A stretch of 64,000 bases of DNA from assembly GCF_009914755.1 (NCBI RefSeq), contig NC_060939.1, one strand, 5' to 3'. Made by a program: the position numbers and the translations under genes. Below are positions 1 through 64,000 of the stretch, in pieces; position 1 is the stretch's first letter; every line of letters starts with the position of its first letter. The notes under the pieces are model-generated. The model searched no databases and was not told the origin of the DNA. It saw only the letters and a list, made by a program, of their open reading frames with translations. This DNA is from the human T2T-CHM13v2.0 reference genome, Homo sapiens.

Positions 1-29
1 CAGTTCTAACTTAAAATTTGTCACTAGTT

Positions 30-350
30 GTTCCTCTGCCTGGCATGCATTTTCTACAGATGGTTGCATAGCTGGCTCCTCTTTGACATTCAAGTCTCAG
101 CTTAAATGTCATAATCTCAGCTTAAATTTCACCATCTCAGCAAGACTTTTCATGACCACATTGCCTAAAGTAGCATTTCTAGCCACTCCTACTGTAAGGC
201 CTCTAATTTAGTATTATCTGTCTCCTCCAGCTAGAATGTATAATCCATGGGAGAAGGAATTTTATCTGTCTTATTTAAAGCTGAATCCCTAGCACCTAGA
301 ATAATGCCTGATGCATAGGAAGTAATCAATAAATATAATAAATGAACAAA
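30..350 (+). mobile_element. L2 LINE 3' end fragment
   Basis: gttcctctgcctgg...ctagaatgta...agcacctagaataatgcctgatgcatagga...aataaata..aatgaa resembles the L2 3' terminus; contains a ~20 bp tandem duplication (tctcagcttaaat x2) at ~95-141. Confidence 0.8.
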
Positions 351-639
351 TCTTTGTCAAGCCTCTCATCCTGTATTTATGGGAAGATATGAAGACTTAC
401 GGGCTAAATAACAGTATAATTCCATGCAATTGTTGTTCATTGATGGAATATATTCAAAATACGCTGATTAATGGATATTAATTAACCTTGATGGGGATTT
501 ACACCCATGGCATTACCTCAAATTCTGTCCTATTAGAGAACTTTTATGTATTAAAAAAAATTAGCTGTAACTATAGAAACGATTGTCCCTTCCTGTATAA
601 TGTGATACTACAACACATTAGGATAATATAATTGATATT

Positions 640-1170
640 TAAAAAAATCTTTACAGATTGAAATGATGGATGATACTAAAAAGATAAAAGTGGATAAGGA
701 TAAATTCTGCTCAAAGTGTTCCTAGCCAAGAGCATGCCACCTTGGAAGAGTACACGGTTCTCTATATGGGAATTGTAATTGGCAGTGAGCTTAAGGCTCT
801 GTGTGCTAAACCTGCAAAAGCTCTTATTGCAACTAGTAACTTTGGTAGAAACATAATGTCTAGAATTAGATAGGGAATGGTTTCTGTTTTGCTGTGGTCA
901 ACACAAAACCTAGAATATTATGGTTCATTTCTGAGCCACAGAAATGGAAATGGGTTCAGTGGATTGACTGCATAATGGTAAGTAAAGAGTGATACATACA
1001 AGGAATGTTATAAGAAATAGGTAGTGTTCTTTTGTTAGCTGTCTTCAAATAGCTCTGTAATGAAATTAAAGTCTTGCTTATAGCAAGGAACTAAGATTTA
1101 TTAATCTCTGATACTACAAAGACCTGTCTGATGATCACAGATGCCCCAAGATAGAATGAACTCTTACTGA
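640..1170 (+). mobile_element. L3/CR1 LINE fragment, highly diverged
   Basis: ggtcaacacaaaacctagaatattatggttcatttctgagccaca and agctgtcttcaaata resemble the CR1/L3 ORF2 3' region. Confidence 0.55.
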
Positions 1171-2039
1171 CTTGAGGACCATACAGTGTTTGGAAAGACT
1201 TAAAAGTATGAATTTATACTTGGAATTGACAGCATAGGGAGTTTGTACCAACTCTGAAATACAAATGAAAACATGTCATCTTAATAAAGAAATCCATTCG
1301 TTTTCATTTAATTCATTTGGGGTGAGATTTAGTCCATTCACCTTTTTAAACAGGCAAAAACGCTGAATTCTTCCCTAAATTCCTTATTAACATGGGTAAT
1401 CCACTGCAGAGGTAGGTTTGAAAAGTGGCAAGGAACTGGGATTTGTTTGAAAATTTATCTCGAATCATTAGGGTGACAAAGGAGAGTAGGTTTTTATTTG
1501 TTTAAGGCACAGAAGAGTAGTGTGTGGTAGGGTGTTGGAAGGTGATGCTGAAGGCACTGAATTATGGGGATCTTAGTCACCACAGAAAATTATGCTTCAT
1601 TCCTCAATTTCTGTTTGGTTGGGTGGTTTTGTGTGGGTGCTTGCTGAGAGGGTACTGTCCAATAGCATGGGTGCTGAATTGTTAGTCTCTTGAAGGGAAG
1701 TTTTCTCAGCAATCTCATTAGTAGAATGAAACTGCAGGTGACAAGATAAGCTTGTCTAATTTATTTATTTATGAATTCTATTGTTCATAATTGTATTATT
1801 AATCAGGGAAATGTATTAGCTATTGATGTATTTTTCTTTTATGTGGACATTTATTTTAAATTGTAAGAGGAACAAAAGATATTAATTCATATTAAGTAGT
1901 AGGTTGCATTTTTTTTTCCTAGACAATTTTCTCTATTAAGAAGTGGAGACAAAGGAAGAACAAAGACATATTTGTTACGTGATATGGAAGCAAAATTGTT
2001 TCTAAATAATACTGTTGTGTGGTGTATTCCTGGAGGTAC

Positions 2040-2109
2040 TGACAGCTCCTTATAAGGCAAATGAACATTTTGGCTAAAGTTTGCAAGCAAAACACAAGGC
2101 TAATTATAA
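2040..2109. promoter_or_regulatory. Candidate SRF/MEF2 enhancer motif cluster
   Basis: Perfect CArG box CCTTATAAGG 2048-2057, MEIS-type TGACAG 2040-2045, MEF2-consensus CTAATTATAA 2100-2109 in non-repeat DNA; motif evidence only. Confidence 0.3.
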
Positions 2110-2944
2110 AATATTCTTTTGTCTCTTAGCAAACTGCAGGGGGCAAGAGCGAGCTTGTGTAAGCACTGAGAGCTTCGATTTCCCTGGGTGCTATCTTCTC
2201 ACATGTGTTTTTAAATCTTCCAACTTGTGATTATTATTTTTCAGTACTGAATTAGTGAATCATTTTACATAGTGCCATTATGTAAAATAAAATGATACTT
2301 TGTTTCTCTGCATTGGCCAATTACTGGGAGGGGAAAATTGGACTCCTGAAAGGCACATGTGTGTGTAGTTTGGCAGATTACAGGAAAGCCTTGTAAAATG
2401 CTCCCAGATGTTTGATGCATGAGAGGGAAAATGCCAGGAACAAGGATCAAATTGAGGTGGGTTTCAGACATTATAAAATCTGTTGATGTAAAAACTAAGA
2501 AAACAAATAAGATCATAGGCATGAAATCCTTCTGGAAGGTCAATAATGATAAAGTTTTACTATATTAAACCGATTTGCTCCTTTTCTTTTCCCATCTGCC
2601 TGAGGCTATTATAAAAAAATATTAAGGAACATTATTGCTAATCCATAATAAATGGTACATTAACTATGATCCAACTTATCTTTTCTACACAAGGGCCACG
2701 GGACTGCATGTGGATAAAATCTGGACTGGATTTATTTTTTTAGGGGCCTGATCCCATGTCCAATCATTAACCTTTAAGGTGGTTCTTAAAAATAATTTTA
2801 TTATTAAGAAGTTGAATCATCATAATTATAGTATCCCTCTGACTTCAAAGAGCAATTTGAGGCTTGTCCCTCTCTTAATATGAGGTTTCTTAAGCTCGAC
2901 AACACTGCTGGATGAGGTAAGGGTTGTAAAACTGACCTCCTTTG

Positions 2945-3070
2945 GAATGGTGTGAACCCGGGAGGCGGAGCTTGCAGTGAGCTGACATTGCACCACTGCA
3001 CTCCAGCCTGGGTGACACAGCAAGACTCCATCTCAAAAACAAAAAACAAAAAACAAAAAAACCAAAAAAG
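2945..3070 (+). mobile_element. 5'-truncated AluY (part of right arm)
   Basis: gaatggtgtgaacccgggaggcggagcttgcagtgagc; (CAAAAAA)n tail; 13-bp TSD ctgacctcctttg at 2932-2944 and 3071-3083. Confidence 0.95.
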
Positions 3071-3099
3071 CTGACCTCCTTTGAGTGCCAGAATTGTTC

Positions 3100-3453
3100 T
3101 CGAATCAGTCCACATCCTAGCATCAAGCAGATGGCACATGGCAAAGGGGTAATTGAGGAAACTTCAATGAAGGAACTCTTTACAAAGCAAGATCAGGGAA
3201 GCAATAAAGAAAAGGTGAAGCACCTTGGGAAAAGCAGAAGTGGGAAGTTAGTATCAGCCTTAGTGAGGAAGAGGGTGGAACTGGCGAAGAATTGCCCTCA
3301 CCTATGAAAGCTGGGGGCTGTAGAAGGACTACCCACCAGGAACTGCAGCCTTAGGTCACGTAGCCACTGCCAAACAATGGCTTCGCAAGGAGGGAGGTTG
3401 AGGAATAAATACCACATCTCTTTCACTTGCTAACTTCTTACTAACTTACTAAA
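3100..3453 (-). mobile_element. Old ERVL/MaLR-class solo LTR, left part (split by L1PB1)
   Basis: cagatggcacatggcaaaggggtaattgaggaaacttcaatgaaggaactctttacaaag resembles LTR33/LTR41/MLT1-type LTRs; continues at 8988-9160. Confidence 0.5.
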
Positions 3454-3454
3454 T

Positions 3455-6400
3455 TCTTCTTTCAAATTTTTTTTTATTTCCATTGATTTTGGAGGGAACA
3501 GGTAGTATTGGTTATATGAGTAAGTTCTTCAGTGGTGATTTGTGAGACTTTGGTGCACCCATCACCTGAGCAGTATACACGGAATCCAATTTGTAGTCTT
3601 CTATCCCTCATCCCCCTCACACCATTTCTCCTGATTCCCCAAAGACCACTGTGTCATTCTTATGCCTTTGCATCTTCATAGCTGAGCTTCCACTTACGAG
3701 TGAGAACATACAATGTTTGGTTTTCCATTCCTGAGTTACTTCACTTAGAATAATAATCTCCAGTTCCATCTAGGTTGCTGTGAATGCCATTAATTTGTTC
3801 CTTTTTATGGCTGAGTAGTATTCCATTCCATATAGATATATCACAATTTCTTCATCCTCTTGTTGATTGATAGGCTTTTGAGCTAATTCCATATTTTTGC
3901 AATTGAGAATTGTGCTGCTATAGACAGGCATGTGCAAGTATCTTTTTCGTATAATGACTTCTTTTCTCTGGGTAGATACCCAGTAGTGTGATTGCTGGAT
4001 CAAATGGAAGTTCCACTTTTAGTTCTTTAAGGAACCTCCACACTGTTTTCCATAGTCGTTGTACTAGTTTATATTCCCATCAGAAGTGTAAAAGTATTCT
4101 CTTTTCACTGCATCCACACCGACATCTATTTTTTTTTAATTACAGCCACTCTTGCAGGAGTAAAGTGGTATCACATGGCAGTTTTTATTTGCATTTCCCT
4201 GATCATTAGTGATGCTAAGCATTTTTTCATATGTTTGTTGGCAATTTGTATATCTTCTTGTGAGAAATGTCTATTCATATCCTTAGCCCACTTTTTTGAT
4301 GGGATTGTTAATTTTTTTCTTGCTAATTTTTTGAGTTCCTTGTAGATTCTGGATATTAGTCCTTTGTTGGATGTATAGATTGTGAAGATATTCTCCCATT
4401 CTGTGTGCTCTCTGTTTACTCTGTTCCTTTTGCTGTGCAGAAGCTTTTTAATTAAGTCCCACCTATTTATCTTTGTTTTTGTTGCATTTGCTTTTTTGGG
4501 GAGTTCTTGGTCATAAAGCCTTTGCCTAAGCCAATGCCTAGAAGGGCTTTTCCAATGTTATCTTCTAGAACTTTTATAGTTTCAGGTCTTAGATTTAAGT
4601 CCTTGATCCATCTTGAGTTGATTTTTGTATAAGGTGAGAGATGACAATCCAGTTTCATTCCCCTACCTGTGGCTTGCCAATTATCCAGCACCATTTGTTG
4701 ACTAGGGTGTCCTTTCCCCACTTTATGTTTTTATTTGCTTTGTTGAAGGTCAGTTTGCTGTAAGTATTTGGGCTTATATATGGATTCTCTATTCTGTTCC
4801 ATTGGTCTATGTACCTATTTTTATGCCAGCACCATGATATTTTGGTGACTATGGCCTTATAGTATAGTTTGAAGTCAGGTAATGTGATGCTTCCAGATGT
4901 GTTCTTTTTGCTTAGTCTTGCTTTGGCTATGCAGGCTCTTTTTTGGTTCCATATGAATTTTAGGATTGTTTTTTCTAGTTCTGTGAAGAATGATGGGAAT
5001 ATTTTGGTGGGAATTGCATTGAATTTGTAGCTTGCTTTTGGCAATATGGTCATTTTCACAATATTGATTTTACCCCTCCAGGAGCATGGGATGTGTTTCC
5101 ATTTGTTTGTGTCTTCTATGTTTTCTTTCAGCAGTGTTTTGGAGTTTTCCTTGTAGCAGTCTTTCACCTCCTTGGTTAGATATATTCCTAAGTATTTAAT
5201 TTTTTTTGCAGCTAACGTAAAGGGTGTTGAGTTACTGATTTGATTCTCAGCTTGGTCCTTGTTGGTGTATAGCAGAGCTACTGATTTGTGTACATTAATT
5301 TTGTATCCTGAAACTTTGCTGAACTCGTATATTAGTTCTAGGAGCTTTTTGATGGAGTCTTTAGGGTTTTGTAGGTATACGATCACATCATCAGCAAACA
5401 GCAATAGTTTGACTTTTTCTTTACTGATTTGGATGCCATTTATTTCTTTCTCTTGTCTGATTGCTCTGACTAGGACTCCCAGTTCTGTGTTGAATAGAAG
5501 TGGTGAGAGTGGTAATTCTTGTCTTTTCCAGTTCTCAAAGGGAACATGTTCAACTTTTCCCCATTCAGTATTATGTTGGCTGTGGGTTTATGTAGATGGC
5601 TTTTATTACATTAAGGTATGTCCCTTGTATGCCAATTTCGCTGAAGGTTTTAGTCATAAAGCGATGCTGGATTTTGTCAAATACTTTTTCTGCATCTATT
5701 GAGATGATCATGTGATTTTTGTTTTGAATTCTGTTTATATGGTGTATCACATTTATTGCTTTGCATATATTAAACCATTCCTGCATCCTTGATATGAAAC
5801 CCACTCAATCATGGTGGATTATCTTTTTAATATGCTGTTGGATTCGGTTAGCTAGTATTTTGTTAAGAATTTTTGCATCTGTGTTCATCAGGGATATTGG
5901 TCTGTAGTTTTCTTTTTTTGTTATGTCTTTTCCCGGTTTGGGCATTAGGGTGATGCTGGCTTCTTTGATGATTTAGGGAGGATTTCCTCTTTCTCTATGT
6001 TGTGGAATAGTGTCAATAGGATTGGTACTAATTATTCTTTGAATGTCCAATAGAATTCAGCTGTGAATCCATGTGGTCCTAGAATTTTTTTGTTGGTAAT
6101 TTTTTGTATTACCATTTCAATCTTGCTGCTTGTTATTGGTCTGTTCAGGGTTTCTAATTCTTCCTGATTTAAACTGGGAGGGTTGTATATCTCCAAGAAT
6201 TTATCCATCTCCTCTAGGTTTTTTAGTTTATGTGCACAAAGGTGTTCGTAGTAGCCCTGAATGATCTTTTGTATTTCTGTGGTGTCAGTTGTAATATCTC
6301 CCATTTCGTTTCTAATTGAGTTCACTTGGATTTTCTCTCTTCTTTTCTTGGTTGATCTTGCTAATGGTCTATCAATTTTATGTATCTTTTCAAAGAACCA

Positions 6401-8980
6401 GCTTTTTGTTTCATTTATTTTTGTATTGTATTTTTTTGTTTCAATTCATTTAGTTCTGCTCTGGTCTTGGTTATTTCTTTTCTTCTGCTGGGTTTGGGTT
6501 TGGTTTGTTCTTGTTTCTCTAGTTCCTTGAGGCATGACCTTAGATTGCCTATTTGTGCTTTCTTAGACTTTTTGATGTAGGCATTTAAGATTATGAATGT
6601 TCCTCTTAGCACCATCTTTGCTGTATCTCAGAGGTTTTAATGGGTTGTGTCACTATTATTGTTCAGTTCAAATAACTTTTTAATTTCCATCTTGATTTCA
6701 TTATTGACCCAATGATCATTCTTGAGCAGGTTATTTAATTTTCATGTATTTGCATGGTTATGAAGGTTCCTTTTGGAGTTGATTTCCAATTTGATTCCAC
6801 TGTTGTCTGACAAAGTACTTGATATAATTTAGATTTTCTTAAATTTATTGAGACTTGTTTTGTGGCCTATCTTGGAGAAATTTCCATGTGCTCATGAGTA
6901 GAATGCATATTCTGTGGTTATTGGTTAGAATGTTCTGTAAACATCTATCAGGTTCATTTGTTTTAGGGTATAGTTTAAATCTGTTGTTTCTTTGTTGACT
7001 TTCTGTTTTGACCTGCCTAGTGCTGTCAGTGGAGTATTGAACTTCCCCACTATTATTGTGTTGCTGTCTATCTCATTTCTTAGGTCTAGTAGTAACTGTT
7101 TTATAAATTTGGGAGCTCCAGTGTTAGATGCATCTATATTTAGGATTGTGATATTTTCCTGTTGGACAAAGCCTTTTATCATTATATAATGTTTCTCTTT
7201 GTCTTTTTAAACTGCTGTTGCTTTAAAGTTTGTTTCATCTGATATAAGAATAGCTACTCCTGCTTGCTTTTGGTGTCCTTTTGCATGGAATGTCTTTTTC
7301 CACCTTTTTACCTTAAGTCTATATGAGTCCTTATGTGTCAAGTGAGTCTCTCGGAGGCAGCAGATAGATAGATACTTGGCCGGTGAATTCTTACTGATTC
7401 TGCAATTCTGTATCTTTTAAGTGAAACATTTAGGCCATTTACATCCAATGTTAGTATTGAGATGTGAGGTACTATTCCGTTCATTGGGCTATTTGTTGCC
7501 TGAATACCTTGTTGTTGTTTTTTTAATTGTATTTTTGTTTTATAGGACCCATGAGATTCATGCTTTAAAGAGGTTCTATTTTGATGTGTTTCCAGGATTT
7601 GTTAAGAGATTTGGAGCTCCTTTTAGCAGTTCTTGTAGTGCTGGCTTGGTAGCAGCAAATTTCTCTCAGCATTTGTTTGTCTGGAAAAGATTGTATATTT
7701 CCTTCATTTATGAAGCTAAGTTTCACTGGATACAAAATTCTTGGTTGATAATTGTTTTGTTTAAGGAGGCTGAAGATAGGGCCCCAATCCTTTTTAGCTT
7801 GTAGGGTTTCTGCTAAGAAATTTGCTGTTAATAAGATAGTTTTTTTTAATAGGTTACCTTTTGCTTTTGCCTCACAGCCCTTAAGATTCTTTCCTTCATC
7901 TTGCCTTAGATAACCTGATGACTATGTGCCTAGGTATTGAAGTTTTTGTGATAAATTTCCCAGGTGTTCTTTCAACTTCTTGTATTTGGATGTCTAGTTC
8001 TCTAGCAAGGCCAGGGAAGTTTTCCTCAATTATTTCCCCTAAATATGTTTTCCAAACTTTTAAATTTCTCTTCTTCTTCAGGAATGCCAGTTATTCCTAG
8101 GTTTGGTCATTTAACATAATCCCAAACTTCTTGGATAGTTTGTTCATTTTGAAATCTTTTTAAAGTCTTTGTTGGATTGGGTTATTTCAAAAACCTTGTC
8201 TTCCAGCTCTGAATTCCTTTCTTTTGCTTGTTCGATTCTATTGCTGAGACTTTCCTGTACATTTTGCGTTTCTCTAAGTGTGTTCTTTATTTCCTGAAGT
8301 TGTGATTTATTTTTATTTATGCTATTTCACTGAAGATTTCTTCCCTCACATCTTGTATCATTTTTTTTTTTTAATTTTCTTAAGTTGGAGTTCACTTTTC
8401 TCTTGTGCCTCTTTGATTAGCTTGATAATCAACCTTCTGACAATTCAGGGATTTCTTCTTGGTTTGGCTCCATTGCTGGTGAGCTTGTATGATTTTTGGG
8501 GGAGTGTTAAAGAACCTTGTTTTGTCATATTACCAGAATTGTTTTTCTGGTTCCTTTTCATTTGGGTGGGCTATGTCGGAGGGAAGATCTGGGGATCAAG
8601 ACTGCTGTTTATATTCTTTTGGCCCATGGGTTGTTCCTTTGATGTAATACTCTCCCCCTTTTCCTAGAGATGTGGCTTCCTGAGAGCTTAACTGTAGTAA
8701 TTGTTATTTCTCTTCTGGATCTAGCAGATTCCTGGGATGTGAACTATCTTCAGGTCTCTCAGCCATGGATACCAGCACAGTATTTGGGCTGTCTCCCAGG
8801 TCCTGCAACAACAATCCACTTCCTTCAAAGAGTCTATGAATTTTCTTAGCTTTCCTAGTATATTCCTGCAGTAGTTCTTGGAGCAAAAGTTCACAATGTG
8901 AGTCTCCACATGCTGCTCTGCCCATATGAGTTGGATCTGCAATTTAGTCCTGCCTCCTATCCGCCATTTTTTCCTACCCC
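3455..8980 (-). mobile_element. L1PB1-like LINE-1 with both termini, decayed ORF1/ORF2 and a shortened 5'UTR
   Basis: L1PB1-type 3'UTR (ggaacaggtagtattggttatatgagtaagttcttcagtggtgatttgtgaga); ORF2 peptides in the ORF track incl. LFADD RT motif (4655-5404); L1PBa-type 5' end (tagtcctgcctcctatccgccat ~8945-8967); TSD tcttactaactt(a)ctaaa at 3436-3453 and 8988-9004. Confidence 0.93.
3700..7484 (-). pseudogene. Disrupted L1 ORF2 (endonuclease / reverse transcriptase)
   Basis: Frameshifted fragments: 6925-7182 (EN, IIVGKFNTPL), 6415-6615, 6032-6325, 5571-5804, 4655-5404 (RT, FADD), 4467-4721; end coordinate approximate. Confidence 0.85.
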
Positions 8981-8987
8981 TTCTTTC

Positions 8988-9160
8988 TCTTACTAACTTC
9001 TAAACTGATTATGCCACAATTTGTCTGAACCCAACTAATAGCCCAAGGCAAGGGAGATTGGTTAAAGTAGTCTTTAGGGTTGGTCTCCTAGGACATAGAG
9101 TGGGATGCAGAAAACTGATGAACAGACCTGGAGGGGAAAAGAAAGAATAAACAGCACATT
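8988..9160 (-). mobile_element. Old ERVL/MaLR-class solo LTR, right part
   Basis: ctgaacccaactaatagcccaaggcaaggga...acctggaggggaaaa...cagcaca resembles an old LTR terminus; resumes directly after the L1 TSD. Confidence 0.5.
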
Positions 9161-9169
9161 CCACATGTT

Positions 9170-9330
9170 AGTTTATTGGTTCTTCGAAATATCCCCTAAA
9201 ATAACTAGTTTCCTTATTTTTATAGAAAAGGATACTGAGGTTCAGAGTGATTAAACACTTTGCCTCAGTACGAATAAGGATTTGTCTGACTTCAATTTCC
9301 ACGTTCTTTCCCTTCCCTATACCATGCTGC
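9170..9330 (-). mobile_element. MIR
   Basis: ttttatagaaaaggatactgaggttcagagtgattaaacactttgcc MIR core. Confidence 0.6.
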
Positions 9331-9974
9331 ATACCCACCTGCACCCCCATACACAGTGTTTCCAATGATGTTCTTTAGGGGAGATAATCCATGGAAGTAA
9401 AACAATATATTGTTGCATCCGCTCCTTTTTTATTGGAATTCCATCTGTATATAGTGCTGATCATTGTTTTTTTTTTTTTTTAAAAAGAGACCAACAGGAT
9501 TTATGGAGGTGACTGATCAGTACTCTCAGGCAAGGAAGCTCAATCCCACTATCCTACTCTGCCTATCTAGTGCTGCAGTTTTTCTGGGATGCCTAAAAAA
9601 GACAGTAGGAATTTGAGACAGTGGTTCTGGAACAAGACGTGAAATGCCATTCTGAGATCCTGCTGCCATTAATGAAATGGATTTTGAAGGTATATTGTGA
9701 AGGTTGTAGGTTGTGAAGGTTAAGATCATTACTGAAAAATAAAGATTTATTCAACGTTTTCATTTGATATATATGTAATTTAGACTTCTTGTGGATTCCT
9801 CTTAGTAAGATGAGACCAAAATATCAGTTTTTAAGACTTCATTAAAAGTCTCTATAACTTTCTTTTCAAATAATAAAGATGAGGAGGTCAAAGTATTAAA
9901 TCATAAAAAGCAGGAAGATAAAGTATTCTCAATCTCAGGTAACATGCCTTTCATATTTTTTTTAGTGTTTTAAT

Positions 9975-11320
9975 GTTAACCTTTTATCTTTAAATAATTT
10001 CAACCTCACAAAAATTTCAAAAAAATTTTGTATATCTTCATTGAGATTTGTCAAATGTTAATATTTTATTATACACAGACTATATATACCCAGTCATTTT
10101 TTTCCAAATCATTTAAGTTGCAGATATAATTCAACTTTATTCCTTAATATCTCAGTGTGCATTTCCTAAAAATATATATTCCTGCCTACCAGTGCAGTAT
10201 AATTAAAACAATGGCAATTAATAATGTAAAAACAATGTACAAATCTTACTGAAAATGTTTAGTTGTTCCAGCAGTGCCCTTTATAGCAATAGGGGACAAA
10301 TACCTTGGCTACAGGATCCAGTCAAAATAATAAGATTCATTTCGTTTTCAAATCTATTGAGTTTTCTTTAATCTAGAACAGTTCCTTGATCTTTCTTGGC
10401 CTTTCATGACCTTTATGTTTTTTAAAAGATTTTAGTCAGTTATTTTGAAGAATGTCTCTCATTTTGGGTCTTCCTGATATTTTCTTTTGATTAAATTTAG
10501 CTTATCCACTTTGGGCAAGAATACCACAGGGACGGTGTTTTTGTCTTTATTAGTGCTTCATACACTTAGACATGAGCACATGTGGTTGATTTGTCCCATT
10601 ACAGATGATGTTTACTTTGACCGCTTGTTTAAAGTAGTGTCTGCCAAGCTTCCCCTCTGTATAGTTTCTATTTTTCCTTGTAACTAATAGCTATTTTGTG
10701 AGATGCTACCCTGAGACTATATAAATGTTCTATTTTTAAAATTATGCACCTACCAGTTTTAGCATCCACTGATGATTCTTTTTCGTCTGAAACAATTATT
10801 ATTATGGTGAATAAACGCCAAATTGTTATTTTCCAATTCCATTATTTCCTCTACATTTGTTAGTTGGCATTCTGTGGTAAGGAAGAGCTATTCCTTCCCT
10901 CTTCTCCCCATTTCATTATGTATTTATTTAGGTATATATCTATGGATTCAAGGATTACTCTTTTCTTCAGTGACTTACAATTCATTATTTTATTTAGGCA
11001 TATCTCTGTGGATTCAAGGATTACTTTTTTCTTCAGTGACTTATACTTCATTATTATCATTATTTATTTTGATGCTCAAATTCTCCTAAATGTTGATAGT
11101 GGGAATTTCTCATGCTGGCTGTTGTATCCTTTTGTTATGTCTCCATCATTCTCTGAGCAAGTCTTTATTTTCTGGCACAGCAGTATGTTCTAGGTTCATC
11201 TTGTACATTCCCCAATTCATCTCTAGAATCACCCATTTTTAAATAATGCTTGGTCCTTTTGTGAAGTTAGTATTATAAACCAAGATGTAGGTGTTGTTCA
11301 TGTTTACTTTTTCAGCAGAC
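9975..11320 (-). mobile_element. Ancient L1M (L1MC4/5-like) 3' region
   Basis: aagttgcagatataat...ctcagtgtgcatttcctaaaa, aggatccagtcaaaa, gaagaatgtctctcattttggg, ggcaagaataccacag resemble the L1MC 3'UTR. Confidence 0.7.
10923..11054. repeat. 66-bp tandem duplication (2 copies)
   Basis: tatttaggtatatatctatggattcaaggattactcttttcttcagtgacttac at 10925 recurs at 10991 with about 6 substitutions. Confidence 0.95.
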
Positions 11321-11322
11321 TA

Positions 11323-11324
<2 letters not shown>

Positions 11325-11366
<42 letters not shown>
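11325..11366. repeat. (AC)21 microsatellite
   Basis: Perfect dinucleotide run. Confidence 0.98.
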
Positions 11367-11371
<5 letters not shown>

Positions 11372-12481
11372 CTCTCTTGAAGTGGTCTTTCTCTTGACAA
11401 GAAGTAGTTTAGGCAACAATATAGTACCTTCTTTAGAAAAGATATAGAGCATTAACACTTTTCAAGATATAATCAAAACTTGCAATTTTCAGCTGGTGAA
11501 AATTAGGACCAAAAAATAGAAATGATACACTAAAGATACAGGCAAGGATTTTTGCTGCCTTGTGTTTTATTCTGTGCCTCAAGTAATCCTAACTTTTCTT
11601 TTTCTGTGCTTCCCTGTTCTCAGAGAAGTTTCTTCATGAGATCTAGTTTATTACCAAGATACCTGATACCATGAAAGTTGAGATTCGAGTGTAGTTTAAA
11701 TCGATTCATCCAAGTGAAAATGTTAGTGTTTGGCCTGGTGTTCATGTGGTCTCCACAAACAACCCCAAGAGACAGTCAGAGTCAGCCGGATCAGGAACCA
11801 TGTGAAATGCTGTGAATCTGAGCATCCTCCCCAGTCGTGCTGAGGGAATAAAGTGCTGAGGGTTGCTCCAGAGCTGTGTCCTGTGCTCATTCCCTGGATG
11901 AATTCCAGGTGCACATTAACAGTTTAACTTTGTTAAGAAGGTGTCAGCCTCGGATCATTTGCATTCCATTATCCACAGTGCTTTTTAATTTTGTGCCTGC
12001 TTTGGAAAGTAAATGATGACATTCTGCTGGGAGAATTTCAGCCTGTGTGCTCTTTATAAAGTAAGGAAATGGAGTAATTATCACAGAGAAGGAGACAAGA
12101 GAGGATATGATTTTCACATTTGGTGCTTTTAGAGAGTGGTGTGTGTTGGAGGTTTCATTGGAGAGGGGAGGTGAAGGGTGAAAAAATATGGGGACTCTGG
12201 TTGTGTGTGTTCATAATTCTGAAGCTAGAATTGTTAATAATTCTGGAAATCCTTCATAAATAGTTGATAGAATCCACATGGATGTTTACAAAGTCCCAGC
12301 TGAATTGTGCTGAGTGTGCACAAAGATATACATCATCAGAATTGTGGGTAAATCAAGATTAAATTGTGAAACAATAAGAGGCTTATACTCAAAGGTTAAG
12401 ACTTGCTTTGTCTCTTGAATGGTCTCTAGAGATTAGGAAAAGAAAGCAGTTGAAGAGAACCAGATAGAATGGTAAAACATG

Positions 12482-12912
12482 TCTCCTCTCCTCTCCTCCC
12501 CTCCCCTCCCCTCTCCATTTTTTCCCTCCCCTTCCTTCCCTCTTCTCTTCCTCCTCCCTTCCTCTGCCTTCCACTCCCTTCCCTCCACTCCTCTCTCCTT
12601 CCTTTCACTCCTTTCCCCTTCCTTTCACTCCTCTCCCCTCCCCACTCCTTCCTTCCCTCCTTTCTCTTCCCCACCTCTCCTCCTTTCCACTCCCCATCTC
12701 TCCTTTATCCATTCCTTCCCCTTCCCTTCTCTTTTTTCTTTCCTTCCCTTTCTTTCACTTTCCTCCCATCCACTACCCTTCCTTCCCCTCCCCTCCTCTA
12801 TCCCTTCCCTCCACTCCCCTTCTCACTTTCTCTCCCTTCTCTCCCCTTCCCTTGTGGCTGATCTACCCCAACCCTTCTCTCCTCTTTTCTTCTCTTCCCT
12901 CCCCTTCCCTTG
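12482..12912. repeat. Polypyrimidine/polypurine low-complexity tract
   Basis: ~430 bp of almost pure C/T (cccttcc, ccactcc units). Confidence 0.95.
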
Positions 12913-13179
12913 TGGTTGATCTACTACAACAAATTATCACTAAATCCTATCCATAGCTCCAATCCATAGCTCATATTAAACAAATGTAAATATCAGAGTA
13001 TTACAAAGAAATATAGACATGAGTAAAGAGAGGTTTACTTTTTAGTTTTGAAAACTTAAATCTAGTAAATAAGCCATGACAAATATTAAATTAGTATAAT
13101 AAAAAGGAACTGACAAGCAATGTGAATATTATACCTGTAATAATTCCCCATAGACTAATAAAAATATTTTACTTTCATC

Positions 13180-13950
13180 AAGTCCACTAGAGTGGAACTC
13201 TAGCAGGACAGAGATGGCCTTATTGATTTGTTCAGTGTTATGTAGTCAGTCCCTTCAATAGTTCTAGATATATAGTAGGTGCTCAATAAGTACTGAATGG
13301 ATAAATGAATCAAAGGGTTTACATTATTTTATCATCACTTGTTTCTCTTTTCTTACCCTTTCAAAATTATACTTGACTCCTCCTTTCCCATCCACTCCCT
13401 AACTCACTGCAGCATCACTCCATAGGAACTACTTTCAACAGGGACACCACACTGCTGCCAAATCCACTTCCTTCTTTCCAGTCCTCATTGCACTATCCTC
13501 TTTGTAACAAGTAGTACATTTCTCTCTCCACCTTTAAACTCTTTTCTCCCTTTATTTCCTTCACACTTTTCTTGCATCTCCTATGTGTCTCCTCTTAACA
13601 GTCTAAGTACTTGGTAATATAGTTCACTTGCTTGTCTTCGTCTGCTGGTGTTTCCAGGAGTTTCTTAGCTTCCCTTTTTTTTTCCTTGCCCAGTCTCCTG
13701 GGGTAATTACGTCAACCTCCAATGACTTGGACTATAATCTCTGTGCTTAAAAAAATCTTTCAAGGAAGCAAGTGTAGATGGAAAAGAAATATAATTCGAA
13801 GACTGACCCCTGGGACACTTCAACTTTTAAATGATTGGAGGATGAGGATGAATTATCAAAGAAGACTGAGAATACATGGCCAGATATAGTGGAGGAAAAT
13901 CCAGTTATTGTAGTGTCTCAGAATCCAAGAGAATAATTTTAAGGAGCAAC
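13180..13950. mobile_element. Cluster of L2 fragments (both orientations)
   Basis: tagtaggtgctcaataagtactgaatggataaatgaat (3' end, +); actgctgccaaatcc (+); gactgacccctgggacacttcaacttttaa...gtagtgtctcagaatccaagaga (-). Confidence 0.65.
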
Positions 13951-14119
13951 ACTGAAAGGCTTTTATCAACTGGGTAGAGTGGTGATAATGAATCAATGTT
14001 TCCAACCATGGTTGTAGTATTCTGGTAAATTCACATTATTACAAGTGGAATAGCATTTTTGTTTCACTTGTTATTTTTTAAATGCCTAGACGAATAGATA
14101 TACATCAAGAAAACAGTTT

Positions 14120-14400
14120 GGATACACTGAGTTTGAATACTGGCTCTGCCTCTTAATGAGCATAACATGGTGGTAAGAGCTTGGACTCTGGAGCCATATG
14201 GCGTGACTTTAACTCTGGCTCTTTTTGTAAGCAGATGATGTGCTTTTAGGTGAGTTGTTTACATTGTTTATGTTTCCATTTCCGAGTCCATCAAATAGGA
14301 ATAATAATAGTACTTCTTTTATAATGTTGATCTAAAGATTAAATGAGAAAATATACTGGAAAAGCCTAGAACAGTGCGATAAAATAAATTCTTAGTGACT
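14120..14400 (+). mobile_element. MIR fragments (continue at ~16250-16380)
   Basis: gagtttgaatactggctctgcc; ggtaagagcttggactctggagcca...aataggaataataatagtac...gattaaatgag. Confidence 0.7.
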
Positions 14401-14407
14401 GTTTTTC

Positions 14408-16243
14408 TGTTACGGTTTGTCTCTGTGTCCCTACCCAAATGTCACCTTGAATTGTAATAATCCCTGTGGAAGGACCTGGTGGGAGGTAACTGAATCATGG
14501 GGATGGTTTTTTCCCATGCTGTTCTTCTGCTAGTGAATAAATCTCATGAGATCTGATGTTTTCATAAAGGGGAGTTTCTCTGCACATGCTCTCTTGCCTG
14601 CTGCCAGGTAAGATGATGTGTCTTGCTTCCCCTACACCTTCCACCATGATTGTGAGGCCTCCCTGCCCATGTGGAAGTGTGAGTCAATTAAATCTCTTTT
14701 TTTTAGAACAAAACTGGAGGCATCATGCTACCAGAGTTCAAACTATACTACAAGGCCACAGTAACCAAAATACCATGGTACTGGTACCACAACAGATATA
14801 TAGACCAATGGAATAGAACAGAGACCTCAGAAATATCACCACACATCTACAGCCATCTGATCTTCAACAAACCTGACAAAAATAAGCAATGAGAAAAGGA
14901 TTTCCTACTTAATGAATGGTGCCAGGAAAACTGGCTAGCCATATGCAGAAAACTGAAACTGGACCCCTTCCTTAGACCTTATACAAAAATTAACTCAAGA
15001 TGCATAAAGACTTAAATGTAAAATCCCAAACCATAAAAACCCTAGAAGAAAACCTAGGCAATACCATTCAGGACATGGCCTGGGCAAAGACTCATGACTA
15101 AAACACCAAAAGCAATTGCAACAAAAGGCAAAATTGGCAAATGGCATCTAATTAAACTAAAAAGCTTCTGCACAGCAAAAGAAATTATCATCAGAGTGAA
15201 CAGGCACCCTACAGAATAGGAGAAAATTTTTGCAATCTACCCATCAGACAAAGGTCTAATATCCAGAATCTACAAGGAACTTAAACACATTTACAAGAAA
15301 AAAATAAACAGCCTTACCAAAAAGTGGGCAAAGGATATGAACAGACACTTCTCAAGACATTTATGTGGCCAACAAACATATCAAAAGAAGTTCATCATCA
15401 CTGGTCATTAGAGAAACGCAAATCAAAACCACAATAAGATGCCATCTCATGCCAGTTAGAATGGTGATTATTAAAAAGTCAGGAAACAACAGATGCTGGT
15501 AGGCTGTGGAGAAACAGGAACGCTTTTACATTGTTGATGGGAGTGTAAATTAGTTCAACCATTGTGGAAAACAGTGTGGCGATTCCTTAAGGTTCTAGAA
15601 CCAGAAATACCATTTGACCCAACAATCCCATTACTGGGTATGTACCCAAAGGATTATAAATCATTCTACTATAAAGACACATGTACACGTATGTTTATTG
15701 CAGCACTATTTACAATAGCAAAGACTTGGAACCAACTCAGATGCCCAACACTGATAGACAAGATAAAGAAAATGTGGCACATATACACCATGGAATACTA
15801 TGCAGCCATAAAAAGGAATGAGTTCATGTCCTTTGTAGGGACGTGGATGAAGCTGGAAACCATCATTCTCAGCAAACTAACACAGGAACAGAAAAATCAA
15901 ACACTGCATGTCCTCACTCATAAGTGGGAGTCGAACAAAGAGAACACATGGACACAGGGAGGGGAACGTCACACACTGGGCCCTGTCAGTGGCTGGTGGG
16001 GGGCAAGGGGAGGGAGAGCACTAGGACAAATACCTAATGCATGCAGGACTTAAAACCTAAATGTTGGGTTGATAGGTGCAGCAAACCACCATGGCACATG
16101 TATACCTGTATAACAAACATGCATGTTCTGCTCAAGTATCCCAGAACTGAAACAAAACAAAACAAAACAAAAACCCTCTTTTTTAAATAAATTACCCAGT
16201 CTTGGGTATGTCTTTATTAACAACGTAAGAATGGACTAAAACA
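14408..16243 (+). mobile_element. THE1C/D-like MaLR solo LTR (14408-14704 and 16172-16243) interrupted by an L1
   Basis: tgttacggtttgtctctgtgtccctacccaaat...gtgaataaatctcatgagatctgatg...ataaattacccagtcttgggtatgtcttt...ggactaaaaca; 5-bp TSD ttttc/tattc. Confidence 0.9.
14705..16171 (+). mobile_element. 5'-truncated L1PA8-like LINE-1
   Basis: ORF2 C-terminal peptide 15562-; 3'UTR ggacaaatacctaatgcatgcagg..taaaaccta..tgataggtgcagcaaaccacc; (CAAAA)n tail; degenerate TSD aaa(t/c)ctctttttt. Confidence 0.9.
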
Positions 16244-18979
16244 TATTCCATGAATTTGTGTTTCCTCACTTGGACAAGCATAACAAATAATTTCAAACTC
16301 ATAGAGTTATGGTGAAAATCAATCTAGGTAATCCACGTAAAGTGTTCTTGCATGGCAAGACCTCCATATGTATTGGCTGAATTACTGGAAAGTATGTTTA
16401 TCATTTAGCATTGGAGTTAAATGAGCCAGCCACTCGCTTCATTCCTCAATTGAGACTGCTAGTGGTTATGGGGATGTAAGCATTATACAGCCTTAAATTG
16501 TCTTATTCTAAGTCATACATTGTTTAATTTATACTCTTAATGTACCATTGGTTGGCAACAGGAAGCATAAGGGGCATTGATGTGCATGCATTTTCACTGG
16601 ATCTTTGAGGTGCATTCATCTGATCAAAATTCTCACAGAGCACATCAAGGTGTCTCTAGTGCTTTGAAAACCAATGTTAAAAAGATAAAATTCAGTGATG
16701 ATTACATCTAGTTTGATTTTCATTTTGGGGAAATAAACACTATCTTCACAAGCAACATGGTGTTATATGTGGAGAAGTACTTGCAAATGGAATACTGAAA
16801 CCATCTCTCTTACTTCATCTTTTGGAAAAAAAAACTTTAAAAATAAATAGTTTTTTAAGTACCAAATGCAATAATTCAAGACATGAGATCTATAAGGTAA
16901 GGTTTAATTTCATGGCTTAATTTCCATCTGAAATCAATTATTAAATAACGTCTGCCAATTGCAAATGGAAAAAGTAAAATTTGTCTATATGGATTATGAA
17001 TACTATTGAAGGTTATGCTAAATTAACTATATATTATATATGTCATAGTTTACCGATCAAAGATAAAATATCGTTTTTAACCTTAATTCATTTTTTATTG
17101 TCACAATAAAAACTTAAAAAATATTTTGAAAAATCCCAAGGGGTTTTTACAAAATGATATAAGATTATGAAATAAGTTCAAGTGGTAAAAAAGAAAAAGC
17201 TTGGAAAAGCTCTATTTAATAAAAAATCATAGAGGCAGAACTCAGATTCTTGGACCTGGTCTGTTAATTTGGGGATAAATTTGAAATGCCAGTCTTTTGA
17301 GTTTGATTATAGCACTTAATTATGGTAATCACTGCTAACCTTCTCCCACAACCTTGCACTCATCTCCTTGAGAACATATTCTTCAGGAAAGATTTAAGTT
17401 TGCTTTGTAAAACTTGCTGCAACATGCTAGTAATCACAATTCCCTAAGGCTCGCGATTTGTTTTATAAGAAAAAGCTATTAAATTTAAAGAAATGGTGTA
17501 CGTAGACAGTTAACACAGTTGCCTAACACCATGCTGTTCTCCTTACAAGACAAATGCATCCCATTGTTTGTTCCAAATTTTGGGCATATTTTATCTTCTG
17601 TCTTTGAGGATTTTGCAAAATAAGCATATTCAATGGAATATACATTTTAACTAGCCCCAAATTTAAATCCAGGCACTTGCACTAATTTGTTGTGGAATAT
17701 TAGAAACACCTACTTAACCTAGCTTACTTCAGTTTTCTCTACCAGTTACTCATCTATGACACAACACATTTTCCTATGGAGAGTAAAAAGGGATAAGAGT
17801 GGAAAACGTAGTCAAAAGGGAAAAATGAATAGATATAATAAGAGATGGACTTTGCATTTACTGATAATGATGATGCAACATGAATCATATAATGTGAACA
17901 ACTCAACATTCTGTCCCTGAGCTGTAAGTCTCTCTATCTGTTCATCTCTCTAGTTTTGCTAGCTATGTGCTAGATCCTATTAGAGCACTTCACTCAGCAA
18001 GTACCTGACATACAGGGATTCCTTTCCCTTTTCAGCTGTCTCTTCTCATAACACTACATCACCTTTACATCTGTGCACAATACCATAATAGGGAACAAAG
18101 GTCTACTCCACCAATGAATCCAAAAATTGGAATAAAAATAAATCCAGGTATATAGTCAGTTATTTTTCTTGATGGTGTCATGGGAATGATTTCCATTTTA
18201 TCAGTTGGAGGTTACTCTGTAAATATTACTTTCCAGTCAAGCAAATAGGAAAGAATATGTTTTCATTGAAACTGTGTAGCTTGGCTCTGTTTTTGTTTTT
18301 CCCAGCTCTGTAGAGAGAGAGCATTAAATAAAACATACTCTGCCACGTTTGCACACACCACATCCCTCATGTTCTAAAGATACTACATTGTAGAAATGTA
18401 ATTGACTATTGCATGCTTTCCTCTCATACCTTTCCCATAATTTGGAAAAAAGACAAAATCGAATGTGTAGAGTTTACAGAAACCACACCAAAGAAAAGCA
18501 AAGCCTCATAAGTTCAATAAAAATCCTTTTTTCTGGACTTTCTTTATAAAATATTGAAGCAACATTGCATAAGGAGGCTGTTGAATTCTTCCATGACAAA
18601 AACTGTTTCTGAAAGACTATTGTTATCATGAGATCTTCTGAGCATTTTCCTAGAAGTAGAAGCTGAACTTCCTTTTTCAATGGAGATGAGGAGATAGATA
18701 TATGTTAACCAATCTTTAAAGGGGCCATACTTGATTAGACTATGGATGACAGCTCTTTGGAAATCATAGTTGGAAATGGAGGGTTAATAGAGGGAGCGGG
18801 GAGGTCCAACACAGACCACAATTCTTTTAGCTACTCAGTCTCAAAACATTGACATTCCATTTAACTTGTTGCCTTCTTTCATTTTCCTTCTGTAGTCTGT
18901 AGCTACTGCTTGACAATTGCCATTCTTAATATTTTTCATCCTATTTCTTTCAGTGACACAGGCATTAACACATGTATAC

Positions 18980-19412
18980 TGCTTTTGGACTTAATCGTGC
19001 TCTCCTCTCTCCAAATGTAGTTACATTAGGGGTTAAAGTTGAAGCCAATATTTGGCCAATATTGGATTGGACCCAATATTTGGAGATAGGGTCTTAAGGG
19101 AAGTAACTGAGATTAAATGAGATCATAAGGGCAGGGTTCTGATCTCATAAGGTTAGTGTCCTTGTAAGAAAAGACATAGGAGAGGTCATTCTCTCTGCAG
19201 GTGTACACAAGGAGAAAGGCCATATGAGGACACAGTGAGAAGGTGGCCATCTGCAAGTCAGGAAAATAGCCCTCACCAGAAGCAGAACCCTGCTAGACCT
19301 TGATCTTGGACTTCAGGCCACCATAACTATGAGAAAGTGAGAAAATAAATTGCTATTGTTAAAGCTTTCCAGTTCGTGGTATTTGTTACCGCAGCCTGAG
19401 CAGTCTAAGACA
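18980..19412 (+). mobile_element. MLT1A-like MaLR solo LTR
   Basis: tgcttttggacttaat start; gaggacacagtgagaaggtggccatctgcaag, ccttgatcttggacttc, gcagcctgagcagtctaagaca end. Confidence 0.85.
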
Positions 19413-19479
19413 AGGTTAATTACAATATTCCAGAATTAGAGCTATGTATATATTATGCCAGATTTCAAAAAATCTTTGC

Positions 19480-21850
19480 AAAAGCCCTGTGTTAATGAGG
19501 TTTTATTATAGATGAAGACACTGATGTTCTAAGAGGTTAATTCACTGAATTATAAGAACTCAGAACTTAAAGATGTAGGAACTACAATTTGAGCCTTGCT
19601 CTATTTTATAAGTGTGTTTCCTTCATGCTACTGACAATATCACCCTAGGCCAGGCCCTCCTTGTTCAGTGACTTACTTGGTTCACAGCATCTCCCTATAG
19701 CTACCCAGCACTCTTGTTAATTTTGCACACTTGCCAAGTCCTAAATCATCCATTTTGTTGCTTCACTTCCACTGCTCAAGCTCATTTAATGTACCTGTGA
19801 GAGTTCCCAGGACAAGCTCCAAATCCTTTACCAGCTTTTTAAGGTGTGTTCAAAATCTGAGCCCACTTAACTAAAAGGTATGACTATTTTCTCAAAGCTC
19901 AAATGCCAAATTCCAATTCACTTCACTACGTCAAGATTATACTACATTAATTCTTGTATTTATAATCCTATCTATGGTATTCCCTCTCCTGGAAAACACT
20001 TTTCTCATCCCTCCACACACAAAACTTCTACTCATCATCTGAAGACAGACTCAATCCAGGCACTTGTATAAAACTTTTCTTACATCAGTCTATAGTGACC
20101 TCCTACTTAAAACTCTCTAGACTTTTTTGGGCAATTTATTTCTTTTTTGCTATTGGGTTGTGTGTTATTTCCTAGTTGTCTTATGTTTAGGAGGAATTTT
20201 TTCAAAAAGCAGGTGGGGAAGGCAGGGGAACAAAAACTCTTTGAATGCATGCTCAAGTATCTAGCCAACAAATCAAGCAGCCAAGAGATCTACTAATCAA
20301 TACATAGTTACTGAGCACTTACTATGACCTAGGCTTTGCAAAACTGAATGGCATTGGCTCGAAATATATTTTCCTTTCTGTATTTCATGGCTAATTCCAA
20401 TGATGCAAAGACATTCAACAAATGACAATTTATGAAATACATAATGATATCGCTGCTATGTGCTTGAAAACCAAAGAATAGCCAACACAATCTTGTCTTT
20501 GTTCACCAATAACATCAACAAGGAATTGTGACTAGAGTAGGTATTTGATATATGGGAAGACAGCATGGTGTGATGGAAACCATATGGATGTTAGAACAAT
20601 TTAAATCTTACCTCCATCTACTTTGTCCTTTTGTCCTCCCAGATAATGATTAAACTTTTCTAAAGCATAGTTTCCCTATTTAAAGTTTCTATCATAGAGT
20701 CTGGCCCATAGTAAATGCTTAATGAAATGTACTAAATCTCCTAATTGCTATTTGTGTTCATTGAAAATCATTAAATAGAGAGCCTTGTTATCCTGTTAAC
20801 TGTACTCTTTTTATGTTTATTGCTGCCCCAACTTTTCCCTGCTTCAAAGATGAGCAATATGCGTAGCTGGTTCTAACACATGGCCAAAATGCTAGTCTGG
20901 CTTTGAATGGGGCGAGGAGCAGATAATTTGGAGGGGATGTGCTAGAACAAAGGTACTAAATAGAAGGATTGTATGTGATCACTTTTTGTCGCACTCATCA
21001 TCCCTTACAGGAAGAGGCTGATTTGCTGAACTTAGAAAAAAAATGTGACAGCCAATGCTTCAGATGCATTACAATGCTTTGGGAAAAATATAATTAGACA
21101 AAACACCAAGTATCGATGGATTGCATGTTGGGGTGATGCATGTGATTAGAGAATTCATCGCTTTACTTAGTAAGACCTATTAGACCCATTGTTAGTTGTC
21201 TTTTGAATCAAGAGATATAAATGATTATAAAACTGCAAATAACATCCCATTATTTTTAAAATAATGAATGACTGTGAACCAAGGTAGTTCTATTATTTCC
21301 AATGGAAAGATAATTTGAGCTGATACTTAAGGCTCTGCTCAGCATTACATTTGGAAAAGTGCAATTTAATTGGTGTGAGGCAGCGTAGATTTGTGAAAAT
21401 AAATCATGTCAAACACATTTGATTACTCTTTAAAATTAAATTGCTATTGGACCAGCTAGAAGAGGAAACAAGTAAATGCAATACAACTGAATTCTTTTTT
21501 AAGTCGCCTGGCAACATTCCTTATCAGTGTTAAGCATATGGATAGGTTTCAGATAGGTTTATAAGTAATAGTCAAGTGGCAATAGACAATGGGTGCCAAG
21601 GTTGAAGATCTAGAAAGAAACATAGCAATTCTTTGGAATGGCTGGAAAAGCACAAAATGCCAGGAATGGAGGGATAAGCAGACAGTTTCAAGGTCAAATA
21701 TTAGCACTGCCAATTACTGACTTTGTGACAAGTCACAGTCTTTGAAACCTCAAATTTTGGATCTATAAAATAAGAATCATAATAGTTTCTTTCCAGGGTT
21801 CTTGAGAAGAACAAATCCAATGGTTTTAAAGTTCAGGGCTCAACATATAG
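19480..21850. mobile_element. Scattered MIR and L2 fragments
   Basis: MIR cores at ~19480-19630, ~20560-20720, ~21690-21850; L2-like at ~19700-20110; boundaries approximate. Confidence 0.5.
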
Positions 21851-22502
21851 CAGGTTTCCATGGGATGATTTTTCTCACTAGATCTAGACCCTAGGCCACA
21901 AGGTGACTTCCCCTGATCACATAGGACTCTAGGGAGTTTGGGGAAGCAAATACTTCAATATGCTGTCAAGACTGTGGGTAATACTGAGGTCCAAGCTCTG
22001 CTGTACTCTTGAGCCGTTGGTACCTTATATATGTTTCAAGTGTTTTCCTCTCTGTAAATACCTGTCCAAGAGATCAGCACTGTAAAACCCAGCTTAGTTC
22101 TTTGGAAACAGGAAACTTGAGGAAGTTGAAAATCTTTACAAAAATCCTGAGGTAAAAGTTCCAACAAGATCAATGAAAGCCTTTTGGTAAATGAGTTCTG
22201 CAGTACTTTGAACCTCTCTGTGGCAAGATATGGCAAGAAGCCTCATGTATCCACCTTGTCACTGACATCTGTTCTAATTCTCTGCATCGTGCCAGCATTA
22301 TTGGGTGCTTTTCTTGTTTATAGCATTTGTGTCCATGCTTAGTCACTGCCTCCTCTTATAGGAATGTAGGTAAGTCTTACAAGAATATGAATTTTCCAAG
22401 AACTGCTAGCCCTTACAGTTGCTAATCTAGTACGGTTGCTAGCTTAGTGTAGGCACCCAGATAAATATTTGTTGAATGAATTAATAGGTCATGGCAAAGA
22501 AC

Positions 22503-22703
22503 AGGAGTTGGCAAACTATGGCCCACTGGTTAAGTCCAGCCTATGACCTGTTTTGAATGGCCTACAAAGACAGTCATGCTTATTCACATGCTATTGCCTG
22601 TGGCTGCTTTGGTGCTACAGTGGCAGAGTATGTGTTTCCTGATCCACAAAGTCTAAATATTTACTATCTGGCACTTCAGAGAAAAAAAGATTGTCCACTC
22701 TTG
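22503..22703 (+). mobile_element. MER58 (hAT-Charlie) non-autonomous DNA transposon
   Basis: caggagttggcaaactatggccc...tggctgcttt...aaatatttactatctggcac...ttgtccactcttg with degenerate terminal inverted repeats. Confidence 0.85.
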
Positions 22704-22729
22704 ATTCAGAAGATAGAAATCAATACTGT

Positions 22730-22980
22730 GATAGTATCACCATCATCAGAGCAGCTATCACATATGTCTTATATGGACAAGACATTTTAGGTGCTTTCAT
22801 TTGCTCTCTTAACAGCCTTTGCAAGGTGGGTCTTATTTCTGCTGTCTTGCAAATGAGGAAACTGACACCCAGAGAAGTCACTTCTGCAAAGATACAGAGC
22901 TGAGTGCTATCTGAGCTCAAATTCACCCCTGCCCTCCACCTCATCCTTTCTGACTCTATAGCCTTTGATTTTTATACTAA
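22730..22980 (-). mobile_element. MIR
   Basis: tgcaaatgaggaaactgacacccagagaagt...gctcaaattcacccc. Confidence 0.75.
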
Positions 22981-25900
22981 CCTAAGCTACTAATACATTT
23001 TAGTATAGACATTTTAAGTGACCATGAGAATATTGTTAAAATTTTCAGTGTTTCCATTTCCTTGTTTATCATGGATTTAGGGTAGAAATAATTAAAACAA
23101 ACAAAGCAATAATAAAGATGTCCCAGCCTCGTTTTGTAAGTTTGTTGAGCATAAATTGTCTCTCTATTATGTTTCTTTCTTTGCTTGTACTTAGTAGAAG
23201 GGATTACAGAGACGATGTGTACTTTTTTTTTTTTTTAATTTACCACTGACATTAAAACGGAATGTTAAGAAACCCAGCTAGAACCATTTCACAGAATAAA
23301 CACTGAGAGATTAGGCAATTGGGCTTCAAAGTGGAATATGAAACTTAATGTGGCTAAGTGATGCACTTGGGTAGACATAATGCCCAGGCTAAGTACAACT
23401 TAAATGGTGCTTAATTAGTTAATACAGCAGAGAAAAAAAATCCGCCTGTACTCTGAGAATGAACATTTACATTTTGGATTCACTGTGCAGCAGTGATGGA
23501 AAGAGCTAAAATGCTGTCAGCTTGTGTTCAGAGGGCTATTCTATTAGTCCTGGGATACGGGCCTTTTGTAAGGTGCTGATTGGAACACAACAAGGCATCT
23601 GGTCCAATTCCGGACTCATTAAGTAACAAAAAAGATGAGGAGTCTGTTTCCAGGAACTAGATACTTGATTAGTGAAGATAGCAGCAAGGGCTGGAGCTGA
23701 AGCTTAGCCTGCTGAACAGAAGCCTTAAGCACCCTCTGGGATGGGGCTCCTGCCCTCTCCAGCCTCATTCCATGGTTCCCTCCTCTCCTGGTCTGCATGA
23801 TGCGATTTTAACAATTGCCACCCCCTTCCTATGTGATAATGATGTGCACTACAACCCATCCCACAGAAGGGACAATTTAGCTTGTGTGTCTGTTTCCCCA
23901 GGAGAAAGCAAGCTCCTTGAGGCTGGGGTCTTTGTCTTATTTACACAGGCATTACTGGACCCTACACTCCCTTTCCTACTACATAGAATCTTATTTTTGC
24001 CCTTTCCCTTTCTCCTTTTCTTCCACTGAAAGAGAAAGGGAGGCTAAGTATAGCTACATCATTAATTATGAAAGAGTTTGGGGAAGGACAAAGATAGAAA
24101 ATTCAGGCAGCATGTTGATAGAAGAGTTTTACTGGGGAAAAAAATGCTAGGGGTGGAGCAGAAGAGAGCATTGGAATTAGAAAAATGTGTATGTTATGAA
24201 GCGTTGCTGTGGATTGCAAACAGGGCCTCCTTACTTTCTAAAATATACAAATCCATATTTAAGTTGATTTTTAATTAATTATGGCTATGGAAGTGCATTG
24301 CTTTAAACATAATCCCACTCTTGGTCTGGACTGCATGGTTGTTACAATTATAAGTATTACATTGGTATCCCCAGTGCCCATAGAGCACTAGACGGGTTGT
24401 GGAAATTAAAGTATATTTTGAATAAATGAATGAGCAAGAGGGAAAAGAACTGGGTGATGCTAACTAGGGAGTGATCTAATAGAAGACAGAACTGTGCCCC
24501 AATACTCTTCAAAGTGTTTCAGATCAGCATAATAAATTAGTGATGGGAGCCTAAAGCACTGCTCCTTCAGGGTACATAACTCACCAGGACGTGCCTTGGG
24601 AGCTCCTTCAGCCCCAAAGCTAAAGTGAACAGGCTAGAGAGTGTATTTTTTTTTTCCCATGAATCTACTAAAAGAAATCCACTAAAATCAAATAAATCAT
24701 GAAAGAGCTGTAACGTAGACTTGGATTAGAGTTTGCTAATTAAAGAGCATTTGACCAAGTTGAGCATGCGGCTGTTAGAGAGAGTGAAATTATGCCATGC
24801 ATGATGGGTGTCTACGTGTGTCTTTCCTTGAACGCGCACACAAAGGCTGAAAGCATAGGCAACAGGAGAGAAGAATAACCTGTGTCGATAGCTGAACTTT
24901 TACTCTGTCTAGGCAACACATGTGGACACCAGCTATGAGGCATAGGAGTTATAAATATAATTGCTACCACCACTTCCTTCAAAGAATATATAGTGTTAGG
25001 GAAAGGGGTGCATATAAACACAGAATTAATTATGAGGCAATGATAAGGGGCCCAAGAAATACAACCCATGTGCCGTTAAGTTGCAGAGGATGGCAAAGGC
25101 ACATTTTACTGGTGACAGGGATAAAGGAGTTCAAGGCTCAGGTGATATGTGAATCAGAACTCAAGTGTAGTTGAATGTCAGTGGGCTGAGCTGAGAGGGA
25201 AGGGCAGAACACAAGGATGGGAAGCACAGCAAAGACTCAAACAGATCATAAGATAAACTATCAGTGGGAAATTAGCCTGGAAGCAAGGAATTGAAGCAGT
25301 TTAAACTCTAGGGGATTTGGAGCAATGGCTGTCTTATCAAAGCCATGTGTGTGTGCAGATAATCAGGAGCCTGAGTGGTATGAGACATCATGGAGTGGTG
25401 TGAGGTCTATAAGAAACAGAAACAACTAAGATTCAAACGTTTAGAAAAAAAAGTTTACAGACCCTGAATGCCAGCATAACCTTTCAGAGCAGGCATGATT
25501 CAGCTTTCCTGACAAAGTCCTCTACTGTGGAGTAAAGTCGTGACCTTGTTGTCAATAACCCTCTGAAAGTCAACATGGCTCCCAAAAAGAGAAGAAGGCT
25601 TCCTGATGCTTCTAGGCTTCATTGCTTCCCCATTCTACCACGATGTAAAGGGTCCCCTGAAGGGAAACAAGCAGGGAGCATCAAGGGAGGGGCCCCTGCT
25701 CAGCATCCCTCCTATTTGGAGCTTCCTTGTCTGATGTCTCCCAGCAGGCATGCAATCAGTCTGCACTCCAAGTATTTTAAGTGGTGTGCTCACCACTTTA
25801 AATTTTTGGATTATTGAAATTTAGGGTTGCTCAAATAAAGTTAAGTACTTTAATGATCTTCCGTATGACCTTCCTCCTCATCCCACCATGCCTCTGTACT

Positions 25901-26635
25901 CCCTGCCCCCAGCACTTTTGCTGGCCCAGACGTGGGAATGTAATCTGCTTTTAGGAAGGGGAGATGTAAGAAATTGACCTGGCCCAGCAACTTCACTGAT
26001 TTAAGCCTGCAAAGCTGAATGCTGAGAATGGAGTTGTTCTGCTAGGTCTGAAGTCAGAGAATGGGGGAAAATAATCTAAATCCTGCACAGTGAATTAGTG
26101 GCAGAGACCTATGTACCTGTTATTGTTGCTGTTCACTATTTCTATAATGGCAAATTATCCTTATCACCCAGCGGAGAAGTCACAAAGGAAACAGCTCTGA
26201 TGGACTGCTCTTTGGTATTGCAGCTCCTGCCCCTCACACAGCTACAATCTATGGTCTTCTCGTAGAAGCGTTTATACCTGAGTATTTAATACCAAGAAAT
26301 AAGAATTCACAGATTTTTAACTCATAACTGAACTGATCCCATTTTCATGGTGATTTAGTCTTATTTTACCTTTCTTTGGGTCTTTAGCAAATAGAATAGT
26401 TACTGATTGATGTGGAATTGATAATTTGGAATGAAAACTGTATTAAGCTTATTCTCTGAAATTTTTTGAGGAAGAAGATAGCTTGGTGGATCTGTTTTAT
26501 CTGCAAGATTGTGTTACTAAGTAGGGATGGCTGTTGGAATTTAAAGAAAGAAAGAAAGATGAAGGAAAAGCACAGGGAAAATGTATAATTAATGAGTTTT
26601 AATTGATTAGTTTGTGGTTATTGAAATATAAATCA

Positions 26636-26944
<309 letters not shown>

Positions 26945-27699
26945 TCAGTTATTTTCGCTATTGCATTTTAGTTTGCTAGTCTATTGGTAGTAATATCTAT
27001 ATTTTAAAGTGTGCTAGGGATTTCTCCTCCATTCCTGGAATCTCTCTACCATTCCCAGTCTAGGTCTTTCTCAAAAGGATTTCAGTGAAGATGCTATACA
27101 CTGCAGAGTGTTACAGTGAAGGTGACTGCTAAATACTCAACCCAGTCCTTTTTTTTTTTAAGTTAGCATTGCTGCATGGGGGAAATCTGAAAGGCTCGGA
27201 AGTGTAGTGGGGTCCCATGGAGGGCTTTAGTTGATGATGTGTATTTTAACATCTCTCCCAGGATCAGGTAGGGTACATGTCACTTCCATTTCATGTGACT
27301 TTCTTCCCAGTTTGATCTGTAGCTGAGCTAAATGTGTCATTGGTAGTCACTGCTTAAAATTTCTACAGCTTGGAAGATCCCAGCAAGATATTAAAGATAA
27401 CCAACTGACCAAGACTTGGAAGGGAGCAAGAAAATAGAAAAAGCAGTAAGAAAAAAGCTCACGGCTATCTCCAGCCAATACTCAGCTTTCAGATGTCAGA
27501 ATAGAAAGGACACCTACACCTGAGACAATTAAGACATTTGATTCAGGAGCTCATAACATAGATGTCAACTATCCCAAAGCCGTCATTGCTAAGATTTGGA
27601 ATAGATGCATAAACCAAATTTATTTTACTCAACAAATTGTTAAATTTTAAATAAAGGACCTCATAGGTAGATTGGGAATCCAAATGAGGTGGGGAGGTT

Positions 27700-27945
27700 A
27701 AAAGCTCAGGTTCTAGGGTTGACTCTAAGGGCCTACTGGAACCCTTGTCCGGCCATTTATTACGTATGTGATTTGGGAGAAGTTGTTTTATCATTCTATG
27801 CTTCAGAAGTTTTTGTTTTGTTTTTACCTTTAAGGCAGAGATGATAATATAAACTGACTCAAAAAATATTTTGTGAATTAATCCACATGAAGTGCTTCAG
27901 GCAATTGCCTGGTATATGGTAAGTGCTCAAATATTAACTATTAGT
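27700..27945 (+). mobile_element. MIR
   Basis: ttaaaagctcaggttctag...gtgtgatttgggagaagtt...tgcctggtatatggtaagtgctcaa. Confidence 0.7.
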
Positions 27946-28655
27946 TAAAGCAAGATGGAAATATGTCCTAGGTGACAAAATGGTTAAGAGGCAAAGATGA
28001 AAGAAGCCACAAGGGAAGCGAAGGGCAGGACAAGGAGAATTTGAGATGAAATGTGATAAGAGCTGAGAACAAGGAGAAGGAGTGGGGTAGCACTTCATAA
28101 TGAAAAGTATTAGTTTCCATTTTATAAACTCGATTTCTGCAAATAAAATTCATATATCAGGGGCAAAAGCAATGGGCTAATATGGTCAGTGTGGAACATG
28201 ACGATCTCTTCTAATTGACCTACTAAACCCAGGGGAGAATGCTCTATAAACAGATTGCTAGGCTAAGCAATAGGGTGCCCCATTATCCAACAAGGAAGGA
28301 CTCCACCAAGACCAGAGGCTAGATTCTATGGGTCATTGTAAAGATAAGCACATTTAGTTCTTCCATTACAATTCTTATATAGCCCCTCCTTTTGAAGTTT
28401 TCAATGTTTTGCAGACATTTCCCAGAACCTTCACATTTCACTGATTGGCCAGTTGCCCTAGGGAGCAGAAGTAGCCTTAGCCAAGTAGAAAAGCAAAGGC
28501 TTGGCTCCCTGGAAGCATGTTTGTATTGCCTCTGATTAATCTGGACTTCAGGGATCTTTGTTTTTTGCCCCATTGATACCTCCCAGAAAAATGGGATTAT
28601 AGTATCACAGCCATATTTGAGATGGCAGATTTGGGAGAATTTAAAACCCAATTCA

Positions 28656-28952
<297 letters not shown>

Positions 28953-29079
28953 TTATTATAGAAACAGGAGAAAAAATATTATTAATATTGGCTGTGTATG
29001 AACAAAACAGCCAGAGCCAGAGACCCTACCACTGAAGTAAGGCTGATCGCTGCCCAGCTAGAAAACCATCCTGTGTTGA

Positions 29080-29400
29080 GTTCATGTCTTTTGTACAGAC
29101 ATGGATGAAGCTGGAAACAATCATTCTGAGCAAACTATCTCAAGGACAGAAAACCAAACACTGCATGTTCTCACTCATAGGTGGGAATTGAACAAGGAGA
29201 ACACTTGGACACAGGGTGGGGAACATCACACACTGGGGCCTCGTGGGGTGGGTGTAGGCAGGAGGGATAGCATTAGGAGGTATATCTAATGTAAATGACG
29301 AGTTAATGGGTGCAGTACACCAACACGGCACAGGTAGACATGTAACAAACCTGCACATTGTGCACATGTACCTTAGAACTTGAAGTGTAATAATAAGAAA
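29080..29400 (+). mobile_element. Short 3' fragment of L1PA5-like LINE-1
   Basis: acacttggacacagggtggggaac, aatgtaaatgacgag; TSD aaaaccatcctgtgttga at 29062-29079 and 29401-29418. Confidence 0.93.
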
Positions 29401-30749
29401 AAAACCATCCTGTGTTGATGGAGAAGCAAGCAATCAATGCAGCTTAACAAAGCGGCAGTCAGAAGGACAAATCGTACCCCAAACCAAGGGGAGATGGAGG
29501 CATCCGATGAGAAAGAATTTGGCTAGTTGGAGTTATGAAGGGAAAACAATGCTTGAAAAATCTGAGGTGAAGTTAATGATCACAGAAGGGGTATGTAGCC
29601 AGGAGGAGGCCAGGAAATGAAGGACTTTTTTAAAAAAAATTGTATTTCATAAGTCTGTTTTCTAAACAGAAACAAATGAAGTAAGTCTTTTTGGGGAACA
29701 AGAGAACAATGGTGATTCCACCAAGTTAACTATTAATATTAGTCCTATCCACCCTTAAATCTAAACATTTCTGAATAAATTTGATTGGAATCCCTGCGTC
29801 TGGTACTGCTAAAAGTTTTGGCTTCTGGTCTAACTGCCTAATGAAATCAACGATCTATCCCTCAACACCCCTTTCCCCCCATTCAATAGTCTCTCTTTTC
29901 TCTCCAAAGAGAAAAAAAAGTTCATGGGAATGGCTCTCTGGGAAACATACCATCAAAATTTAGTAAGTGATAGAGCAAATATAACAAGAAAAAATATGTA
30001 AGCATTTGAGAATAGAGGGAGACAAACTTCAAGTCTGTGGGGGAGAAATTGGGATTCACTCACTCAATGGCTTTTTCTTCCCCCAGTTGACCTACAAGAA
30101 CTGGGGTTGGGAAAGTCAGCAGCAGTCAGATAGGAGACAACTCTGTTTTTAAATCTATATAGCCCCAGTTTTCTGCTGCCTCCAAGCACCTTACATACAA
30201 TAGTAAGTTAATTAATACCAGCTCTGAGTAGGCATGTGAGCTAAAGATGGGGTAGAGAAAACATCCACTAATCTAAAAAGAAAAAGAAAAAGACACAGCA
30301 TCCTTATAGTGAAGGTTGAAATCTTCATCAGGAGTAAAGCCCTCTTTGCATTCCTTTCTATGCATAGGGAGCAGGGTGAGCTTCCCAGTAAAACCAGACT
30401 CCATCCTGAAGCTTTTCTCTCAGATCACTAGCGGTCATTCATTCAGTCATCCTATCCTCCCTCCCTTCCCTTTTCCTCCCCTTGCCTTCCCCTCCCTCCC
30501 TTTCTTTGTTCCTTCTTTCCTTTTTATCCTCAATTAAGATGGTAAAGGGTGATGGAAGACACAGGAATTTTTAAGTGAGCCAACTTCAGTTTAATTACCA
30601 ACACTAAAATGTATCACTTGTGTGAACTTGGATGAAGTAATTAGTCTTTCCAGGTATTGATTTATTTCTGTTAGATGGAAATACCCGTGCCTGTTTAGCA
30701 AGGTGGGAGGATGAGGATAATGTGTGTTCAATGTCCAGCACATGCTAGT

Positions 30750-31290
30750 GCTCTCTTGGTTTCTGTGACACTTCTTTCCAGCCTCTCTGGCCACGGATTC
30801 TCAAGCTCCTTAGCCGATTTTTCCCTAGCTTTCTCATCTAGTCACAAAATGTTGGGCTGCTTCAGGGGTTGACTCTGATTTCCCAGACCTTTGCTTATTT
30901 ATTTTCTATCTTAAGTGATCAACTTAGGTTTAAATGACAAGTATATACAGATTACTGTCAAATTAATATCTCTAAGCTTCACTTTTCTCCACAGAGCCCC
31001 ATACTTACATGGGCAATCAATCCTGTGACATCTTCGCTTGGATAACTCAGACTTAACCTGACTGATGATGATAAAGACTTTTTTCTCCACCTCCTAACCT
31101 TGCACATTATTCCTTGTTAGTTTTTTCACCTGGATGAATAACACTACTATCTACCCAGTTACCAGGCTCAAATCCTGGGGGTCATCAATGATTTCTTCTC
31201 TTCAGTTATGTTTACTTTCTGTCATTCCTAGCCTCAAAATATATCTTGAATAACCAACTTATTTTTGTTCTTAATGCTACCACTGTAGAT
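30750..31290 (+). mobile_element. L2 fragment
   Basis: ctctcttggtttctgtgacac...actatctacccagttaccaggctcaaatcctgggggtcatcaatgatttc...cctcaaaatatatcttgaat. Confidence 0.7.
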
Positions 31291-31600
31291 TGTATTAAAG
31301 TTCTCAAGTATTCCTTCTTCTTACCATAGAACATGTAGGGCCACTCCACTTATGGAAGGAATTTACTTCGCTGCCAATGGGGCCACTTGAGATATGTGGC
31401 TATAGATGGGAAATGTGATCAGTTCCTCAGCTTTTCATTGCTCTGGTCAGGACTATAGTGGGCAACAGTTACCTTTAGCCATTGTGGCTGTCAGACAAGT
31501 ATGATAGAAAGAATGCGAAGTTGCTGAGAGTGAATGTCAGGGGTGAGTATACCGATGGGCCATGGGACATAAGAAAGAAAAGAAGATAAGAAAGGAAGTG

Positions 31601-34638
<3,038 letters not shown>

Positions 34639-34810
34639 AAGAAAGGAAGTGAGTATGTGAAAGAGATGAGGGGGAGTGAAAAGGTGGCAGGACCAATGCA
34701 GTGGGCGTGCTGGCAGAGTGGGAATTGTTGGAGTCAAAGTTTGGATACTTGAAAAGCTTGAAAATGAGATTATGAGGGAGTAAGATGACTAAATCAAAAG
34801 GTGTTGAGTA

Positions 34811-35248
<438 letters not shown>

Positions 35249-35482
35249 TTATGACAAGCATTAGATTGATTCAGTGCTAAAATATTTAAGGAAGGAAGAG
35301 GAGTGACCTGAGGTGTATAGGTGATAGCATCATGGGTGAATAGCAATAGTGAAGGTATAATCTTTTGGCCCAAAAATCACAGCAGCAGGGGGCAAGGGTA
35401 GAGGTAAGGGAGAAAGAATAGTGACCTGGTGGTGACAATGAGGAACAGGGAGGATATTTGCTCCATTTTTAGCATAAAATGT

Positions 35483-35887
35483 TGCTATAATTTGAATATT
35501 TGTTCCCTCCAAATCTCATGTTGAAATGTAATTTTCAATGTTGGAGATGGGGCCTGGTGGGAGGTGTTGGGGTCATGGGAGTGGATCCCTCATGAATGGC
35601 TTGGTGCTATCCCTTCAGTATAGTAAGTTCTTGTAAGACCCGGTTGTTTAAAAGTGTGTGGCACCTCCGTCTTCTCTCTCTTGCTTCCACTGTTGGTGTG
35701 TGACAAGTAGGTTTCTCTTTCACCTTCTGCCATGATTTTTAGCTTGCTGAGGTCCTCACCAGAAGTAGATACTGACAGCAAGCTTCCTGTGCAGCCTGCA
35801 GAACCATGAGCCAATTAAACCTTGTTTCTTTATAAATAACCCAGCCTCAAATATTCCTTTATAGCAATGCAAAAATGGCCGAATACA
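35483..35887 (+). mobile_element. MSTB-like MaLR solo LTR
   Basis: tgctataatttgaatatttgttccctccaaatctcatgttgaaat...gcagcctgcagaaccatgagccaattaaacc...atagcaatgcaaaaatggccgaataca. Confidence 0.9.
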
Positions 35888-37214
35888 GTGGTATATGAAG
35901 CATGAGAAAAAAAGCAGCCACTGTTTGTGAGGGATGCAAAGGAGGTAGCATTCTTGAAGGGCAGCCAGCAGAGCTAAAAATTAAATGTGGGTTGAATAAA
36001 TGAATAAATAATAGCTATTATTACATTTCTTTTAAATTTCCAATATATGACAAGCTACAGGAGAACAAAATACATTGTTTCATTCAAGGAGCTCATAGGA
36101 GCTCTGGTTCTCATGTATTTCCAAGAAAATCATGTACAATGAAACTAATGCACAGAGACATGGTCTAGATGTTACGGGAACACAGAAAATGATCAAGTAA
36201 TGCTTCCAGGGTGGTATAGATCTCTAGGATAGGGTAGGGGAGGTTTTCCAGGGAAAGGGATGGTTTAAAGGTAAGTAATTAATTCCTGGGAGGTCAGTTT
36301 AGCAGAGCATGGGTGAAGTCTGAAAGGTATGAGAACACATTAGGGGTACCAGGCTTAGCTGAAAAGTTGTGGCTGCCTCTTTTACCAATGTAGTATCAGC
36401 AGACAAAGGCTTGAGATAAATTCCTTTGTATGCGTGAATCTGCCTGTGTGCATGTGTGAACATGTGTGTGGCAATTTTTCCCATGGAACTCTTCCAGAAA
36501 CATTCCTTTGTAAAGTAGGGTTTCTTTCTACTGGTAGGTAGGACATGGGGTGGTGTGAGCTACCACTAAGTCAAAGAGCAAGGTGACATTGTGAGTTGTG
36601 TTCTGATGCCACTGGTAGGTATGCATTATATGCATATGTGTGTTATCATTCTGGATGAATCAACCCTAAGTACAAAGGCATGCACACACACATACCAGTG
36701 ATTGCTGCAGATTTCACTAAAGCCCTTCTAAGTATAGCTATGATTGGAGGAAGAATATACTGGACTATGAGTTCTTAAAGGACAGAGCCATATCTTATTC
36801 ATCATTGTGTTCCCAGTACTAATTCTGCATCTGGCAAACAGTATGGTCAAAAAAAAGATGGTATTTTGTTCAACCTTCACCAATGAAGCCAATGAACAGA
36901 TAAATGTGAGAAATCATCTAGCAATACTGTCATAGGATATAATAGTGCTTGCTTAGAGTACATTGTGCTTTGTAAATTTTAAGACTTTTGAATATACATT
37001 AACTTATTAGATGCCATAAACAAAGCCCTGAGATGCTTATCAAATTCTGCTTTACCTAGCAAAAAAGCTCTCAATTACTTGGCAGAGCTGTGACTAAATC
37101 TTTTGTTTTCTGGTCCATAGTTCAGTGACAGATGCAAGATCTGGAAAAGGCAGTGCGCTTTAGCAACAAGAAAGTCAGGGCCAATTTGGGTTGCCAATAT
37201 GGGATAGTGGGAGG

Positions 37215-37754
<540 letters not shown>

Positions 37755-39439
37755 TAGTGGCAGTTAGTTTCTGACAAGGCTACAATGAATGGTAGAAACG
37801 TCGTTTTCCTCGTTGGTCAGATACACGTGGGGAGCTTTTGAGTCTTGGCACAGTTAAGAAGTCAGTGGGAGGAAAAGGATATTAAAATGCAGAACACGTT
37901 TAAACTCCCTTTGGACTGTGTTGTATCAAGGAAATGGAAAAGAAAGTGTCAGGCAGTACTTGGGATGATGGGGACTCTAGTGATAATGACACTAAGGCAA
38001 AGGTGCAAAACCTGTGACATGATGGCCAAAGAGGGAATGTGATTGCACCATTTAAATGTATATCAGGAAGGTGTGAGACATCCTGCCATACTCAGGGACC
38101 TTCCACACCACAAAGGTGACACTAAAATTCAGACTTAGGGAGACTCTCTTGGCCAGGAGACTGGCTAAATGTGCGAATTCAGAAGTATCAGCTGAGATGT
38201 GACGCGATCACACATGGGCTGGCAACGACTATTTTGCTCTGAAAAAGGTGCCTTGGGAAAGAGATATCATTAATTTTTTTTAAATTTTAGTTTGATTCCC
38301 ATTCTATGTTTTATGGCCCTGACACTGGACTATCAACTAATGAACATAGTCCTTGCTGGATAAAAGAAATGTATAGGGATAGTTCTTCCCCAAGAACTTG
38401 TTTTATTTTCAATGACAAAAAAAACTAAATTGCTTTCAGCTTCATTATCTTTTCAAACTCAAATGTAAAGAAAGAGCATCAGAAGCAGGAGTGTGCAATT
38501 AAAGCTGGAAAAGTAAAATAGAGTTTATCTAATAATAATGGGATATTTTCCATAGGCAGAAGCTTAATTCTGATTTCTCAATTTAAAGACTCTAAGGAGA
38601 AATCAATTTATAGACTCAGAGAATCACTGAATGTTAAGTTGCAAAAATCCCACAAATCATTTTGTGTATCCCTTCATTTTATAAATGAAAGGACTGAGGT
38701 CTAGAAAGGTTCAGTGACTGCTTATCCAGTGAATTTACTCGGAAATATAAGAACAGGTGCAGTTAAGATGAAGATATCTGGATATATACTTAGCTTCTAC
38801 AGTGACTTACTGTGTACCCATAAGCAAAGCTTTTGCAATAGGCAAGTTCCTTGATCTCCCTTTATGCAAATGATATACAGGGAAACATTGTTTAGACCTT
38901 ACTTCTAGCATGTACAATGAACCTATACAAAATGGTCTACATTCTTGGTTCCCTCTCCTTTCTTGGAATCCTCAGCCTGGCAAAGGGTCTAACAGTCATT
39001 GAACTGGAAAGGATGTACCTATTTTATAGATGTGATAAGTGAGGTCCAGCAAAACTAAGTAACCGTACCACAGTTACCCAGGAAATACACAGTGCAGGTG
39101 GACCTGGGGCCTTTGGCTTCCTGCTGCAGGGTTCTTTCCATTCCATCATGTGACACTATTTAAATAGAAGCAGGCTAGAGTTGACAAAATGAGTTCCTTT
39201 CCATTTGCATGAGGCACTGAGCTTCTAAAGAAATTCTATTCATAAAAGTCAACAAGTTTCTTTTTGGAGCCTGTCCACAACTGCCCAGGCTTAGGGTAGA
39301 ACGAGGCATTCCAAGTCCTCAGTCAGACAGGTGGCCCCATAGGTATCAGCAGAGCCTACCTTTTCGCCTCCAGCATCTTTTCAGCTGCCTTTTTACTCAG
39401 AGCCTTGTGGAGCCATACTGAAGCCTGGGGCTAAATAAA

Positions 39440-39610
39440 AAAACCTTGCCTTTATTTAGAATTCTGATATTATGCTCATCATGAATTGTTTTGCATTAAG
39501 TTTTGTTTTTTAAAATACTACATTAAGACATTATTTGTCTTGACTACTGAGGGTTTTTCTTTTTCTTTTCTTTTTTTTGTTCACATCGTTTAAAATTTTG
39601 TGTCTGGAGT
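39440..39610. mobile_element. Probable ancient hAT-type DNA transposon fragment
   Basis: attctgatattatgctcatcatgaattgttttgcattaag...ttatttgtcttgactactgag resembles old hAT-Tip100-class elements; family not assigned. Confidence 0.35.
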
Positions 39611-40127
39611 TATCAAGGGGATAGAATTCCAGGTTTCTCTTTACTTGCTGTAGCCTCTGGTTTCACTGTGTTAAAATATAGATAAAATGGGCCCATTCCA
39701 CCCATTTTCCAGATGAATCTAACCTGTACATCCAGATTTAGTTTGCACTAGGAAATGGACTTGTGAAGCCATTCACATGGGCAGGGATTTTGTGTGTTTT
39801 ATTCTCTGATGTATCTACAGAGTTCAGTACATTTAGTTTGTAGAAACCCAATTGATATTCATTGGATAAATAAATAAATGCAACAAAACTCTACAGTTTT
39901 TAGTGTTTATGACCTGTTAACATTTATCTAAGCTCCCTCCAATAGAGTCTCCTAGGCCTGTAACCAATTTCTGGCAAGTTTCTGGGAATTGAGCTCTCTG
40001 TCTTGCCAGGTCTCTAGAGTATTCTAAATAGATAAAGAGAACAATAGTGATTTTCAAACAAGCCACTATTAATGTTAGGTTTTAACTGAAAAATAGCTCA
40101 AATGATTAACTATTTTCTGAAATCTTC

Positions 40128-41312
40128 GCTTTTTCTTTGTTTCTTTGGCTCTTTATTTTAGGGTCAGGAGGCACACATGCAGGTTTGTTATGTGTATAAA
40201 TTGTGTGTCACTGAGGTTTGGTGTAAGAATGATCCTGTCACTCAGGTAGTGAGCATAGTACCCAATGGGTAGTTTTTCAACCTACCCTGCTTTCCCCACT
40301 TTAGTAGTCCCCAGTGTCTACCGTTGCCATCTTAATGCCCATGTTTACTCAGTGTTTAGCTCCTGCTTATGAGGGAGAACATGCAGTATTTTGTTTTCTG
40401 TTCCTGTATTAATTTGCTTAGGATAATGGCCTCCAGCTGTATCCATATTGCTGCAGTGGACATGACTTTGTTCTTTTTTATGGCTGCATAGTATTCCCTG
40501 GTGCATATGTACCGCATTTTGTCTGTCCAGCCCACTGTTGAGCATCTAGGTTGACTCCATATCTTTGCTATTGTGAACAGTGCTGCAATGAACATATGAG
40601 TGCATGTGTCCTTTTGATAGAATGATTTATTTTCCTTTGGGTATATACTCAGTAATGGGATTGCTGGGTCAAATGGTAGCTCTGTTTTACATTCTTAGAG
40701 AAATCACACTGCTTTCCACAATGCCTCAACTAATTTACATTCCCACCGGCAGTATATAAGCATTCTCTTTTCTCCACAACCTCAGCAACATCTGTTATTT
40801 TTTTGACTTTAAAGTAATAGTCATTCTGACTAGTGTGAGATGGTACCTCATTGTGGTTTTGATTTGCATTTCTCTAATTAGCAATGTTGAACATTTTTTC
40901 ATGTATTTGTTGGCTGCATGTATGTCTTCTTTTGAGAAGTGCCTAAGATTGAAACTGGACTCTTCCATTATATACAAAAGTTAAATCAAGATGAATTAAA
41001 GATTTAAATGTAAGATCTCGAATTATGAAATCTTATAAGAAAACCTGGACATTGGCCTTGGCAAAAAATTTATGACCAAGTCTTCAAAAGCAATTGCAAC
41101 AAAAACAAAAATTGACAAGTGGGACCTAATTAAACTAAAGAGCCTCTGCATAGCAAGAGAAACTATCAACAGAGTCAACAGACAGAATGGGAGAAAATAT
41201 TTGCAAACCATACAACCAACAAAGATCTAATATCCAGAATCTATAAGAAACTTAAATAATCAAACAAGCAAAAAACTAGCAACTCCATTAAACATGGGCA
41301 AAGGACATGACA
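40128..41312 (-). mobile_element. L1PA15/16-like LINE-1 with 5' inversion (twin priming)
   Basis: 3' segment on - strand 40128-40944; inverted ORF2 segment on + strand 40945-41312 ends (aaggacatgaca) where the - segment begins (ag.cacttctc). Confidence 0.88.
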
Positions 41313-41672
41313 TATTTACTTTTTAATCACTCTTAAACTTTAGAACATTTTATTTTAGGTCCGTGGGTTTTTTTTCTTTCTTCCATCATCCCAGGCTTAT
41401 TCAGATACAATGTAGGGTCTCTTGCTATTAGTGTTTCCACAGTTAAGTGCATGGGCTGCCATTTGCTTTCCTGGTAGCCTTGACTATGTGTCCCCATGTT
41501 TCTGGACATGAAATTCTTCATTTGTCATCTGGCAATAATGATAGTTATTACAAACTGCTTGGAAAAAAATAAGAATGCATGGGAATGGACTTTACAAGTG
41601 GTAAAGAGAACACAAATTTCAGAGTGTATAATTACAAATTCCATGCAAAAGCAAAAACTTCAGATTTGTACC

Positions 41673-41997
<325 letters not shown>

Positions 41998-42889
41998 TAA
42001 ACAAATCAGGGGTCAAAAAGAGAAAAGACATGAATTATGTCCAAACTATTGAATTATGTTCATAGCCTTTCTGGAATGATAGTAGGTTCAGTTGATTTTT
42101 TGTTTTTTACATTGACCATCCTAGAAAGAAGTCTCACGTACCTGAAAGTCTCTCGAGACTAACTTCATGGGGGACACAGTCTGATTCTCTTACTCTCATA
42201 TGCACATCCAACATTCTCAGATCCTAAGACTAGAGATTCTCCACCATTGTTGAAAATAGAAAATGTCACCAGGGATCTCCAAATTGTGCTGCGATCTTTC
42301 TGCTTTTTATATTGTCACCAACAATAAATATTCTGCAGTGGGATTTTAGCTGACGGTTCAGGTGATGATTTGCCAAGCAGCAAAGTCTCCAGCTTTGTTC
42401 TTCTGGGATTCTATCTGATCCTGCAAAGCTAGGAAGGAAATCTTGTTGGTTTTCTTTCCCACTTCTGTAATGCTGGCAGATGAGACTTGAAAGCCAACAA
42501 GATACAAAGATAGAGAGAGGAAGAAGCTATCATTTTCACCTAGAATTTTCTCCACCAACCAGACTGACTTTCAAGTTGCAGAGTAAGTCACTGACCTAAG
42601 ATAACAGAGTAGCTTGCATTTTTACAGATGTCTTGAAGTAAAGCTTGCTTATGTGTAAGGCAGCAGCTTTGGAAGCCAGAAATTGGGGTGTCTTGAGGGG
42701 TAGTAAGCCTCTGAAATGTGCCCCAGGGAACTGGCTTGACCGTTGATTCTGAACAAAATAAAAACTCAGTTCTTTAAGGACCATCTTCTTCTTTCTGCAT
42801 TTACTCACATGGCATTCCTCAAGGGCACTGATCTGCAGTCACTCTGCTTTGTCTGGTTATCACATGAAGATTGAGAGGAAGGTTTACTT

Positions 42890-43040
42890 AACAGTCTTAT
42901 GAGGCAGATGTTACTGTTATCCCCATTTTACAGAGGCAGCTACTGAGGCACAGCAAGATTAATTGCCTTGCACAAGAATTTGCGGACAGTAAATAGCAGA
43001 GCAACATTTTGAATGCAGGCAGTAGGGCTCTAGAGACTAA
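42890..43040 (-). mobile_element. MIR
   Basis: tatccccattttacagaggcagctactgaggcacagcaagattaattgccttgcacaag. Confidence 0.8.
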
Positions 43041-43690
43041 TAAATAAACTTAATTTATTCTTTTATACCTTAGTGGTCTGAAAAAATAATAATTTCATTT
43101 ATTCAAATGATAGTGCATGTGTATGCATGTATATTTGTTTATGTGATGTTTTCCAGCGTTATAGGTTTTATTAGTAATAGGTTGATCTCATATAATCTAC
43201 TCCACCACAGCTGGAAATTGAAATTTCTTGTGATGTGATTTTACAACTGTTTGTAACTATGTAGCTGCCCTTGTCAATGCCTTTTTTTCTCATCCTTGTT
43301 TTCCAGATTTTCTGTTTATTTTGTGAGCTCCCTAATATTCTTTCTATGCATTTCTAAATTAGGCAGATTTGGTTTTAGTTCCTTGTAGTTAAGAACCACG
43401 ATTGATTTGAAATGTGGAGATTAAGAAAGATAGTACTCTTTTGAAAATTAAGTTCTTGAATATGGGGTAAGTAACAAGGAGTTCACTTTTCCTCATTTTG
43501 AAGGCAATATAGTATTCACTATACAGACTCTAAGACTAGACTGCTTGGAATTGAGGATTTGATTCTAGACTGTGCCATATATTAGCTGTGTGACTTAGGT
43601 AAGCCAGGTATGTATCTGTCAGTTTCTTTATCTTAAAATAGGAATAATGATAGCATCTGTCTCATATCCTCATCTCTGAGCATTAGAAGA

Positions 43691-44372
43691 TATATTAGGG
43701 TTCTCTAGAGAAACAGAACCAATAAGATATATATAGATAGATATATAGCTATAGATAAATCTACAAATATATATATAGATAGATTTGTAGATATATATAT
43801 AGAGAGAAATATATACACACATATACATATACATACATACAGGAGATGGCTATATATCTTATATATAATATCTCTATATATTAATACTATATACATGTAT
43901 ATCCCGTATATATCCTATATAAATCATATTATATATAAATATATATATCTTATACATAGGGATTTATCATGGGAATTGACTCACACAATTATGGTATCCA
44001 AGAAGTCTCAAGGTCTGCCATCTGCAAGTTGGAGAACCAAAAAGCCAATGGTATAGTGCAGTCTGTGTCCAAAAGCCTGAGAACTGGGGATAAGGGGTGG
44101 GGGTAGAGCTTGCTCCTGCACAGAATCTGAAGACCCAAAAACAGAGAGTGTGATAAAAAGTTTTCTCTTCCTCTTCCTTTTTGTTCTATCCAGGCCCTCA
44201 ACAGATTGTATGATGGCCAACCACTGTGAAGATGAGAGCAATCTTTTTTACTCAGTCTAATCATTCAAATGCTGTTCTCATCCAGAAACACAGACACCCA
44301 GAAATAATGCTTTACCAGCTATCTGAGCATCCCTTAGCTCAGTTAAGTTGACACATAAAATTAACTGTCCCA
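43691..44372 (-). mobile_element. MLT2 (ERVL) solo LTR inserted in a MIR (43510-43690, 44378-44440)
   Basis: tattagggttctctagagaaacagaaccaata...ccatctgcaagttggagaacc...aagttgacacataaaattaac; TSD gaaga/gatga. Confidence 0.9.
43727..43955. repeat. Degenerate (TA)n/(TAGA)n expansion inside MLT2
   Basis: ~230 bp of alternating AT with interruptions. Confidence 0.9.
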
Positions 44373-44479
44373 GATGAGAATATTTAATCACTGCTTGGGA
44401 TGGGACCTGGCACTTAGTAACTATAATATAAGCATTAACTACTATTATTCCCAGTGGTTTGTTGTTGTTGTTGTATTTA

Positions 44480-45130
44480 AATATCACTAACATGCATTGA
44501 CTGTTTACTATGTAGAAGTCATGGTACTAATCATTCTATATGTGCTCGTAACAATCTTATGAGGAGCTATCATTAGCCATTTATAAAGAAAAGTGAGGCT
44601 CAGAAAATTCAAAGATCTTCTCCCAGGATCTCATAAACAGGAATTGGCAAATGTAGTATTTTATCCTGGTTAAAAGTGTCTTTATCCTTTATGGGAACTT
44701 CTTTGGGAAGGGTAAAGTCCCTTTGCATGGGTCGTATACACCCAGAACACTCTGCCTTCATACACTTACTGCTGATGAGACTACACAGTCCTTCTCACCA
44801 TTCTGTAAGTAAACTCCTCCTCCCTTCTCTAGGTCTATGACATCTCCAGTGACCCCTTATACAGGTTAAATTTGATCCCCTCTGATACCCTCATGAGAAG
44901 GGGAGTGACCTTTATTGAAACCATTCTTTGTACTGGACCCTGTTCTAGGCAGTTTGCATATGTTTTCTTTTCAAATGATCAGGCTATAAGCAACCCTAGG
45001 ACATACAGCCATATCTGTTTTGACCCAAGGCACTTACGTTCTTAAATGTTATGAAAGTTGTTCAAGGTCACATTGTGACCTAGAAGTAGAGTCAAGATTG
45101 AAAACCAGGCTTGTGTGACTCTAAAGTATA
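44480..45130 (-). mobile_element. Two MIR fragments
   Basis: aaaagtgaggctcagaaaattcaaag (~44590); caaggtcaca...agagtcaagattgaaaaccagg (~45065). Confidence 0.6.
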
Positions 45131-45941
45131 TATTTCTGTGTAATATAACCCTGAGTGGGGTATTCCAATAAGAAAAATGGCTAGAGTGGTAATGAAATAA
45201 TAATTCAATTATAGGAAGAAGTATGGCATGACAGGTTTCATGAACTTGATAGCAGGGAGTGACAAGGAGATCTTCACTTGGAAAAGATGTAGAGACTAAG
45301 AACTGTTATATGAAGGGAGGTGATGAATAAAGAGATTTAAGAGAGTAAGGAGAGGTGTGGGCTGTGCCTCAGGTCTGCAAGAGGTGAGAGATGAGTGCTG
45401 AAGGAAAGCTAGGTAGAAATGGGCATACATCCTTCATGCTGGTTCTCCTACCTGCTCAGAGCCACAGCCGGCCAACTCCTATGCTGTGGAGTCATTGTCA
45501 CTGGTGGTTCCTATACTTCTCTATTGCGACAAAGCAATGAAGTGACATCAGGAAAAATGAGGAGGAGACAACACTGGCTCTTTCCATGATGAGGCCAGAT
45601 GACTCCTTCCCACTGGCAGCCTCTTTAGTTTTTTGTGGTTCTTAGGTTGGTTCTCTGTAGACAAACCAAAAAGAAGATAAAAGAGCAAGCCTTTCCTTAC
45701 ATTTCTGCCACTGTTCCCTGAGTGAGCTGATGGGGAATATGTTGTAGAATTGTGAGGGAACAATAAGGGAACAGGAGGGAAACCATAGTTCCCTCCCACA
45801 AACACATATACATGCCCCAGATTCAGGATGTGTTTCCATCCAGTTTTCTATTTTCTTTTGTGCTCATACCTTGATATGTTCATAGGCATCATACTCAGTG
45901 TGAAATAAAGATGTTGTTTCTTGGCATATAGTTATAATAAT

Positions 45942-46236
45942 AATTATTATTATTTAAGACGGAGTTCCACTCTTGTCACGTAGGCTGGAGTGCAGTGGCG
46001 CAATCTTGGCTCACTACAACCTCCGCCTCCTGGGTTTCAGAGATTCTCCTGCCTCAACTTCCCAAGCATCTGGGATTACAGGCACCCGACACCGTGCCCA
46101 GCTAATTTTTTGTATTTAGTAGAAATGGGGTTTCACCATGTCGGTCAGGATGGTTTTGAACTCCTGACCTCAGGTGATCCACCCACCTCAGCCTCCCAAA
46201 GTGCTGGGATTACAGGCATGAGGCATGGCACCCAGC
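45942..46236 (-). mobile_element. AluSq-like
   Basis: gagttccactcttgtc, cctgacctcaggtgatcc; degenerate TSD tggcatatagtta/tggcttataatta. Confidence 0.93.
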
Positions 46237-46457
46237 TGGCTTATAATTAGATTAAAGCCATTACACACACACAACTTAAAAACACACACACATTAATGCT
46301 GAGTGGGCAGATTTCAAAGGAAAATGCACACATATATATTGAAGATCATTAGAACATCTATCTATCTATCTATCTATAAATCAAATCTCCTGTCTTCCTC
46401 CAACTATTGCACATTTTACTACTACCTTCTATTGTCTCTTTTGATATAGAGATACAG

Positions 46458-46459
<2 letters not shown>

Positions 46460-46490
<31 letters not shown>
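46460..46490. repeat. (TG)15 microsatellite
   Basis: Perfect run; nearby (TCTA)n at ~46357-46377 and (TA)n at ~46510. Confidence 0.95.
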
Positions 46491-46492
<2 letters not shown>

Positions 46493-46955
46493 TTCCTGCT
46501 ACAAAGAGATATATATATATATATTTTATTTGTCTGCATACTGTCTCTCTGGGTCTCTTTCAAATATCTTATTTTGTCAAATGAAGGTAAATTTTTAAAA
46601 ATGAATAAAATTGCTTGGCACAAGTGTGCTATATTTTAAAATGTACATAGGCGTGACTCATGGCCTGGCATGTAGCAAGCGCTCTGTAAACAGTAGCAGG
46701 GGTGCCGTACCTCACAGGTGTGGCTGCTAGAATTTCAATAAAGTAGAAATGAGATACGACTTTTATGCTCACTTTGCTCTTGATTCTCATTGCTTATTCA
46801 TTTTAATTGTACAGCAAATATTTATGGAGGTGCCAGCACATGCTTGGTGTGGTGCTTGACAATGAGGATACCAAGTTTACTGCAGCAAGGTCTATGACCT
46901 CAAAGAGCTCAGCATTGCAAAGGAGATAAATATTATGAATAAATAAAGTTTATTG

Positions 46956-48420
<1,465 letters not shown>

Positions 48421-48721
48421 ATAACCACATTGTGTAGTATGAGCTGAGCCTTGATTTCCTCCTACGTAGGGTATGTTTCAGGGAGAATGACATCTGGGAG
48501 AATGAGCACAGCTGAGCATTATTAGGTGGGGTTTCAATGGTAAAGATCCCACATACTGCTGCTCTGCTCCTTTTATAATATTCCATAAGGGAAAATGTGA
48601 CCCCTTTTAATTTCAAGATCACATTTCACTTTATTATTAATGAAAACATTTGTCAAAAGCATTTGGTGTAAATGTGCAGTATTTTAAAATGTAAATGGGC
48701 TTCATGAAATTAACTTTTTCT

Positions 48722-49410
48722 GATAAACATAGATGCAAAAATCCCCAACAAAATGCTATCAAATCAAATCAAATAACATATCAAAAAAGTTAATACAACA
48801 TAATCAACTAGTATCTATCCCAGGGATGCAAGGAAGGTTCAACATACACAGATAAATAAATGTGATATATCACATCAACAGAATGAAGGACCAAAACCAT
48901 ATGTTCATCTCTACAGAACACAGAAAAAAATCCTTTCTGTGTCTATTGAGATAAAAATATGGGATCTTTATATGTTAATTTTGTATCTTGCAAGTTTACT
49001 AAATTCATTTATCAGTTTGATAAAATTCAACACCGCTTCATAATAAAAGCTCTTAATAATTTAAGCATAGAAGGAATATACCTCAACTTAATAAAGGTCC
49101 TATGTGACAATTACACAGCTAACATCATACTTGAATGAGAAAAAATTGAAAGCACTTCCTCTAGAACTAGAACAAGACAAGGATGCCCACTCTCACCACT
49201 CCTGTTCAACGCAGTACTGGAAATGCCAGCCATAGCAATCAGGCAAGAGAAAAAAATAAAAGGCATCCAAATTGGAAAAAAAAAGAAGTCAAATTATCCC
49301 TCTTGCAAATACATCATCTCATATATAGAAAAACTTAAAGATGCCACCAAAAACTCTTAGAAATGGTAAACAAATTCAGTAAACTGGCAAAATACAGATT
49401 TACATACAAA
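48722..49410 (+). mobile_element. Internal L1 ORF2 fragment (L1MA/L1PB age), no tail, with inverted templated insert
   Basis: aacatagatgcaaaaatccccaacaaaat...aacaagacaaggatgcccactctcaccactcc...catacaaa; truncated at both ends. Confidence 0.88.
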
Positions 49411-49711
49411 GGTCCCATTTTTAACTACATGGGTTTTTCTGACTCTCTTCATCCATTACACATTATTGTCCATTATGCATTATTGCCAATATTCTGGCAA
49501 TAGAATATTGTCTCATGTGACATGAAATGGGGTTCTGAAGTCAAATGAATTTGGGAAATCTAAGTTATACAAGAAACATAAATATCTCTATTGCAGGCCT
49601 AAGAAGTCTTTAATATGCTAGAGTGCATTATAAGGCTCCAAAAGATAGAAGTTGTGTGGGGGAAGATAATTTGACCATGAAGCCACTTCTACATACTTAA
49701 AAAAATATCCC

Positions 49712-50393
<682 letters not shown>

Positions 50394-52234
50394 TTAGACA
50401 TGTGAGAGTAACAGGTGAAAACCATGATTTGCAATCTTCAAAAGACCTGGGTTCAAATCCCACCTCTGCCAACTAACTTACTGTACCAGCTCCCATAAAT
50501 AATCTATCCACCCTTAGAATAACAGACTTACCTTGGCACTTGGAAAGTACAGGAAATGGCAGCAACTATCATTATTACTTTTATCATTGTCCCTTTCAAA
50601 ACCCTAATGCACTGGAAACAAGGGAGGATGCAAAGATAATTTTCACTCCTTAAACAGCAGGATGGCAGAGAGGACTGGATACCTCCAGGGTTTTGTGACA
50701 CTAAGTTTATAAAGACCCTCCCTCTCCAGAAGGGTGGCCTAATGAATCACTGAGCCCTGCTATGAAGAGAAATGTTTATGGTTTTCTGATGCTGCAGCTG
50801 GCTAGTTCGATAACACTCTTAAATATCCCCTTTCACCTTTAAAGCCTGATACATTTGCCTCCTGTTTACTGTTCCAGGAGTTCTAAAGCTATAAAAATAA
50901 CCTCACTTTAAAGAGGCAATACATTTTTTTTTAAAGCATAAAAGTGACCTGGCTAGAGCCTTAGTAATTTAAAGAATAGAAGCCCAGCAAGTACATTTCA
51001 TTCACTACAGCTCAGTCTTCTATCAGGGAAGAGTTGGACAGTTTTGTCTCTTTTGTTGTAAAGTATAAAGAAGAAAATTGTTTCCCTAGCATCCCCATAC
51101 TGGGATTGCCCCAGACCTTTCAGACATGGGAGCTCATGCTGAATTTCATTAACTAGGTAACCATTAACTGCTCTGAACCTCTGTATATATAAATTGAAGA
51201 GGTTAACATTTTTTGCTCCAGCTTGCCCACCCAGAAAGTTCTAAGATTCTTGACATAAAATTGTTGCCAGGTATGCCCCACACTCTTGTGTTCTTTTAGT
51301 CTGAAGATCTGAGGGAAGGAGTAAAATTGGGAGTTCTGCTAACATGCGAGTAGATTCAAGATGATCCAAAATTGTCCCTGATTTTAAGGAGATTGCTGTC
51401 TAATTGGGGACATAAGACTGAAATAGAAAACAGTCAGTGTGAAGTTGAGTGATAATTATGGCACACAATTTATAAGTGCTTGTAGAAGATTAGTAGACAG
51501 TGTGATTACATCCGTTCAGAAATGGCTTCATGGGGAGCTGGGTAGACAGATGAATGAGTGTTGGACAGATCAAGAAAAAGAAGGTGTTCTATTCAGGATC
51601 TTTTTACTGGCAAAGATAAGGAAATGATGTAAGGTATCCCAAGTAAAAATCAAGTTTTAATACAATGATAAGGTATTTTGTGAATTCCAGTTAGGAAAGA
51701 AAATACAGCCAAATTTTAGGTGAATAGAAATTGATAACTGGAATGCCGCAGGATCCAGAGGTGAGATCCCCTCCATCCCTGAGAGGATACACAGTTGACT
51801 ATAGATCCTCAAGTATACCTGCTCAACCTCCTCTCTCTCAGAGGACACATGGAAGAACGACTGCTTACTCTTTATTTTGCCTGGGAGCACACTCAAATGG
51901 CAGCTCCAGCCTCTGAATGGTAAAACTCCTCTATGTGGGCAGAACACTACACATCATTTGCTACTAGCCAGTCTTTTGATTGCATCCTCACAAGTTAGGG
52001 GACCACTGTGGTTTGTCAGCTATGCCCAAGGGTAGGGTCACATAGTACAGAGGACTTTTCGTTCCAAGGGCTACAGGCAGGACTGTTTATATTAGCAGGA
52101 AAAGGTTCCTCAACAAGGAAGACAAACAATACTGCTGGTGCAAAGTGTCACATCAGGTTACAGAAAATGAGGGGCAGAAACACTGAGCCTGTAAAGAGAA
52201 TTTCCTAGCCCAAGTGAACAGTGGTCTAAGGCAA

Positions 52235-52237
<3 letters not shown>

Positions 52238-52282
<45 letters not shown>
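52238..52282 (+). repeat. A45 homopolymer inside a MIR-like fragment
   Basis: Pure A run with no Alu or L1 body upstream. Confidence 0.95.
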
Positions 52283-52284
<2 letters not shown>

Positions 52285-52579
52285 ATTCAACCAGATGAAG
52301 CATGGCTTTGAAATTCAAGGAAATGATGAATGATTAGAAAGAAAATAAGCACTGATAATGTAAATAAATAGGATAATGGATTTTGACCATTATGGTGGGG
52401 ACAATGTTGAAGTCTTGAACTATAAGACATCATAGTTCTGCATGTTGATGAAGTCTCTTGAAATTTAGATCAGGAGGCAATCAAACAGCAATGAGAAAGG
52501 AACTCTATACACTGTTCTAATTGACCTTCAGGAAAAGAATTTAGTCCCTTACTGAATTTTGAAACACCACAGCTTGATG

Positions 52580-52780
52580 AAAAAGATCCTTGGCTCCAGT
52601 TTCTAATTTAGCTTTAATATTTGCTAGCAGACATTTTTTTTTTAACCTCTCCTTGTTTTAGTTATTCAATCTGCAAAACAAAAGGACAATGCTTACATTT
52701 AAGAGTTATTTTAAGAATTCATACAGTGTGCCTAGGATAGTGTCTGGTATATGGTAGATGTTTTATAAATGTTAATTTCA
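52580..52780 (+). mobile_element. MIR
   Basis: taacctctcc...caatctgcaaaac...atagtgtctggtatatggtagatgt. Confidence 0.6.
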
Positions 52781-54339
52781 GTTTTTCTCTATTCGTCTTC
52801 AGATCTAGGTCCATATTAATTCTCTTTATCCACTGGAGTTTTTTTTTTTTTTAAACTATGAGTGGCTTAAAACCCATGCCACGCTAAAGATGATGAAAGG
52901 GAAGGGTAAGCTTTTTTGTGTGGAGAGGAGGGTTGAGAGGCCGGCAGTGACTCTGAACCAGCAGTGAGGCATTGAGCCATCTATACTCACTGATGACATG
53001 GCTATTCTTTTTATTGGGCATACATAAAGAAACGTGACCCAGACTGCAAAGGACCAATTGTGTCACAGCTTCTTTCCTAGAGGATTTCCTTTTTGTACTT
53101 TTTATGAGCCCCTACAAATGGAATCAGACGGCATGGCTTTTCCAGACATTTTGTAGAGGAAGATTGATTAAAATTAGTTACAGATGAAACAATGCCCTCT
53201 GCTTTTGTCGAGTCCCTTTGTCAAGAAATATATGACAGAAGTGACTAAACTCTTCTTTACCCACACTTTGGCAAAAGCCAAAAGTTGTTTCTCTGTTAAT
53301 CTGACCTTATCCTTATTTACCAATGAGGCTTTCTTTAGCTTGTTGTTCCCATGGGCTTGAAGTATCACGAGATCAGATTATGGGATGCAGGGAAGGAAAA
53401 AGAAGCACCTACCCTCATCTTCTGTTTGTCCCTATGTTCTGCCTATTGCCTCTGCCTCTCCAAGTTACCTCCCCGTAGGCCAGTCTCAGGGCTGTGGCTT
53501 TCCCAAGGATTTGCCCATTTTGCCACAGAGAGGGACTTGGACTCTGATAATATTGCCATTAGCAGTGTCAGAAAAGAACCTCTTTCCTTCAGTGCTCTAT
53601 TCATTCCTCTGATAGAATCTGGGTAAATACAAGTCTCCTTATGCAGAATAAACGGTCCCTGCTGCTCTCTCTGCTTTGGTCTGTTAGTCACTAAATTAAA
53701 TTCTGCATTGGAAAGAATCAGAAGCCTACAGGTAGCTTAGTTCAGCAAATAATGAGAAAACCAAACTGAAAATCAACATACTTCAATGCTTGTTATATGG
53801 ATAAATTCTGTGGACGCTGTGGGGGTAATAGTATCATATATAATTTATTCAAAAAATTTGTATTTTGTTTTGTAGCACCTAGATGAAAGCAGGGCTCAAT
53901 AATTGTAAGCTGGATGAATGGATGCATTTTGAAGACTCCCAAGGAGCGTGGTCACAGCAATGTTAAAGACTTGAACATATAGCTCCTCAAGACACCCAAG
54001 TTATATTTTTCTTTAAAAAGTATTTTTTTAAATTATTTATTTCGATAGTTTTATTAAGGTGTAATTTACGTATCTTAAAATTCATCTACTTAAGTGGGCT
54101 ATTGACTTTGCGATTATTTTTGACCCAACATTTGTTATAATGGAAGGAAGGAAGAATATCTCTCTGACTGAAACTCTAGGGGAGCCTAAGGGGGTTAAAT
54201 GTTATCATCAAATCTGTCACTCCCCTAGGTTCTGGGGAACATCTTTCAAATCCACTTCATCCTATTTTCATCCTTACAGCTTCTCAGAACCACCTGGGCT
54301 GTTTTTCCCCTCTTAGTAGGCTGAGCTTCTGGCAAGAGA

Positions 54340-54353
54340 GCGTCCCCTGGTGT
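54340..54353 (-). promoter_or_regulatory. CTCF-like motif
   Basis: Reverse strand ACACCAGGGGACGC vs core CCACCAGGGGGCGC (2 mismatches); local CpGs retained. Confidence 0.3.
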
Positions 54354-54414
54354 CGGGTTGTGAGATGAAGGTTGTGGCCATAGTGCATGTGGGATCTTCA
54401 CTTACATACACTGG

Positions 54415-54607
54415 GGAGCGTTCTTACCTGAATAACCCAATGGACCTCCATTAGAGGAGTGTGCTTTTAAAGTGCAGATTCCCAGGTTTCACTTTCCAAA
54501 TGGCTGGTTCTGGAGGGCTAATGTAGGCCCAAGAAATCTGTATTCTAAAGAAGCCCCCAAGGGGATTCTGATGCGGATGATCCCTGAAAAATATCTGAGA
54601 GCTTCTG
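54415..54607. mobile_element. MER5A/B (hAT-Charlie) DNA transposon
   Basis: cttttaaagtgcagattcccagg...ggcccaagaaatctgtattctaaagaagccccc...gattctgatgc. Confidence 0.8.
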
Positions 54608-55026
54608 AATGACCTTATAGCAATATTGGAAAGGTTATGAGTTGGAAATGTTGACTGCCCTAGTCTAACCAGTTCTAGCTTTAACTACCTAATATGGCCT
54701 TTCCAGTGTATCTGATCACACCCCCCCATCCCCCGCAACACACACACGTCTACACACAATCTTTATTTTTGACAAAAAGAAAAGACAAGTTGATATGGGT
54801 AAGTTAGGAAAAGATAACTTAGAAGTAAAATAAATCATAATTTTCTGGGAAAATATTTTTTAGAACAATGCCATCTTATTTAAATATATATATTTACTTT
54901 CAAGGGATACAGATACATATGCATCCACCCTTCCAAATGTTAGCTGAGACCAGATTCTTGCTGAGAAATGAATGAAATGGGAGATTCAACTCTAGTTTAA
55001 AACACAAACATTTCCAATGACTAACG

Positions 55027-55140
55027 GTTTCCTGCCACCTTAGTTAAGGCAGGACTTCCTATTGACAGGAATAATTAGCTTTGGAAATAAAAGTGGAAAT
55101 GGAAACTAAGGATGCTAGCTGACGAGCCCGCTTTGCATAT
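55027..55140. promoter_or_regulatory. Candidate IRF/ETS regulatory cluster
   Basis: ISRE-consensus GAAATGGAAACT 55096-55107, ETS-type acttcct and tttcctg upstream, TGACG half-CRE at 55120, octamer-like CTTTGCAT; motif evidence only. Confidence 0.3.
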
Positions 55141-57169
55141 TTATATATTCTGCCATGTCTTTGCATTGTGCTTTCTGCTCAGGAATAAATTTGCCTTTAT
55201 TGTTTGTCCCGGCCTACCCCATTCTCACAGAGCTCCTGCCGTGCCAACAGAGATATGAAACAAGGCCAAGTGATCTGCTATTGAAGCTGGAAGAAATATC
55301 TCCCTCCCAGTGACCTTCCTAGATAATGAGCAGATATGGTTTTCTAATATAAAGGGAATAAATCAAGGGACCTTTCAGGGAATCAGGGCAATAACAGTGG
55401 AGTCCAAGACCATCAATTCCGAAAGCAAAGGGCAGAGGCACCTTTCTTTATAGATCAACATTAGACTAAGGCAAGAAGGGAGACATTCACCCCCAGAGGG
55501 GGGGAGGAGTTAAAATAGATCAGCTCTCCCTTCCCCGTGTTTCTCCCACCCTCCCTCTTTGCACTGAGTCCTGAGACTAATATGGGAGAAAATCACACTT
55601 TCACAGGATGTCTCACTCGCTGTTATTTTCTATCAGTTGAGTTAATACATAGTTTTGAGAGATGGGTTGTTTGTCTTTGCCTTTAACTCATTATAATTTT
55701 TTGGTGTGAATTCAGTGCTAGACCCAGGTGCCAGATTGGTGTCATTCTGCAAACCTCTGTTGATCTGCGGAGCAGCTCTATCCTGCTCTTGGTCTTCATC
55801 TGAAACCATTGATCTCTCTCGAGAAGTACCTATTAGGGATAGGGCTAAAAGCGGGGCCAGGAAGAGTTTGGGACCAGGTGGACCACTGGGGGAAGACAAG
55901 GTAATAGAGTATGTCTTTCCGTAGACGTACTGCTGTTTGCTGATCCATTTCTTATATATGTAGCACCAAAATACACCAGTGAAAACAAAGGAGAGAGTAT
56001 GTTTAATTCAAGGAATGACATCCTGGCATATTAAGAATAAACATATAGATAATTTTGATAGAAATAATTGCTATTTGCTGAGGTCTTAGTATGTGATGGG
56101 CATTGTCCCCAATCTTTCTGAATACATTAACCTTGAAGAAGGGGTATTATTATCCCCATTTAAAAAATAGGAATATAGAGGCTGTAAGTTTACATGACCT
56201 GCTCTGAATTACACAAGTATAGAAAATATTAAGTGAAACATTATATTGAGGGCCGTCTGACCCCCAAAGTCCATTGTTTTAAACACGCATCTATGCCACA
56301 GGAAAAGTTGTCAGTAAATGGTCTAAAAAGGAGGTGCAGAGAACTGGGAACTACTGCCCAGAGAGGCTCAGTCTTTTTCTGGACCTTATGTAGGAACCAG
56401 TTTTTTGGACCAAAATCTTGGTCAAGGGGAGATGGCATTGAGGGCCTGGCATTTTCAAATACTACGTGGTGCATGTCAGATTTCAGAAATTTTATTTAAA
56501 TCCCACCTCCCGATTTTATCTGTGAAGAAACAGACCTAAAGGGGAAAATGGATTGTCCAAGGCTGAGCCGAAATTGTAACTCAGGTCTTTGGTGTATAAG
56601 CCTCTCCTACTGGTAGCCAGTCATTATTTGGTGGCAGTTAAAACATCTTGTTAACGCAGTAAGATCTATTTAGCTCATCTTTCCCATGACACCTGGAGAA
56701 CCCCAGGCACTTGGTCTCACACAGGCTGTCAGCAATAGATTTGGGACAGAAACTCACAGCCCAACACCATGGGCACCAGAGCACATCTGGTCTAAGATAC
56801 TCTGATGTCTCTCTTTCAGGTAGAGAATACAGCTCCCATTCTTTGATGTGCTAAGAAGCCAGGGCAGTGCAGGATAGTGACCCATTTGGTTCCTGTTGGG
56901 GCTTCTTGTGGTTATGCCTCTCACCTAGTACTTCATCCCAGTAAGGGCCTCCCCTCTGCCTCTTTTCTCCCTTCCCTGAAGTCTGTTCACCACACTGTAG
57001 CCCAAGAGAGTTTTCACAACACACCTGGTTATGTTTCGCTCTTATTGACAAGATGAAGTAGACTCCTTCTGCACATCCTTCTTCACATGACTTATGCATG
57101 ACCTTGTAAGAAATGGTTGTTTCTTGTTCTGTAAACCCATCCATATTGAAAAGGTTTTATTTCTTCAAA

Positions 57170-57540
57170 CATGACATATGTCTCTTGCCTCTGAGCCTTT
57201 AACCTTGCTATTCCCAGTTCCTAAATCTTTGTATGTCTGGCCCAAGTCCTGGTCATTCCTGAGGTCTCAGTATAAACATCACTTCACTCAGTAAGTTTAC
57301 CCTTGATTTTTTTATTTTGGGTTCAGAACATACCTTGCACAGAGCTCAGGCCTAGACTTATCACCCCATATTATAATTCCCTGATCGTGCACATCAGCCT
57401 CCACCAATAGACTGTGAGGTCCCAGGAGCTGGTAACCATGTTTGTCTGATTTACATTATATCCCCAGTGCTTAGGAGAAGGTCCAGCACAAAATAGGTAC
57501 CAAACAAATATTTCTTCAATGAAGCACTTATTGGATGTTT
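57170..57540 (+). mobile_element. L2 3' end
   Basis: ttgcctctgagccttt...aggtctcagtataaacatcac...atagactgtgaggtcccagg...tatatccccagtgcttag. Confidence 0.8.
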
Positions 57541-58339
57541 TGTGAACACATCCTTTCTCTTCTGTGTATTTTATGGCAGCCACTGTATCTAGTGTTGGTC
57601 ATTAAATGGAGAGGAAATTAGTATGACGCTGGCCCCCTAAAGACTTCAGTCTATTGGCCGAAACACATGTAACTATGCAACAACATAGGCACACACAAAC
57701 AATATAACTATAAATTCTGATAAATATTCTATGTAAACATTACAAGAGACCCTATTACATGGTGACCTAAACTTTTTCAATCATAGATTACCTTCTGATA
57801 CTGTTTAACTATTAAGGAATTGATAAGATCGCATGAAAAAATATTCAGTAACTCAGCAATTAAGTGGCATGCTCATTTCCATAATGGAAACTGGAAGTGA
57901 ATAGGGATGATACCACCAATGTCTCAGCTTCACAGCCCCCCGAGCATATGCACCCCAGGACTCTAGAGGGATCACTTTTGCCCTTCCGCCTTTAAAAGAG
58001 CATGGGCCCCAAATATAGGCCATGATTTCATGCTGCTTTTCCTTAGAAATCCATGGCCATGAGAGGAGAATGTAAGAGTATTTTCCTGCCTCAAATAATG
58101 CTTATTAAGGAGTTTGTAAAAATATTTGAAAGAAAACAGTAATAGCCCATGTCTCCATTGTCTAGATGGTTGCTGATGACATTTTGTAGATTAAAGTAAT
58201 ATACAAACTTAGTTAGAAAATTAAACTGACAGATAAAAATTGAAATAAATAAAAATAATAAAACATACAAAATTGCAAAATGTCTAAGTATGAAAGTCTA
58301 AAAAACACGAAGTGAAATTTCTTGCCAAAGGCAATAATT

Positions 58340-60965
<2,626 letters not shown>

Positions 60966-61124
60966 CTAGAGGCAATAATTTTTAATACTCAGGATTCCCT
61001 GCAGAAAAGTTTTCTAGTCAAATAACTGTGTGTGTGCATGTGTGTATATATATGTAATTATTATTAATACCAAAAGGAGTCATTCAACAATGTTGTTTTG
61101 TACTTTTTTATTTTTAATTATTAA

Positions 61125-61232
61125 GTATAAGATTTAAAAATTAACACATAGTAATTTTACATATTTATGGGGTACAGATTGGTATTTCAATACCTGTATA
61201 CAATGTGTAATGATCAAATCAGGGTAATTGAC
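61125..61232 (-). mobile_element. L1MA 3' terminal fragment within older L1M-like sequence
   Basis: acatatttatggggtacag...atacaatgtgtaatgatcaaatcagggtaattg. Confidence 0.75.
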
Positions 61233-61493
61233 ATTTTATTTTTCAGCGAAAAATAGAACCTGGTAATTTCTGTATAACAATAACACCGAACTCCCTTTTT
61301 CTTTTTAATAGCTGTGTAATCTTTTGTCTTATGGCTAGATCATCAGTTATTTAACAAGCAATTGTAGTTGTTTGTTTTTGCTTTGAAAAACAATCCTGGC
61401 AGGAACATTCATTGGCATTTTCCTTCTAGTGTAACTGTAAATTAGGTATTAAGCAATGGGATTGCTTATAAGAATGATATGTGATCATTTTAT

Positions 61494-62440
61494 TTTTTAT
61501 TTTTTAATTTTTTTAAACTTCAGGGGTACAAGTGCAGGTTTGTTGTGTAGGTAATTGTGTCATGGGCATTTGTTGTACAGATTATTTAATTGCCCAGGTA
61601 TTAAGCCTAGTACCTCTTAGTTATTTTTTCTCGTCCTTTGCCTCTTCCCGCCTTCCACCCTCTGATAGGCCCCAGCGTGTGTGTTGTTCCCCTATATGTT
61701 CATGTGTTCTCATCATTTAGCTCCTACTTATAAGCAAGGACATGTGATATTTGGTTCTCTGTTCCTGCATTAGTTTGCCGAGGATAATGGCTTCCAGTTC
61801 CATCCATGTCCCTGTAAAGGACATGATCTCATTCTTTTTTGTGGCTGCATAGCATTCCATGGTGTATGTGTACCACATTTTTTAAATACAGTCTATTGTC
61901 AGTAGGAATGTAGGTTGATTCCATGTCTTCACTATTGTGAATAGTGCTGCAGTGAACATAAATATGCATGTATCTTTATAATAGAATGACATATATTCAG
62001 TAATGGGATTGCTGGGTCGAATGGTATTTATGTCTTTAGGTCTTTGAGGAATCACCACACTGTCTTCCACAATGGCTGAACTAATTTACAGTCCTACCAA
62101 CAGTGTGTAAGTGTTCCTTTTTCTTCACAACCTTGCCAGCATCTGTTATTTTTTGACTTTTTAATAATAGCCACTCTGAGTCATATGCAGAAGGTTGAAA
62201 CTAAACCCCTTTCTTACAGCATATACAAAATTAACTCAAGACAGATTAAAGACTTAAACATAAAACCCCAAACAATAACAACTCTGGAAGACAACCTAGG
62301 CCATACCATTCAGGATGTAGGCATGGGCAAAGATTTCATGACTAAGATGCCAAAAGCAATGTCAACAAAAGCAAAAACTGACAAATGGGATCTAAATAAA
62401 CTAAGGAGCTTCTGCACAGAAAAAGAAACTATCAACAGAG
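61494..62440 (-). mobile_element. L1PA10-13-like LINE-1 with 5' inversion and internal deletion (twin priming)
   Basis: - segment 61494-62180 (ttgttgtacagattattt..cccaggtattaagcctagtacc); inverted + segment 62181-62440; TSD cattttat at 61486-61493 and 62441-62448. Confidence 0.88.
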
Positions 62441-64000
62441 CATTTTATATATTGTTAGATATTGCTAAATTACCCTCCAAGTCACATTGATCAGTGTAGG
62501 AGTAGATTCATTTCTTGCAGCCTCCTGAGCAATGTTCAATGACCATCTTATAGATGAAAACTGTATTACATATCTTATTTAAATGTTTTTAAAGTGAGGT
62601 TGCATATTTTTGGTCTGCTTACTGATATGTGTATTTCTTAAGATGCTACCTTAAGATCAGTTAGAAATGAAAAGGTTTATTATTAGCACATCCTAAATAC
62701 ACACAGGTTTGCACAGACAATGGTAAAGCCCTTTTAGGGAAAAAAACATGTTTTAATCACAGGTCCCAGAATTTTAGAGATGTTCATCTGTCATTAAAGG
62801 CTTCATATTCTATTTACAAACCACCCTCAATCTAAGTTGTTCTGGAATGATCTTTAGTAGGGAGCACTTTATTACCTTGGTTCAATTTGTTCTCTATATG
62901 GAATAAATTAGCTTTCACCTTATGTCATTCTGTAAATCACACACCCCTCCCAATGGCCCATCTTAGCAGGAGTTAATGTACCACAGGTGGACATTCTAGA
63001 ACCTCTACTTATCTGTTTGTGTGCCGTGATGCCAGGATGGAGACCAAAAGGCTAAATGAAGCCCTCACACTGTGCAGCAGTTACTCCATCAGCTCACAGC
63101 TCTGTCCCTCCCAACTGATATATTCCAATCTTTCTGATTTTCTGTGTATCCATCTTTTCAGTCTCATTGGAACTAGCATTTGTAGCCTGTGGGTTTGTGA
63201 TGTGCTGGGTCCTGAAGCAAAACAGATGTGTTTCTGAAATGTGTCTTAATCCATCCAGATTTTAAAGACAAAGCCATTCATCTTTTATCTGGTACAAAAG
63301 GGATTTCTAGGTTCTTCCTGAGGTAATGAGTTTGAGTCTAGTGATGTGGTGATAGGAGATGCAGGCAGATTCTTCCATGTCTGTCATCACCTTCCCAGAT
63401 CCATGCTTTAGGGAGAATGCAGGAGCACAGGAACTCAGCCCTATTTCTGCTCCAGGCTCTACCCCATTGCCAGGGGCCAGAGGCTGGGCAGGAAGGCTCC
63501 CTGTACTCTTTTTACTGTTATCTATATTTTTCAGACTGACATTAAGGATGACAGCCTTCTCCCACCTCCAAAGAATAGATACCTTTGAAGCCATATTCTG
63601 GGAGAAAAAGTTGTTAAGAGAGGAAACCAAACTCTCTGTGACCAAACCTTTTTGTTTTTTGTTGCTTATAAAAGGAGTAGCTATTTATTTAGTAAATGCA
63701 TTTTCTGAACCAAAAATCAAGGACCCTTGATTAGATGAGGGACATTAATTGCTAAATTAATGGACCAGAATATTGCAATTTTCACATACAAAATTTCCTT
63801 GGTACAGAATAACCAGTCAATTTATCTTTCCTTGCTCCCGCCCTTTCTTCAGTCCTTCTAAAAACAAGGCACTGTTTATAAGACGCTGTCCTATTTTCTC
63901 CTCCTTGACAACTCTTTTCTTTTAAAATCACTTTGTTCTGTAAATTTGTTACCCTTCTATCTAAATCTGTTAAAAACAGAGACAAACGCATGTAGAGACT

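What the first reader, a model, noticed from the sequence alone, without database searches (positions are those of the whole stretch)
8700..8980. L1PB1 that appears to have been spliced before integration (SpIRE-type, older family)
Seen: the element has its 5' terminus, 3' tail and a ~17-bp TSD but is only ~5.5 kb, with ~0.4 kb upstream of ORF1. On the sense (-) strand the junction at 8779/8778 reads CCCAAATACT|GTGCTGGTATCC. As I recall the L1PBa 5'UTR consensus, CCAAATACT is followed by GTGAGT (splice donor) and G(C/T)GCTGGTATCC is preceded by CAG (acceptor), roughly 1 kb apart, so the missing piece would be an exact GT-AG intron. Known: spliced integrated retrotransposed elements (SpIREs) from 5'UTR splicing are described for young L1PA families. 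Inference: L1PB, with an unrelated 5'UTR, underwent the same promoter-removing splicing, so this may be a recurring feature of L1 5'UTRs.
Basis: partly seen in the sequence, partly recalled or inferred. Interest (0 to 1): 0.8.

Follow-up and report, generated by a model that had tools for sequence, protein, structure and literature searches.

The report
Spliced copy of an old LINE-1
This is a 5.5-kb LINE-1 copy whose RNA lost a roughly 955-base intron from its leader before it was copied back into the genome, and about a hundred other old LINE-1 copies carry the same splice scar.

Summary
A minus-strand LINE-1 (window 8981-3439, 5,543 bp) has a 20-bp target-site duplication (18/20; 0 of 2000 shuffles), an A-run, and a 420-nt leader reading CCCAAATACT|GTGCTGGTATCC at 8779/8778.

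Long relatives in the same genome continue past that point with GTGAGT. About 955 nt later they have a pyrimidine tract and CAG before G[T/C][G/A]CTGGTATCC (AG in 23 of 26 loci). The missing piece is therefore an exact GT-AG intron.

The junction 20-mer occurs 100 times at up to 2 mismatches (control 2), at loci with different flanks. Two further junction classes use the same donor and other pyrimidine-tract/CAG acceptors, at about +410 (16 copies) and +660 (12 copies).

Copies with this junction do not form one lineage (AU test p about 1e-50). This copy is closest to unspliced copies (87%). A single autonomous short-leader subfamily is therefore rejected, although this copy and three close spliced relatives could share one spliced source (p 0.41).

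This is a SpIRE-type element in an older family. Larson 2018 found none in L1PB, using an L1.3 probe. The name L1PB1 and loss of promoter activity were not testable here.

The parts
8982..9001 (-). 5' target-site duplication (AGAAGTTAGTAAGAGAAAGA), preceded by ...CAGTTT
   Evidence: Local alignment with the 3' flank gives 18/20 identical; 0 of 2000 shuffles reach the score.
8779..8981 (-). Exon 1 of the leader (203 nt): the 5' terminus with ...AAAATGGCGGATAGGAGGCAGGACTAAATTGCAG, ending in ...GGAGACAGCCCAAATACT at the former splice donor
   Evidence: Unspliced relatives L090, L091, L109, L110 and L112 carry the same terminus motif, and so do 21 of 30 junction-A loci.
8767..8788 (-). Exon-exon junction CCCAAATACT|GTGCTGGTATCC (break at 8779/8778). 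The GTG is ambiguous between intron start and exon-2 start.
   Evidence: The 20-mer is found 100 times at up to 2 mismatches against 2 for the control. Donor and acceptor context comes from unspliced copies.
8562..8778 (-). Exon 2 part of the leader (217 nt). It carries the sub-group marker GAGAGACCTGAAGA and is about 50 nt shorter than in other junction-A copies.
   Evidence: The ATG lies at +217 here, against +252 to +272 (mostly 265-267) in 28 other junction-A loci.
7565..8561 (-). ORF1 remnant: conserved ATG at 8561-8559, frame broken after 38 codons, and a C-terminal dsRBD-like domain at 7565-7921
   Evidence: the ATG context is conserved in A and U loci; PF17490, E 9.1e-25.
4655..5587 (-). 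ORF2 remnant holding the reverse-transcriptase domain. This is the longest stop-free stretch, 310 codons.
   Evidence: PF00078, E 1.1e-13.
3439..3475 (-). A-run (3475-3467) followed by a 28-nt A-rich degenerate tail
3419..3438 (-). 3' target-site duplication (AGAAGTTAGCAAGTGAAAGA)

Best explanation
The element is a retrotransposed copy of a spliced LINE-1 RNA, that is, a SpIRE-type element from an old primate L1 family with a long leader.

Full-length members of this family have a leader of about 1.4 kb. It holds a GTGAGT donor about 195-200 nt from the 5' end and at least three acceptors, each a pyrimidine tract followed by CAG, at about +410, +660 and +955 nt.

Transcription started at the family's normal 5' terminus. 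The spliceosome joined the donor to the +955 acceptor. The L1 machinery then reverse-transcribed the shortened RNA into this AGBL1-intron site by target-primed reverse transcription, leaving a 20-bp duplication and an A tail.

The same splice happened repeatedly in several sub-lineages of the family. It produced about 100 genomic copies with this junction, plus about 28 copies that use the other two acceptors.

Shown here: the junction, the splice-site context in unspliced relatives, recurrence at independent loci, polyphyly of the spliced copies, and the insertion hallmarks.

Inferred: that the splice happened in RNA, that the removed 955 nt held promoter elements, and that the copy was therefore transcriptionally crippled on arrival.
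For: (1) Donor. I counted by hand the first 100 listed exact matches to the 18 bases that end exon 1:
- 79 continue with the intron; 55 of those 79 read exactly GTGAGT.
- 9 read GTGCTGGTATCC (junction A, as here).
- 8 read CTGGGAGG... (junction B).
- 3 read CAGC...GCAAGAC (junction C).
- 1 has a small deletion.

(2) Acceptors, in 30 unspliced loci:
- A exon-2 start is preceded by AG in 23 of 26 placed loci. Intron length is 920-974 nt in 24 of those 26.
- B is preceded by AG in 20 of 23 placed loci, behind ...cccttttctttcacag.
- C is preceded by AG in 26 of 29 placed loci, behind ...cacccccatcccccacag.

(3) Recurrence:
- Junction A: 31 exact, 37 one-mismatch and 32 two-mismatch matches, against 2 for the control.
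- Junction B: 16 matches; junction C: 12 matches; controls 0.
- The 5' flanks of all 30 fetched junction-A loci differ, and 21 of the 30 start at the family's 5' terminus.

(4) Not one lineage:
- AU test with all 27 junction-A rows held together: lnL 378.5 lower, p about 1e-50.
- The 23 junction-A rows outside this copy's group held together: p 6e-5.
- This copy's best identity is 87%, to the unspliced copy L091. It sits in a 98-99* set of 4 unspliced and 4 spliced copies.

(5) The junction is found in three sequence backgrounds:
- ACACCCC/CCCACAGA, which covers most copies.
- ACAGCCC/CCTGAAGA, which includes this copy. Of 23 exact matches to its exon-1 end, 19 are unspliced, 3 are junction A and 1 is unclassified.
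- A background whose exon 2 starts GCA: 6 copies at up to 1 mismatch.

(6) Insertion hallmarks of this copy: TSD 18/20, an A-run, and TTT|A at the target.
Against: No RNA evidence exists for so old a family, so splicing is inferred from DNA scars alone.

The exon -3..-1 bases (ACT) are a poor match to the usual donor exon side.

GTG occurs both at the intron start and at the exon-2 start. A 3-nt microhomology deletion would therefore give the same join at a single locus.

About 1 in 5 of the 5'-intact copies are spliced (21 of 100; 4 of 23, counting one unclassified). This is roughly ten times the 2% reported for L1PA1-6. It leaves room for some spliced copies having themselves been source elements. 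For the four spliced copies of this copy's own group, one common origin is not rejected (p-AU 0.41).

The unspliced and spliced samples were each picked by exact matches to short words and taken in chromosome order, not at random. 10 long or gappy rows were dropped before the AU tests.
Confidence: 0.85

Rival explanations
1. The short leader is the native 5'UTR of an autonomous subfamily. One ancestral deletion or splice founded a lineage that went on retrotransposing, and this element is an ordinary full-length member of it.
For: - About 100 copies share the junction, a high share of the family.
- 21 of 30 fetched copies start at the normal 5' terminus, so exon 1 may retain start-site signals.
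- The four spliced copies nearest to this one can be held as one clade (p-AU 0.41).
- Small spliced-only pairs appear in the tree with support 85-92.
Against: - One clade for all 27 junction-A copies is rejected (p about 1e-50). It is also rejected for the 23 outside this copy's group (p 6e-5).
- No alignment column separates spliced from unspliced copies. Every state that is the majority among spliced copies is also present in 24-40% of unspliced copies.
- The junction is found in three backgrounds, each with many unspliced members.
- An intron cannot be regained, so unspliced copies nested among spliced ones imply separate origins.
Confidence: 0.1
2. A genomic deletion occurred after insertion, or the reverse transcriptase jumped templates, between two GTG microhomologies. 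Splicing was not involved.
For: GTG is present at both edges, so the join is compatible with a 3-nt microhomology event. Deletions unrelated to splice sites do occur in the family: unspliced loci L036 and L052 keep the donor but have the ORF1 ATG only 478 and 639 nt downstream.
Against: - The same base-exact join is seen at about 100 loci with different flanks.
- Both edges carry full splice signals.
- Two further deletion classes start at exactly the same base and end exactly behind other pyrimidine-tract/CAG sites that lack any GTG microhomology: their exon starts are CTGGGAGG and CAGC.
Confidence: 0.03
3. The short form is ancestral, and the long form arose when about 955 bp were inserted into it.
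For: None beyond the bare length difference.
Against: - In an unrooted tree, holding all long forms together is the same split as holding all junction-A forms together, and that split is rejected.
- Junction B and C copies retain nested 3' parts of the 955-nt segment while sharing the same 5' edge.
- The segment is bounded by GT...AG with splice-site context.
Confidence: 0.02

Closest known systems
SpIRE97/622, SpIRE97/790 and SpIRE97/853 (intra-5'UTR spliced integrated retrotransposed elements of L1PA1-L1PA6; Larson et al. 2018, PMC5860796; passages read)
   Same: - L1 copies that lack a leader segment bounded by a GT donor and an AG acceptor.
- One shared donor with several alternative acceptors.
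- Many independent insertions with TSDs, A tails and endonuclease-type target sites.
- Present across successive sub-lineages.
- Acceptor use appears to shift with sequence changes in the leader.
   Different: - The family is different and older. Campitelli 2022 (PMC9252281, passage) describes the leader of L1PB3-L1PB1 as unique, and Larson's L1.3-derived probe found none in L1PB.
- The donor sits about 195-200 nt from the 5' end rather than at 97, and the intron is about 955 nt.
- The share of 5'-intact copies that are spliced is about 20% in my samples, against about 2%.
- Loss of promoter activity has not been shown for this family.
SpIRE97/976 (5'UTR/ORF1 SpIRE; Larson et al. 2018)
   Same: It arises from the same donor-sharing logic and is retrotransposed from a spliced RNA.
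   Different: That class removes the ORF1 start and yields a defective ORF1p. Here all three acceptors lie upstream of the conserved ORF1 ATG, so the coding regions were not touched by the splice.
Processed pseudogenes (retrocopies of spliced cellular mRNAs)
   Same: An intron-less DNA copy of a spliced RNA, inserted by the L1 machinery with a TSD and an A tail.
   Different: Here the template is the L1's own RNA, acting in cis, and the lost intron lies in its leader.

Membership tests
SpIRE (spliced integrated retrotransposed element) | An L1 copy that lacks an internal segment whose edges, in unspliced relatives, are a GT donor and an AG acceptor | tested here: met
   Donor GTGAGT follows ...AAATACT (55 of 79 unspliced rows read exactly GTGAGT by my hand count). 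The acceptor is AG in 23 of 26 placed loci, behind a pyrimidine tract. The junction in the window is exact.
SpIRE (spliced integrated retrotransposed element) | Hallmarks of L1-mediated insertion: TSD, 3' A tail, endonuclease-type target | tested here: met
   TSD 18/20 over 20 bp, with 0 of 2000 shuffles as good. A-run at 3475-3467. The target reads ...GTTT|AGAAG. Only this copy was tested; the 3' ends of the other loci were not fetched.
SpIRE (spliced integrated retrotransposed element) | The same junction at multiple independent insertion sites | tested here: met
   100 matches at up to 2 mismatches against 2 for the control. All 30 fetched loci have different 5' flanks. Pairwise identity to this copy is about 73-78%.
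SpIRE (spliced integrated retrotransposed element) | Generated repeatedly from unspliced sources rather than by one self-propagating lineage ('dead ends') | tested here: inconclusive
   One origin for the whole class is rejected, and starred branches force at least 5 changes of the label. For this copy's own four-member group, however, a shared spliced source is not rejected (p 0.41).
SpIRE (spliced integrated retrotransposed element) | The splice is seen in L1 RNA, and the spliced leader has reduced promoter activity | not testable with these tools
   There are no expression data or reporter assays for this extinct family.
No repeat library is available here. Pfam confirms only that the element is a LINE-1. 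End branches of about 0.10-0.12 substitutions per site fit an old primate family.

The most novel reading that the evidence does not exclude
In this extinct L1 family, splicing of the leader was a major fate of the RNA rather than a rare accident. About one in five 5'-intact copies are spliced, and acceptor choice tracks sub-lineage: the +955 acceptor dominates in the GTG/CCCACAGA and CCTGAAGA backgrounds, and the +410 acceptor in the GCR background. Some spliced forms, possibly the four-copy group that includes this element, may still have been able to retrotranspose. If so, SpIREs would not always be dead ends, and the heavy loss to splicing could have contributed to the replacement of this leader type during primate L1 evolution.
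Probability: 0.3. Interest if true: 0.7.

Novelty: new member of a known kind. Interest (0 to 1): 0.55.

Why it matters
SpIREs have been described only for L1PA1-L1PA6, and all of those use one donor inside a RUNX3 site of the young leader (Larson 2018, passages read). That study reported none in L1PB, but it searched with a junction probe taken from L1.3.

The same anatomy is found here in an older family whose leader is described as unique: one donor, several acceptors, many independent insertions, and recurrence across sub-lineages. It is also about ten times more frequent in my samples. This suggests that splice sites are a recurrent liability of L1 leaders, whatever the leader sequence.

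It also provides about 128 dated natural experiments on how changes in the leader shift splice-site choice.

There is a practical consequence too. Copies of this family annotated as 'full-length' with a short leader are not a separate subfamily and should not be used to model its 5' end.

Tried and rejected
- Khan et al. 2006 could not be opened under a recalled PMC id or its DOI. Its 5'UTR alignments were not seen; I saw only what Larson 2018 and Campitelli 2022 say about it.
- Three full-text searches found no paper describing spliced L1PB-type copies (one search failed on a word format). The nearest was a CREM-exon/L1PB1 chimera in the Cell Genomics 2026 / bioRxiv 2025 paper, which is a different event. 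Supplements were not opened, so Larson's S1 tables were not checked.
The shorter version pushed spliced copies out of the first 100 rows, because my leading letter excluded A. It served only to show that unspliced acceptor contexts are abundant (789 matches).
- In one search the trailing Ns were trimmed, so the contexts had to be fetched separately.
- I looked for columns that separate spliced from unspliced copies and found none that are private.
- One copy (L095) has exon 1 followed by sequence that matches nothing in my loci or in the window. It remains unclassified.
- The 'other' row (…ACT|GTACCGCAGAAG) reads like an unspliced copy with a small deletion in the intron start. I judged this by eye only.
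- L111 had no placeable +955 acceptor and was left out of the trees.
- No splice-site scoring program was available, so site strength is judged against the textbook consensus only.
Full report
WHAT IS IN THE WINDOW

On the minus strand there is a LINE-1. Pfam finds the L1 ORF1p dsRBD-like domain at 7565-7921 (E 9e-25) and a reverse-transcriptase domain at 4655-5587 (E 1e-13). 3 of the 5 frames I scanned gave no family. All frames are broken; the longest stop-free stretch is 310 codons.

The element runs from 8981 to 3439, which is 5,543 bp. It is flanked by AGAAGTTAGTAAGAGAAAGA at 9001-8982 and AGAAGTTAGCAAGTGAAAGA at 3438-3419. These are 18 of 20 identical, and 0 of 2000 shuffles of the 5' flank score as well. 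The 5' copy is preceded by ...GTTT. That fits the TTTT/A-type endonuclease target quoted in Larson 2018. The 3' end has a 9-base A-run (3475-3467) and then 28 A-rich bases before the duplication.

The leader is 420 nt. The family's conserved ATG context (CCCAAATGA[G/A]AAGGAACCAG...) is at 8561-8559. The only correction is that the duplication is 20 bp with two mismatches, not about 17 bp.

THE MISSING PIECE IS A GT-AG INTRON

I searched the window's own genome for the 18 bases that end exon 1, followed by free positions. This gave 807 matches at up to 2 mismatches (reversed control 122). I counted the first 100 listed rows, all exact matches, by hand:
- 79 continue with an intron-like sequence; 55 of these read exactly GTGAGT, usually GTGAGTGCCC[A/C]AACT.
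- 9 continue GTGCTGGTATCC, as in this element (junction A).
- 8 continue CTGGGAGG[T/C]GG (junction B).
- 3 continue CAGC..GCAGCAAGAC (junction C).
- 1 looks like an unspliced copy with a small deletion.

I then fetched 30 unspliced loci (L031-L060). In 26 of them the exon-2 start of junction A could be placed:
- It lies 920-974 nt after the donor in 24 of the 26, and 1,027 and 1,289 nt after it in the other two.
- It is preceded by AG in 23 of the 26, behind a pyrimidine-rich stretch such as cacccccctgccacctccaccagaacag.

TWO MORE JUNCTION CLASSES SHARE THE SAME DONOR

Junction B has 16 genomic matches and junction C has 12, at up to 3 mismatches, with controls of 0. Mapping them onto the unspliced loci gave:
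- B's exon 2 starts about 410 nt after the donor, behind ...cccttttctttcacag. AG precedes it in 20 of 23 placed loci. One miss is a one-base offset in my motif placement and one is a spurious placement.
- C's exon 2 starts about 660 nt after the donor, behind ...cacccccatcccccacag. AG precedes it in 26 of 29 placed loci.

There are thus three deletion classes. All start at the same base in front of GTGAGT, and each ends exactly behind a pyrimidine tract plus CAG. B and C have no GTG microhomology. This is what splicing predicts, and it is not what DNA deletion or template jumping predicts.

All three acceptors lie upstream of the ORF1 ATG. The ATG is 1,187-1,241 nt after the donor in most unspliced loci and 252-272 nt after the junction in junction-A loci. 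The full leader is therefore about 1.4 kb and the spliced leader about 0.46 kb. This copy has lost a further 50 nt or so.

IS THE JUNCTION UNIQUE TO THIS LOCUS, OR A SUBFAMILY?

The junction 20-mer has 31 exact, 37 one-mismatch and 32 two-mismatch matches in the genome (control 2). The 30 fetched loci:
- are only 73-78% identical to this copy;
- have unrelated 5' flanks;
- in 21 of 30 cases start at the same ...ATGGCGGA... terminus as the unspliced copies; the other 9 are truncated or disrupted within exon 1.

These are old, independent insertions, so a locus-specific deletion is excluded.

To test for an autonomous short-leader subfamily, I aligned 200 nt of exon 1 plus up to 1,150 nt from the exon-2 start for spliced and unspliced copies.
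- No column is private to the spliced copies (on the first 79 of these rows and only 560 nt from the exon-2 start).
- In trees (FastTree, 86 rows; IQ-TREE quick, 76 rows after dropping 10 long or gappy rows) junction-A copies are interleaved with unspliced, B and C copies.
- Starred branches force at least 5 changes of the junction-A label.
- The AU test rejects all 27 junction-A rows as one side of a branch (lnL 378.5 lower, p about 1e-50). In an unrooted tree the same test rejects 'all long forms are one clade', that is, the idea that the long form arose by insertion.
- The 23 junction-A rows outside this copy's group are also rejected as one clade (p 6e-5).

THIS COPY'S OWN SUB-GROUP

This element carries GGAGACAGCCC at the end of exon 1 and GAGAGACCTGAAGA early in exon 2.
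- The exon-2 variant has 575 genomic matches at up to 2 mismatches. Many of them appear with the unspliced acceptor context in front.
- Of the 23 exact matches to the exon-1 variant, 19 are unspliced, 3 have junction A (this copy, L026, L113) and 1 is unclassified.
- In both trees this copy lies in a 98-99* set of four unspliced copies (L090, L091, L110, L112) and four spliced copies (L006, L023 = this copy, L026, L113). Its best identity, 87%, is to the unspliced L091.
- Junction A also exists with a GCA exon-2 start: 1 exact and 5 one-mismatch matches.

Junction A therefore arose in at least three backgrounds.

One caveat applies. The four spliced copies of this copy's group can be held together without significant loss (p-AU 0.41), and I named that group after seeing the tree. 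I therefore cannot say whether this element is a primary spliced insertion or the progeny of a spliced source.

MECHANISM AND ITS LIMITS

The best reading, with confidence 0.85, has four steps:
1. Transcription started from the family's normal start.
2. An intron of about 955 nt was removed from the leader.
3. The spliced RNA was inserted into the AGBL1 intron by target-primed reverse transcription.
4. The copy then decayed. End branches of about 0.10-0.12 substitutions per site fit an old primate family.

That the removed segment held promoter elements is only an analogy with L1PA (Larson 2018, abstract and passages). The retained terminus has an ATGGCGG motif which, from memory, resembles the YY1 site at the 5' end of young L1s.

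The share of spliced copies in my samples is about 20%: 21 of 100, and 4 of 23 in the sub-group if the unclassified copy is counted. Larson reports about 2% (131 of 6,609) for L1PA1-6. This could mean very efficient splice sites, or some amplification of spliced forms. I cannot separate the two.

COMPARISON WITH WHAT IS KNOWN

Larson 2018 defined SpIREs in L1PA1-6 and stated that none were found in L1PA7-17, L1PB or L1MA. Their search used a 100-nt junction probe from L1.3. Such a probe cannot detect a splice in an unrelated leader.

Campitelli 2022 notes that L1PB3-L1PB1 have a unique 5'UTR. Three full-text searches found no description of spliced copies in L1PB-type families. The nearest hit is a host-exon/L1PB1 chimera.

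I therefore rate this as a new member of a known kind. The mechanism and anatomy are the same as for SpIREs. The family, the splice sites and the frequency are new.

The label L1PB1 itself could not be tested, because no repeat library is available here. Khan 2006 could not be opened, and no supplements were read.

Noticed in passing
L066 (C3:91.6 Mb), L068 (C6:57.46 Mb), L069 (C6:61.69 Mb): Three junction-B copies are nearly identical, with end branches of 0.012-0.016 against a median of 0.11, and form a 100* clade. They look like copies of one insertion spread by later segmental duplication near centromeres. If so, the 16 junction-B matches stand for fewer insertions.
   Followed up: partly
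Loci L031-L088; exon-2 start and the +410 acceptor: Acceptor use seems to track sub-lineage. 9 of 14 junction-B copies have a GCR exon-2 start, 4 have GTG and 1 has GTA. Junction A is 68 GTG against 6 GCA at up to 1 mismatch. Unspliced copies with a GCR start mostly have ...cccttttctttc.cag at the +410 acceptor, whereas many GTG-type copies have a more interrupted tract such as ccatacttgctttcacag. This parallels Larson's finding that changes in the leader shift splice choice.
   Followed up: partly
window 8562-8778 (-): This copy's exon-2 leader is about 50 nt shorter than in other junction-A copies: the ATG is at +217 against about +266, and the alignment gap follows ...CCCAGGAATCT. This is a separate, later deletion with no splice-site context.
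   Followed up: partly
L036 and L052: Two of the 30 unspliced loci keep the GTGAGT donor but have the ORF1 ATG only 478 and 639 nt downstream. These are internal deletions of the intron that do not coincide with the splice sites, which makes them a useful contrast to junctions A, B and C.
   Followed up: no
L095 (C6:144,712,810-144,712,867): Exon 1 ends at the donor position and is followed by sequence that matches nothing in the fetched loci or in the window. It could be a fourth acceptor further downstream, a chimera with another RNA, or a later insertion.
   Followed up: partly
window 3439-3466 (-): Between the A-run and the 3' TSD lie 28 A-rich bases (TTTGAAAGAAGAATTTAGTAAGTTAGTA) that partly repeat the TSD motif (AGTTAGTAAG). 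This may be a decayed tail or a small duplication at the insertion site.
   Followed up: no
L027/L028 (chrX, 94 kb apart) and L084/L085 (chr7, 97 kb apart): Two pairs of spliced copies of the same junction class lie within 100 kb of each other, yet neither pair forms sister rows in the tree. They appear to be separate insertions rather than local duplications.
   Followed up: no
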